In this document: piece after piece, positions 1-64,000 of the stretch
How positions within the stretch are numbered: position 1 is the first letter of the stretch
Layout of the letters: the number at the start of each line of letters is the position of its first letter
NCBI GenBank assembly: GCA_025594325.1
Contig: JANHCV010000003.1
Span: 124,001-188,000, forward strand
Direction: 5' to 3'
From: Blastocladiella emersonii ATCC 22665
Taxonomy: Eukaryota; Fungi; Blastocladiomycota
DNA: 64,000 bases
Translations under genes and position numbers: made by a program
The notes under the pieces: model-generated
Told to the model about the DNA's origin: nothing
Database searches by the model: none
What the model saw: the letters and a program-made list of their open reading frames with translations, nothing else

Positions 1-1
1 A

Positions 2-1048
2 CGCGGCGGCCGCATCGAGTACCTGATCAAGTGGGTCGGGTACCCCGAGTCGGCCAACTCGTGGGAGCCCCTCGAGAACCTCGAGAGCGCCCTGATTCTG
101 CACGAGTACTGGGTCGACCGCGCCGCCGAGCGCGAGGCTGAGACCGCGGATCTGCGCAAGCGCGTCGCGGCGCTTGAGCGCGACCTCGAGCGCGAGCGCG
201 CGGCCAGCGCTGCCGCCGCCGCCGAAGTGGCTGCTGCCGCGGCTGCGGCCTCGGCGGTGTCGGCGGCATCCGCGGCCGCGGTCAGTGATGCCGAGGAACA
301 GCCGCAGCAGCCTGACGCCGCCGCGCCCAAGCCGCGCAAGAAGAAGCTGACGATGAAGCAGAAGCAGGCGCAGCGCGCTGCTGCTGCTGCTGCTGCTGCC
401 GCCGCCGAGAGCGTCACAGTCGAGGACGATGGAGAGGACGTCGATGTCGCTGCTCCTCCCGTGCCCGCCGACACCACCACCACCGCGGCCCGCGTTCGCC
501 CCAGCGTCATCATCCCACCCGCGTCCGCGTCAACCTCGGCCTCAAGCACGCTGCAGCGCACCGAACTGCTGTCGACGCAGATCGCGGCCAAGGTCGGCCG
601 CCTGCCGCACCAGGACCAGATGCACCTCGCCGTCATCTCGGACGACGACTTCGCCGCGCTCGTCCAGCGCGACCGCGTCGCCGCGCTGTACAAGGAGATC
701 GTCGAGATGCGCGAGGATCCAGAGGCCGTCATGATCTTCTTCAAGGGCACTGACGGCCTCAAGCACGCGCTCACCATTGACGACGCCGTCGAGCGGTGCC
801 CCCGCGTCTTCGCCAAGCACCTCGCGGAGCTCGTCACGTTTGACGTGCCGGCCAAGGAAGACGAGGCCGGCGAGGAGGAGCCCACCAGCGGCGCCGAGGT
901 GGAAGAAGGGGAAGAGGAGGAAGCGACCCCACCACCACCCTCGCCGCCGAAACCCGCCAAGCACAGCCTCACGTCGGGCAAGCCCTCTTCGTCGCAGTCC
1001 GAGCCCGACGACGCGCCCGCGCGAAAGCGGCGCCGCAGCGAGGCCTGA
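2..1048 (+). CDS. HP1/Swi6-like chromodomain protein (5' end outside window), with a probable divergent chromoshadow domain
   Basis: Frame 2 from base 2 reads [27 protein letters not shown] (chromodomain) and continues in frame into ORF 227..1048. The later segment [39 protein letters not shown] resembles a chromoshadow fold. Confidence 0.75.
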
Positions 1049-1112
1049 GCCGTTATCATCGTCTCCAGCAGTTGAATGTATAGAGATATTTATTTGATCC
1101 AACCACCGATCA

Positions 1113-3170
1113 TCAAAGTCCCGTGTTGTCGCGCTCGCTGAGGATCTTGAGCCGGTTGTCAAAGAAGATCTCGAGCTTGTTGGCCGATTTGAAGTAGGGC
1201 GTGGCCGGGTCGTTGTACAGGCGGCAGTTGGCGAAGATCTTGCGCACGTCCGTGGCGAACTCGTCGACTGACTTGTACTTGTCGGCCTCGATGTGCGACT
1301 CGAGGGTCTTGAGGTCTACATTCACGCGGTGTGAGTGAGGCAGCGGCTTTGACGGAGTAGCAAATGGAACCGTGCCCATGGGGTCCTTGATGACCTCGTA
1401 GTAGTCCTTGACCTGGTTGCGGTCGACGGGCTCGAGGAACGGCCACGACGACGGGTGCCCGCGCAGCTCGTCGAGCAGCTGCGTGAACAGAATGTACAGC
1501 GGCGACTTGGCCTGCTTGGACCGCTCCTGCGACAGCTCGGGCGTCCATCCCGCCTCGGCTACACATGGCGAGTGTCAGCAGAAGTCGCGCACCATATCGA
1601 AAAAAAGCGTACCGATGCCCGGGATCGTCATGGGATCGATGGGCATACCGCCGTTGCGCTTGAAGGCCGTGACGCCCGGGTACACGATGTTGGCCTTGGA
1701 CACGGCAAAGATTTTGCGGTAGAGGGCCTCCTTCTGCAGGGCGAGGGTCTGGTAGACGTCGAGGTACTTGACTCTCGGGACCATGGTGCACTGCATGATG
1801 GTGCCGCCCTCGTAGTCCTTGATGTAGCCCATCCAGATGGCCTTGTCGAGGGTGATATCGGTGGTGAACCCCTGCTTGCGGAAGTAGCCGATGGCGTAGT
1901 TGTCGGCGTAGGTGAGGAAGTAGCGCAGGTCGCCCGTGGCGCGCACGCTGTCCTTGAGGTGGTTCATGAGGTGCGACCCGTACCCCTTGACCTGCTCGGT
2001 GCCCGTGATGGCGCAGAAGACGATCTCGGCGAATTTCCGCTCGAAAAACGGCTTGTAGCAGATCCCGCCCAGCACCGTCAGCGGGTCCGTCTTGACCAGG
2101 CACATGGAGATGTGGCTCTTGTCGTAGACGAGCTTGCCGACGTACTCGCGCGGCATCTTGGGCAGCTGCCGCTGGAAAATGTTCATGAGCCCCGTCAGCA
2201 GGATCGTGCTGTCGCGCGACCCGTCGTTGCGCACCACGCGGAAATCGATGATCCCGTCGCGCTCCTCCTGCATCGCCGGCGACAGCGCCTTGGCGCACGG
2301 CCGGATCAGCTCGGCGATCGGGATCTCGGCCGGCTCGTCGAGACCCAGGAACCGCGGCGACGACATGGACAGCGCCGTCAGCGGGGCCAGGCTCGTCGAC
2401 AGGCCCATGATGGGCGCCGCCGGGTTGAGGCCGGTTGTTGAGGTGGCGGGAGCCGGTGCCGCGGCGGTGGAAGTGGGCGACGCGAAGAGTGGGGGCGGTG
2501 GTGGCAGAGCGTGGAGGGCGGGCACGCTCAGCGGGGACCGCGCGCGGGGCGACCGCGCCGCCGCCGCGGCCGCAGCGTCGCCCGTCGGCCGCGGCGAGAT
2601 GGCGGACCGCGGACTCTTTTGTGCGACGTGCGGGCTCAAGGGCGCGGTGCGCGGGCTCTTCTGCGACACGCGCGGGCTCCGCGGCAGCGGCGGGAGCGGG
2701 CGCGAGGGCGATTGCGGGAGCGGCGGCAGCGACTGCTGTTTGCTCGGGGACGCCGGCGGGGGCGAGCCAACTGGCCGCGATCGCGGCGAGGCGGGGAGCG
2801 CGGGCGATGCGGGTTTCGCGAACGCCGACCGCGCGGGTGTCGGCGAGGTGGCCTTTGGCGGTGGTGGTGGCGGTGCGGACCGAGGCGACGAGGCGAGCGG
2901 CGACCAGGCGCGCGGCGACCGCGATGGCGAAGCGCCTGTCATGAGCGGCGGAAGCCCCGCCCTCGCGTGTGGCGAATTTGCGGAAGAAGGCGCATTGGGC
3001 GCGCTGTCGGAGCGCTGGCGCTTGGCCTGCGGCGAGAGCGAGTGCGGGTGCGGGTGCGCGGTAGCGGTAGCGGCGGCGAGCGACGACGATGGGCCGCGGT
3101 CGTCCGAGGCGCGCCGTTTAAGCGAGTTGGTGGGCGCCGGCGCCGCGGACGCGGGGGTATTGTGGTTCAT
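1113..3170 (-). CDS. GCN5: Histone acetyltransferase GCN5 (GNAT domain + bromodomain), 3 exons, long Pro/Ser-rich N-terminus
   Basis: Motifs [58 protein letters not shown]; bromodomain [26 protein letters not shown]. Exons 3170-1613, 1558-1376, 1315-1113. Confidence 0.97.
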
Positions 3171-3409
3171 GGCAGTGTGGAGTGTCGGTGCGGGTGCACC
3201 CAGTGCGGCGGGGAGAGAGCATCGATGGGAGAGGGGGGAGCGGAACCGACCGACCGAAGCGACCGCGACGGCAGCGGAAGCGGGTCCCACGTGAGCCGGC
3301 CGCCACGCTGGCCGATGGGCGCGCGACTCTTCTCGCCTTCTCGAGGCCGCCGCCCACCGCACGCCCTCCCTCCCCTTTGCCCTCGACCCGCCTGCACCCA
3401 CACCACACC

Positions 3410-4660
3410 ATGAAGTCCTCGAACGCGCACACGCTCGCCGTCCTGCTGGCCGCGCTGCTGGTCGCCGTGACCGCCAACGTGGTCGACCTGACGCCCGCCA
3501 ACTTCGACTCGGTCATCGACGGGTCGCGCCACGCGCTCGTCGAGTTCTACGCCCCGTGGTGCGGCCACTGCAAGTCGCTGGCCCCCGTCTACGAGGAGCT
3601 CGCCGCCACCTTCAAGCACGCCTCGAGCAACCTCGTCATCGCCAAGGTCGACGCCAACGAGCACACGTCGCTCGGCGAGCGCTTCAACGTCCAGGGCTTC
3701 CCGACCCTCAAGTGGTTCCCCAAGGGCAGCACCGACCCCTCAGAGTACAACGGCGGCCGCACCCTCGACGACCTCGCCGCCTTCGTCGAGGCCAAGACGT
3801 CGATCCGCTCCAAGCTCGTCAAGGTCCCCTCGGCCGTCACCGTCCTCACCACCGACTCGTTCGACGCCGTCGCCATGGACCCCACCAAGAACGTGCTCGT
3901 CGAGTTTTACGCCCCCTGGTGCGGCCACTGCAAGTGTGCGTATCCGGCTCTCGCTGTGCTCGACCTGACCCACTGCTAACGTGTTGCCCCGACTCCCATT
4001 GACCTGCAACAGCCCTCGCTCCTGTACGCGGCGCCCACCGCTACCACCCGTTCTTGACCGCCCCCTAACCTACAACCCCCCGAATAGACCTACGAGAAGC
4101 TCGCCAAGACCTTCTCCACCGAGGACTCGGTCGTCATCGCCAACCTCGACGCCACGGCCCACCCGGACATTGCCCAGCGCTTCGGCGTCCAGGGCTACCC
4201 GACCATCAAGTTCTTCCCCGCCGTCAAGTCCAAGCAGCCGCTCGACTACGAGGGCGGCCGCTCCGAGGCCGACTTCGTCGACTTCATCAACGAGCAGACC
4301 GGCACCAAGCGCACCCCGGGCGGCAACCTCGACGAGTCGGCCGGCGTCCTGCTCGAGCTGACCGAGTCCGTCAACGCCTTTGTCGCCGCGTCCGACCGCG
4401 CCGCCGAGCTCGCCAAGGCCAAGAAGGCCGCCGCCGCCATCAACGACAAGGCCGCGCCCCTCTACGTCAAGATCATGGAGCGCATCGTCAAGGCCGGCGA
4501 CGCCTACGTCGCCAAGGAGTCGGCCCGCCTCCAGAAGCTCCTCAACGACGACACGGTGCTCCAGGCCAAGAAGGACCTCTTCGTCACCCGCTCCAACATC
4601 CTGCGCGTCTTCGCCGAGGCCCTCGCCCGCGACGCCGGCGCCACCAAGCAGGAGCTGTGA
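3410..4660 (+). CDS. tigA: Protein disulfide isomerase, ERp38/TigA type (2 thioredoxin domains + ERp29-like C-terminus), ER-retention-like KQEL
   Basis: Signal peptide, two APWCGHCK motifs, C-terminal KQEL. Exons 3410-3935, 4013-4023 (11 nt), 4088-4660. Confidence 0.92.
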
Positions 4661-5155
4661 GGAAGCAGGCGAGCGCCGCGAGTGCCGCCGCGCATGCTAA
4701 ATCGGCACGCGGGCAATTCCACCCGAACGCGTCGCACGCGACGCGCCCCCCCACACATCCCCATCCCGCGACGCGGGCAATCCAATAAACCCGGTTGGTT
4801 CATCGGCCGCGCTTCAAAAGCGGGGTGCGTGTCGCCACCGTTAATTAGTTGTCAAACCGGAGGCTTGGCTTGCACGCCACGGCTGCATCACCACCCTTCC
4901 GCCAGGGACCCGCCTTCGCCGCCCCGCTTCCCACTTGCGCCCCGCTGCGCACTTCTCCTTCTTGGCCAAAAGCAAACTACATCTCCATAGGAAGCCATAG
5001 ACACACGGCGCGAGTCGTACTAGAAGGGATTGGCTCCCCGGAACCCATCGACACTGTCCATTCTCGCCGCCAACCCAACCACCACGACGACGGCGGCGAC
5101 CGCGCATGCCTTGATGGTCATTCGCTCGCCCACACCACCACCATCCGCGGCGTCT

Positions 5156-7646
5156 ATGGCGACGGGGCGGAGCGCTGGCAATGCACTCGCCTCCGAATCC
5201 GCGGCGCCATCATGGCCTGCATCACCATCCCCGTCGAGTGCGAGCCGCCCGTCCTCGTCTTTGCCTTCGCGGCCAAGGCCGCATCGGCGTAGCCATCGGC
5301 GTAGCCATCGCCCATCTTCATCTCCGGCCGTGTCATCGCTCGTGACCGCCGCCGTGTTCATCGCGACGCTGGCGGTTGCGGTGGCTCAGCTCCCGCTCGC
5401 GGCGGCGCAATCTTCGTCCGCGAACAACAGCACCGCGGGCGGGGGATCTTCGTCTGCGGCGCCGCCATCCGGCTGCTTCCCGCTGTCGGACTCAGCGTTC
5501 TGCCCAATGTTCCGGGGCGCGTCGCTGCAGCCCATGGCGACAAAGACGTCGCTGCTGTTCAACTCGGCGTCGTCGTTCGACGCGTACATGGTCAACTCGA
5601 TCTCGACGACGCCGTTCAAGCTGCAGATCTACGACAACTTCCAGTGCTCGGTCGCGCAGTCGGCGCTCAACACGACCCGCACCAACATCCAGTTCTTCAT
5701 CAGCTTCCAGTGCGCCATGACCGCGTCGCAGTCGCAGGCGTGCTGGGACCCGAAGGCCGTGCCCGCCGCGCAGGCCGGGAAACCGCAGCCGGCGGGCACG
5801 CCCGCGTGGCAGCTGTGCCGCTCGTCGTGCGACGCGTACGTCAACTCGCTCGAGACGCTCCTCGCCAAGGACGCGGCCGCGTGCGCTGGACCGTCGCAGA
5901 ACGACGTCAAGGCGCGCATCAAGGACCTCCGCACCCTGTGCGCGACCAACGTGCACTTCAACGCCACGTCCAACTGTATCGACGCGGCGCAGAACGAGCG
6001 CGCGACGTGTGGTACGCTCGTCACTTGCTAGACCCATCACGGCTGGAATCAGACGACTCACTTCCTCGCGTGTAGGTCGCGCCCCGCTCGACGAGATCTG
6101 CACCAGCTGCTCGTCCTTTTCAACGACGTCGACATGCAAGAACATCTTGCCGGGCCTTGCGCGCGGCGGCGAGAATGGGACCCCGGGTACCACCTCGGGC
6201 ACCGCGTCCGACTCGTCGTCAGTCCTCGTCCCCGTGCTCATCGGGACCGCCGCGGGCGGCGTCGCGATGCTCGTGTGCGGGTTCATGGGCCTGTTCCTGT
6301 ACCGCCGGAAACAGCAGCAGAAGCGGGACCTCATCGCCAGCAACTCGCGGTACCCGCCCGTCACCGGCGACGGCGGGTCCAGCACCGTGTCCATCTCCAA
6401 CAGCCACATGATGATGCCGGCGCGCCCGCGCACCCCGCCGCAGGCACCCCCGCGCGTCCCGCACTGGGACCCGGGCATGCAGGCCGTCGCGAGCCCCGTC
6501 GCGTCCTCGTTCCCGCACAGCAACGGCGGTGCGCTGCGCGAGTTCGGCGGCCCGCCGTCGGCCGTCAGCGCGGCGCCCTCGGCGAGCGTGACCATCACGA
6601 GCCCGCGCCCGCGCGGCGAGAGCTTCGGCGCTGCGGCGGCGGCGATGCGCAACACGGCGCACCTCCCGCTGCCCGCGCCCGTCGCCGCAACAGCTGGCGG
6701 CACGTCGCCGTCGTCGTGGACGTCCAGCAGCCTCAAGCACATTGCGTCGCCGCACCGCCCTGACAACATGCTGTACACGGCCATCGTGCCCGCCAACGAG
6801 TACGGGATGCCCAAGGACGCGATCCACATGGCGCCCATGGGCCGGAGCAACTCGCTTCCGCTCGCGGTCCCGCCGCCCGCTGTGACGACGACGGCGACGG
6901 GGTCGCGGTTGCCGTACTCGAGCCAGCAGCAGCGGAGCCGGACCAGCGGGCCCATGATGCGCTACGCCATGCCGCTCGATGTCGGCGAGGACGACGAGGC
7001 GCCGACCGGTCCCCCGCCGGGCCTCCCCGCGCTCGCCGCCGAACCCGACCTCCGCGTCGACAAGTTCATTCTCCCGTCGACCATCTCGTCCCGCGGCAAG
7101 CGCAACAACGCGCTCGGCGCGGGCATCTCGGGCAACCCGCTGTACGAGCTGCCGTCGACACTCTCTTCGCGCGGCCGCGAAAACGCGGCGGCGGGGAACC
7201 GCATGACGTACGCGACCGCGACGGAGCTCGACCACGCTGTCCCGCGGCGCCTGTCCTCGGCGCTCGGCAACGGGATCGGGATCGGCCTGGGCGCGGGGCT
7301 CGGCAACCACGCGCTGCTCAACGGCAACTCGGCAACGTCCGGGCTCCGGCCGTCGCCCGTCCACCCGGCGCCGTCGCAGTCGTACTACGTCGTGATCCGC
7401 GCGTACGCGGCCGCGTCGCGCGACGAAATGTCGATCGCCGCTGGAGACATGGTCCTCGTGCAGTCCCTGTACAGCGACGGGTGGGCGTACGGCATGAACA
7501 CAACCCAGGAGCGCAGCGGGATGTTTCCGCTCATCTGTACCGTGCCGGTCGCGACCGAGACGGTGGGTGGAGGTGGGGCTGAGCATGGCGGCGTGCCGCC
7601 GCTTCCAAGGCCGGCGCGCGGAGGTGGCGGCGGCGGAAGGATGTAG
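5156..7646 (+). CDS. Single-pass membrane protein: signal/anchor, Cys-rich (Frizzled-CRD-like) ectodomain, TM helix, low-complexity tail, C-terminal SH3
   Basis: Joins ORF 5030..6031 to ORF 6009..7646 through intron 6012-6075. TM VLIGTAAGGVAMLVCGFMGLFLY followed by RRK; SH3 YVVIRAYAAASRDEMSIAAGDMVLVQSLYSDGWAYG..GMFPLIC. Confidence 0.85.
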
Positions 7647-8129
7647 AGATGAGGAAGTAGAGAGCGATGGCGTACACTTTAATAGATACCATGATCACTG
7701 TATGTTCTGGCTGAGGTGGGAATCGGCCAACATCGCTGTTGTGGGCAAGCTCGAGCCCGTGTCGCAGAGTTCAGGGCTCGAGGAACCAGCGTACGAATCC
7801 GCATCAATTCGGTTCCGCGCGCAAACAGACGTCCAAGTCGGTTCCACGCACTGACTCGAACTTTAAACGAATGCGTCACCAAGGACGCGTTTGAGAAGCA
7901 CGTGTGTGGCGCGACGCGTCCACCGGGGTTAGTGACCACAGCACCGAGCGGCAGTGCAATAAAACCATTCGCTAGTCGGGTTGTACGTTGATTCGGACTA
8001 AATCACTTCATGTGCAGGTTGACGACCTCGCCTGGAAGCGAAAACGGTGGTTCACATCAGTGACACAGGCCTTGTCAAACTTGCGATGTGGCTCCAGGGC
8101 AAGTTCATAGCGCGTCTGGTATCCCTTAA

Positions 8130-8724
8130 TCAACGAAAAAGATGGTATATATGGTGATTGAATGCGCGAAGAAACATATCAAGTTGGTGACACCATGGCA
8201 GGTCCTGCTTGGGCGGGTCCCAGGTTGAGGCAGCGCCGCCTGCATAGGAAGAGGAGCTGCTATCCGCAACCTGGCCCGGCAGGCTTCCAGCATTGAGACG
8301 TGAGCATTTGGCTTTGCAACTGGCTTCCAAGTCGTCCAGCGCAGCCATGACCGCCTTGTACCGCATTTCGTTCTCGAGACGCGCTGCCGCCGACGCATCC
8401 AGCTTGGCCAACGTAAGCTGTGAAGACGGCCGTAGGACCGTCGCCCTTCTTCAGGTGTCGACTGACGTGCTCGGCGAGCGTCCGGGTCAGCGTGGTGAGG
8501 CGGTGCAGGTCTCCGAGCTTTACGCCCACGATGTAGTCGGATTGAACGACTACTTTATCCTTGCTCGGTGATGTGCGAACTGCACGCAACGGGCGAGCCG
8601 AGTCGTGCGGTTTGACGACAGGAGACGGCCCGGAAGTGACCGTGGTCGCGGCGCTTGGCGGTGCGTTAGCAGTTGTGTCGGGCGTCGGAGACGTGTTGGA
8701 AGATTCAAGTCCTGTAGATGCCAT
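8130..8724 (-). CDS. Small hypothetical protein, 2 exons
   Basis: ATG at 8724; a 49-nt GTCAGT..CAG intron (8466-8418) joins ORF 8260..8724 in frame to ORF 8130..8411 (AEH-LTLAKLDASAAARLENEMRY). Confidence 0.4.
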
Positions 8725-8840
8725 TGGGTGAGAGTATGCTAGAGTGTGTTCGGCGTCGAGGAGCAGAGCGGAAGTGTCAGCGCGGGTGAGTGCTTTGTGA
8801 GCCCAGTGGCAGTCGCAGTGAAAAAGGTTTGACTATATCA

Positions 8841-9032
8841 CTTAGGGGCGGTCACTAAGTCTCGGCGCTAAGGGTCGCAAAGTGGCTTAGGGCGGCCAAA
8901 GGGTCGCTAAGGGTCGCTAAGGGAGGGGAGACTTTGCGCGGCGGGACAAAGGTACTTTGAGCGGCGAGCGGACTTTGGGGCATCGCAAAGTGGCTTAGCG
9001 TGCCCGCGACAAGGTCGCTTAGTCCCACTTTG
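8841..9032. repeat. Dense cluster of 16 CWAAG/CTTWG pentamers in both orientations
   Basis: Copies at 8841, 8855, 8868, 8878, 8886, 8897, 8907, 8917, 8932, 8947, 8955, 8973, 8986, 8994, 9018, 9028; includes repeats of GGGTCGCTAA and CGCAAAGTGGCTTAG. Confidence 0.8.
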
Positions 9033-9125
9033 CTGAGGGCCGGCAGCGGTCGCGGCCACTCGGTCCCGTTGTGCTGCTCAGAGTCCGTTGAGCGTGGTGT
9101 AGAAACCGTCTTGTACTACGATCCA

Positions 9126-10286
9126 TCAATCGATCGTCTCAATCATCACATCACCATTACCACCGTCGTCGCTCTCCTCCTCGCCACGGTTACCGCGACC
9201 GTGGCCGCCGCTGCGGCCCGTTGTGCCGGCCCCACGCTCGTCGAGCGGCTCCATGTTTGGGTCGCCTGCGCCGGCCGTGTCGAGCTCGCCGTGCTGCGGG
9301 ATCGGGACAAGCGACACGATCCAGACAATCTCGTTCGGAGAGGGTACCCTGTTGGCCGCCGGCGGTGGCCGCTGCTCGTCAGGGCACACGCACACGCGGT
9401 CGCGAAGAGCGCGGACCGGTACGACGATCGGCTGCGCGATGGGGACGTAGCACGCGCGGCCGAGGCCTGCCGTCTCCGCTCGCGCCCTGTCCTGCGCGCT
9501 GAGCCGGCGGTGGTTCACCGGGTACACGGCGATCGGCCACAGCGCAGCGAACACGACGCCGCCGAGCTCGAAAAAGTTGGAGATGTAGCCAAAAATTGAC
9601 GACATGGCCGGGTCCGCGCCCGCGTTAGGCACCACGAAGCGCGCGGAGCTCGGCAGCGCGGGGAACGCGCCGGGAACTGCAAACACCGCGTTGGCCACCG
9701 TCATCGGGATCACGACGCGGACGACGGCGTCCTTGCTGCACTGCAGTGGAACGCCGGACCGCGTCGCCGAGTGGAACACGGACGCGGCGGTCGCGGAAGG
9801 GCTGCGGTTGAGCACCATGCCGTCGAGTCGCAGCATGCGGATGAACCACGAGTACCCAGCCGAGGAGGTCGTAGCGGCCGATCCATCGGGCTCGCGGAGC
9901 ACCGCGCGCGCAAACGCCTTGAACGCCGTGGCGAGGTGGTCGGGGAGCAGGCGCGCGCGCGTGCTCCGGTGCTCGACGAGAGCGTCGCCCGAGTCGGACA
10001 CCCGTTGACCGGGCAGCAGAGTAGCGATGCGCGGCTTGGCGGTCACGGCGGCGCGGATCGTCTGGTCGAGCCGCTGCATGCGGCCGAAGCTTGACGGCTT
10101 CCAGATCCGGCATGTCGCGGCCGCCCGGCAGGCAAAATTTGATACCGCACACGGGCCACGGAGCGCCCTCGACGGATCCTCGGAGTAGAGGATCGTGACG
10201 CAGAGCTTGACTTTATTCGCGTCCTCAACCGTGTACGGCGTCCAGCAGGCGCAGCACTGCGGCAGCTTGCCGATGCATACGCTCAT
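9126..10286 (-). CDS. Hypothetical intronless protein (about 386 aa), Cys-rich N-terminus
   Basis: Open frame from ATG 10286 (MSVCIGKLPQCCACW...) to the stop at 9126, with protein-like composition; no recognisable domain. Confidence 0.5.
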   Translation of the reverse strand: MSVCIGKLPQCCACWTPYTVEDANKVKLCVTILYSEDPSRALRGPCAVSNFACRAAATCRIWKPSSFGRMQRLDQTIRAAVTAKPRIATLLPGQRVSDSGDALVEHRSTRARLLPDHLATAFKAFARAVLREPDGSAATTSSAGYSWFIRMLRLDGMVLNRSPSATAASVFHSATRSGVPLQCSKDAVVRVVIPMTVANAVFAVPGAFPALPSSARFVVPNAGADPAMSSIFGYISNFFELGGVVFAALWPIAVYPVNHRRLSAQDRARAETAGLGRACYVPIAQPIVVPVRALRDRVCVCPDEQRPPPAANRVPSPNEIVWIVSLVPIPQHGELDTAGAGDPNMEPLDERGAGTTGRSGGHGRGNRGEEESDDGGNGDVMIETID

Positions 10287-10743
10287 GGCCGCGCGACGGC
10301 GGAAGAATGGGCGACGGTCGCGCGTCGGAAGGCGGAGCGCGGCGAGTTCCGGAGGGCCGCTGGCATCGTCGCGGGTCAAACGGAGCCCTGCGCTTCCCGA
10401 TGCCCTGGGCGTTGTTCATGGTGTCGATTCATAGTTTGCAGCAAGTGGTGGCGCATTCGGTCGACAAGTGTGTCGGCGGCTGGGGCTCGGTGGGGAAAAG
10501 CGGCTGGCCGGTGAGGTGAGCGGCGCGTCGCGTTTCGGGGCCGCGCCAACGCAAAGTCCCGGCGGACTCTGCCGTTTTCACCGCGCCCTCGGCTACCCGC
10601 GGGCTCTCGCTCCCCCTTCGCGACTACGGAAACCATGAAGCCACGTATTTGAGCTCTCCCAATTCTTGCAACGCACGCAGCACACGCACCGGCGACTGGA
10701 CCAACCACGGCCGAACAGGCCTTCGTGGACTTTACACAGCGTC

Positions 10744-11370
10744 ATGCGCGACGAGCTACCGCCTCTCGTCGCGGCTTCCGTCGCCGAATCGGTCGACGAC
10801 GCGGTTGCACCACTCGGAGAGCAGGCTCACGGGCGGGTCCGACCATGTCGCCGCCGCGGGCGCCCAGGCGCTCGAGCTCACTCAACTCGAAGCGGAAGAG
10901 CTCAAGTCCTTCCCCTCGCGCGTCCTGACCCGCGTCGTGGAGCGCACCGGCGCCGATGCAGACGAGCAGCGCAAGCAGACGCTTAAGACCAAAAGGTGGA
11001 GCGCCGTGCCAAGAAGTACTTGTACGCGGCGCATCGCGAGGCCGAGAGCGCCAAGTCGCGGGGATCGCACCACGGTCCCGCGTTCGTGACGCGCATCAAG
11101 GTGAGCGCCAAAGGTCTGCTGCACATGATTGAGGGCGGCGGCGGCATGATGCACCGGGTCGGTGGCGGCCACACCATCCCCACGACGCGGCTGCCCAAGG
11201 CGACCCTCGCGCACCTCGCCAAGGTTCTCGAGACCAAGGATTACATTTCGGCCGATCTTGCGCCCAACATACAGGTTCCCGACACGGTGGGCACGTCGGA
11301 CCGGGCGCAGGAGCGCATCCGCGAGCTCGCCGAGTTCCACCAAGGCGACCCGCTCGACGCCTTCTTCTAC
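10744..11370 (+). pseudogene. Probable decayed gene with two compensating frameshifts
   Basis: Protein-like blocks alternate frames: MRDELPPLV..(frame 1), ALELTQLEAEELKSF..KTK (frame 2), VERRAKKYLY..PLDAFFY (frame 1). Protein-like character ends at the inverted repeat at 11370. Confidence 0.35.
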
Positions 11371-11817
11371 CCGCCCGCTTATGTAAGGCCGGCGGCGGCG
11401 GTGCAGCTGCGGGTGGCGCGGGCGGCGCGGCGGGCGGCGAGGGTGGTGCCGCGCCGGGTGCTGAGAAGGCCGAGCGAGTGCGCGAAGCCGCGCCGCCGTG
11501 TCGCGGTGAGCGGCGAGTTTGGCGGCGGAGCGTTCTGTGTGCTTACAGTCGCGAGGACCGGAGGTTTGAATTTATCACGACTGTTTTTCTGCATCGTGTG
11601 TGGTCGGTCCCGGGTCGTGCGGGAGCGTCGGGGTTGGGGGCGGCTCGGGGCGGACGCACAAGACAGTGCGAGACGCGTCGCGATATCACGTGATGCGCGT
11701 TTCGATCGGCGCGCCGCGCTGCGCGTGGGCCGCTTCGCCGCTTCGCCGCTTCGGCGAGGGACTCTGCGCTTCCCCGCTGCCCCGCTCGCTGCCGCCGGCC
11801 TCACATAAGCCGGCGGG
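11370..11817. repeat. 448-bp segment bounded by a 31-bp imperfect inverted repeat (MITE-like)
   Basis: 11370-11400 CCCGCCCGCTTATGTAAGGCCGGCGGCGGCG versus the reverse complement of 11787-11817 CCCGCCGGCTTATGTGAGGCCGGCGGCAGCG (28/31); no target-site duplication seen. Confidence 0.5.
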
Positions 11818-12848
11818 GCCCCTTGCACCGACTGCCGCTCCCTCAACACACGCCCGTCGCCCGCCGCCCGCTTCTAACACGTCTGCCGCCCTCGCCACGC
11901 CTCGGCCCGTTCCACGTCGCCGCCCTCTCCACACCGCGCCACACGTCGCCGAACGGCCCGCACGACGGCGCGCAGCTCGACACGCGCTCGTTCACCCGGC
12001 TCCACCTCGGTGCGCAGCCTCCCGACCTCGCAACCCGCTCGTCGCGGCGCCCGTCGCGCTGCGGATGCCCCCTCCGCCGTCGTCCCGCTCGCCGTCTCTC
12101 GCGCATTCGCACCCTGTCCAGTGAGTCTCACTCCGCTCTCTACACGCTCCCGCTGGCACTCCTCAGCTCACGCGCCCTGCACCAGCGCCAGCGCCGTTGT
12201 CGCTCCCGCTGCGGCCGCCGCCACGACCACGCCGAGCGGGTACGTCTGCCGCGTCTGCGAGTCGGGCTCCATCTCGCCTTCTCACTCCCGCACCGCCGCA
12301 CTCGCCGCCGCCGCCCCTTTAGTCGCACCTCGGCGTCGGTCGAGTCGATGACCAAGGCGCACAGCGACCAAGTCTACCGGTACGTTTCGCTCCTCGCGAC
12401 TCTACTCTCGCGACAAGGCAACATTTCAGCTCTCCCGCCGCCTTCGCCACTAGTGCAGTACTGACTGCATGATGCAAGCCAAAGTCTCTGTGAATGGTCT
12501 CGTAGACCCGCTGAACTAGCCAAAATGAAACATGAGACGCGATTCGTGAGACATCAGGTGACCATCGTGAGTGGCGTACATCGCGTAGCCCTCGCTCATC
12601 GATTTTGCGGACGCGTGCGACGATGCATTTAATGCATAGTTCTTCAAACTCGAGTGAACTGTGGCGGATAGACTTGAGCAGCGCTCGGACTTGCCGAGTG
12701 AGTAGTGAGTTACGTCGGGCCGTCAAGGAGAGCGACGTGATCCGCTGCAGAAATGGTGACAGCGGCCGGGCCGGACCAGGACGAGCAAGCGAGCGAGCGA
12801 GCGAGCGGGAATCGCTGTTGTTGTTGTGGAAACGACAAGTGGAGTCGA

Positions 12849-12872
12849 GACCGACCGACCGACCGACCGACC
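12849..12872. repeat. (GACC)6 microsatellite
   Basis: Direct reading of the sequence. Confidence 0.95.
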
Positions 12873-13084
12873 AGTGAGTGGCCAGCGTCGCGTTCGTTCA
12901 AGTGGTTCTCGGATACTTGGAGTAGTACCGAAACGTAGCGTCGGATCTGAGCGGGCGGCCCGCGCTGGGCCGTCGTGACCATCAATGATCGCAGCAGGTA
13001 CTAGGCCAAAGTAAGTTGAAATAGAATCGTGGAGCGCGAGTGGAGCGGGCTGGGCAGGGGGTCACCGGACTGAGTTTGGCAATG

Positions 13085-13132
13085 GTGGCCGGAGGGTTGT
13101 CAGAGCGTGGCCGGAGGGTTGTCAGAGCGTGG
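13085..13132. repeat. 22-bp tandem duplication (GTGGCCGGAGGGTTGTCAGAGC x2)
   Basis: Direct reading of the sequence. Confidence 0.95.
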
Positions 13133-14257
13133 GTTCGAATCTGCAGGGGTCGTGAGAAGGCGGGTTCGAGTTGAATTTCATCAATATGCCCAGCGGTCAA
13201 CTGACTCCGGTCATCTTGGCCTCCTCCCGCCCGTCGAGAAGCGCGCGCTCCACTCACTAACCCACTCCCCCAATTTGAGATTCGTATAAACTAACCCGTT
13301 CGTTTTCCCCTCCATTTCTCTTTTAAATGGTTCTGTTCTATCGGCACGGCGCGTCCGCGTCTGCGGGAGACGACGGGAGACGGAAGACGCGTCGCGAAAT
13401 CACGTGCGCGTGCGAGACGCGTCGCGCCACTTTCGGGGACACTCTTTTCGCCTCGCCGCACGTCGTCCAACACGTCGTCCAATGCGCCGATCGGGGTCTT
13501 GAGCCTTGCCCAGACACTACTCGGTACTTGACGGTCGTCGCCTACCGACCTATTCAACGGCAGCGAGAGCACAAGGGGAAGGTCGGTCGGCTTTGGGCGC
13601 GAGTCGCGAGTCGCGGCTCAACTAAGCATAGCTTGTTATCCGGTATCATCATGATCCAAATCGGCATCGGGATCAGGGCGTCACATCACGAGACGGGCGA
13701 ATCGGCGAGTCGCGGGAGACAGTCATTAATTGATCGGCGACGGGCGTGGCAGGTCCCGAGCGTGAGCGCCGACTGTCGCGAGGAAAGTGATCAAGCGAAA
13801 GCGGTCGTCGTTCGTTCTTGCCTCCCCGCTCTCACGCCGCCATGATCAATCAATTATCAAACTCCATGCAACGCTTGTCTCGAGAGTAACTTGCTGCAGC
13901 TATGTGGGCCGATTTGTCGTGGGCCGTCAAGTCGGTCGGACGACTGGGCTGGGCCGGACCACGATCCCCGCCACCGCCTCTGCCTCCGCCTCGGGCATCT
14001 AGTCGCCCGCCGACCACGGCATGCCATACGAGGATCTGCTGAGTGAGAGATGGATCGACACACGACGGAGCGGACGACCAACGCGCGACGAGCGGCAGAG
14101 CTGTACCGGTAACGGTACGTTGAGGCCGAGTCGCGGCGACTCGCCTCGAACGACCCCATGTTTATGCGGTGCGAGGAGCTGCGGCTAACACCTTGCTTGC
14201 TTGCTTGCTGGTTTCTCTCTCTCGCGCGCGCTCGCGATCCATGTACTACTGCTGCTC

Positions 14258-14570
14258 ATGTCGGCGGACCTAGACCGAGCCTGCAGCCAGCGGCCACTCG
14301 AGACGCGCGAGTCGGCCGATCTCGCTCGCCTTCACACAAAACACGGCGCCCATCTACCTCGAAAGGTACGTCGTAACGCGCGCGCGGCCTCAACGCAGGA
14401 GATGTCAGGAGATTTGCCGCACCCGCGCCGCTTGCTCACGCAACGATCATCGCCCCACGCCTAGGCGGCCGTACTCGACCGACAGCAGCACGCAGCGGTT
14501 GACGGATTGTTCAAGGAGGTCCGCCAGCGGGATCTCTCGGCAATGCAGAACGACGACGACCTGCAGCGTG
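14258..14570 (+). CDS. Possible first two exons of a hypothetical gene
   Basis: ATG 14258; GTACGT..TAG intron 14366-14464 keeps frame (..HLPRK-AAVLDRQQHAAVDGLFKEV..DLQR); another donor GTGCGT at 14571; downstream exons not resolved. Confidence 0.3.
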
Positions 14571-15198
14571 GTGCGTTTACGTCTCCGCCATCGGCCCGCT
14601 CCCCGCAAACAAACGGGATGGCCTGCACACGGCCACCCCTGACACCGCACGCGGCGCCCATCGCCGCCTCCTCCCCGCGCCGCTCGCCCGCCCGCCCGGC
14701 CTCCGCTCCCGCCGCCTTCAAACGCCCGCCCCGCCTGCCCTCGCTCTTCCCCTACCGACCACCAGCTGGCCGAACGTATCGAAGGAGCACTCCAAGCACT
14801 CGTATTCCCACGCCCACGCCCGCGTGTCCGCGAACGCATGTCCGCTCGTCTCCTCCGCAACCTGCTGCTTCCACGGGGCTTCGCCGCTCCCGCCACCACG
14901 CCGGTGCAGCACGTCAGCGCCGCGCTCACCCTCGCGACGCGTCCCATCCGCCGTCCTGTTCTCATCCCCGCCTCCCACGCCTCGTCGATGTCCCGTTTCT
15001 TGACCATGCACCGTGTCTGGTTGCCCGCTTCGTTCCCACACGGGCACGCGCCATCCCTGCTCCGCCGACTCTCCGCGATCTCCTCAGCATGTACACGTCC
15101 GAGTCCGAGCAGCGCATCATCGCCGCGCGTGCGCGTTTGCCTGCGTGACGCGTCGCCGCTGCCGCTCGATACCCCGACCTTCGTGCGCGTCCACAACC

Positions 15199-15627
15199 AT
15201 GACTAACGCCATCGTCCCTGTTCGTTCGCAGCCACCATGCTCCCCTTTGCCCCCTCCCCCGCCGCCGCCGCCGCGTTCGACCGCCGACCGTGCTCCTGGT
15301 CTGGCCGATGCGGTGACGACCGAGGAGCTCAACGCCGCCATTCGTGAGGACGGGCTCGAGTTCGGGATCGACAGCATGGCCTCGCTCAACGACGCTCCGC
15401 GCGAGGTCCTCATCCGCATCCTCCGCGCCAGCATGGAGCGCATTGTGCGGGCGCGACGTGCCCAAGCGGCCCTGGACGCGCGCATCGAGCAGCTCACCGC
15501 CGAGCTCGACAACATCCACGAGCACCACACGATGACGATTGCCGCCGCTCGAGCTCCGTTGACCACGTACGTCGTCATCATCGTGTCGTGTTTGTGCATC
15601 CTCCCGCTACGATTGAAGACTGATTGA
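15199..15627 (+). CDS. Hypothetical protein with Pro-rich start and coiled-coil
   Basis: MTNAIVPV..EELNAAIREDGLEFG..ARRAQAALDARIEQLTAELDNIHEH; may be a terminal exon of a longer gene. Confidence 0.45.
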   Translation: MTNAIVPVRSQPPCSPLPPPPPPPPRSTADRAPGLADAVTTEELNAAIREDGLEFGIDSMASLNDAPREVLIRILRASMERIVRARRAQAALDARIEQLTAELDNIHEHHTMTIAAARAPLTTYVVIIVSCLCILPLRLKTD

Positions 15628-16783
15628 CTCGCGCGGGTCCGTGTAGCGACTCGGCCTCACCGACTGCCCCGTCGCTCCTGACTGACGACACGGCGGTCGA
15701 GCCGTCCACAAATGCGTACGTTGCCACCGTGTCTCCCGCGCCGGATCGATGGTCGGACACTGAGCAATCCGCGCGAATTCTCGTAGCGCGTCGGCCGTGT
15801 CGGCTCACGGGTCCGCGCCCGAGCAGCCGTAAGGTGGGTCGTGTTTGACGCCAACGCCGGTTTCGGCGAGATTCGTGTAATACCTCCCCCTCGCCTCTCG
15901 AGGATGGGACGTTCTTCTTCACCCGCAGTCTAAACGGCGCACGAGAATGACTGAGCCGCCATGTAAGGTTCTTGAGTACGGCGGCGAGGCCGTCGCAAGG
16001 GGCTCAAGCGAGTCGCTCTACCTCGAGGCCGGCGCCCAGAAGCTCGCGGATCAGCGAGTTGAGGGCGTAAGTGTGCGACACGGAGTCTTTGAGAGAAACC
16101 CAGGGCCTCACGCATCGCCGTGAACACGGCTGAGTGTGTGCGGTGCGTAGCACTGACGCAAATGAAGACGAGCTTCGCGAGCAGGACCGACTTGGTGCTG
16201 CCGCCGTTGAGCTGTCGCACGCGGAGAGATTCCCATCACCGACGAAGGAAGCGATGCCAAGATCGCATCGAGCGCGCCAGAGGATAGCCGGCAGAATGGC
16301 CATGACGGCCATAAACCAGCAACGGAGACGTTCTGGGCGCCGCGTCGTTACCACTCGAATCCGATCACAGGGTGGGCCACAGCGCTCGCGCAAGCAGCAC
16401 GCTTGATCGAGTTTTGAGCATAAAGCCCGGACATTGAAATTCCGTGGAGACGGCGTGCCGCTGGCTACGCAGGAGCTGAAAAGGACTCGGAGTGCCTCGC
16501 GAAGGCTGGTGACTGTCGGGCATATAGCAAGGACCATGATCGGGACTCAACGCATGGAGTAACATGGGACAACTGTGATACATTGCAGAGCAAGCAAAAG
16601 TAGCGAACAGGAGAAGTGGAGCGACGAAACGACAACGCCACCGAGTCAATGCTCGAACATCAATCAGCTGATCGTTCACATGATTTCCAAGCGCGTCTCG
16701 CACATTGTCCCGCACCGCACACCCTGGGGTTCTAGCGCGTTCGGCGCAAAGCAATGACAGGTATATAACAACTACAATCCTCC

Positions 16784-18127
16784 CTAAGTAACGGTGCCGC
16801 GGCGGCTGCTCGCTGTCGAGTCCTCGCCGCCCTTGCGCAGGGACGTCTTGAGCAGCTCGTTCTTGAAGTAAGCGTAGGCGTTGACCCACCCGGCGCAGTT
16901 GGTCGAGGTCGCGACGACAAAGCAGGTGAACGGCTCGACGACGCCGAGGAAGCAGAACACGGTGGCCGCGAACGAGCCGACGGCGAGCGGGACGTAGATG
17001 AACGATGCCGTGCGGACGAGGTTGCGGAGACACTGCGTGGCCACGGCCGACCGCGACGCGGCCGAGTTGTTGGCCGCCGAGGCACCCGCGTTGGTCGACG
17101 TGGTCGAGGTCGTGCTGCTCGTACCGCTTGTCGCGCCGCTACCCGAGGACGTGCCGCCGTTACCGCTCGCCGACCCAGCGCTGTCCTGCTGTTGCGGCTT
17201 CGCAGGTTTCGCGGGCGTTACCGAGGCCTTGCGCAGCATCGAGAGCGAGGCCATCTTGAGCTGCGAGACCGTGGACGAGGTGCGCTCGATGGTGCCCTCG
17301 GTGTACACGGTGGACTGGAGCACGCTGCGCGTAGTGTGGAAACTCGAGCTGCCCGTTACGGACTTGGCCGACGCAGTCCCGACAGCCGACGAGGACGCGC
17401 GCTCGGCCTCGGTCAGCTTGTTCTCGATGGCGCGGTGGCCGAGCGTCGTGCAGAGGGCGTTCGACGCCGCGACCATGAACGCCATCGGTGCCAGCAGCAG
17501 ACCCATGAGCGACTCGCTGTTTCCCAGGCACCAGTACGCAAAAAGTCCGAAGCCGTCGAGGACGTAGATGACGATGGTAAGAAAGGCGATGGACCCGAAC
17601 GCGCCGAAGTGCAGCATCCAGTCGCCCTTGCCGAACTTGATCGCCTTGTTGCGGACAATCTTGAGGTACGAGTAGGCCGATAGCGCGAGATGGAGGAGGT
17701 TGGTGTATCCATACCAGAGGAACAAGTTGGTACCAAGCCCAGCGGCCACAGACTTGGACGGAAACACACCGTGGATGAGCAGGAGGGCGTGGTCGATGAG
17801 ATGAGACGTGTGCCAGATGACGTCTGCGGCCGCGAGGTAGATGGCGAAGCGCGCCGAGAGGTCGCGGCGGCGCGTGCGGCCGGTGGCCGCGTTGTAGGCC
17901 TGGAAGAGGCCGCCGGTCCGCTTGGCCAGGAAGTCCGGCAGGGGCAAGCTCGATGCGTGTGCGAGCACGGCGATGCAGCCGATAATGGACGTGAGCCCGT
18001 TCACGACAGCCGAGCCGTGGACAAGGATAAACATGGGCAAGTTGTTGAGGACCGCCGACGCGCCCGGTTCGGCGGCCTTGAGTGGAATCAACCACGAGTA
18101 CGATGGTGGTGGCGAAGTCGATGACAT
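16784..18127 (-). CDS. 7-TM GPCR-like receptor A (cAMP-receptor/Git3-like), intronless
   Basis: Seven hydrophobic segments; RFAIYLAAAD (TM2), LALSAYSYLKI (TM3), FAYWC (ECL2), long Ser/Thr-rich ICL3, NCAGWVNAYAYFKNE (TM7). Confidence 0.8.
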   Translation of the reverse strand: MSSTSPPPSYSWLIPLKAAEPGASAVLNNLPMFILVHGSAVVNGLTSIIGCIAVLAHASSLPLPDFLAKRTGGLFQAYNAATGRTRRRDLSARFAIYLAAADVIWHTSHLIDHALLLIHGVFPSKSVAAGLGTNLFLWYGYTNLLHLALSAYSYLKIVRNKAIKFGKGDWMLHFGAFGSIAFLTIVIYVLDGFGLFAYWCLGNSESLMGLLLAPMAFMVAASNALCTTLGHRAIENKLTEAERASSSAVGTASAKSVTGSSSFHTTRSVLQSTVYTEGTIERTSSTVSQLKMASLSMLRKASVTPAKPAKPQQQDSAGSASGNGGTSSGSGATSGTSSTTSTTSTNAGASAANNSAASRSAVATQCLRNLVRTASFIYVPLAVGSFAATVFCFLGVVEPFTCFVVATSTNCAGWVNAYAYFKNELLKTSLRKGGEDSTASSRRGTVT

Positions 18128-18359
18128 GTGGTGCGTAATCAATCAGCTACGTTGTTCCGTGAAATCGGGGACAGAGAGGAATACAGGCGAGGGAGGGCAT
18201 GGTACATGAGCGCAGTCACGATTAGAGGGCTGGGCGACACCTCGCGCGAATACTTGACCGATCGCGGGAAAACGCGTGGCGGCTTGGATCGCTGTTCTTG
18301 CTGACCGACTGAGCAATTTACGTGCGTTGTTGCTAACCAGAGCTAAGCCACCCGTTAGT

Positions 18360-18374
18360 TGCGAGACATCACGT
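18360..18374 (-). promoter_or_regulatory. Upstream element ACGTGATGTCTCGCA shared with receptors C and D
   Basis: Exact 15/15 match to 37886-37900 and 11-nt core match to 35991-36001; lies about 235 bp upstream of the receptor A ATG on its sense strand. Confidence 0.6.
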
Positions 18375-18502
18375 TCTTTGAGGACCGCGTAAGACGTCTC
18401 CCATGTCCGCGCCAAGCACTAACTAAACCGCTGACCGCGCCACTGAAAACCCACCACTCGTTTCCACTCTGTCGCCCGTACAAAAGGCGATCACAATCTA
18501 TT

Positions 18503-19876
18503 TTATTGAGCGCTCGCACTCGCTTTCGCGCGCCGACTCGAGTCCTCGGACGCCGACATCGAGCCAGTCGCGCTGCTCTTGGGCGCCGGGGTCTTGCGCA
18601 GGGTCAGCTTGAGGCGCTCGTTGACAAAGTACGCGTACGCGTTGGCCCAGCCCGCGCAGTTGGTCATGGTTGCGACGACGAGGCAGGAGATGGGCTCGAC
18701 CACGCCGAGGAAGCACTCGATCGTGACCGCGAACGCGCCAACGGCCAGGGGAATGTAGGTCAGCGAGGCCGTGCGCACGAGAACATTGAGGCACTGCGTG
18801 GCCACGTTGGACCGCTGCGACTTGCTGCTGCCACCACCGCCGCCCGACGTGGCCGTACCGGTACCAGTGCCCGTGCCAGACTCGGAAAACGAGGTTGAGG
18901 TGGTACCGGACGCGGGGCCAGATGTCAATGACGTCGTGCCGACGCTGTCGGCCGCGTCCTTGGTGGCCTTGGCCTCGAGCATGGCCGCGGGCGCCGTCTT
19001 GATCGGCCGCCGTGGCATGAGCGGCGACGCGCCCGGCGTGCTCCGCTGCGACGCGGAATCGCTGTCGTCGCGGAAGCTCGCCGACTGGACGATCCCGCGG
19101 TGCGACGGCGTCGGCGAAGCCGCGGGCTTGCTCCTTGACCCGCCCGTCGCGTGCGCCGTCTCGTCAATCTTGGCCTGGATCGCGCGATGGCCGAGCGTCG
19201 TGCAGAGCGCGTTGGACGACGCGGTCATGAAGGCCATCGGGGCCGTCATGAGCCCGGCGATGGTGCCGCTATTGCCGAGACACCAGTACGCAAAGAGTCC
19301 GAAGCCGTCAAAGATGAGCAAGATGCCAGTGAGGAAGATGACGGTCCCGAACGCGGCGGCGTGCAGTCGCCAGTCGTGCCGGCCGAACCGGATGTTGATG
19401 TTCCGGCAGATCTTGAGGTACGAGTAGGCCGAGAGCGCGAGATGGAGAACCTGGGCGTATCCGAACCAGAAGATGAGGTTCGCGCCGAGCCCGACGGCGA
19501 TATGCATCGGCGGATACGTCTGCCGAACGAGCAGCAAAGTGTGGTCGATGATGTGTGACGTGTGCCAGATCAGGTCGGCGCACGCGAGGTAGACGGCGAA
19601 CCGCGCTGAAAAGTCGCGCCGACGCGCCCGGTTCCCGTCGGCCGCCTGGAACAGCCCGCCCGACCGACGCGCAAGAAAGGCCGGTAGCGGTACGCTCGAG
19701 GCATGGACGAGCACGGCGATACAGCCGACGATGGACGCGAACCCGTTGAGGACTGCCGAGAGATGGATCGCGTAGAACATGGGCACATTTCCCAGCATGG
19801 CCGATGCGCCCGGCTCGGCGGCCAGAAGCGAGATTAGCCATGTCGATGTTGACGGGGGTGCTTGGTCAGCGCCCAT
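18503..19876 (-). CDS. 7-TM GPCR-like receptor B, intronless tandem paralog of A
   Basis: Same motifs: RFAVYLACAD, LALSAYSYLKI, FGLFAYWCLGN, NCAGWANAYAYFVNE. Confidence 0.8.
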   Translation of the reverse strand: MGADQAPPSTSTWLISLLAAEPGASAMLGNVPMFYAIHLSAVLNGFASIVGCIAVLVHASSVPLPAFLARRSGGLFQAADGNRARRRDFSARFAVYLACADLIWHTSHIIDHTLLLVRQTYPPMHIAVGLGANLIFWFGYAQVLHLALSAYSYLKICRNINIRFGRHDWRLHAAAFGTVIFLTGILLIFDGFGLFAYWCLGNSGTIAGLMTAPMAFMTASSNALCTTLGHRAIQAKIDETAHATGGSRSKPAASPTPSHRGIVQSASFRDDSDSASQRSTPGASPLMPRRPIKTAPAAMLEAKATKDAADSVGTTSLTSGPASGTTSTSFSESGTGTGTGTATSGGGGGSSKSQRSNVATQCLNVLVRTASLTYIPLAVGAFAVTIECFLGVVEPISCLVVATMTNCAGWANAYAYFVNERLKLTLRKTPAPKSSATGSMSASEDSSRRAKASASAQ

Positions 19877-20629
19877 GGTTATTGCATGTAGCTAGTTCAT
19901 GGATCGGCGGTACTCGACAGTAGGGAGCGCAAGGCACGGTCCAGATCGCGCCCTCGTTACCTCACCTCCTTGTTGCATGCCATTGGAAACGGCTGAGCCA
20001 CGATTACCTGTGCGATCTGTAGAGCAAAGCACACGCCATTGAGGCGAAAGCTGGGTGAGAGACGAAACGCGTCGAGCAACGTCTCCCGCGTCAGCTTGTG
20101 CGCGTCGTGTCCGCATTCGCGCTGTCCCCGCGACTCTTCCCGGCGGGCGAGCGCGGCGCGAAATGGCCGCTCGCGATGTGGGAGGCGGCAGGCCATGTCA
20201 AGGAATCAAGTTTGGATCTGTGTGCGCACTAAGGTATGGGTTTTGACGATCGTGATCACCGTGGCCGTGGCCACAGCCGCAGCCCATGGCCACGGTCGCG
20301 GCCATAGCCACCGTCCCGCCTCGACTGCCGATCGTGAAGGACTCTCAACGTTCTCTCGCAATCAAAATTGGGCAGTGTACCCCAAAAGTTCGCTGTCCAG
20401 CTGGCGTTGTCTGATCGGTTTCGTCGGCACTGCTCGTCATGGTTCAAGTCGCGCAGAACAACGAGGGAGAATTCAGGCCTGAGCTCGTTCCGCCGTCACC
20501 CTCGAGTGAGGGAAATTTCGGGACCTACCGATGCAAATCTGGATTTTCGTGCATGAGGCGTGGGAGCACTGGCCGCAAAGAAGTCTCTATGAAAACTGCA
20601 GGCAATGATCTCGGCGACTGCGTTCACGA

Positions 20630-22794
20630 TCACGACCACGTCTCCTCCTGGAACCGGCGCGCCTTCTTCATCGCGTCAATATACGCGACGGCCTGGTCGC
20701 GCGTGAGCTTGGCGCCCGTCTGCACAATCGTGGTGAGGGCGTCGGTCACGTCGCGCGGCATCTGGTTCGAGCTCCTACAGCGGCGCGCGACTGTCAGTTT
20801 CGCTCAATCCATGCCAACATGAGTGAGCAGCGCAACGTACCCGGACAGGTACACGACGGCGCCGCGGTGGAACACGAGGTCGAACAGATCGCCGCTGTTC
20901 TGGAGCATGACGTGCTGGACATAGACCTTGGCGGGCTGGTGGCGCGAGTACGCCGTGAAGACGTGGAGCTGGCCAGCCTCGCGCATCGCGTCCCACTTGG
21001 CGCGGTACAGGTCGTCGGCGCGCTTGGACCGGCACCCGAAGAAGAGGTAGTTCTCGGCCGCGCCCTGCGCGACGCGCGCCTCGAGGAGCGAGACCATGGG
21101 CGCGACGCCGGTGCCGGGCCCAATGCACACGATCGGGACGGCGGGGGATGGCGGAAGGAGGAACGTCCCGCGGGTGATTTTCGTCGGGACCACGGCGTCA
21201 GCGGGGAGCGCGCGGAGCCACCGGCTGCACACGCCCTCGCGCGGCGCGGCGAGGAGCTTGGTCTTGAACTTGACGAGGGCGACGCACAGGGCGACGCGGC
21301 CGGGAGTCCAGCTGGCGATCGAGTACTGGCGCGCGGCCATGGCGGGGAACAGCTCGAAGCAGTAGTCGGCGGGGACGCCGGACAGCGAGAAGAAGTCGCG
21401 GATCACCTCGACCGTGTGGCGGCGCGGCCGGTGGCAGTAGTTCAGCAGTTCCTCCTGCCCCGCGGCCGAGTCGAACTCGACGAGCTTCTCGCGCTGCTGC
21501 TCGTCGGACGCAAAGTGCGACAGCACGCGGAAAAAGTAGCGCCGCGGGAGCGACCACGGGGACAGGTGCTTGGTCAGGATCGTGCGCAGCGTGGTCGGGG
21601 TCTGCAGGTGCGAGGGGACCGGATAGTCTTCAATGCGGATGTGAGCTTTCATTCCAGATGCGTCGCTGCGATGGAGCCGTACCTGGATCGTTGCTCTCAA
21701 TCACGACCAAATCGTCGGCCTGCGCGTCCCACCCCATGAGCTCGAGCAGGTCCTGGACGCGCGCGGGATCGTTTTCCGGGAGAATCGACGCGATATCGCC
21801 CGGCGCGTACTCGGTCGTCGGGTCCGGGAGCGCGATCTCGACGTGGCGCACGTCCTGGAAGTGGTCGTCGGCCGTCAACCGCGTGTTCTCGGTGAGCTTC
21901 GCGGTCGCGTAGCCGGTGGGCAGCGGTGCGATGGCAGGCACGATGACGTTCTCGTCCATGACGGGCGCGAGGCGGAACTTGGGCGGCAGCAGCACGTCCT
22001 CGGGGATCTCGACCTTGCTCGCGGGCAGCGGGTGCCGCTGCGTGAGCACCTGCCACAGGCCGTTGAGCCACGGGTCGAGGGTGCCGTCGATGCTAAGTCA
22101 CGGGCGAATGTCAGTATCGGCGAGCCCAAGGCGTAACGCAGGGCGTACCCGAGGTAGTGCTGGTCGTCGCCCTCGCCCTTGGGGTAGAACGAGCGCGCGC
22201 CGAGCTGCTGCAGGCGCTTGTACAGCTTCTTGCCCGGGTGGTTGAACCTACGCTCGCTGGATCAGATAACGCTCGTTCACGCGCGGGAGTGCAATGGACG
22301 TACTTTTCGTAGGACGAGTCGCCGAGCGCAAACACGGTGTGCTCGAGCGACGACAGGATGTCGGCGGGGAGCGACTTGCGGAGGAGGAACCGCCAAAAGC
22401 TCTACGCGATGGCCGGACGTGAGCATCGCGACGCCAACGCCCTCGTCGGTCGGCGAGAGCACGGACCTTCATGTTGTCGGGCTCCTCGCCCTGGCCCATG
22501 GTCGAGCACACGAAGATGGCGAGGCCGCCGTGGACGAGCTGGGACTACGATGCGAGTACACACTCCGTCAGCACCCCACCCTCTCATCACTCCCGCGATA
22601 GAGCCAGGGTACCGCACCCGGTCGTAGTCGTCCATGGCGGCGAGATGGACGCCAAAGTGGCGGCGCTTGGCCTCGCGCGCGATCCGCTCGGCCACGTCCT
22701 GCGCGGTGCCGGTCTGCGACCCGTAGAGGACCGTGATGCGCGGCCTCTCTCCTCCGATCGAGTGATTCATGGTAGTCGTCGTCGTCGAGTTCAT
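20630..22794 (-). CDS. TAH18: NADPH-dependent diflavin oxidoreductase 1 (multi-exon)
   Basis: Flavodoxin motif VLYGSQTGTAQDVAERI, STMGQGEEPDNM, FALGDSSYEKF, ARQYSIAS, IGPGTGVAP, FFGCR, C-terminal RFQEETWS. Confidence 0.93.
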
Positions 22795-22891
22795 GTTGGG
22801 GAGAGGGAGAGAGAGGCAGGCTTGGCCGCACTCTGGGCCGCGCTCTTCTTCCAGCGTGCAATCCTGCGACCGCCGACCGCCGCCGCCGACC

Positions 22892-24130
22892 ATGACCGCG
22901 CTCCCGCCCGACCTCCCGCAGTACATTGCCAACGCTCTGGCACGGAGTACGCCGCGCGACCCCATGCAACTGCAATGAAGTGAACCCGTGTCTCACAAAC
23001 ACCCCCGCGGCGGCGTAGCCAAGTGCGACACGATCGAGGACGTGCTGCTGCACTCGTCGAGCGAACTGGGCGCCAAGCTGCACGTCTCGGCGGCCGAGGT
23101 GACGCGGCTGCGGTCCCACCTCGCCGCCGCGCTCGCGGGCCCACCGCCACCAGGCGCACCGCCGCCGCACTTCACCGACGCGTTCGCGGGCCTACACGCC
23201 GCGACCGCCGCGCAGCTCGTGGCGCGGCACACGCGGCTGGCGACGGGCGACACCGCGCTCGACTCCCTGTTCTGCGGCGGGCTCCCCGCGCCAGGCGTCG
23301 TGGACCTCGCGGGCACGAGCGGCGCGGGCAAGACGCAGCTGTGCCTGCAGCTCGTGTGCCGCGCGCAGCATTCGGTGGAGCACGGCGGGCTCGCGGGCGG
23401 CGCCGTGTACATTTCGACCGAGGCGCAGTTCCCGATCGACCGGCTCCTGTCGCTCGCCGCGCACCAGTGTCCCGCGCTGTGCACGGACGCCGTGATCACC
23501 GAGAAGGTGGCCAACGCCGAGACCCTGATCCACCTCCTGCGGTACCAGGTCCCGCACTGGATCGGCGCCGCCAAGTACCCGGTCCGGTTGCTCGTCATCG
23601 ACTCGGTCGCGGCCCTCTTCCGCGGCGCGGGCGCCGACGACGCCATGAGCCGCGCGGGCGCGCGCCGCTCCGCGCTCGCTGAGCTCGCGAGGACCCTGCA
23701 CAAGCTCGCGGACGTGTACTCCCTGTGCGTCGTGGCCGTCAACCAGGTCAGCGCCGACTGGCACGCCGACGAGCGCGCGGCCGCCGCCCGCGGGATCGCG
23801 TACCCGCACCTCGACACGGCGCCCGTCCTCGACCGCGGACAGGCGGACCCGCGCGTGTTTGACGCGACAACGGGCGCGCGACGGGTTAGTGCAGTTAACG
23901 CGTACCCGGCGAGCTACGCGCGGCCGGATGTGGTCCCCGCGCTCGGCATGCAGTGGGCGAGGGCCGTCCGTCACCGCGTGTTGTTGGTGAGGATGGGGAA
24001 CGGCGACCGCGTCGCGCACGTCCTGGGCGGGTTCGGGGTCAGGGCGACGCCCGAGTCGGGCCGCCGCGTCGTGTTCCGTCTCGGCGAGCAAGGGGTCGAG
24101 GGCGAACTCGTAGAGGGCGAGGTTGTATGA
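22892..24130 (+). CDS. XRCC3: RAD51 paralog, XRCC3/Rad57-like
   Basis: Walker A GTSGAGKTQLCLQL, AVYISTE, Walker B LLVIDSVAALFR, VNQV; intron 22947-23018. Confidence 0.85.
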
Positions 24131-24150
24131 TACAATTTATTCTTCTACTA

Positions 24151-26191
24151 CTACTGTTCTGCTTCTGTCCCACTCGCCGCCGCCGCCGGCGTCGCAAACT
24201 CGAGCGGGACAACCGACTTATCCTCCCACACCTGTCCGCCGTTCGCAGGCCACCCGTGGATCCCGGCACGGTGCCAGACGAACGCGGGGACGCCCATATC
24301 CGCGAGGAACAGCTCGCCCGTGACGTCCCTCGACCGCAGCCCGGCCTTGGGGATCCCGATCGCGATCGTCCACTTGGGCCGGACGCAGTGCGGCGGGAAC
24401 GTGACGGCGCCCGAGGTCGCGTCGATCCCGGACGGCACGTCCGTCGACAGCACGGGCACGCCGAGCGCGTTGGTCCACGCCATCAGGTCGCACACGAACG
24501 CGCGGTCGTCGTCGTTCGCGATCTCGCGCAGCGAGTACAGCCCGAGCAGGCCGTCGACGATCATGTCGACAGGGACGCCCGCGGGGAGGTCGTCGACGTC
24601 GGCGAGCGCGGGGACGTTGACGGCGGAGAGCATGCGTAGCTGGTGGACCAGCGCGTGGTGCGTCGCGGCGGTGCTGGCGAGGAGTACCGAGACGCGCGCG
24701 CCGCGGGAGACGAGGAACCGGCCAGCCGCGGCCGTGTACGCGCCGTTCTTGTTGTCGCCGCACAGAAGGACCACGTGCGGCGGCGAGTTGTGGTTGCGCG
24801 CGGCGAAGCGCCGGTTGCCGCCTACGAAGTTGCGCGGTTAGTGCGGGGATGGTGATAGGGTTTGAGGGAAAGCGTACCGAGCGCCTGCAGAATCATCATG
24901 GACACGCTGCGGCCGGCGTTCTCGGTCATGAGGTCCTCGGAGACAAAGGCCTCGGTCTGGGCGACTAGACACGCGGGAGCGGAGAAGCGTGAGCAACTGA
25001 CTCGTCACAGACTCGCGAGAAGGAACGTACTCCGCTCAGCCTCGATCATCTGCAGCGCGGTGGCGGTCGGGACGGCGCATCCAAAGTGGGTGCGGATGTT
25101 GGCGGTGGCGATATCGACCTCGGGGAAGACGGACTTTCGTCTGCGCAGCTTGGTGAGTTTGGGCGTGGTGCCCGTGCCGGTCGTGGTGGCCGTGTCGCTG
25201 CCGGAGACGGGCGCCGATGTCGCCGACCTGCTCGCGGCGGACCCGTTGGCGGGCGCGAGCACGTTCTCGGTCGGCGCGAGCTTGGCCTGCATCGGATCGC
25301 GCCGGTTGATGGCGACGAGGCGGGCTTCGGGCGCGATCGTGTCTGCGCGCTGTGTCGAGCGGTCAGTCGCCAGCGCGGCAAGGGTACGCCGAAGAAACGT
25401 ACGCGGATCTCGTCAAACACAGTCTTCTTATCGAACCGGTCGAGGTTGGCCTGGAAGTCAAACTCCGAGTCGTGGTAGTCGCTGACATCCCCGAGATTCC
25501 ACGTGTCGTGGGCCGAGTCGAGGTGGGACCGGCGATAGTCGTTGTTGTTGTTGTTGTTCCGGCGCGGCGACCCGCCCTGGTACAGCGTGCGCTGGGCGTG
25601 CGGACGGCGCGACCGCGGGCGCGGGCCGTCGGCGTCGGTCGCGGACGTGTCCGACTCGCACGTGTCGACGGTCGGGATCACGCCCGCGCGCCGGCCCGAG
25701 GGCAGCGTCGAGGTCGTGAACTGGCGCACAGCGACGCTGGGTGAGCCGCCTGACGAAGCGCCGGGGCCGCGCGAGAAGGATAGGATCGCGGGGTCATGGA
25801 ACTCGGTGTCGGTGGCGGGAGACACGAGCTCGGGCTCAGTTTCGGGTTCGGGCGCCTGCGTCGGCGGCTGGGCAGCGATAGGTACGGGTACAGCTGTGGC
25901 AGCGGCAGCGGCAGCGGCGCCGGGTGTCCTGTGGTCGGCGAGGATCTGGAGGTCGGCAATGTCGCGGCCGGGGATCTCGAGGGCGACGAGCTGGGTCTCG
26001 CGGTCGTTGAGCTTGGCGGTGACTGTGCGTGAGGGTCAGTGATACATCGTGCGAGAGAGCGTCCAGCAGAGCGCCCACACACCGTTGGCGAGCGACAGCG
26101 TGCGCGTGGCCGGGTCGACGTTGGCGACGACGCCGCGCACGTCGATGCCCGACGCCGTGGTGACGCAGACGAGGAAGCCGACAAACTCCAT
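24151..26191 (-). CDS. EDC3: Enhancer of mRNA decapping 3 (LSm + FDF + YjeF_N), multi-exon
   Basis: N-terminal LSm (MEFVGFLVCVTTASG..GVVANVD), EFDFQANLDRFDKKTVF, LMTENAGRS, YjeF_N (DMIVDGLLG, VLSTDVPSG, LADMGVP). Confidence 0.93.
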
Positions 26192-26432
26192 TCGGTGGCG
26201 TTAACTAGTTGAAGGGGGTGGGGGAGCAGGAGAAGCGGGGCGATCGGCGCGACGAAAAGAGTTGGGCGCGGTCACCGCGTCCGTCAGGTGATGCACTCTG
26301 CGGCCGAGTCGACTCGCGCCTCGACGCTCGACCCGCTTCCCCCTCCCCTAATCGCTACGTCTACGAAGCATCCGCAGCCCCCACTTGGTGCACCGGCACC
26401 GCATGAAGCTCTTGTCCGCGGATCCCTGAACC

Positions 26433-28340
26433 ATGCATCCGCACCGGCCCTACGGTGCGCTCCACCTTGTCACCTCGACCACCGACCCGTGCTCAACCCG
26501 CCCGTCCCGTGTAGGCCCACCCGGCTACCCGCCGCCGCCGCCTCCGGGCTCGTTTCCGGGGCAGGCGGTCCCGCCGTTCCCGTTCCCGCCGCCGCCCGGG
26601 ATGGCCGGCATGCCGTTCCCGCCCCCGCCGCCGGGCATGCACGCCGCGGCCGTGCCGCAGTTCCATCACGGCCACCCGCCACCGCCGCCGCCCGGCCACC
26701 ACCACGGGATGCCGCCGCGCCCGCCCATGCCGCCGCACGGCCACCATCACGGTCACCATGGCCACGGGCACCACCATCCGCCTCCCCCACCGCGCGGGTA
26801 CCACCCCGCGCCTCCCCGCCAACAACCGCCGCCTCCCCCTCAAACGCAGCCGTCGCTCGCGCACGTGCGCCCGTCGAGCATCCCGGGGTTCACCGACACC
26901 GAGGTCGAGAAGATGTGCAAGCTGTTCGTCGGCAACCTTTCCGCGGGCGTCGGCGACGAGTGGATCGAGCGCATCCTGCAGGCGTGCGGCACCGTGCGCG
27001 AGTGGAAGCGCGTGCGCGGCGCCGACGGGAAGCCGAAAGGGTTCGGGTTCGTCACGTTCGCTGACCCGGCGAGCGTGCTCCGCGCGCTCGATGTGCTGGG
27101 TGGTGAGTCGGCCAGCGATAAGCAGCCGCTCGAGTTGCCCAGCATGGACCGGACGCCGTGGAAGCGGTTGCTGGTGCGTCTCACTGACTGTGTAGGGTGA
27201 CGACGTGAGCTCACTCCGATTGCCTGCGTGTGTAGCTCAAGTCTGACGAAAACTCGAAGCGCCTGCTCGACCGCTTCCGCACCGCGCGCGGCCTGCAGAC
27301 GGTACGCTCTTCCCCCAACTCACATCCTTGTCGAGCCCTCACACTCAATCGACTTGTAGGACCGCGAGCAAGACCGCGCCGTGCGCCGCCGCGTCGAGGA
27401 CGTGATCTCGTCCCTGCGCGACCTCGCGCCACCGCGCCCTGACGACGACCGGTCGGACCGCGACCGGGAACGCGAGCGTGAGCGCGACCGTGACTCGCGG
27501 GATCGGGATTCGCGGGATTCACGGGACCCGCGTCGCCGCGACCAGCGCGACCCGCGCCGCCCCGACTCGTCCGCGTCGAGCTACCGCCCGAGCCCCGGCC
27601 CCGGTACCTCGTCGCGCGGCGAGCCCACGCCCGAACCCGTCGTCGTCCCGCCCGCCCACCGCGGTCCGCCCGCGCCGTCCAAGCTGACGGCGGTGCGGCC
27701 CGAGGCGCGCCAGAGCTTTGTCGAGGTCGAGGAGGGCGAGGTCGCTGCCCCGAAGCCCGCGCCCTCAAGTGTGGCCTCCAGCGCGCCGCGTAAGCTCGGG
27801 TTCTCGCTCAGCAGTTCTGGATCAACCGCGCGGCCCGGGTTCTCGCTCGGCAAGCCGGGCGGTGCCGGCGGCGCCAAGCTCGGGTTCAGTCTCGCGAAGC
27901 CGAAACAGGGCGCTGGCGGCGGGAGCGGGTCGTCGACGCCGCGCGGCGCGTCATCCGCCACGATCGGCAGCAGTTCGGCGCTCCTGGGCGGCGACGACGA
28001 CGAGGAGGCCGAGTCGGCATTGCAGCGTGCGCGGTCGCGCATGATCAAGAAGCTGACGTACGCCGAGGTGCCCGAGACGACGGCAGGCGTGCTCGCGCAC
28101 CCGGTGCGGTGGGCTGGGCTCACGGACGACGCGGCTGCGGCCGTCCAGACGGCCGTCCTCAAGCGCGTCGCCGAGTATTTGGGGGAGGACGACGACGATC
28201 TCGCCGAGTACCTCGTGCAGGCGGTCCACGCGCACACGCCCGCGCGCGATGTCGCGGCCGAGCTCCGCGCCGCGTTTCTGGAGGACGCGGACGAGTTTGT
28301 CGCTGGCGTGTACCGCGAGGTGATCCGCGCGACCATGTGA
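26433..28340 (+). CDS. RBM25: U1 snRNP-associated RBM25/Snu71-like protein (Pro-rich, RRM, RD-rich, PWI)
   Basis: RRM KLFVGNLS..KPKGFGFVTF, Arg/Asp tract, C-terminal PWI-like EYLGEDDDDLAEYL..DADEFVAGVYR; several short introns. Confidence 0.85.
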
Positions 28341-28378
28341 TGGTGAAGGATTGGGGGTTATATACATGTGCTCACGGC

Positions 28379-28716
28379 TTACCACCTGCGCTTCATCTAC
28401 TCGAAGAAGGGGTTAGGGCCGTCGATGTGCGAGCGCAGAGATCGAACGGGAGGACAGCGTACCTGGCGCGTCATGCACGCCTTGAACGACTCGAACTCCT
28501 TGGCGCACATGTCCTTGCGCACGTCCTTGTAGCCGTCGGTGATGCACTTGCCGTACGCGGCGCCCTGTACGTGAGGGGGGAGTGAGTGGCTGGTCGGTGC
28601 GTAGGCAGGAGCGAACGCACCTCGGCGCTGCACTTTGCCGCGGCGTCGGCAAACTGGCGGATCCCCTTGCCGACCTGCGGGACGGCGCGCTTGAGCGGGG
28701 CGGGCGGATTCGTCAT
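28379..28716 (-). CDS. NDUFAF8: Small twin-Cx9C mitochondrial protein, NDUFAF8-like
   Basis: Spliced product ..FADAAAKCSAEGAAYGKCITDGYKDVRKDMCAKEFESFKACMTRQMKRRW; introns 28620-28565 and 28462-28397. Confidence 0.75.
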
Positions 28717-29073
28717 TCTTCCTTGCTAGTTGCAGCGAGTCGGGTCGCGCGATCGGCGGGGCGGGTCACCTGGGCGGGGAGGGAGAGGCGACCGCGAGAC
28801 GCGAGACACATCACGGGCGAAAATTGTGGCGCGGCGGGATCAGGTGATGCGGCCCAGTCTCGCGTCTCTCTTCCTTGGCGTCGCCGCTCTCGCCCTCCCT
28901 CTCTCTCTCTGCCCACGCGCGCGCAAGAGCCGCTCACTCGCTGCAACGAATCACGCCGCCGCACTTTGCGCACCCGTCACGTTGGGACTGCGCTGCTCGC
29001 GTCGTAAATACCGCCACCGCGTCCGCCCCGCCGACCGACCTGACGCGCTGGCTGCGCCACCCCGCTATCCACC

Positions 29074-32000
29074 ATGTGGATCACGCCGGCGCCCGTCACC
29101 ATCACGGCGCTGTGGGACGACGTCAAGTCCAACGACTACTTTCTGCTGCAGAAGACCAAGGAGTACGAGTCGCGCCTCGTCAAGAACCTGCTCGGCACCC
29201 TGCAGAACGTCTTCGACACCAAGCAGCAGCCCTTCCGCATCATCCTCAAGACGCCGACCCGCGGGCTTGACAATGGATACGTCGTCGCCGTCGCCGACTC
29301 GCTCAAGGACATCGAGGTCAACTGGCGCTGGATCATGGGTATGCTGGTCGTGGCAGTTGGTGTGACGCGGGCGTGAGCTGATCGCTCTTTGCGTGTAGAG
29401 AACCTCGTCAACGAGATGAACGTCCTCCGCGACCGCGACGAGCGCGAGTCCTACGTCATTACCAAGTTCCAGGCGCTGGTCGCCGAGATCGGTAACCTCT
29501 CTGTCCGTACCCTCGCGCGACCATCCCACTGACTCGCGATCCCTCCGTAGACAAGACCATGGACGAGGGCGTCAAGGACGAGAAGATCCGCCAGGCCGCG
29601 CGGTCCTGGCGCAAGTCGTTTGACGTGCCCGAGTCGGAGCGCTTGCTCAACTGTACGTGTACCCACCCACCCCCACCCGCACCGCCACCCGCTCACCCAT
29701 CACACCCGTCTAGTCTACGCCGCCGCGTTCCGCAAAAACGGCATGCAGCAGGGCTGGATGTACATATCGGAAAACTACCTCGCCTTCTACGCCTTTGTGC
29801 TTGGCACCGAGACCAAGCTCTTTGTCGAGTTCAAGGAGATTGTCGAGCTGAAAAAGGACAAGTCGCGCTCGGGCCTCATCAACGACTCGATCCGCATCTC
29901 GCTCAAGAACGGCGACGTCCTCGCCTTCTCCAACCTGTTCCACCGCGACGAGACCTTTGACCTCCTCGAGTCGCTCTGCGCCAAGGCCATGCAGCGCCTG
30001 CTCAAGGCCGGCACCGCCAACTCGGCCCCCGGCCGCGCCCTCCCCGCCGACGGCGCGGCCGCGCACCCGATTGGCGAGATCGAGATCAACCTCGGCCCCA
30101 CCACGGCCGACGGCGCCTCCGCCAGCGCAGCTGCGCCCGGCGGCACCGACCCTTCGGACCTGCAGTCGTCCATCAAGGCGCAGCGCAAGAACGCCGCGTA
30201 CACGACGCAGTTCAACCTGCCGCCGTCCGAGCACGTCATGGCCGAGTGCGAGATCATCTTCAACATGGCGGGCCTGCCCGAGTCGTTTGGCAAACTGTAC
30301 CTGTCCGAGACGTTCCTGTGTTTCGCGACCGAGCGCGAGGACGTGTCCTTCTCGCTCCCGCTCTTCGCCGTGAAACGCGTCGAGCGCGTCAACGTCAAGA
30401 GCGAGGTGCAGCTCGTCATCGAGACGTGGCACGCGACCAAGCTGCAGCTGTCGCTGTTCCTCGACAAGCTCGCGCTTGCGCGCTTCTGCACGGTCCTGCG
30501 CGACAACCTGCGCGCGCAGTCGGCCAACGTCAAGAGCCTGTCGGCGTTCCTCGGGACCTGCACCACCGAGGCCCTGCTCGTCGGCAAGAAGCACGCCGAC
30601 CCGCACGGCCTCGGCGTCACGTTCGGGTACCCGCAGGCGACCAAGTCCAAGGACAAGCAGAAGCTCAAGGCGTGGCTCACGTACTGCCGCGAGCGCGGGC
30701 GGCACATCAGCATGGTCCGCACGCCCATGTTCACGCGCCTCATCCACATCGGGATCCCGAACCGCCTCCGCGGCGAGGTCTGGGAGCTCGCGTCCGGCGC
30801 CGTCTACCTCCGCTGCACCAACCCCGGGTTCTATGCCAAGCTGCTCGACGATAACAAGGACAAGAAGTCCTTTTCGCTCGAGGAAATCGAAAAGGACCTC
30901 AACCGCTCGCTCCCCGAGTACCCGGCGTACCAGGAGGCCAAGGGGATCGACTCGCTGCGCCGCGTGCTCATGGCGTACTCGTGGAAGGACCCTGGTACGG
31001 TTTCTCGTCGCTCACTGGCCTCCGTCGCCGCACTAACACCTCGCCGTCCATCTGTAGAGCTCGGCTACTGCCAGGCCATGAACCTGATCGTGTCGGCGCT
31101 GCTCATCTACATGTCCGAGGAGCAGGCGTTCTGGACCATCTGCGTGCTGTGCGACCGCGTGCTGCCCGGCTACTACAGCACCACCATGGTCGGCGCCCAG
31201 ATCGACTCGCACGTATTCGAGTCGTTCATCGAAAAGTTCCTCCCGCCCATCGCCGCCCACATCAAGAAGTACGACATCCAGCTGTCGGTCGCGTGCCTCT
31301 CCTGGTTCCTCTCCATCTTCATCAACACGCTCCCGCTCTACCACGCGTTTCGCGTCCTCGACTGTACGTGTTCGCGCGGGTGTGGGGTTGGTGGGGGCTG
31401 ACGAGCGGGCGCGGCGGTGTAGGCTTCTTCCTCGACGGCCCGCGCGTGCTGTTCCAGGTCGCCCTCGCGATCCTCAAGCTCAACGTACGTGGAGTCGGTC
31501 ACATCGCACGACGACCTGAACTGACTGACACACGTGCACCCGGTCTAGTCCGACGCGATCCTCAAGGTGCAGGACGACGGCATGCTGCTGCACGTCTTCA
31601 AGGTCTACTTCGCGTCGCTCGACGAGCCCATCGGGTCGGGCAAGGCGACCAAGTTCGACCAGCTCCTGTTCACGGCGCTGCGCGAGTTCCGCGGGGTCAC
31701 GACCGAGATGGTGCACGACGCGCGGCGCGCGCACCAGCTCAAGGTCGTGCACGGCATCGAGAGCTTCAAGAAGCGGTCGGTGATCCGTAACCTGCGCGAC
31801 CCGAGCAAGTTCACGCGCCCGCAGCTCGACTGGCTCTGGGAGTGCTACTCGGGCGTCCTCTTCTACGGCAACCGCCGCGGCGACGCCAAGCTCGCCGACT
31901 CGGAGATTGGGCTCGAGCAGTTCGCCCGGCTCCTCGGTCTCGTCACGACGTGGGGCAGGCTGTCGGCGACCGAGATCTCGCAGGCGTTTGGCGGATCCGC

Positions 32001-33549
32001 GGCTTCCACGGCGGCGGCAGCGGCGGCAACCCCGACCTCGCCCTCGTCCGCCATCACGGGCGCGTACCTCGTCGAGCTCCTGTTCCGGTTCATGGACACA
32101 GACGCGAACGGCAGCCTCGGGTTCCAGGACCTCGTCACGGGGCTCGGCAAGCTCGTCTTCACGGACCTCAACGGCCGCATGGAGCGGTTCTTCGAGATCC
32201 ACGACACGGACAAGGACGGCCAGCTCGCGCGCGAAGACGTCCTGCGCGTCTCCGAGTCGCTCCTGTTCATCTTCCGCAACGAGAAGACGGCCGAGGAGGA
32301 CGTGCATCTCAACGCCGTGTCCAACTTCCTACGCGTCGCGTTCCACATGGCCGAGGCGGCGCCCGCACCGGCCGCGGCGGCGGTGGCGGACGCGGCGCCT
32401 GCGCAGGTGGCCGAGTCGACGCCGGCTGTCGAAACCCCACCAGCACCAGTCGCTGATGCTGCTGCCGTCGAACCCGCGCCGGCTGCCGCGGGCGATGCAT
32501 CCGCACCCGCCGCGACGACCGAGACCACGATGACGGACCCGCTGCTGAACCCTCCTCCCGCGCCAGCAGAGCCAGCAGCAGCCGACCCCGCCCCCGCACC
32601 AGTCCCCGAACCGACTCCAAACGACCAGCCTGCCGCCGAGCAGGACATCATCGTGTCAATGCCGGCATTCCGCGCGACGCTGCTGACGGACCCGGTCCTC
32701 GAGTACCTGTTCCACGAGGGCCTGGTGCGCTCGTTCATCCTGGTCGCGCCCGCGCGGTCCACCGACTCGTCCTCGTCCGCAGGAGCGCCCGCCGAGGAGC
32801 GCAGCGTGCTCGACTCGCTGTTCAAGGGCGGCAAGCGGTTCGCCAACGTCGTCAAGGTCAACGTGTCCGAGGCCAAGAAGCGCAGCTCCGACATGGTCAA
32901 GGAGCTCGACGAGCGGCGCCGCCGCGAGGCCGCCGAGCGCCAGGCGCGCCGCGCCGCCAGTGTCAAGTCGGCGACGTCGGATACCGAAGGCGAGGGCGGC
33001 GCGCGCGAGGCCGGCGTCGACGACGAGGACAGCAGCCTCGTGCTCGTTGAGAAAGGCGCCACGTCGCCCACCGCGGGGTCGGGGTCGGGGTCGGGCCCGC
33101 CGTCGCCGACCAAGTCGGCCAAGTCGACGACCAGCTCGACCACGGGTGCTGCGCCGTCGGCGGCGCGCGACAAGTCGACGCTGCAGATGCTCAGCGAGGT
33201 GGACAAGTTCCTGGACCAGCTCGGGTTCGACGACGACGACTCGCCCGCGTCGACGCCCGCGGCGTCGCGCCTCGAGCTTCACCAGACGTCGGCGCTCGGC
33301 CACAGCGACCGCGAGGAGAACAACCCGGGCCGCCTCGTCCGCAACGAGTCGAGTTTGTCCGTCGTCGCCGACACCAAGTCGTCGCTCGACGACTTTACCC
33401 GGCTCGTCGGCGATATCCGGTCCAGCAACCAGGACCTCAAGTCTCTCGTCCCCGACACGCCGACCGTCGGCACCCCAGCGACGGCGGTCGCGCAGGCGTC
33501 CGGCAAGGTGCCCGAGAAGAGCGAGCTCAAGCAGGCGCTGCTCGGATAG
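29074..33549 (+). CDS. GYP2: Rab-GAP with GRAM, TBC and EF-hand domains (Gyp2/Mdr1, TBC1D8/9-like)
   Basis: GRAM (GWMYISENYLAF; GKLYLSETFLCF), TBC (GIPNRLRGEVW, EIEKDLNRS, GYCQAMN), EF-hand FEIHDTDKDGQLARED; 5 introns. Confidence 0.9.
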
Positions 33550-34237
33550 AAGTGTGCTATGTCGTGTCGATGGATGACTGTGCTGTGCGGATCGAAGTTC
33601 ATAAATGTTCTCTCTTCGCGATCGAATCTCGATGCCATCGGCCGAGGGCGCGCGGTGGTCATGGCCACGCACAAGAACACCAGGTTCAGTGACATGAACA
33701 CGTCCATGGCCATTGCTCATTGCTCGGTGGCGAAGAGCGATGATGGCATCCGGGAGCAAGTCCGGGAAGATGGAGGTAAGCGTCGCCGGGGACTCGGAGG
33801 CAGTGCGCAACATGAGCACGCCAGTGACGCGTCTCACGTCATGTGATTCATGATCGGCAGCCAAGCCACAGTGCGAGACGCGCCACTCCGCTCGCCTCCC
33901 CCGCGCCTCACGGTGCTTGCGCTGGACTCTTTTGATGAAACGGCGACAAACACGACCGGTGGGCGTGGGCTAGGGCAAGCAACCGAAGCTTCGCCGGCGA
34001 CGCCGCACTCGAAGCATTGATAACCCTCGAGTGCCCCCGCACCGAGCTCGAGTTCCGCTTAGCCTCCGCTCCCGCTGACTCTACGACTACCGCTACGACG
34101 ACGACAACGACGACGGGTGTCGCTGTACATTACCCAACGGCCGACTCTTCGCCGCGGCCTCTCGAGCATTATCATCCGCATCAGCGCGCTGGCCGCCCGA
34201 TACACCATCCCCTCCCTGTACATTACAACGCGCAACC

Positions 34238-35877
34238 ATGGCCTTGCACAAGCGCACCATCCAGTTCTGGGTGTTCTGGATCACCTTCCAGGCGGGCCTA
34301 TTCTGGGCCGGCTACTTTAAGCAGAAGAATGACTTTGGTCTACGGGTACGCCGTCGCGAACCGTCGCGCTCGAGGTCGCCCGGCTGACACAGCATTCGCG
34401 AGTGTAGCTGCTCAATAAGCTCGGCCTGTCCGTGTTCACGAGCCGCGGCGCCGGCCTGTGTCTCGCCGTGACGTCGGCGCTCATGCTACTGCCCATGTGC
34501 CGCAACACCATGGGCCTGCTGCGCAAGACGCCGCTCGGGCGGATCATCCCGTTCGACGAGGGCATTTTCTTCCACAAGGTGTGCGCGTGGACCGTGCTCT
34601 TCTTCTCGGCGGTGCACACTGTACGTGCTCGTTTGGTCATCGATGAACTCGGGCGGGACTGACGAACGCGCGCGGAACGACAGAATGCGCACTACGTCAA
34701 CTTCTTCAACGTCGAGACGGTGCTCAAGGCGCTCAAGCTCAAGGCGTGGCACATCCACTACACGATGTGGGGCGGCGCGACGGGTCACGTCATGCTCATC
34801 GTCATGTTCTTCATGTACACGGCGGCGGCGACGCAGATGCGGCACCAGTCGTTCGAGACCTTCTGGTTCGTGCACCACCTCGCCATCATCTGGTACCTGT
34901 GCGTCTTCTTCCACGGGTATGGGTGCTTTGTCAAGACGGTCGAGGGCGAGTGCCGGCCCTACTACTCGTGGGCGTACTGCCTGGCCGTGTCGCTGCTGTA
35001 CCTCGGCGAGCGCCTGTACCGCGAGGTGCGCGGGCGGCGGCCGACGACCATCGAGAACGTGGTGCTGCACCCGGGCAACGCGCTCGAGATCCAGTTCAAC
35101 AAGCCGTCGATGCAGTATGAGCCCGGCCAGTACGTGTTCATCAACATCCCCGAGATTGCGCCCATGCAGTGGCACCCGTTCACGCTCACGTCGTGCCCCG
35201 AGGAGCGGTACGCGTCCGTGCACTGCCGCCTCGCCGGCGACTGGACCCGCGACGCGGCGCGCGTGCTCGGGTGCATGGGCGAGAAGCGCGACCCGCGCAC
35301 CGTGACGCTGCGCGTCGACGGGCCCTACGCGGCGCCCGCGGACCAGGTGTTCACGTACGACCACGCGATCCTGGTCGGCGCGGGTATCGGTGTCACGCCG
35401 TTCGCGTCGATCCTCAAATCCATGTACTTCAAGTACCAGAAGAACGACGCGACGCTGCGGCTCAAGAAGGCCGACTTCTTCTGGGTCAACCGCGACAAGG
35501 CGGCCTTCGAGTGGTTCCAGGCCGAGCTGGCCAACATCGAGAACATGCTGCCGTCGCACATGCTCAACTTCCACCTGTACCTGACCGAGAAGATGGACCT
35601 CAACTCGATCCACAACTACTGCATCAACTCGGGCAACGAGCTCGACCCGATCACGGACCTGCGCACCCGCATGTCGTTTGGCCGCCCCAACTGGGAGCAG
35701 GAGTTTGCCAAGATCCGCGACACGGCGCTCGCCGGCAACCGCGTCGGCCGCCGCGAGAAGCTCAAGATCGCCGTCTTCTTCTGTGGGCCCGCCGCCATTG
35801 CGCACTCGCTCGGCGACGCGTGCATCAACCTGTCGTCCAACCAGGTCGAGTTCTCCTTCTTCAAGGAGCACTTCTAA
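34238..35877 (+). CDS. NOXA: NADPH oxidase, fungal NoxA/Nox1 (gp91phox-like)
   Basis: GLSVFTSRGAG, heme His motifs (FHK..HT.AHYVNF; FWFVHHL), QWHPFTLTS, DGPY, GAGIGVTPFASIL, FFCGP, FFKEHF; introns 34346-34407 and 34621-34683. Confidence 0.92.
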
Positions 35878-35990
35878 CGCGTTGGGTACAAAGACTCATC
35901 ACCATCATCACCATCATCAATGTATTTATATCGTTTTGCGCAGCAGCTATGTTTGTTCACGTGTGGGTTGCCCCGCGAACACGCGACGCG

Positions 35991-36020
35991 GATGTCTCGC
36001 ATCACCTGAAACGGGACGCG
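35991..36020 (+). promoter_or_regulatory. Upstream element GATGTCTCGCATCACCTGAAACGGGACGCG before receptor C
   Basis: 29/30 identical to 37890-37919; its 3' 14 nt are identical to 40252-40265 before receptor E. Confidence 0.6.
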
Positions 36021-36237
36021 ACGCGCCTTTGACAAGGCCGTTCTTCCTTGGTTACCAGTGCGCGATCTCGCCTCAACCAATGCGACTGTTCGCAAATGTT
36101 CAAGTGGGAGGCGCGAACAAAGTGCATCCATGGCGGGGAACCCCATCGGCGCCCACCTCCCTGATCGCACCACATCCCCTTCGGTCCTCCGCTTCTCTCT
36201 GCTCCCTCGATACATGTAACTACACCAGATCAGCGGC

Positions 36238-37700
36238 ATGAACATAACAAGCAGCAAGCAGTGGCTGATCCCCACGTCGGCCGTCAAGGCGGGCGCATCC
36301 GCCGTGCTCGGAAACGAGCCCATGTTCTACGCTGTGCACTTGTCCGCGTGCATCAATGGCGTCGCATCGCTCCTCGGTTGTATCGCTGTCCTTCTCCACG
36401 TCGCCGCCGTACCCGTCCCGCGCGTCGTGAGCGTGTGGACCCGTGGTCTATTCCACCCGTGGGGCACGGATCGCACGGCCGCGAAACGCGTCGATTTCTC
36501 GGCACGCTTCTCCAGGTACCTCGCGGTGGCGGATCTGATCTGGCACACGTCCCACTTGACCGACCACGCGCTGCTGCTCGCGCATAAGGAGTACCCGGAA
36601 GACAGCCTCGCGACGGGTCTCGCCCTCAACCTGTTCGTGTGGTTTGGGTGGTGCCAGATGCTCCACTGCGCTCTTTCGGCGTACTCGTACCTGAAGATCT
36701 GCCGCAACGTTCACCTCAAGTTCGGGCGGCACGACTGGCGGCTCCACGTCGTCACGTTCGGGTCCGTCGTGGTGCTTGCGATCATCTTCTACGTTGTGAA
36801 CGGGTTCGGGTCGTCCGCGTATTGGTACGATAAACAACAGGACTCGATGAGCGCGCTGAGCTCTGACGCGATCCGACGTTTAGGTGCCTGGGAAATAACC
36901 AAACGTTCGGCGGCAGCATGGTCTCGTTCATGTCGAGTATGGTCGCCACCACGAATGCCATGGCCACGACGATCGGCAACCGCGAGATCCAGAAGAAGGT
37001 GAGCCAAGTCAGCTTGTCAACAAAATCGACGGCCTCGCGGCCGACCACGTACAAGGCCGGCACGTCCAGCCGGGCCTCGGCGCAGCAGCCGCCCGCGTCG
37101 CCCGACGGCTCGGTGGCCAGCAGCAAGCGCGGGATGCTCGCGCCCGGCGGCGGCGGCGGCGCAACCTCCTCGACGGGCGGCGGGACCTCGTCCACCGGCG
37201 GCACCTCATCAGCGCACGGCGACCCGAGCTCGGACCAGCGGTCGTACGTCGCCGCGCAGTGTCTACGGACTCTCGTTCGGACGGCGCGCCTCGTGTACAT
37301 CCCGCTCGCGATCGGGTCGCTGACCGGGTCCCTGCTGATCTTCATCGGGATCGTCGAACCCATCACCTGCTTCATCACGGCGACGGCGGCCAACTGCTCG
37401 GGCTGGGTCAACGCGTACGCGTACTTCCACAACGAGCTCCTCAAGGCGTCTCTGCGCGCGGGAACGCTGTCGGCGGCGCCGTCGCAGGCCGGCACGATCC
37501 AGTCTGGGGTCGGGGCTCGGACTGCGACAGTCGACCGGAGCTCCGAAAAGCGGCCTTCGATCCTGGCCAGCGCGCTCGCGGCGAGTCTTCTGCGCGGTGG
37601 CAGCGCGCCACCGTCGCAAGCACAGCCGTCGCAGCCGCGAAACAACGGGAAAGGCATGTCGGGCGCGGCCGATGAGGCTAAGGTCGATGCGGCGACGTGA
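36238..37700 (+). CDS. 7-TM GPCR-like receptor C (1 intron)
   Basis: Paralog of A/B; intron 36825-36883 splits the Trp codon of AYW-C; NCSGWVNAYAYFHNE. Confidence 0.8.
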
Positions 37701-37885
37701 TTGAGATGGAATGGGTACGACTGATGATCAAGGTCGGCGTGCGCTGTGATCATGATCGGGGACATTTGACGCGACAGCGCAAGTTTGTGGAGCAGGGTTG
37801 TTTGTGCTCCAACCTATGTATATCTATGATCTTCTCTTGACGATCACGGAGTGCGAGGCATGGTATGGGCGGCGCAACCATCGAC

Positions 37886-37919
37886 ACGTGATGTCTCGCA
37901 TCACCTGAAACGCGACGCG
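37886..37919 (+). promoter_or_regulatory. Upstream element before receptor D
   Basis: ACGTGATGTCTCGCATCACCTGAAACGCGACGCG; matches the elements before A and C. Confidence 0.6.
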
Positions 37920-38259
37920 TCGCGACACCGGGAATAGACACGACGACGCGATACGAGCGGAGCCACAACAGGGCTAACATTTCAAACAGGAATTTGGCGG
38001 CATTTTAGACGAGTGTCTCCCGTGAACGGGGACCGCAAACGCGTCGTGCGTCGAGTTCGATCACTCAGGGCTTCGGCACGCCAGCGCGCGATATTTTGCC
38101 GTGTCCCGCACTGGCGGGAGACATCAAACTCCGTGCCCGCACTCACCACAGCAACCACACGCACAGTGTGATCCCCGCACCGCCCAGATCCACACTCTGG
38201 ATGCGAGTCCAAAACACCCGCCCGAATGAAGGGGCCATGAAAACACTTGCTGCAATCAC

Positions 38260-39964
38260 ATGAACTCGAATAGTACAAGCACGGCCCGGTGGCTCGTCCC
38301 CGCGTCGGCCGTCAAGGCCGGCCAGTCGGCGACGTTCGGCAACGACCCAATGTTCTATGCTACCCATGTGTCGGCCTGTATCAACGGCATAGCATCGCTG
38401 CTCGGCTGTATCGCTGTCCTACTCCACGTCGCTGCGGTCCCCGTCCCGCGCGTCGTGAGCGTGTGGTCGCGCGGGCTGTTCCACCCGTGGGGGACCGACC
38501 GCGCGGCCGCCAAGCGCGCCGACTTTTCGGCCCGCTTCGCCATGTACCTCGCGGTCGCCGACCTCATATGGCACAGCTCGCACTTGATTGATCATGCGAT
38601 GCTGCTCGCGACCAAGCAGTTTCCGGACGACGGTCTCGCCACGGGGCTCGCTTTCAATCTCTTCGTGTGGTTTGGCTACTGCCAGCTGATGCACTGTGTC
38701 CTCTCGGCGTACTCGTACCTCAAGATCTGCCGCAACGTACACCTCAAGTTTGGGAAACACGACTGGAAGCTTCACGTCGTGACCTTCGGCACGGTCGTGG
38801 TCCTCTCGATCGTGTTCTACCTCGTGAACGGTTTCGGGTCGTTTGCGTACTGGTATGCGTGCTGAATGATACGATTGTGCGGCAGGGGTACTCAACCGTA
38901 TCCTGTCGCCTTGTAGGTGTCTCGGGAACAGCCAGGCGCTCGGCGGGTCGATGGTCTCCTTCATCTCGAGCATGGTTGCGACGACCAACGCGCTGGCCAC
39001 GACCATCGGCAACCGCGAGATCCAGAAAAAGGTCAAAAAGGTCAACCTGTCGACCCAGTCGGCGAGCTCGCGGCCCGCGCGCAAGTCGATGAGCAAGTCC
39101 AAGGCCTCGTCCGGCCGCGCGACGGCGTCGGCGCAGTCGTCAGCCGTCTCGCCCGAGGCGTCGCCGTCGGGCAGTAAGCGCACGATCCTGTCGCCCAACG
39201 ACGCCGTGGGCTCTTCCACGGTCGGTGCGGGATCCTCGTCGGGCGGCGGCGGCTCGTCGTCGGGTCACGGCGATCCGAGCTCGAACCAGCGGTCGTACGT
39301 GGCCGCGCAGTGTCTCCGGACCCTCGTCCGGACGGCGCGACTTGTCTACATCCCGCTCGCGATCGGGTCCGTGATCACGGCGCTGCTCTCATTCGTCGGC
39401 ATCGCCGAGCCCATCGCGTGCTTCGTCGTCGCCACGTCCGCCAACTGCTCGGGCTGGGTCAACGCGTACGCGTACTTCCACAACGAGCTACTCAAGGCGT
39501 CGCTGCGGACCGGCACTACAACGGCCGCGCCGTCGCAGGCGGGTACGATCCAGTCGACGACCGGCGCGGGCGAGCGCGGCACGCTGCTGAAGCCGCTCGG
39601 TTCGGTCGGTGCGCTCGGATCCAGCACTTTGCGGGGTCAGCTGCCCGGCGCGGTCGGCGCACTCGGATCCAGCACGCTGCGCGGTACGAGTGCCGCGGCG
39701 GCGGCGCAGATGCACCAGTCGCGGAGCAACAAGTCGGGCTCGATTCCCGAGATGAACGTCGTTGCCCCGCCATCGCGGCAGCAGACGCGGATCAACACGT
39801 CGTCGGAATCGATCCCGGAGATGGAGATCACGTCGCCGCCGCAGAAGCAGCCGCGAAACAAGAAGTCGGGCTCGCTTCCAGAGTTTGACCTCGCGCCGCA
39901 GAGGCAGCCGCGGAACAACAAGTCGATCTCGATCCCAGAGATGCACGTCGAGCCTGCCACTTGA
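38260..39964 (+). CDS. 7-TM GPCR-like receptor D (1 intron, expanded repetitive C-tail)
   Basis: Intron 38853-38916 at the same W-C position; tail with repeated S(I/L)PE(M/F) units. Confidence 0.8.
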
Positions 39965-40251
39965 GCTGGTTCGCGTGCCATTTCTTCAGCTTGGGGAGCC
40001 TCAGTAACTGTATATAATGTTATCTTTCTTCGCCCGCTGTACCTTTGGCCTTCTAAATTCCGCGTGAATGCTAGCGTCCAAGTCCCGTTGTCGCGCGGTG
40101 AAGTGGCATCGATCGGTAAGCGCGGGTATCGGATGTTGGCAACTGTTGACCGGTATCGTTAGACGCCGGATCTCGGTTGAATGCAAGCGTCGCCCAGGGC
40201 AACGCGGGACTGAGTGCGTGGCGCAGCAGCAGTCACGTGTTGCTATCAACA

Positions 40252-40265
40252 TGAAACGGGACGCG
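40252..40265 (+). promoter_or_regulatory. Partial upstream element TGAAACGGGACGCG before receptor E
   Basis: 14/14 identical to 36007-36020, at a similar distance (about 240 bp) from the ATG. Confidence 0.45.
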
Positions 40266-40493
40266 TCTCACGCGTCCCGACCGCGGCGGCAATAGCAGGG
40301 AGACTTGGCCCCCTGGCGATAGCAAGACCTGTCGCAGCTTTTCGATTTGCGCTGTTTCGTGGGGGACTCGATTGTTCAATTGGGTGACAAATTTGTGGTT
40401 CCACCCGAGTCAAGGGCAGGCTTGATCCGAGCTGGTCTCCCCATTGTCTGGCTCTGCAGGCCGAACTACTTCAATAAATCTACTGAAAACGCT

Positions 40494-41808
40494 ATGGAAA
40501 ATACGGAAGCTTCGTCATGGTTAATCCCGTCTTCGGCCGTCAAGGCGGGCCGCTCAGCGATGGTCGGAAACCTTGGCGCCTTCTACGCCGTCCACTTGTC
40601 CGCTTGCATCAACGGGACGGCGTCTATCCTGGGATGTATCGCTGTTTTGTTGCATGTAGCAGCAGTTCCTGTACCGCAGCTCCTCAGCAAATGGTCTCAT
40701 GGTTTGTTTCAAGCGTGGGGCACTGACCGCGAGTCAGCGAAGTGCGCCGACTTCTCTGGACGCTTCGCGACGTACCTCGCGGTCGCAGATCTCATCTGGC
40801 ACACTTTTCATCTTAGCGATCATGTGCTCCTACTCTCGCACAAGGCGTTCCCAGAAGCTAGTCTCGCGACGGGCCTGGCGTTCAACTTGTTTTTGTGGTT
40901 CGGCTACTGTCAACTCCTTCACTTTGCTCTCTCGGCCTACTCGTACCTCAAGATCTGCCGCAATGCAAATGTGCACATCAAGTTCGGGCGTTTCGACTGG
41001 ATGCTCCACGCCGTCACGTTTGGGACCGCGCTGTTGCTCTCGATCGTCTTCCATGCGGTGAACGGTTTCGGGTCGTTCGCCTACTGGTGCGTTTGAGTCC
41101 GTCATGCGCTACGCGACTACTAACCGCCCCTTGGCACGTCTACTCAGGTGTTTAAGTGACATCTCAACTTTGGGTGGGAGCGCGATACTGCTAGCATGTA
41201 GCGCAGTCGCAACGGCCAACGCAGTAGCCGCCACGGCCGGCAACCGCGAGATCCAGAAGCGGGTGTTGCTCGCAAACACGTCCGCCAAGAGGGCGAGCGT
41301 GTGTGCTCCGCGACCGACAATGGTCATCGCGACAAACTCGGCTCAGAGTTCTGCACAGTCGTCCGTCGTAGCGCCAGAAACCGTTTCGACCGGCGGCAAA
41401 TATGGCGTCGGATCACAGCACGATGCGACGGCCGCCTTGAGCGTTGGGAGCAACCCATCCTCATCTTCGCCGGGCACCTGGAACCCGAGCATGGACTACC
41501 GGTCGTATGTCGCGACGCGGCGGCTGCAGACGCTGGTTCAGACGGCTCGGCTCGTGTACGTCTTGCTGGCCATCGGGCTCGTGGTGACCACGGTGCTGTC
41601 GTTTGTGGGCGTGGCCGAACCCATCGCGTGCTTCATCGTTGCGAAGTCGGCCAACTGGATGGGCTGGGTCAACGCGTACGCCTACTTCCACAACGAGCTG
41701 CTCAAGGTGTCGTTGCGGGCGGCGGCGAGCACGCCCACGGCCACGGTGCCCATGAATGGTGACCGGGGCACCGTGCAGCAGTTACAAAACGCAACTGTGA
41801 CAGTGTGA
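40494..41808 (+). CDS. 7-TM GPCR-like receptor E (1 intron, most divergent of the C-D-E array)
   Basis: ATG 40494; intron 41087-41147 at the same W-C position; RFATYLAVAD, ALSAYSYLKI, GWVNAYAYFHNE. Confidence 0.78.
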
Positions 41809-42165
41809 TCGATTCCCCGCCGTAGCGGAGGCCGCGGGGGTCGTTGCGCAGGACCAAGGCGATCCCAATGGGACGCGTTGACAAGCGAGCCTGGTGAATT
41901 TCTTACGTTTCAGGAGCACCGCAATAGATGCGCTTATTTTCTTCGCCTTCTTCCGCTGCATTCGCAATTCGACGCGTCGACGCGCGGTGATAGAAGCCGT
42001 GATCCCGGCGATGACTCGGCAGGCTTGAAGACTCAGCCCGCGCACGTGCGCCAGTCAGCGTTCGACAGGCGCGTCAAGCCGCGGCGGTGCCCGCTTCGTC
42101 GCTCGCTCCCACCGCCGCCGCCGAGTCGCTTGCAACGTACCGACTCCCGTTCGCTCCACTTGCAA

Positions 42166-43482
42166 ATGGCCCTCGCACTGACCGCCGTCGCCCGCGCCGC
42201 CCTTATCAACCCCGCCGCCCGCCGCCCGGCCCTCGCTCTCTCCGCCACCGCTGCTGCCCGCTCCGCCCTGTCGCTGCGCTACTCTACTACTAGCTCCACC
42301 CCCTCCAAGATGGCGTCCAACACCCCCAACCACAAGCTGTGCATGATTCCGGGCCCCGTCGAGTTCCACGACGACGTGCTGGCGACCATGTCGACGCCGG
42401 CGACGTCGCACGTCGACCCGCACTTCATCGCGCAGTTCGGCGAGTCGATTGAGCTGCTGCGCGACGTGATGATGTGCAAGCGCGGCCAGCCCTTCATCGT
42501 GTCGGGCTCGGGCACGCTCGGGTGGGACATGGTGGCCGCCAACCTGGTCGAGCCCGCCGAGTCCGCGCTCGTCGTCAACACGGGCCTGTTCGGCGACCGG
42601 TTCGGCGAGTGCCTCGAGGTGTACGGCGCCAAGGTCACGCACGTGCACGCGCCCAGCATCGGCATGGCGCCGTCGCTCGACAGCATCGCGGCCGCCATCA
42701 AGGCCGCGCCCGCGCCCTTCAAGGTCATTACCATCACCCACGTCGACACGTCGACGGGCGTGCTCAACAACGTGCCCGCGATCGCGCGCCTCGTGCACGA
42801 GCTGTCGCCCTCGACGCTCGTCATCGTCGACGCCGTGTGCTCGGCCGGCGGCGAGGAGATCGACATGGACGGGTGGGGCATCGACGTGGTGCTGACGGCG
42901 TCGCAGAAGGCGCTCGGCACGCCGCCCGGTCTCGCGATCCTGGTCGCCTCGGAGAAGGCCATGCACGTGTTCCGCGAGCGCAAGGCCCCCGCCACGTCCT
43001 ACTTTGCGTCGTGGGCCAAGTGGACGCCCATCATGCAGGCGTACGAGGCCCGCAAGCCGTCGTACTTTGCCACGCCGGCCGTCCAGCTCGTCATGGCCCT
43101 GCACACGTCGCTCAAGCAGATCGTGGCGCGCCCGCTCGCCGAGCGGTTCGCCCAGCACGTCGCCATCTCGGACCACGTCAAGCAGACGGTCACGGGCTGG
43201 GGCCTCAAGCTCGTCCCGACGTCGCTCGATGTCGCCGCGCACACGCTGACGGCCGTCTACTACCCCGAGGGCGTCGCCGCGGCGGGTCTCCTCGGCGCGC
43301 TGTCGGGCAAGGGCGTCATCATCGCCGGCGGCCTGCACCCCAAGATCGCGTCCACCTACTTCCGCATCGGCCACATGGGCCTCTCGGCCACCCACGAGGA
43401 CTCGCTCGGCTACGTCAAGAAGACGCTCGCCGAGCTCGAGGCCGCCCTCCGCGAGAACGGCTTCGCGCCCAAGCAGGCGTAA
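42166..43482 (+). CDS. AGX1: Alanine:glyoxylate aminotransferase (class V PLP enzyme) with mitochondrial-type leader; unspliced form ends PKQA
   Basis: KLCMIPGP, GSGTLGWD, THVDTSTGVL, VDAVCS, ASQKALG (PLP Lys), FRIGHMG; Arg/Ala/Ser-rich leader before the second ATG at 42310. Confidence 0.93.
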   Translation: MALALTAVARAALINPAARRPALALSATAAARSALSLRYSTTSSTPSKMASNTPNHKLCMIPGPVEFHDDVLATMSTPATSHVDPHFIAQFGESIELLRDVMMCKRGQPFIVSGSGTLGWDMVAANLVEPAESALVVNTGLFGDRFGECLEVYGAKVTHVHAPSIGMAPSLDSIAAAIKAAPAPFKVITITHVDTSTGVLNNVPAIARLVHELSPSTLVIVDAVCSAGGEEIDMDGWGIDVVLTASQKALGTPPGLAILVASEKAMHVFRERKAPATSYFASWAKWTPIMQAYEARKPSYFATPAVQLVMALHTSLKQIVARPLAERFAQHVAISDHVKQTVTGWGLKLVPTSLDVAAHTLTAVYYPEGVAAAGLLGALSGKGVIIAGGLHPKIASTYFRIGHMGLSATHEDSLGYVKKTLAELEAALRENGFAPKQA

Positions 43483-43732
43483 GTACCTTCCCTCTACTAG
43501 CTCTCTCTCGGGCGCGCTAGCCGCCCCTCTACCCTCTCCCTCACCATCTCGTCCACCTGTGTCCATGATTCTGCTCTACAATACGACGTCCCTCCCCACC
43601 CTCTCTCCTTGTGTTGCATCACCTCGCCTCTCTTTCAACGACGCCACACCTCGCTCGACGCGCTTTTCATGCAAACCGGCCGAACCACGTTCGCTGACCC
43701 GCCCCGATCCGCGAATCGCCTTCCTCGTCTAG

Positions 43733-43811
43733 ACCAACGCCGGCCCGGTCCTTCCCGACGTCTTCGGCCGGCGACGCGCCCGTGTCGCTGAACCTGCGCG
43801 CCCGCCTCTGA
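43733..43811 (+). CDS. AGX1: Predicted terminal AGX1 exon encoding a PTS1 (..VSLNLRARL*)
   Basis: Donor GC|GTAAGT at 43479 overlaps the TAA stop; branch GCTGAC at 43693; acceptor CTAG ending 43732; frame gives APTPARSFPTSSAGDAPVSLNLRARL-stop. Confidence 0.7.
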
Positions 43812-43948
43812 TGGCCACGGCCATGGCCACGGCCACCGACCTCGCTCACCTCTTGCACATATCGTATCGTATAACTCATTCGCGCTAGCAGTAGTATAAC
43901 CTATTTCTTTTTATGCTATGCGTCACACACTCTGGCGCCTCCGAGCGA

Positions 43949-46690
43949 CTATGCCGACCCGCCGAGCAGCTGCAGCGCGAGCGCCTCGTCCATGGCGAGC
44001 TTCTTGGCGTCGGGCGCCTCGTCGTCGCCACTCTCGTCGTCTTGGCTGTACTCGTCGCGCGTCCGTTTCCGGAACCCGCGGGTCGGCACCTCGTCCTCGA
44101 ACTCGTCGTCGACGTCCATGTCCTCACCGTCGTGGGGCGACCCGAGCGTGACGACGAACCCGCCATCCTCGTCGTCCTCCTCGTCGTCGTCGCCGCGCAT
44201 CTTGCGCTCCTTGTCCTTGCGCTTCTTCTCGGCGCGCTTCTCGCGGCGCTTCTCCTTGGCGACGGCCTTGTCGGTGACGTCCGTCTCCTTCATCTGGGCT
44301 CGCTGCATCCCCAAAAACTCGCGCTTGGCCTGGTCAATGTCGGTGGTGGCGCGGAACGTGTCCTCGGACTCGAGCGAGTGCACGCGGATCGCGTTGCCGT
44401 CGTCGTCGAACACGAGCTTCTCGGGCGCGGGCAGTGCGTTGCGGGCCTTGGCGCGCTCGCGGAGCACGCGCTTGCGCGAGGGCGCCGAGGAGGGGACCAG
44501 TTTCATGGCGTCGATCACGCCGTCGAGCTCGTGGTTGGTCCGCGCGATCGTGAACAGGTCGTCGTCGTCGTCGCCCGACTTGCGCTGCTTGCGCTGCTTC
44601 TGCTTCTTGGACGACGGCGCGTCGTCGTCGAGGCCGAGAAGTGCCGCGCCCGTCGGCTTCTTCTTGGACACGGCGGTGGCCTCGTCGTCGTCGCTCGAGT
44701 CGTCGCCGCCGAGTAGCTGCTGGGCCTTGCCGCCGCGAGCGCCGGGTTTCCGGACATCGGCGTCATCGTCGTCCGAGTCATCGTCGTCGCTCGAGTCAGC
44801 GAGCGCCTTGGACCGGCGGGCGCGGGCACCGGGACGCGCCTCGTCGTCGTCGTCCGACGCGGCAGCAGCGTCGTCGTCGTCTGAGTCGGACCCGGACCCG
44901 GCGTCGGACACGTCCTCGGACCGGTCAATCAGCTTGTTGTAGTGGGCCGACAGCACGTCCTGGTTCTTGCGCTGGAGCATGCGGTCGACGCGTGTCCGTG
45001 GCCCGGCGGGCTTGCCGTCTTCCTCGCCCTCGGCAGCGGCTTCGGCGTCGCTCTCCTCCTCGGCCGCGGCGGCGCGCGCAGCAGCGCCCGCAGCGAGCTC
45101 CTTCTTGGAGATGAACCGCAGCTTGGGCTTACCGGGGAGCCCGAGGGCCTCGGCGTACTCGTCGAGGGGCAGGCCGACGACGTTGAACACCTCCTTGTTG
45201 GACTGGACGAACATGGACTTGACGTAGGTCACAAAGGCGCGCTGGGCGAGGTACTTGAGCTCGACGTACTGCGTGCACAGGGCCTGGAGCTGCGGCTTGA
45301 TGGACTGGGTCTTGGCCGGGTTGACCTTGATGCGGCGGAGCCCGGGCGCCTTGTCGGCGATGGCCTTGAGCATCCCCTCCTCCTCGGACGGGAGCAGGAA
45401 CATGAGCGCGTTGCCGCCGTCCGTGTACCGCGCGGTGCGGCCGACGCGGTGGATGTACGTCTCGGGCGAGTCGGGCGCGTCGAGCTGCACGACCCAGTTG
45501 ACGGACGGGAAGTCGAGGCCGCGCGCGGCGACATCGGTCGTGAACAGGACGGCGTGCGTGTCCTTGCAGAAGGCCTCGTACACGTCGATGCGCTGGAACT
45601 GCTTCTGGCCGCCGTGCAGGTGGCGCAGCGGGACGCCCGGCTTGAGCTTGCAGAAGGTCTCGAACACGAACCGCACCTGCTTGCACGTCGACAGGAACAC
45701 GATCGACTTGTGCTGCAGGTGCGTCTTGAGGAACGACCACAGCAGGTCGAGCTTGTCGGGCAGCGGCGACACCACGTACGCCTGCGACAGCGACGCCGGG
45801 TTCGCGTCCTGGTGGACTGCCACGTACTCGGGCGTCTGCAGCGACAGCCGCGCGAGGTCGCGCACCGACTTGGTCTGGGTCGCGCTGAACAGCAGCGTCT
45901 GGCGGTGCTTGGGCAGGAAGTCGATGATGGCGTTGATGTCGCGCTCGAAACCCATGTCGAGGATCCGGTCCGCCTCGTCGAGCACCAGCATCTGCAGGTT
46001 GTCGGCGTCGAACCCGGCCGTCTCGTCCATGTGCTGCAGCAGGCGGCCGGGCGTCGCGATCAGAATGTTCATGCGCGACATGCGGTCCTTTTCCTGCTTC
46101 ACGTCCTTGCCGCCGATGACCAGGCCCGCCGAGAAGCTGTGGTGCGCGCCCACCTTGCGCAGCACCTGGAAGATCTGCATCGCCAGCTCGCGCGTCGGCG
46201 ACAGCACCAGCGCGCCGAGCCCGTCCTCGGCCGACCACCGCGCGCGGTGCAGCTTCTCGAGAATCTACATCCCGAAAAGAAAATCGCGTCAGATCGCGTC
46301 GTTTGTGGGTCTCGCATTCGAGAAAACGCGTACCGGAATGACGAACGCGAGCGTCTTGCCGGACCCGGTCTTGGCGGCGCCGAGCACGTCGCGGCCGCAC
46401 AGGGCGAGCGGGAGGGCGGTGCGCTGGACGTCGGTCATGTCGGTGAACCCGGCGTCGGTCAGGCCCTGGACCGTCTTGGTGGAGATGGGCAGGTGCTCGA
46501 ACTGCGTGATGGCGGCGCCCTTGAGCGCGGCCAGGTCCGTCGTCTGCTCCTCGATCTGCTTGAGCTCGTCGAGCTCCGTGTCGCGCCGCTTCTTGCGCGC
46601 GTTCACGTAGGTCGGCTTGGCCTTGCCCTTGCCGCCGCCCTTGCCGCCCTTGCGGAAATGGTGGGACGGCTTGCCTCCCTTTGGCGGCAT
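43949..46690 (-). CDS. DBP4: DEAD-box RNA helicase DBP4/DDX10
   Basis: [50 protein letters not shown]; intron 46333-46265. Confidence 0.96.
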
Positions 46691-47077
46691 GGTGTCGATT
46701 GCGTAGAGTGTGTGAGTGAGCGCGACGTCGCAGGCGCCGGTCGTTTTGGTTGGGAATGTAGTATTGGTGGTGACGCTGCGCCCGCGATCGAGGCGTCGTC
46801 GGCCGCGATGGCCAGCCGAGCCGCGTGTACACGCCCCCGTGCGGCCCCGTGACCGGTCGCCAGGCGCGGGCGGTCGCGTGACGTGACGATCGCCGTCAAC
46901 ATTTGGCGCCGCGCGCGTTCGTTGCGCGTCCGCCATCGGCCTGCTGCTCCGCTGAGATCCCAGCGACTACCACTCGCGCCATGTACGCGGCCAACGCGCG
47001 ACTCGATGCAATGGATCACCCGTGCTGATGCACCCTCGCGTGTAAACTAGCCTTTCACAACCAACTCCATCAACACC

Positions 47078-48066
47078 ATGTCTGGCCGCCGCGCTTTCGA
47101 GGGCATGATGCGCAACGTGACGCGGACCGCGTCGCGCGGGTCCGGGTCGGGCAGCGCGGGCCCGTCGCCCAAGGGCATGTTCGCTGGCGCCGGCGCGACC
47201 ATTGCGCTCGTCGGCGCGGGTCTCGCGCTCAACTCGTCCCTGTTCAACGGTGCGTGATCCTCGCCCGTACCCTGGACGCAACTTCCATCTCACCCCCGCC
47301 CGCTCAACCGCATCTAGTCGACGGTGGCCACCGCGCCGTCAAGTACTCGCGCTTCTTCGGCGTGTCGGACAAGATCTACTCGGAGGGCACGCACGTGATG
47401 ATCCCCTGGGTGGAGCGGGTGGTCGACTACGACGTGCGTGCCAAGCCGCGCAACGTGGCGTCGCTGACGGGCACCAAGGACCTGCAGATGGTGAACATCA
47501 CGCTGCGCGTGCTGTCGCGGCCCGAGATCGACCAGCTGCCGACCGTGTACCGCGAGCTCGGCACCGACTACGACGAGCGCGTGCTCCCCTCGATCGTCAA
47601 CGAGGTGCTCAAGTCGGTCGTCGCCCAGTTCACCGCGGCCCAGCTCATCACCCAGCGCGAGAAGGTGTCGCGCCTCGTCCGCGACAACCTGACCAAGCGC
47701 GCCCTGCGCTTCAACATCGTGCTCGACGACGTGTCGCTGACGCACGTCGCCTTCTCGCCCGAGTTCACCGCAGCCGTCGAGGGCAAGCAGATCGCGCAGC
47801 AGGAGGCGCAGCGCGCGGCATTTGTGGTCGAGCGCGCCAAGCAGGAGAAGCAGGGGATCATCATCAAGGCCGAGGGTGAGGCGCGGTCCGCGCAGCTGCT
47901 CGGCGAGGCCATCAACAACAAGCCCGGGTTCCTCGCCCTCAAGCAGATCGAGACGGCCCGCGAGGTGGCCCAGATCATGGCCACGGGCCAGAACCGCATC
48001 ATGCTCGACGCCGACACCCTGCTGCTCAACCTGTCCAAGCTGTCCAAGGACGCGGTCGCCGCCTAA
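47078..48066 (+). CDS. PHB2: Prohibitin-2
   Basis: SLFNVDGGHRAVKY, EGTH, RAKPRNVASLTGTKDLQMVNIT, AKQEKQGIIIKAEGEA; intron 47250-47317. Confidence 0.96.
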
Positions 48067-48131
48067 GTTCTGCTTCTGTTTCGTTTTTTGTCTCTCAAGC
48101 AATCCAACATGTGTATTTTTCTCTGTCCCGT

Positions 48132-50117
48132 CTAGCGGCGCACGCGCGTGATCCGGCCGTCCACGACCGGCGCAATCACGGGCAGCTTGGTGACGCCCGC
48201 CGCGATCTTCTTGAACCGGCCCCACCGCTGATCGCCGCGCACCGTGTGGACGCACTGGAAGCACGCGAACGCGGTGCGCCGCGCCTCCTCTTCCATCACC
48301 CCGACCTCGGCCGCGAGCTCGGCCGCCGCCGCCCCGTCGTGCGGGTGGTCGGCCACCAGGTCGGCGCGCGGGACCGCGCGCAGCCGCGACATGGCCTTGA
48401 CCGTCTTGAGCCCGAGAAAATACTTGCGCAGGATGGTCGTGATCAGCATGCCCGACTCGTCGTCGACGACCGTCGTGTGCGGGACGAGCGACGTGAACCC
48501 GTCGTGGCCGTCGGCGAGGTAGTTGCGCGTCGCGACGCGGTAGGTCTGGGCGCGGTCGAGCGGCAGGTGCTCGAACGCGGTGCACGTCATGGTCACGGAC
48601 AGGACGCGCGAGCCCGGCGGGAGGGATGGGTCGAACTCGAAGCTCAGGCCCGAGACTTGCGGGAACTACACTCCCGAGTGGTTAGTGCACACGCACAAGC
48701 TCCCTCGCGCGAAAGCAACGTACCCGCCCCTCCTGCTTGGGCCACATCGACACCCCGTTCTCGAGGGCGCCCCAAACCTGCTCGCCCGTGACATCAATGA
48801 CGACCACGGGGTCCTCGAACGGGAACATCTCCATGACGTCTCGGATCGTGATCTCGCCGGGCCCGTACACGGCGTCGCTGCGGATCGTCCCGCCGCACAG
48901 CAGCGCGATATCGGCGTCGTACGCGCGGCGGACCACGTCCGCGACAAACGACCCGACGGCCGACTCCTCGAGCCGCACGCTCGCGGACCGCGCGTCGAGC
49001 GGCGTGTGCGTGATGGCCACGGCTTTCTGCAGCTTGCGCGCGAGCTGGTCCTGGATATCCGCCAGCAGCGCCGCCACGGACGGCGTCGCGGGGGTCTCGG
49101 GCGGGACCGACGTGTGGCGCACCTGCACGTCCACGACGGCGCGCGTGTCGGGGTCGAGGTGCAGCGTGAGCACGCCGAGGTCACGGAAATCCGTGCCGGA
49201 CTTGACGACGACGGCGCCGGGCCGGCCGCGCGGGGCGCCGGGGAGCGCGGCGTCGGCGACGACCTGGACAAAGTGGTCGTGGCCGCCAAGGACCAGGTCG
49301 ATTTCCGGGACCGACGCCGCGAGCAGCTCGTCGTTGGGCTGCCGCATGTGCGTCAGGGCGACCACGACCGTGCACGCGTGCTCGGCGCGCAGCGACTGTG
49401 CGAGAGACCGGCCGACGGCGCAAAAGTCCTTGTACACGAGGTTCGGCGGAAGGGAGACGATGGTGTCGAGCCATTCCCTACGCACGAAGGGTAAGTGGAT
49501 TGGGGAGAGGGTGAGGGTAAGGAAGGGCGTACTTTTCGACCAGGCCAATGATCCCGACCTTGGTCCCGTCGACGTCGAGCACGAGCGACTCGCGGCCCTT
49601 GGCCAGCAGCTCGCCCGACTCTTCCCACACGTTGGACAGGAGCCACGGGAAGTTGGTCTTGCCCGCGAGCTCGACGAGCTGCGGCACGCCAAAGTCGAAA
49701 TCGTCTACACACACGCGGTCAGCGGATCGCCCTCAATCCCGAGAACAACACAACGCACGGTTGCCGTAGACCGAAGCGTCGATGCCCATGAGGTTGAGGA
49801 CGGGGACGAGGTGCTGCCCTTTCGAGATCGAGCTCTCGAGCGACGGGTTGAAGACGTCGCCCGAGAAGAGCGTCAGCGACTTGGTTCCCGCAGACAGCGC
49901 GGCACGCTCGCGGTCGAGCACCGTCAGGAACTGCGCGGCGCCGCCGCCGTCCTTGGTCGCGCTGCCGTGGTAGACTGCGGCGTGCGGAGGGGAGGCGTTG
50001 TGGCCAGGACGTGGTCGTGGTGAGTACAGGCACCCGGAGACGGGGTGACGCGGTGAGGGCAGTGTGTGTACCGTCGTTGAAGTGGAAGATGGTCAGCTCC
50101 TTGGTGGTGCCGGCCAT
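48132..50117 (-). CDS. 5'-nucleotidase / calcineurin-like metallophosphoesterase, multi-exon
   Basis: IFHFNDVY, FSGD, GNHDFDFG, ALTH, GGHDH, GGTIR, PFED, GRFPQVSGL, YLADGHDG. Confidence 0.9.
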
Positions 50118-50770
50118 TCTATCGCTGGTGGTGGTGGGGTGGGCTGAGGGCGGGTCAGCCGGTGCACGGTCGGGTGGCGGCGGGTCGAGCATACATGAGC
50201 AAAATATCGTTTAGGGGGCGTTGCGGGGAGAGCGAGGAAGTTTTGGCGCGGCGAGACTTGAGTACGCTCGCCGATCGAAACGCGGTCACGCGTCGTTCAT
50301 GTGTGCCGTCATCAAGCCCTTGGCTTTGGATCGCGGCTCGCCTCGGATCCGATCCTCGCTCTCTCTCTCCGCTCTGCACCTCATGCACCTCATGTAAACC
50401 GCGACACTTGCTGTTTACGGGTTCTCCCCATCCCCCGGTACTATACGACCGTGCAGCAGCCCCGCGCCCCCGTGTGCTGCCCGGATAGTAACTGCTGGGG
50501 AGAGCGAGCGCCGGGTCTCCAGACCCTCTTGACCAAGAGCTGCAGCACCGTTCCTTGAGGGGGATGTGAGCGCGGCCGGGCGTCGGAGGTGTTCCGCGCG
50601 CGAGACCCTGGCGCAGTCGCCCGGCTAAAGACCGAATGTGTCGAGCATCCGCCTTCGGACAGATATGGGGCACACAGTCGAGTCGAGTTGAGTTGCTGCT
50701 TTATGACGCGCGGATAGGAGGAGTGGAGTGGAGGAGAGACATTAATTTATACTTACACAGAGAGGACAGC

Positions 50771-51274
50771 TCATTCGTCGTCAGCACCGCTTGGCGCGCC
50801 GCCGCCGTTGGCCTGCTGCAGGGCCTGCTGCTGCTTGGCGAGGAGGACCTTCTCCTGGGCAAACTCCTGGAGGGTGCGGAGCGACTGCTGCTTGTTGACG
50901 ATGGTCTCCTGGAGCTTCTCGAGGTTGGCCTTGATGTAGGCCTGCTTGCGGCCGTAGAAGGCGACGGCGTCGTCGACCTTCTTCTCGACGAAATAGCCGG
51001 TGCCGACGTCGACAATGACGCGGTCCGGGTCGGCGAGCTTGGCGTTGACGTAGAGCGAGTTGGTGAGCGGGATCAGGACCTGCTTGCCGGCGTTGGCGGG
51101 CTGGATGGCGTCGAGCGAGGCGAGGCAGTCGGCAAACTTGGCCTGCGCCTGCTTGAGCTGGGTGAAGGACGAGGTCAGGTGCTGGATCTCCTCGGTCAGC
51201 TGCTGCTGGATGGCCTGCAGCTGCGGCAGCGGGATCGACTCGAGGTTGATGACCTGGCGGTCCTGGGCGGTCAT
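50771..51274 (-). CDS. PFDN5: Prefoldin subunit 5
   Basis: LIPLTNSLYV, VIVDVGTGYFVEK; alpha-prefoldin architecture. Confidence 0.93.
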   Translation of the reverse strand: MTAQDRQVINLESIPLPQLQAIQQQLTEEIQHLTSSFTQLKQAQAKFADCLASLDAIQPANAGKQVLIPLTNSLYVNAKLADPDRVIVDVGTGYFVEKKVDDAVAFYGRKQAYIKANLEKLQETIVNKQQSLRTLQEFAQEKVLLAKQQQALQQANGGGAPSGADDE

Positions 51275-51985
51275 GGTTTCTTTCGGGATGTTGCCGGGGG
51301 TGCGTTGCATGGGCTAGCGTGGGCGCGTCGTCGTGCCGTCGTCGTGCACGGCGCGTCGGTCACTCGGCCGTGGCCACCGCGGTCGCCGACGCGTGGCGCC
51401 GGATCGGCGACGAGGCAAGGAGGCGCACACGTGATTTAGGGGAGAAGTGGCAGGCGGCGAGTACCTCACTGGCGGGCGGGCGGGCAACGCGCAGGGTTGC
51501 ATGCAAGGTTGCGAGTTGCGCGGGGGGAGACGGCAAGCCCGGTCACTTGACCCGGCGCGAGATGAGCACGGCCCGCGCGCGCCTCCCCGCCGGAACCGCT
51601 GCGAAGGTTCGCTCTGGTCGCCTCGTTTCAGGGCGCGCCCGCGGCCGGGGAGGTACTCGGAGGCCGCCGATCTATGGCTGCGTACATGGTGGCGAGGGCG
51701 GAATAAAATAAAAAATCGTCGCGAATATTTTATTAATCGGCGGCGGTGGGTGTGGTGGGTGGTGGTGGTGGGTGGTGCCTTTGTAGGCGGCGGCGGCGGT
51801 GGGGCGCGAGCGCGGCGGCCAGGCAGGCGTGTGACGGGCCCGCTGGTGCAGCAGCAGCGCGCCCCTTTAGAGCGCGCCGCCGCCGCTCGCCCGCCGCCGC
51901 TCCCCTCAGCGAGACCTTGAGCGATCCTCCCTCCCTCACCCTCACCCTCCTCACCCACCACCCCACCCCCATCCCACCCTTCAAC

Positions 51986-53632
51986 ATGGCCACTGTACGT
52001 CGCGCGGCGCCACGTCGGCCTCCTCGCCCTCCCCACATCCCTACCCGACGCGCGCGCGTGTGCGAGACGATGACGGTGGCGACGACTACGACGGGTCCAA
52101 CATCACGACGACGACGGCCACGGCGTGTGTGCGTGCGCGCGTGCGTGTAGCGGACGGCGACGCGCGCACGACACGGCACGCGCGCGGGATGGATCTTTGA
52201 ACGCGTCTTCGCGCGCGCCGTGCTGTGCCCCCTCGCGCGAGTGACGCGGATGCGTTCGCGCCCGTCTCCCGCCCCGACGTCGATCCCGCACGCCATCAAC
52301 AACAACAACCGCACGACGACCCCGCCCCGACCCTGCGCCACCCCTCTACCTCCTTCCCCGCCACCCAACCCTCGCAGACGCCACCCCGCCCTCGCCTCGA
52401 TGCACCTCATGGACTATCGCGCGACTGTGTCTCGGAGCCATGCGCGCGCGGCCGTGCGGGCGTTCCCATCGGCGGCTCGGCGCACGCGATCGGGCACACG
52501 CGCGGCAGCCGGGCGGTCGCGGGGTGAGTCGCGCGTGTTGCGTGTCGGCCGAGGTGGGAGACGGAGCCCACACGCGCGCGTGATTCTCGCCCGCCCGTCC
52601 GCCTTCGACTCGGTCGCCGTGTGGGTCGCTGCCGATCGCCACGTCGGCATCAACATCCCAACCAACGCTGTTCGCTCGCCCTCGCCGCTCGCTCCCGCAC
52701 GCGCGCGTCAAGCCTCCTTCCTCTTTCGCCTCCTTCCCGCCCCCTTGCCCCGACCGACCCACGACGTAACTTTGGCTCACCCCCCTCGTCACCCGCCACT
52801 ACCACGAATAGGAGCGCGACAACCAGGTCTACATGGCCAAGCTCTCGGAGCAGGCCGAGCGTTACGATGAGATGGTCAACTTCATGAAGGAGGTTGCCAA
52901 GGTACGCTTCCCCTCTGCTATTGGCCGTGCGACGATCTGATCCACTCACACTCTTGTTCGGGATAGCTCGGCGTCGAGCTCACGGTCGAGGAGCGCAACC
53001 TGCTCTCGGTCGCGTACAAGAACGTGATCGGCGCCCGCCGCGCGTCGTGGCGCATCGTGTCGTCGATCGAGCAGAAGGAGGAGAACAAGGGCAACTCGGC
53101 CCAGGTCGAGAAGATCAAGGCCTACCGCCAGAAGATCGAGGCCGAGCTCTCGGACGTGTGCTCGGACATTCTCGCCGTGCTCGACCAGTACCTGATCGCG
53201 GCCGCCGAGGCCGGCGAGTCCAAGGTCTTCTACTACAAGATGAAGGGCGACTACCACCGCTACCTCGCCGAGTTCGCTGCCGGCGAGAAGCGCAAGGAGG
53301 CGGCCGCCGCCGCCCACGACGCGTACAAGCACGCGACCGACATTGCCCAGACGGAGCTGGCGCCCACGCACCCGATCCGCCTCGGCCTCGCCCTCAACTT
53401 CTCGGTCTTCTACTACGAGATCCTCAACTCGCCCGACCGCGCGTGCCATCTTGCCAAGCAGGCCTTCGACGACGCAATCGCCGAGCTCGACACCCTGTCC
53501 GAGGAGTCGTACAAGGACTCGACGCTCATCATGCAGCTCCTGCGCGACAACCTCACCCTGTGGACGACGGACCTGCAGGAGGGCGAGAAGACCGAGGAGG
53601 TCAAGGAGGGCGAGACCGAGGAGGCCAAGTAA
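51986..53632 (+). CDS. BMH1: 14-3-3 protein (BMH-type)
   Basis: Exons 51986-51994 (MAT), 52812-52901, 52968-53632; AEQAERY-like [59 protein letters not shown]. Confidence 0.97.
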
Positions 53633-54036
53633 GTCGGCTGCCTCCGAGACACGTCGTCGGGCTCGCGGACGCCGCCCGTCGTTGCCGCGCCCGTCGTCGT
53701 TTGTGTTGTATTCCCCACCCCCCACTCCTTCCCCTTGTTGCCGTTGTTTCCTGATTGTGATTTGATTCGTCGCCATATCCTCGACTCTCGTCTCGCTGTC
53801 CTTGTTCAGGTCAAGCAAGGTTCAGTCAGCAGCGGCCTTGCGCACAGATCGGGGCAGCGAGCTGGGCAGCGAGCGAGCGCGACGCGTCGCATGGCCCCGT
53901 CTCCCACACCGTAATACTCGAGTGATACAAACTGTCTCCCCCCACCTCGCTCACGCTGACCACCATGGAGCTCTCCAACACGATGCAACCTCACCCACTT
54001 CCCCTCCCCTCACCAACAACGAACCACTAAACAGCC

Positions 54037-55919
54037 ATGGATCCATCCTCAGCAACCGACACGGCGTCGCACAGCTCCGCGCGCGGCTCGCGCGGTGACA
54101 TCGGGAGCGCCGCTGCCGCCGGCAAGCAGCTCCAGTTCGGCACCGGCGGAGGCGCAGTGCCCGTCGGCATGGTGCCCAACGGCAGCCGGCCCGGGTCGCG
54201 CATCGGGTCACGCGCCGAGCTGCACAGCGGCAGCGGCGGGGAGGGTCGCCGCGGGTCGAGCGCCGGCGACTCGTCGGCGCAGCTCGAGCGCATGGGACTC
54301 GGCGCGCGCCGGATCATGGCCGAGGACAGCCAGTGGAATCTCGCCACGGTGGAAAGTCTCACGTCCATGTGTGTGCGCGCGATTGTTGAGCGGTTCGAGG
54401 GTACGCTGGACGCATGGTCGGCCTCGTCGATGAGTGCTAACAGGCGACTGTAGACCACCCGGTCCTCGCGGGCCTCCCCGCCAAGTACCGGTCGCGGGTG
54501 CTCGCGTCCATCTCGGTCGACATCCCGCTGGCCAAGGTGGTCTCGATCATCGACGACGACGCGCCGAGCGCGCTGCGGCCGGGGTACTGGCAGCGTCGCT
54601 CCGCCGCGCACTTCCCGGACGCGGAGCTCGCGCGGCACGGCGGCAAGTGGAAGCGGCTGTACTGCGAGCGGACGCTCGAGAAGGAGCTCGCGGCGTTCGT
54701 TCCGGGCCGCGGCGCCGACTTTGCGCTCGGCGAGCTCGCCAAGGCGCTCGCGCCCAACGTCGTGCGGCTCCAGGTCGACCAGCTGCAGCCCGACGCCAAC
54801 CACGCGGACCCCGCCGAGCGGAAAGCGACCGACCCGAACCCGGACCACGTCGACCCCGACGTGCTCGTGTCGCACCTCGACCAGCTGCGCGACGTCACCC
54901 TCTACTACGGCGTCAAGGACGTCGGCGTCCAGTTCGAGTGGTGGCTGTTCGGCATGACCAGCAACGACAGCACGTACCTGTCCCGCGCCCTGCGGCGCGC
55001 GAGGTGGACGAGTCTCACGCTGTCCCGCTGCTGCATCGACGACGCGAAACTCGCTACGCTGTGCGAGGGGCTCAAGGACCACAAGTACCTCGTCTCGCTG
55101 AGTACGCTTCCCGTCTCGCGGGGTTTCGGGTTCCGTCGCTGATCCCTCGCCCGCCGCCGTGTAGAGCTCGACCACAACCGCATCGGCGACCAGGGCGCAC
55201 AATCCCTCGCCCGTGTCCTGCAATCGCGGCACTGCGCGCTGCGCGTGCTCGACCTGGGCAACAACCGGATCGGCGCGCTCGGCAGCGCACACCTCGCCCA
55301 GGCCCTGCAGCACCTCTCGCGGTCGCGCCGCGCGCTCGCGTCGCTCGTCCTGCGCCTCAACCCGCTCGGCAACGACGGCGCGTTTGTCGTCGCGTACGCG
55401 CTCCACTCGGCCGTCGACGACCCCGCGAGTTTGGGCTTTGGCCGTCTCGATCTCGCGGCGACCGCGATGGGACCGTCGTCGCTCGAACAGTGCGCGGCGC
55501 TCGTGGCCGGGGATATCGTCGAGGAACTCGATCTCAGCTGCAACGCGTTCGTCGCCAACGACCCGGATATCGCGGCGGCGGCGGCCGCGGCTGCAGCGGC
55601 GACGGCGGCGGCGTCCACCACCGCGGGCGTCATGGCGTCGGCGGCTCTCGGGAGCGCGGCGGGCGGGGCCACGCTGTCGGCGGTCGCAGCCGCCGAGCGC
55701 GACAAGATGGTCGAGGCCCTCGGCAAGACGGTGTGGAACAGCGTCCAGTCGTCCAAGGTACGATCGGTCAGGGTTTGGTGCTGGGTGGTGGGACTGACGA
55801 TCATCGGTGCGCTCGTCGTGTAGCGGATCAAGGCGCTCGACCTGCGCATGACGGACCTCCCCGAGTCGGTCGTCCAGGCGGTCCAGGCGGCGCTGCAGCA
55901 GCGCGCCGCCGCGGTGTGA
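54037..55919 (+). CDS. TCTE1: Dynein regulatory complex subunit 5 (LRR, flagellar)
   Basis: RRIMAEDSQWNLA, HGGKWKRLYCER, C-terminal RNI-like LRRs; introns 54401-54453, 55102-55164, 55758-55822. Confidence 0.85.
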
Positions 55920-57899
55920 TACTGTGTAACGTAGCGTTATGTAACTGTATTGTATGTGCGTCAATCACTGCAAACACATCCACGCCGCGATGGAGACGGA
56001 ACGCGTCATGTCGCTGCATCACGGTGTGGCGGCCAAGCAAGCACTCCATCAGCTGCGTTTTCGCGGCCAGCGTGATATGAGTCGCCATCACGTCGACGTG
56101 TTTGAGGCGCGGCGGGCGTCGCGCCACGATCAGCGGGACCGTGCGATCGTCAAAGTTGTTCATCCAGAGCGACAGCGACTCGAGCGCCGGCGGCAGCGCG
56201 GGCACGAGTAGCTCCATGGCGGCATTGTCGAGATCGCACCTGTCAAGAGCCAGATGCGTCAGCGTGTGGACGGTGCCGAGCCACGCCGCGAGAACGCCGA
56301 TCTCGTTGCGCGTCAGCCGCAGCCTGCTGAGGTCGAGCTGCTGCATGCGGTCCGTCGGGAGGTACTGGATGAGGTGCCGCACGCTGCCCGGCGCGAACTG
56401 GCTTTCGGCCACGGACAGCGCGACGAGCGTCCGCGGGAGCGACTGCGCAACGGCTACAGTGCTGTGCAGGCGGAAGTCGATCCAGTTGAGCGCCAGCGAC
56501 TCGAACGTGTTGGGAAGCCGCGCCAGGACTACGAGCAGTTCGTCGGCTCCTAGATCGTTGGATGAGAGATCGAGCTTGGCCAGGGTTTGCGGAAGACCAC
56601 ACGCTAGCTTGAGGCAGTTACCAAGGAAGAAGCGGCCCGGCCCTGCGCCATGCTGAGCTCGCGGAGGCGCGGAAACGCGCGCGCCGCGACGGCCTCGTGC
56701 GCCGCGTCCTGCAACGTGTTATCGGAGAGAATGAGAGTCTCGAGCGAGTCGGGCAGCGCGGCAACGATGGTCGCCCCCGCCGTAGACGACATGCCGCAGC
56801 TGGCGAGCGATAGGTGACGGAGGCCGGGAACTGACGGTAGGCGCTCGGCAAACTTGAGCGCGCCGACCATGTGGACCTCGTTATTTGACAAGGTTAGTTC
56901 CTCGAGCCCCACGGGAAGCTGGGCAGCGACGATGGCCGTGGCGGCGGGGCCCAGCCAGCAGTGGTACAGGTTGAGTGACTTGAGCGATTGCGGGAGGTGC
57001 GCCATGAGAATGCGGGCCGTGTCGGCGGTCATCTTGTTGGAGGAGAGATCGAGTGCAAGGAGCGAAGCTGGAAGTTGCTTGGCAAGCATTTCGACAAGAT
57101 CGGCCGTCATCTCGCACGCCGAGAGGCGGAGCTCGGTGAGGGAATCAGGAAGCAGCGGGCCATCGCTGTCGAAGGGTAGCTCGCCCATGTTGTTGCGAAG
57201 ACAGTTCCGACTAAAGTCGATCCGCTTAATGGCCGACTTCGAGAAACGGAACTTGGCCAGGCGCTTGAGGTTTATGTCGCAGCTGTTGAAGGTCAGAGAG
57301 GTGACGTGGCCGGCTCGACTCGAGGCGAGCGCGTCGTTAAGTGCGGCGATGCCATTAGCCGAGAGCCGCTGCGACTCGATGGCAAACTCGCTCGCGGGCT
57401 GCGACTCGGCAGCGTCGAGGAAGCGGATGAGCGACAAGTCGCCCGGCGCAATCCCGGCGGCCTTGGCTGCCATGACAAGCTCTGGCGAGCAGTCCAGGTC
57501 GAAGGCCACGCGAAGCGACAACGGAAAGTCCAGGTCACGCCTGTTTACAAAGTCGCCCACCTCGCGCCACCACGCGAGCGTGCGCTCGAAGCCGGCCCGC
57601 TGCGCGTCGAGAAGCGGATCCTCGATCATGTCCTCGAACCACCGCTGCTCCAGGCCGTAGGCGCGGATCAGCTCGAGCAGCGCGACGTTGCCCTTCCGAG
57701 TCGCCGCGTAAATGCTTGTATTGCACGCATGCAGGATAATGGCGCGTGTCACGCCCGGTACGCGGTCGCGTGGCAGCACGCGGGCGTACTGCAGCAGCCC
57801 GTGCCGGTCCTCGCGCGGGTGGGCCAAGACGGCAAGCTCAAGGATCACGCCTAGGATGTCGGCGACGTCGAGTTTACGTTGCATGGAGTCGGATTTCAT
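55828..57899 (-). pseudogene. RNI-like LRR protein copy F, frameshifted by a 5-bp duplication
   Basis: Colinear with copy G; GGCCC is duplicated at 56634-56643; homology to G resumes in another frame (GNCLKLACGLPQTLAKLDLSSN). Confidence 0.8.
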
Positions 57900-58067
57900 G
57901 GGCGCGTTACATGGAAGCGGTTCGCAGAGAACTCTTCCCACGGAGTCGCGATGCTCATAGCGCCACCGTCGAATCTGACCCGGCCGACTGGCCGACCTGC
58001 CCCTCCGCCAGCGAGCAAGCCGACCACGGTACCATCCACGTTTGGAACATGGCCATGGGCGGGTATA

Positions 58068-59927
58068 TCATAGTACAACCTCGCTCTCTCTCAACTGCGC
58101 GACGCCGCCCGCCGTAACGTTGGTATCTTCGACGTCAACAAGCTGAAGGCACGGCAGGCGGCGCGCCACAATTAGGGCGACCGCGTCGTCGTCAAACACG
58201 TTACGCCGGAGGACCAGCGTCTCGATCGACGGCGGCAGCGCGGGCACGAGCACCTCCATGGCACGGTTGTCGAGCATACACCCCGCGAGTCCGAGATGCA
58301 CCAGCGCGCGCGCCTCGCCCAGCCACCGCGCGACCGCACCGATCTCGTCGCGCGTCAGCGGCGTCGCGCCGAGATCGAGCCGCTGCATGCGCTCGGTCGG
58401 GAGGAACCGGAGGAGGTGCTGCAGCATGTCGTGGCCGAACATGCACCCGGCCAAGGACAGCTCGACGAGCGCGCGTGGGAGCGCCTGGGCGAGGGCCACG
58501 GGCGCGTGCAGCCGTAGATCGACGAGGTTGAGCGTAAGCGACTCGAAAGTAGCGGGAAGCCGCGCCATGATTGCGAGCAGCTCGTCGCCGTCGATACCGT
58601 TGGACGAGAGGTCGAGCTTGGTGAGGGTTTGCGGCAGACCGCGCGCGAGCTTGAAGCAGTCACCGTGGACGAAGCGTCCCTGCGCCATGTCCAGCTCACG
58701 GAGACGCGGGAGCGCGCGCGCCGCGACGGCCTCGTGTGCCGCGTCCTGCAGCGTGTTGTCGCTCATTATGAGAGTCTCGAGCGAGTCGGGCAGCGCGGCA
58801 ACGATGGTCGCCCCCGCCGTAGACGACATGCCGCAGCTGGCGAGCGATAGGTGACGGAGGCCGGGAACTGACGGTAGGCGCTCGGCAAACTTGAGCGCGC
58901 CGACCATGTGGACCTCGTCATTTGACAAGGTTAGTTCCTCGAGCCCCACGGGAAGCTGGGCAGCGACGATGGCCGTGGCGGCGGGGCCCAGCCAGCAGTG
59001 GTACAGGTTGAGTGACTTGAGCGATTGCGGGAGGTGCGCCATGAGAATGCGGGCCGTGTCGGCGGTCATCTTGTTGGAGGAGAGATCGAGCGTGAGAAGC
59101 GATGGCGGGAGCTGTCGAACAAGCGCTTCGAGGAGGTCGGCCGTCAGTTCGCAAGTCGAAAGGCGGAGCTCGGTGAGGGCAGACGGGAGCAGCTGCTCGT
59201 CGTCGAAATAGAGATCGCTGACGTTGCGCAAGCGGTTCAAACTGAGGTCGAGGCACGTAGTAGCCGAAGTCGAGAAACGAAACTGGGTGAGGCGCTCGAC
59301 GTTGATGTCACAGTCGCAGAGAGCCACGGAGGTGACAGGGGCGCTGCGGTCCGAGACGAGCGCGTCGTTGAGCGCGGCGATGCCCTTGGACGAGAGGCGC
59401 TGCGACTCGACGAAAACATTGCGCCTGCATTCCGCCGGAACTCCTTCAAGAAACTTGTTTAACGTTAAGTCGCCGGGTGCCAAACCAGCAGCCCTTGCTG
59501 CCACGACCAGCGGAGGAGGGCAGGACAGATCAAGGGCAACCTCGAGCTGCCGTTGATAGCCAAAGTTTCGTTGCTCGGGGCCGGCTGCCGAGAAGATTGC
59601 CTCGCGCCACCATGCGATTGTGTCCTCAAAACCGGCCCGCAGCGCCGCCAAGAGCATGTCCTCGTCGCAGCGGATTTCCAAGCCGTAGGCTCGGATCAGC
59701 TCGAGCAGCGCGACGTTGCCAGTGCGCGTTGCCACATCGACTGTCGCTTCGCGCGCGTGCAGCAGAATCGCGCGAGTTACGCCCGGTACGCGGTCGCGTG
59801 GCAGCACGCGGGCGTACTGCATCAGCCCGTGCCGGTCCTCGCGCGGGTGGGCCAAGACGGCCCGCTCAAGGATCACGCCTAGGATGTCGGCGACGTCGAG
59901 TTTACGTTGCATGGAGTCGGTCGTCAT
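58068..59927 (-). CDS. Intronless RNI-like LRR protein copy G (619 aa) with uncharacterised N-terminal domain
   Basis: About 12 repeats of the LPxSLxxLDLSxNxL type; N-terminal about 190 aa includes an ankyrin-like ATRTGNVALLELI..WW segment. Confidence 0.85.
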   Translation of the reverse strand: MTTDSMQRKLDVADILGVILERAVLAHPREDRHGLMQYARVLPRDRVPGVTRAILLHAREATVDVATRTGNVALLELIRAYGLEIRCDEDMLLAALRAGFEDTIAWWREAIFSAAGPEQRNFGYQRQLEVALDLSCPPPLVVAARAAGLAPGDLTLNKFLEGVPAECRRNVFVESQRLSSKGIAALNDALVSDRSAPVTSVALCDCDINVERLTQFRFSTSATTCLDLSLNRLRNVSDLYFDDEQLLPSALTELRLSTCELTADLLEALVRQLPPSLLTLDLSSNKMTADTARILMAHLPQSLKSLNLYHCWLGPAATAIVAAQLPVGLEELTLSNDEVHMVGALKFAERLPSVPGLRHLSLASCGMSSTAGATIVAALPDSLETLIMSDNTLQDAAHEAVAARALPRLRELDMAQGRFVHGDCFKLARGLPQTLTKLDLSSNGIDGDELLAIMARLPATFESLTLNLVDLRLHAPVALAQALPRALVELSLAGCMFGHDMLQHLLRFLPTERMQRLDLGATPLTRDEIGAVARWLGEARALVHLGLAGCMLDNRAMEVLVPALPPSIETLVLRRNVFDDDAVALIVARRLPCLQLVDVEDTNVTAGGVAQLRESEVVL

Positions 59928-60079
59928 GGGCGCGTTAAATGGAAGAGGTTGTTGGACCGCGGCAACTCTAAGCAGCCCTCCCTGAGAACCGGCTCGCGAC
60001 GTTCAAGAAGCGCCACACCGTCGCTGGCGACCTCTCCGCCGCTGGACAAGTCTACCTCCACGCGCCGTGAGCCACATCG

Positions 60080-60178
60080 CCGTGCTGGAGCAGAACGGGG
60101 AGAGCAGGTAGATTGCAGCACTCGAGCGCTTGGGTGGTCGAGCTGCCCGGCAGAATGTCGGTCAGTCCTGACCGGCGT
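60080..60178 (-). pseudogene. Relic of a third LRR paralog, downstream of the transposon insertion
   Basis: Translates ILPGSSTTQALECCNL versus copy F LLPDSLTELRLSACEM. Confidence 0.45.
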
Positions 60179-62660
60179 CATCGGGAAATGGGGGGTCACC
60201 CCGCTGCGGTGGACCACGAAGATCTTCCTAGATCACTGTGATCTACGAAGATCTTAGCCCTGCGGAAATCTAGCCCCGCTCGACCAGTCCGAAGTGGTTC
60301 CGCTCGCGAAGATCTTGGCACCCGACATAGATCTACGAGTAATATATGGTGCTCGACCACAAATCTAGGAAGGAGTCGAGCGCTTGCACTCGCGCAGCGA
60401 ACGACTTTGAGACAAAACTCGCGCGGCGCGTCCTTGACTCTCAAATCACAACACCGATCATTGCTGCCTTTGTCCTCCATAGTCGCGTTTGGAATAAATC
60501 AAGCAGTTCACTGGACTATCTCTCAGTCGTGCATCAGCTCGTCGCACAGGCGGGTCGGGAGAACCGTGGTTCAAGTGAGCAAACAGGGAGCACCACACAT
60601 GCAGCGTGACCAACGAAGTGGGAAGGGGAGAGGGCCAGGGGCATCGATTCCCTCGAGGCGGTGTGCAGGATCGGCGTCAAGGAACGTGAAAATGGAGCTG
60701 TTGAAGAGCTGCACGGGCACGACAGGAATCAAGGTTGCGGGTGCCTGCCAGTGTGCCTTCAAGCGGGAGCGAGGTCGTAAGCGGGCGTAATCACGATGTT
60801 GTAGAGCCGCCAACAATCTTGCAGGACGGATCAGCGAGTTCCGGCTCGCGCATCTCACCACGTAGCAGGTCGGGCAGAGCAGCGACGGCCAGGATCCGCA
60901 GCTGTTTTGAGATCGTTCGACCACGGAACCACGCGGTGAGGGAGTTGCAGCGTGTCAGTAATGAGATCTTCAGGTCTGCGTTGTGTATGCTTGACAAGAG
61001 GGGAGGAGACATGGACCGACGCGACGCGGCGAAGCTGTCAAGCGAGGCGGCGGTCAAGCGCACGTGAGGATCGGCGGCGTTTGTTTTGGGCCAAGTCCTA
61101 TGCTCGGTCGCCACTGCCCACCGCCCACCCTCGCCGCCGCCGACTTCCTCTCTCCTTCCCCGCCACTCGTCCTTCCCCCCAACTCCCCTACGACGCATCC
61201 AACTCCATGCACTTGCTCCAGGACTGCATCGGGCACATCGCCATGGCCTGCGCCGGGTACGAGCCAGACCCTCCCTGCGCCGTCGTGTGCACGCCACCTC
61301 GCCACCTCGCACGGCCGCCACCAACTGCTGCCTCACGCCGCGCCGCTGACCGTCGCACCGGTTTGCCCTCACTGACGCCTCTCTCGTGCTCCCGCTGTCC
61401 AGGTCCCGCCGTGGCTGATACTGCCCGCCCAAGCCGGCCGACGCAACCCTTCGCCCCCCGGACGCTCTGAACCTCGCTGGCGTCGGCGACGTGGACGCTC
61501 TCGTCGATCCTGCCGTCCTATCCTTCCTGGGGCTCGAGACGGCCTGCGGTCGCATGCTCATGGCGCCGCGTATCGTCGCCGCCATCGGTATCCCGCACGA
61601 CGTGGCGCGCGCGCGGCGACGGCGCCCAGCAACCGCAAGTCCGAGGTGCTGCTCAACCTCACGTTCGACTGGAACCGCAGGGCAACGACGTATGTTTGCG
61701 ATCGTCCGCTTTGGGCTGCTTCCCAACCAGCGATCTGACCCGGACCGCCCCGCCTATAGAACCTACGCCCGCGGCATCGTCAAGCTGACTGCCCATGGCA
61801 CCCGCTCGCGCACCCTAGGCGACCTGTCCCCCTCCCCGAGTCGTGCGTGTGTTTTCGCGCGTCTGGTCGCCCACGCTAACGCCACCGCTGGCCGACGTAG
61901 CAAAGCTGCCCGGGCCGCACCTGTTCGCCATCGTGGATCGACTCGCACCTGATCGCACGCTCGTCGACATGGTGTACTTCATCGAGCTGGTACGCGTCGC
62001 GCACGATCCTGACTCGCTTCGTAGCTCACGCCCCAACGTGTCTGTGTAGTTTGCTCCCGTGGTCCAGTCGTACGTGCAGGGGTCGGCGGCGCCCATCGTG
62101 GATGTCGACATGTTCCGCCGCAGCTACTTCCACTCGCTGGTTGCGAGCATCGAGCGTCGCCGGGCCGCTCACCCGTTTGTCCGCATGATTACGGAGGAGG
62201 TCGTGCGCCGGTCGTTCACCAAGTCCACCGCCGCTGCCGCTGCCGCTGCGACCGCAGCCTCGGCGGCGGGTGCCCGAGGCGCGAGTCCGTACGGAGTCGC
62301 GCTGGATAGCGACGACGACGACGACGACGCGTAGATTTGATGCACAATACAGATCTGTTTCTCACTCATCGAACTCTCCCGTTGTGTGCTGAGATCTCTC
62401 GCTTGGCGAAGATCGCTTGAAAATCTCACAGGTCTCCTCAGCGGCGGGGAATCTACGTTCGTTGCGAAGATCTATCGGCCCTGACGGAGTCGAGCTCGGC
62501 TGGACGGGAGGGATAGATCTATGGTGAGATCTATAGAAAACATAGGTTTGCAGTGGATTTCTACGTAGATCTTCCCCAGCTATTATGGCCCCCAAAACCC
62601 TAAGATCTATGAAAGATCTAGCTAGATCTCTTTGAGATCTTGACTCCCAATTTCCCGATG
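60179..62660. mobile_element. Putative non-autonomous class II (TIR) DNA transposon, 2482 bp, with AGATCT subterminal arrays
   Basis: TIRs 60179-60198 CATCGGGAAATGGGGGGTCA and the reverse complement of 62641-62660 CATCGGGAAATTGGGAGTCA (18/20); GT on both flanks; 4 AGATCT at the left end and 10 at the right end; no transposase motif recognised. Confidence 0.75.
61207..62334 (+). pseudogene. Intron-containing cargo gene of unknown function inside the element, with lesions
   Basis: Canonical introns 61690-61759, 61843-61900 and 61990-62049 join in frame; apparent frameshift in the (CG)5 run at 61606-61615 and a probable in-frame TGA at 61416; acidic tail DSDDDDDDA. Confidence 0.55.
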
Positions 62661-62780
62661 GTGATCCTCTACCCCCTGCTCACGTCGCCATCCAGGAAGC
62701 CTGATGAGATGCATTGCGCAATCGGAAAGCGTGAATTTGTCGAGATCAGGCACGGTAATCACACAGGGCAATCGCTCGGC
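62661..62780 (-). pseudogene. Relic of a third LRR paralog, upstream of the transposon insertion
   Basis: Translates IALCD (G has VALCD), then LDKFTLSDCAMHLIRL versus F LAKFRFSKSAIKRIDF. Confidence 0.45.
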
Positions 62781-63489
62781 GTCCATGCGTGCGCACCACG
62801 CCATGCCGCGACCTTGCTCGTGATGCTGCCCTGATGGCCAGCCTTTTCATGCCTGGAGATTTCCCGCATCCATGTCGTCTGATCTCGTCTGCTGCGAGGC
62901 ACGCGCACGCTCTCCTCGCAAACGGCGCCAGAAGGCAACCCTCGGCGCCGCCACACAACTCTGCGATGGCGCAACGCGTCGTGCGGCGCGACGGGCCGCG
63001 TTTCAGAGCGCGAGCATGGGCGCCCACATGCACCTTGGCGACATTGCGATGGTGTCATGCCATTTCAATACTTGCACGCCAGCCGACGCCAGTTTACGCC
63101 AGTTTCGCCAGCTGGCGTAGTTGGTGAGGCCTTGGCTGAGCCGCCGCGTGCCGAACCGATCATCCTGAAAGCTTGAATTTGAGAGCGAACGACTTTCAGC
63201 ACACGATCTTTGACATTCTCACGAGAATCACGCCATGTGCCCATGAGGGCGAACTCGTCAACGCCCTGCGATCACTCTTTACCAACGCCTGGTCGCGTGG
63301 CCCAGATCACGGCCCGATCACAGCAGCGGATCGCGTAATGTTCCGACTTGCACGCGCTGTACATCCGGCCGTCAGTGGACTATAAAGAGCTCGCGTTCCC
63401 TCCCCTGAACCGACTTGAAAGGAGATTCGAACCAAGTTCACCGTCCGCCCTTCGAGACCTAGACTAGACGCTGCTGCTACACCCCGACC

Positions 63490-64000
63490 ATGACCCGCGC
63501 CAACGAAAAGGCCGCCGAGAACGGCGAGGCCCCGACCAAGAAGGACTCGTTTGTCATCGACGAGGACTTTACTCGCATCGTCAACGAGCTGGCTCCGACC
63601 ACCGACGTACGGCTACACTTCGTGTCCGCCGCCGCAGGCCGCAGTCGGCACAATCCGCGGTCGACAAACTCCGTGGTCGCTCACACACCTCGGCGGCTCG
63701 ATTCTAGGATATCCAACTCCCCTCCCTCACCTTCCGCGACTGGTTCCTCGGCACCATCTTCCTCATCCTGCTCGGCGCCGTCAACACGCTCATGTCGTTC
63801 CGCACCAACGCCTTCGGAATCAGCTCGTACTTCGCTGTCCTGCTCGGCTACCCTCTCGGCAAGGCGATGCACGCATTCCTGCCCTCGTACCGCGTCAACC
63901 TGTTCGGCCTCTAGATCGACACGAATCCCGGCCCGTTCACCGTCAAGGAACACGTCCTGATCACTATCTTCGCATCGACGGGTGCGGGCGGCATCTACGG
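63490..64000 (+). CDS. OPT: OPT-family oligopeptide transporter, 5' part (runs off window), with an in-frame TAG at 63912
   Basis: Intron 63607-63707; PSLTFRDWFLG, LLGYPLGK, NPGPFTVKEHVLITIF are OPT signatures. Confidence 0.85.

What the first reader, a model, noticed from the sequence alone, without database searches (positions are those of the whole stretch)
42166..43811. AGX1 appears triple-targeted: mitochondrial leader, second ATG, and a hidden PTS1 exon reached through a donor overlapping the stop codon
Seen: the ORF ends CAG GCG TAA GT, which contains a perfect donor GC|GTAAGT at 43479. A branch site (GCTGAC, 43693) and acceptor (CTAG, 43732) follow. The spliced frame ends ..VSLNLRARL*. 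The 254-nt intron is much longer than the usual 50-100 nt here, and retaining it stops translation at once at PKQA. The first ATG (42166) adds a 48-aa Arg/Ala/Ser leader before a second ATG (42310). Known: ARL fits the PTS1 consensus; mammalian AGXT is routed to mitochondria or peroxisomes by alternative starts; fungi make cryptic PTS1 isoforms by alternative splicing. Inference: one locus gives mitochondrial, cytosolic and peroxisomal glyoxylate-detoxifying isoforms.
Basis: partly seen in the sequence, partly recalled or inferred. Interest (0 to 1): 0.78.

Follow-up and report, generated by a model that had tools for sequence, protein, structure and literature searches.

The report
AGX1 hidden peroxisome-tag exon
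A water-mould gene for a glyoxylate-detoxifying enzyme has a short last exon, missed by the current annotation, that adds a peroxisome address tag, and it also has a mitochondrial leader; relatives share this layout, but no RNA data were available to show whether the tag is switched on and off by splicing.

Summary
The 438-codon AGX1 ORF (42166-43482) ends GCG TAA GT. GTAAGT (43479), GCTGAC (43693) and the AG at 43731-43732 bound a 254-nt phase-2 intron. The exon 43733-43811 adds 26 residues ending ARL.

Conservation shows the exon is real. Catenaria has the same stop-overlapping donor, a 251-nt intron and a tail ending LRARL. The annotated B. britannica model already splices the homologous intron and ends AKL. 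One Allomyces paralog carries a continuous tail ending PKL without a leader, and its sister paralog keeps only the leader. Chance gives such a tail in 0.4-2.3% of shuffles per species.

The Arg-rich, acid-free leader and the internal ATG recur in five Blastocladiomycota, and none has an ATG between the two starts.

Alternative splicing, and so a cytosolic third form, is unproven because no RNA run was listed. Indirect hints exist. GTAAG donors are about 2% of introns in this lineage, where GTRCG is usual. The intron is three to four times the usual length. The genome also holds one canonical U1 and two variant U1 copies matched to GTACGT.

Verdict: this is a new member of a known kind (cryptic PTS1 exon plus mitochondrial leader and second start). 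The existing gene model lacks the last exon.

The parts
42166..42309 (+). 48-codon N-terminal leader from the first ATG; mitochondrial-presequence-like
   Evidence: It has 6 Arg/Lys, no Asp/Glu, and 71% Ser/Thr/Ala/Leu. Coding log-odds is 0.29 and GC3 0.83, against -0.37 and 0.65 for the open frame just upstream. Comparable leaders occur in Catenaria, B. britannica, Sorochytrium and Allomyces paralog A.
42310..42312 (+). Second in-frame ATG, start of a leaderless isoform
   Evidence: Its context aagATGg has A at -3 and G at +4. No ATG in any frame lies between the two starts here or in four relatives (joint chance about 0.02). This Met is the annotated start in Catenaria, B. britannica and Sorochytrium, and in most fungal homologs.
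42310..43478 (+). Catalytic core of a class-V aminotransferase (AGX1 type), up to the end of exon 1
   Evidence: Pfam PF00266, E 3.3e-17. Best solved relative is yeast Agx1 2BKW, E 7e-82 over residues 11-380. The SQKAL motif with the PLP lysine codon is at 42907-42909. The gene is single copy in the 32.6-Mb genome.
43479..43484 (+). Donor GTAAGT overlapping the annotated TAA stop (43480-43482)
   Evidence: The same GTAAGTAC donor over a TAA is found in Catenaria (L003:3661) and B. britannica (L008:275). This donor type is rare in the lineage.
43479..43732 (+). Last intron, 254 nt, phase 2, C/T-rich
   Evidence: A blind intron survey picked it out. It has no coding signal and a 210-nt AG-free run before the acceptor. 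Homologous introns are 251 nt in Catenaria and 165 nt in B. britannica. Intron sequence is not conserved.
43693..43698 (+). Branch-site candidate GCTGAC, branch A 35 nt before the acceptor AG
   Evidence: 'gctgac' is the commonest branch string in the published B. emersonii intron table, with 17 occurrences.
43733..43811 (+). Terminal coding exon: 26-residue Pro/Ser/Thr/Ala-rich spacer ending ARL, then TGA at 43809-43811
   Evidence: Among the possible acceptors only this one gives a PTS1 ending.
43800..43808 (+). PTS1 codons GCC CGC CTC (Ala-Arg-Leu)
   Evidence: ARL fits the consensus (S/A/C)-(K/R/H)-L quoted in PMC3338719 and PMC3781343. Orthologous tails end ARL, AKL and PKL.
43812..43948 (+). 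3' untranslated region with AT-richer motifs, up to the stop of the convergent DEAD-box helicase gene at 43949
   Evidence: AT-rich, poly(A)-signal-like sequence lies after the last exon, not inside the intron, here and in both relatives. The reading as 3'-end signals is inference.

Best explanation
This is the only AGX1 (alanine:glyoxylate aminotransferase) gene of a Blastocladiella-type fungus, and its true 3' end is a spliced one.

Gene structure: exon 1 (42166-43478) is joined across a 254-nt phase-2 intron to a 79-nt last exon. That exon adds a flexible 26-residue spacer ending in the peroxisomal tag ARL. The deposited 438-residue model stops inside the donor and lacks this exon.

Routing, as inferred: two signals address the enzyme.
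- Translation from ATG 42166 adds a 48-residue mitochondrial presequence. By analogy with mammalian AGT and A. nidulans IdpA, this would override the C-terminal tag.
- Translation from ATG 42310, through a shorter transcript or leaky scanning, gives a leaderless protein that the PTS1 sends to peroxisomes.

I take the spliced form to be the default. Because the donor contains TAA, any unspliced mRNA yields an intact enzyme that simply lacks the tag. I put about even odds (0.45) on this being used as a cytosolic or stress-time form.

Shown: the anatomy, its conservation, single copy, the enzyme family, and the presence of peroxisome import machinery. Inferred: use of both starts, import into either organelle, and any regulation of splicing.
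For: Anatomy.

Enzyme identity: PF00266; yeast Agx1 2BKW at E 7e-82 and the SQKAL lysine; single copy in the genome.

The exon is conserved.
- Catenaria L003 has a donor over TAA at 3661, an ACTAAC branch, a 251-nt intron, and a tail ending LRARL.
- The B. britannica annotated fragment P0127 splices L008:275-439 and ends RAKL. The same convergent DEAD-box helicase lies downstream there as here.
- Allomyces paralog B in three species has a continuous 37-residue tail ending RPKL and no leader. Paralog A has the leader and no tag. A and B are sisters inside Blastocladiales (support 90/87).

Chance: a PTS1 tail arises in 0.4-1.5% of shuffles for the window, 2.3% for Catenaria and 1.7% for B. britannica.

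Coding signal: present in exon 2 and the leader, absent from the intron and from the frame upstream of ATG1.

Leaders in five species have 5-6 Arg/Lys and 0-2 acidic residues, and none has an ATG between the two starts.

Pex14 is encoded in the genome.

Precedent for leader dominance and for triple routing: PMC3798809.

Hints of functional retention:
- GTAAG donors are 2 of 105 published B. emersonii introns, against 50 gtacg and 18 gtgcg.
- GTAAGT occurs 14 times in 528 kb of strand here, 0.29 of the number expected.
- The two inner AGX1 introns of B. britannica use GTGCGC and GTACGC, while its last intron keeps GTAAGTACC.
- The intron is three to four times the modal length.
Against: - There is no transcript evidence of any kind. 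No RNA run was listed, and no transcript-derived protein of this species is in the collection.
- Two annotations, the window's own P0001 and the Catenaria P0003 model, end at the TAA, although gene finders do this by default.
- No dedicated predictor was available, so the leader is judged by composition only.
- ATG1 has a good context (caaATGg), which argues against heavy leaky scanning and leaves an untested second transcription start as the alternative.
It is also weakened by the shared ancestry of the two Blastocladiella genomes.
- Sorochytrium and a metagenomic relative lack the exon.
Confidence: 0.8

Rival explanations
1. Splicing of the last intron is a regulated switch, so the locus makes three addressed forms: mitochondrial (ATG1), peroxisomal (ATG2, spliced) and cytosolic (ATG2, intron retained). 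This is a stronger sub-case of the best explanation, not exclusive of it.
For: - The TAA-bearing GTAAGT donor is a roughly 2% minority type in this lineage, yet it is kept as GTAAGTAC in three species.
- The intron is long for the genome.
- The genome has one canonical U1 fitted to GTAAGT and two variant U1 copies fitted to the usual GTACGT. This intron may therefore depend on a separate, possibly limiting, snRNP.
- B. emersonii retains introns under heat and cadmium stress (PMC2773782).
- Many fungal AGX1 proteins have no tag at all, so a cytosolic role is ordinary.
- Allomyces paralog A is a permanent PTS1-less form.
Against: - No RNA data.
- A mitochondrial form does not need the tag removed, so two compartments are served without any alternative splicing.
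- Any phase-2 GTAAGT intron reads TAA when retained.
- The donor's rarity is partly an ascertainment effect.
- Only 0.2% of unstressed B. emersonii ESTs kept an intron.
Confidence: 0.42
2. Strictly constitutive splicing. Every mRNA carries the PTS1 exon, only start choice varies (mitochondria or peroxisomes), and the TAA in the donor is an inherited accident. The 'hidden' exon is only an annotation error.
For: - The B. britannica annotators modelled the spliced form as the gene.
- Allomyces paralog B has the tail fused in without an intron.
- In Catenaria, where GTAAGT-type hexamers were more frequent than GTACG-type in the 6-kb locus sampled, the donor needs no special explanation.
- Splicing in unstressed B. 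emersonii is efficient.
Against: - The rare donor type has been kept in two Blastocladiella genomes whose other AGX1 introns use GTRCGC.
- The intron is unusually long in all three species (165-254 nt against a mode of 60-79).
- Allomyces kept a tagless paralog after duplication.
Confidence: 0.4
3. The exon is a relic in this species. The protein ends at PKQA as annotated, and the downstream frame is decaying sequence.
For: The deposited model is the unspliced ORF. Sorochytrium and Allomyces paralog A do without the exon.
Against: - The donor, branch, first-AG acceptor, open frame, codon bias and a canonical ARL are all intact.
- The gene is single copy, so no other AGX1 could serve peroxisomes.
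- The tail sequences differ almost completely between species, yet each keeps the frame and a PTS1.
Confidence: 0.07
4. Chance. A TAA stop happens to be flanked by G and GT, and a downstream frame happens to end in ARL.
For: Conditional chance per species is 0.4-2.3%, which is not negligible over a whole genome scan. A second ORF ending G TAA GT with no PTS1 tail exists at L013:6418.
Against: The same layout occurs at the same codon position in three species, which gives a joint chance near 6e-6 if the three are treated as independent. It is also used by independent annotators in one of them.
Confidence: 0.01

Closest known systems
Mammalian alanine:glyoxylate aminotransferase (AGXT), routed to mitochondria and/or peroxisomes by alternative starts (Danpure 1997, as cited in PMC3798809)
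   Same: Same enzyme superfamily (human AGT 1H0C, E 2e-29). It has an N-terminal mitochondrial leader, an internal start and a C-terminal PTS1 on one gene, and the leader dominates when present.
   Different: The fungal protein is of the yeast Agx1 subtype (2BKW, E 7e-82). Its tag is a canonical ARL on a 26-residue spacer encoded by a separate last exon, whereas to my knowledge the mammalian tag is a weak KKL at the end of the folded domain. Start use here is untested.
Cryptic PTS1 by alternative splicing in fungi: U. maydis GAPDH and Aspergillus PGK (Freitag, Ast and Bolker 2012, cited in PMC9549241 and PMC3798809)
   Same: A short 3' exon supplies a PTS1 to an otherwise non-peroxisomal metabolic enzyme, the layout is conserved among related fungi, and it is invisible in standard gene models.
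   Different: The enzyme is different, AGX1, which does not appear among the alternative-splicing examples in the passages retrieved from those two reviews. The phylum is different, an early-diverging one. The gene also has a mitochondrial leader. Expression of both isoforms is unproven here.
A. nidulans IdpA: cytosolic, mitochondrial and peroxisomal forms from one gene (Szewczyk 2001, in PMC3798809)
   Same: The longer product carries both a mitochondrial leader and a PTS1, and a shorter product lacks the leader. Three compartments are served from one locus.
   Different: IdpA uses two transcription starts only and its cytosolic share comes from incomplete import. Here a retained intron could remove the tag outright.
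Pumpkin hydroxypyruvate reductase and Y. lipolytica malate dehydrogenase (Hayashi 1996; Mano 1999; Kabran 2012, in PMC3798809)
   Same: Alternative splicing at the 3' end decides whether the product ends in a PTS1.
   Different: For MDH the review describes two splice variants whose intron sizes differ by four nucleotides, and for HPR it says only light-dependent differential splicing. Neither is described as retention of a whole last intron with a stop inside the donor.
M. oryzae peroxisomal AGT1 (PMC3338719)
   Same: A fungal alanine:glyoxylate aminotransferase shown by GFP fusion to sit in peroxisomes, directed by its C-terminal 46 residues.
   Different: Its putative signal is a non-canonical QKA on a continuous C-terminus. 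The passages read mention no hidden exon and no mitochondrial leader.

Membership tests
Class-V aminotransferase, AGX1 / alanine:glyoxylate aminotransferase | Match to the Aminotran_5 profile over the whole fold | tested here: met
   PF00266 at 63 bits against a cut-off of 21.5, residues 80-391.
Class-V aminotransferase, AGX1 / alanine:glyoxylate aminotransferase | PLP-binding lysine in the Ser-x-Lys motif | tested here: met
   SQKAL with Lys248, codon 42907-42909. The assignment of this lysine as the PLP site is from my knowledge of yeast Agx1 and human AGT.
Class-V aminotransferase, AGX1 / alanine:glyoxylate aminotransferase | Closest characterised relatives are alanine:glyoxylate aminotransferases | tested here: met
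   Yeast Agx1 2BKW at E 7e-82. UniRef names the homologs alanine--glyoxylate transaminase.
Class-V aminotransferase, AGX1 / alanine:glyoxylate aminotransferase | Alanine:glyoxylate transaminase activity | not testable with these tools
   Needs an enzyme assay.
PTS1 peroxisomal matrix protein | Extreme C-terminus fits (S/A/C)-(K/R/H)-(L/M) | tested here: met
   ARL in the spliced frame. The consensus is quoted in PMC3338719 and PMC3781343. The feature holds only if the intron is removed.
PTS1 peroxisomal matrix protein | The host has the import machinery | tested here: met
   Pex14_N at 68 bits on G000:C1. PEX5 itself was not searched.
PTS1 peroxisomal matrix protein | PEX5-dependent import of the protein | not testable with these tools
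   Needs a GFP-tail fusion or cell fractionation.
Cryptic PTS1 by alternative splicing (Freitag type) | The PTS1 is encoded by a separate 3' exon and absent from the unspliced reading | tested here: met
Cryptic PTS1 by alternative splicing (Freitag type) | The layout is conserved in related species | tested here: met
   Catenaria and B. britannica. Allomyces B has it as a fused tail.
Cryptic PTS1 by alternative splicing (Freitag type) | Both spliced and unspliced (or alternatively spliced) mRNAs are made and translated | not testable with these tools
Leader plus PTS1 dual-signal genes with two starts (AGXT / IdpA type) | N-terminal extension with mitochondrial-presequence character | tested here: inconclusive
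   Composition fits in five species: 5-6 Arg/Lys and 0-2 acidic residues, with coding-like codon usage in the window's leader. No trained predictor or import test was available.
Leader plus PTS1 dual-signal genes with two starts (AGXT / IdpA type) | Conserved in-frame internal start just before the mature domain | tested here: met
   Present in all five Blastocladiomycota and in most leader-bearing homologs. No ATG lies between the starts.
Leader plus PTS1 dual-signal genes with two starts (AGXT / IdpA type) | Two transcript or translation starts actually used | not testable with these tools
   Needs 5' end mapping or ribosome profiling.

The most novel reading that the evidence does not exclude
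Blastocladiella runs two U1 systems. A variant U1 (5' AUACGUACCU, two copies) serves the bulk GTRCGY introns. A single canonical U1 (AUACUUACCU) serves a small class of GTAAGT introns. The AGX1 last intron has been kept in that minor class because its donor doubles as a stop codon. The level or activity of the canonical U1 snRNP would then set how much enzyme carries the peroxisome tag, which would be a splice-site-class-specific switch of organelle targeting.
Probability: 0.15. Interest if true: 0.85.

Novelty: new member of a known kind. Interest (0 to 1): 0.55.

Why it matters
- Annotation. The deposited 438-residue protein, and the Catenaria ortholog, lack their last exon and so their peroxisomal tag. 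Any peroxisome proteome inferred for these fungi from gene models will miss AGX1, and probably other such genes.
- Evolution of targeting. The combination of mitochondrial leader, internal start and PTS1, famous from mammalian AGT and primary hyperoxaluria, is extended to an early-diverging fungal phylum. Allomyces gives a clean natural experiment in which duplication split the two tags between sister genes.
- Splicing. If retention of the intron is regulated, this would be a new enzyme for the cryptic-PTS1 mechanism. It would also be a handle on how a genome with a shifted 5' splice-site consensus treats its few canonical donors.
- Recurrence in this genome. Together with the earlier MDH note, it suggests that splicing-controlled peroxisomal addressing recurs in this organism.

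Tried and rejected
- RNA evidence. The look-up of sequencing runs listed no RNA run and its cap is one, so read laying could not be used.
- Transcript-derived proteins. The cluster of the window's protein has one member. A search with the last 110 residues of exon 1 found no transcript fragment of this species, only the B. britannica piece.
- Stop-codon readthrough. Reading through TAA gives six codons and then TAG, with no PTS1. Rejected.
- Intron sequence conservation. The window and Catenaria introns do not align beyond the donor. Only a loose CACGT-plus-branch resemblance was seen, and it was not pursued.
- Hidden exon behind Allomyces paralog A's GTAAGG-overlapped stop. No acceptor gives a PTS1 tail.
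- Hidden exon in Sorochytrium and in metagenomic P0006. None is present, and in Sorochytrium the next gene is 62 nt away.
- Unbiased donor census. Scans allowing any GT-AG pair were too noisy because antisense frames pass coding filters. The donor statistics therefore rest on hexamer counts, the cleaner short candidates, the published EST-verified table, and two protein-mapped B. britannica introns.
- U6 co-variation. Its ACAGAGA box is canonical.
- Joined spliced protein. Exons were handled by reference only.
- Complex prediction with PEX5. Not attempted, because the tail is under 30 residues and no eukaryotic reference is offered.
Full report
**Observation.**
- An ORF runs from ATG 42166 to TAA 43480-43482. 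Its last bases are CAG GCG TAA GT, so a GTAAGT hexamer lies at 43479-43484 across the stop.
- GCTGAC sits at 43693-43698. The AG at 43731-43732 is the first AG after it.
- The interval 43479-43732 is 254 nt and lies in phase 2.
- Read in the spliced phase, 43733-43811 gives 26 residues ending LNLRARL and then TGA.
- A second in-frame ATG is at 42310.
- Of all AG acceptors in the 470 nt before the next gene, only this one yields a PTS1 ending.
- The 210 nt before the acceptor hold no AG at all (52 of 10000 shuffles).

**What the gene is.**
- The product is a class-V aminotransferase (PF00266). Its best solved relative is yeast alanine:glyoxylate aminotransferase Agx1 (2BKW, E 7e-82; human AGT E 2e-29). 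The SQKAL lysine motif is intact.
- The nearest proteins are from Blastocladiomycota: B. britannica 81%, Catenaria 76%, Allomyces 73%.
I did not verify that, but the intron features match published B. emersonii data.
- The gene is single copy in the 32.6-Mb assembly.
- The deposited protein of this genome is the unspliced 438-residue ORF.

**The last exon is real.**
This rests on three relatives.
- In Catenaria (L003) exon 1 ends at 3660 and GTAAGT at 3661 overlaps the annotated TAA. An ACTAAC branch and a TATAG acceptor close a 251-nt phase-2 intron, and the next exon stays open for 47 codons and ends LRARL.
- In B. britannica the gene is split over two contigs. The annotated C-terminal fragment P0127 already uses the homologous intron (L008:275-439, 165 nt, donor GTAAGTACC over a TAA) and ends RAKL. 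The same convergent DEAD-box helicase follows, as in the window.
- In three Allomyces species one paralog (B) has a continuous 37-residue tail ending RPKL and no leader. The other paralog (A) has the leader and ends without a tag.
- A maximum-likelihood tree puts A and B as sisters (support 90/87) inside a fully supported Blastocladiales clade. The duplication is therefore Allomyces-specific and split two signals that the ancestral single gene carried.
- The tails are otherwise unalignable, yet each keeps the frame and a PTS1-type ending.
- Dinucleotide shuffles give a PTS1 tail in 0.4-1.5% of trials for the window, 2.3% for Catenaria and 1.7% for B. britannica.
- Exon 2 shows codon bias in its frame only. 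The intron and the sequence beyond the exon show none.
- Pex14 is encoded in the genome.
- ARL and AKL fit the published consensus.

**The leader.**
- Codons 1-48 have six Arg/Lys, no acidic residue and a coding-like codon score. The open frame just upstream of ATG1 scores as non-coding.
- Comparable in-frame leaders precede the annotated start in Catenaria (59 codons), B. britannica (39) and Sorochytrium (52), and are annotated in Allomyces A.
- None of the five has any ATG between the two starts (joint chance about 0.02). This is compatible with leaky scanning, though ATG1 has a good context and a second transcription start is equally possible.
- Among 120 homologs from early-diverging fungi, many leader-bearing proteins keep this internal Met, and several end directly in PTS1-like tripeptides. 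Dual addressing of AGX1 is therefore probably widespread.

**Is the splicing alternative?**
This could not be tested, because no RNA run was listed.

One correction applies: a phase-2 GTAAGT intron always reads TAA when retained, so the overlap is not by itself a device.

In this lineage, however, the donor is unusual.
- The published EST-verified B. emersonii table has 50 gtacg, 18 gtgcg, 8 gtatg, 5 gtccg, 3 gtgag and only 2 gtaag among 105 introns.
- In 264 kb of this genome GTAAGT occurs 14 times on both strands, 0.29 of the number expected, and none of the clean short introns uses it.
- In B. britannica the two inner AGX1 introns use GTGCGC and GTACGC, while the last keeps GTAAGTACC.
- The intron is also three to four times the modal length.

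These points favour some constraint on the TAA. I put regulated or functional retention at about 0.45.

**Side finding.**
- The genome has exactly one U1 candidate with the canonical 5' end AUACUUACCU, on C8.
- It has two identical copies on C18 with AUACGUACCU, which is fully complementary to the prevailing GUACGU donor.
- U6 keeps ACAGAGA.
- An earlier first-stage note on another window had seen the GTRCGY donors and their mismatch to the canonical U1. The variant copies resolve that mismatch.
- The held literature returned nothing on this.

**Comparison with known systems.**
- The layout combines two known devices. One is the mitochondrial leader plus internal start plus PTS1 of mammalian AGT and A. 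nidulans IdpA. The other is a PTS1 supplied by 3' splicing, as in fungal GAPDH/PGK, Yarrowia MDH and pumpkin HPR.
- Peroxisomal AGT is documented in M. oryzae.
- No paper found in the searches made here describes a hidden PTS1 exon in a fungal AGX1.
- I therefore file it as a new member of a known kind and as an annotation correction.

**Limits.**
- Presequence quality was judged by composition only.

Noticed in passing
G000:C8:523409-523568 (+) = L029:1501-1660; G000:C18:121735-121902 (+) = L030:1501-1668; G000:C18:129326-129493 (-) = L031: There are two kinds of U1 snRNA candidate (Rfam U1, full length, 42-44 bits, below the curated cut-off). One has the canonical 5' end ATACTTACCT. Two copies, identical over the 72 bases matched by the pattern scan, have ATACGTACCT, which pairs perfectly with the GTACGT donors that dominate this genome. 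U6 has the normal ACAGAGA box. No paper on this was found in the held library.
   Followed up: partly
window plus L009-L028 (264 kb of contig C15): The donor consensus of short introns (54-80 nt) is GTRCGY with acceptors such as GTGTAG and the branch GCTGAC. GTAAGT is strongly under-represented (14 hits, 0.29 of the number expected). This matches the published B. emersonii intron table.
   Followed up: partly
L013:6410-6490 (G000:C15:86410-86490): A 639-codon ORF also ends GAG TAA GT, with GTAAGT over the stop. It is followed by the same 15-mer CGTTCGCTGACCCGC as in the AGX1 intron (window 43688-43702) and by CAG/TAG acceptors 63-67 nt on. The spliced tails are 1 or 15 residues and carry no PTS1. 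It may be another unannotated terminal intron.
   Followed up: partly
window 43949-46207 (-); L008:612-3000 (-); L003:5984+: The convergent DEAD-box helicase with a CTE_SPB4 domain next to AGX1 is in the same arrangement in B. britannica. It lies nearby, but rearranged, in Catenaria.
   Followed up: no
proteins P0001-P0120: Across early-diverging fungi many AGX1 homologs carry a long basic N-terminal extension with a retained internal Met. Many also end in PTS1-like tripeptides (SKL, AKL, ARL, ANL, PNL, xKL). Batrachochytrium salamandrivorans and Geosiphon homologs show both features.
   Followed up: partly
L003:2324-2500, L001:3884-4000, L006:1345-1500: The annotated starts of the Catenaria, B. 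britannica and Sorochytrium AGX1 models sit at the second ATG. Each has an unannotated in-frame upstream ATG with a presequence-like leader.
   Followed up: yes
L003:3870-3886 and L008:415-431: The Catenaria and B. britannica last introns share ATCACGTGACTA around the presumed branch point, and the window has CACGTTCGCTGAC. This is possibly just the branch context, or possibly a small conserved element.
   Followed up: no
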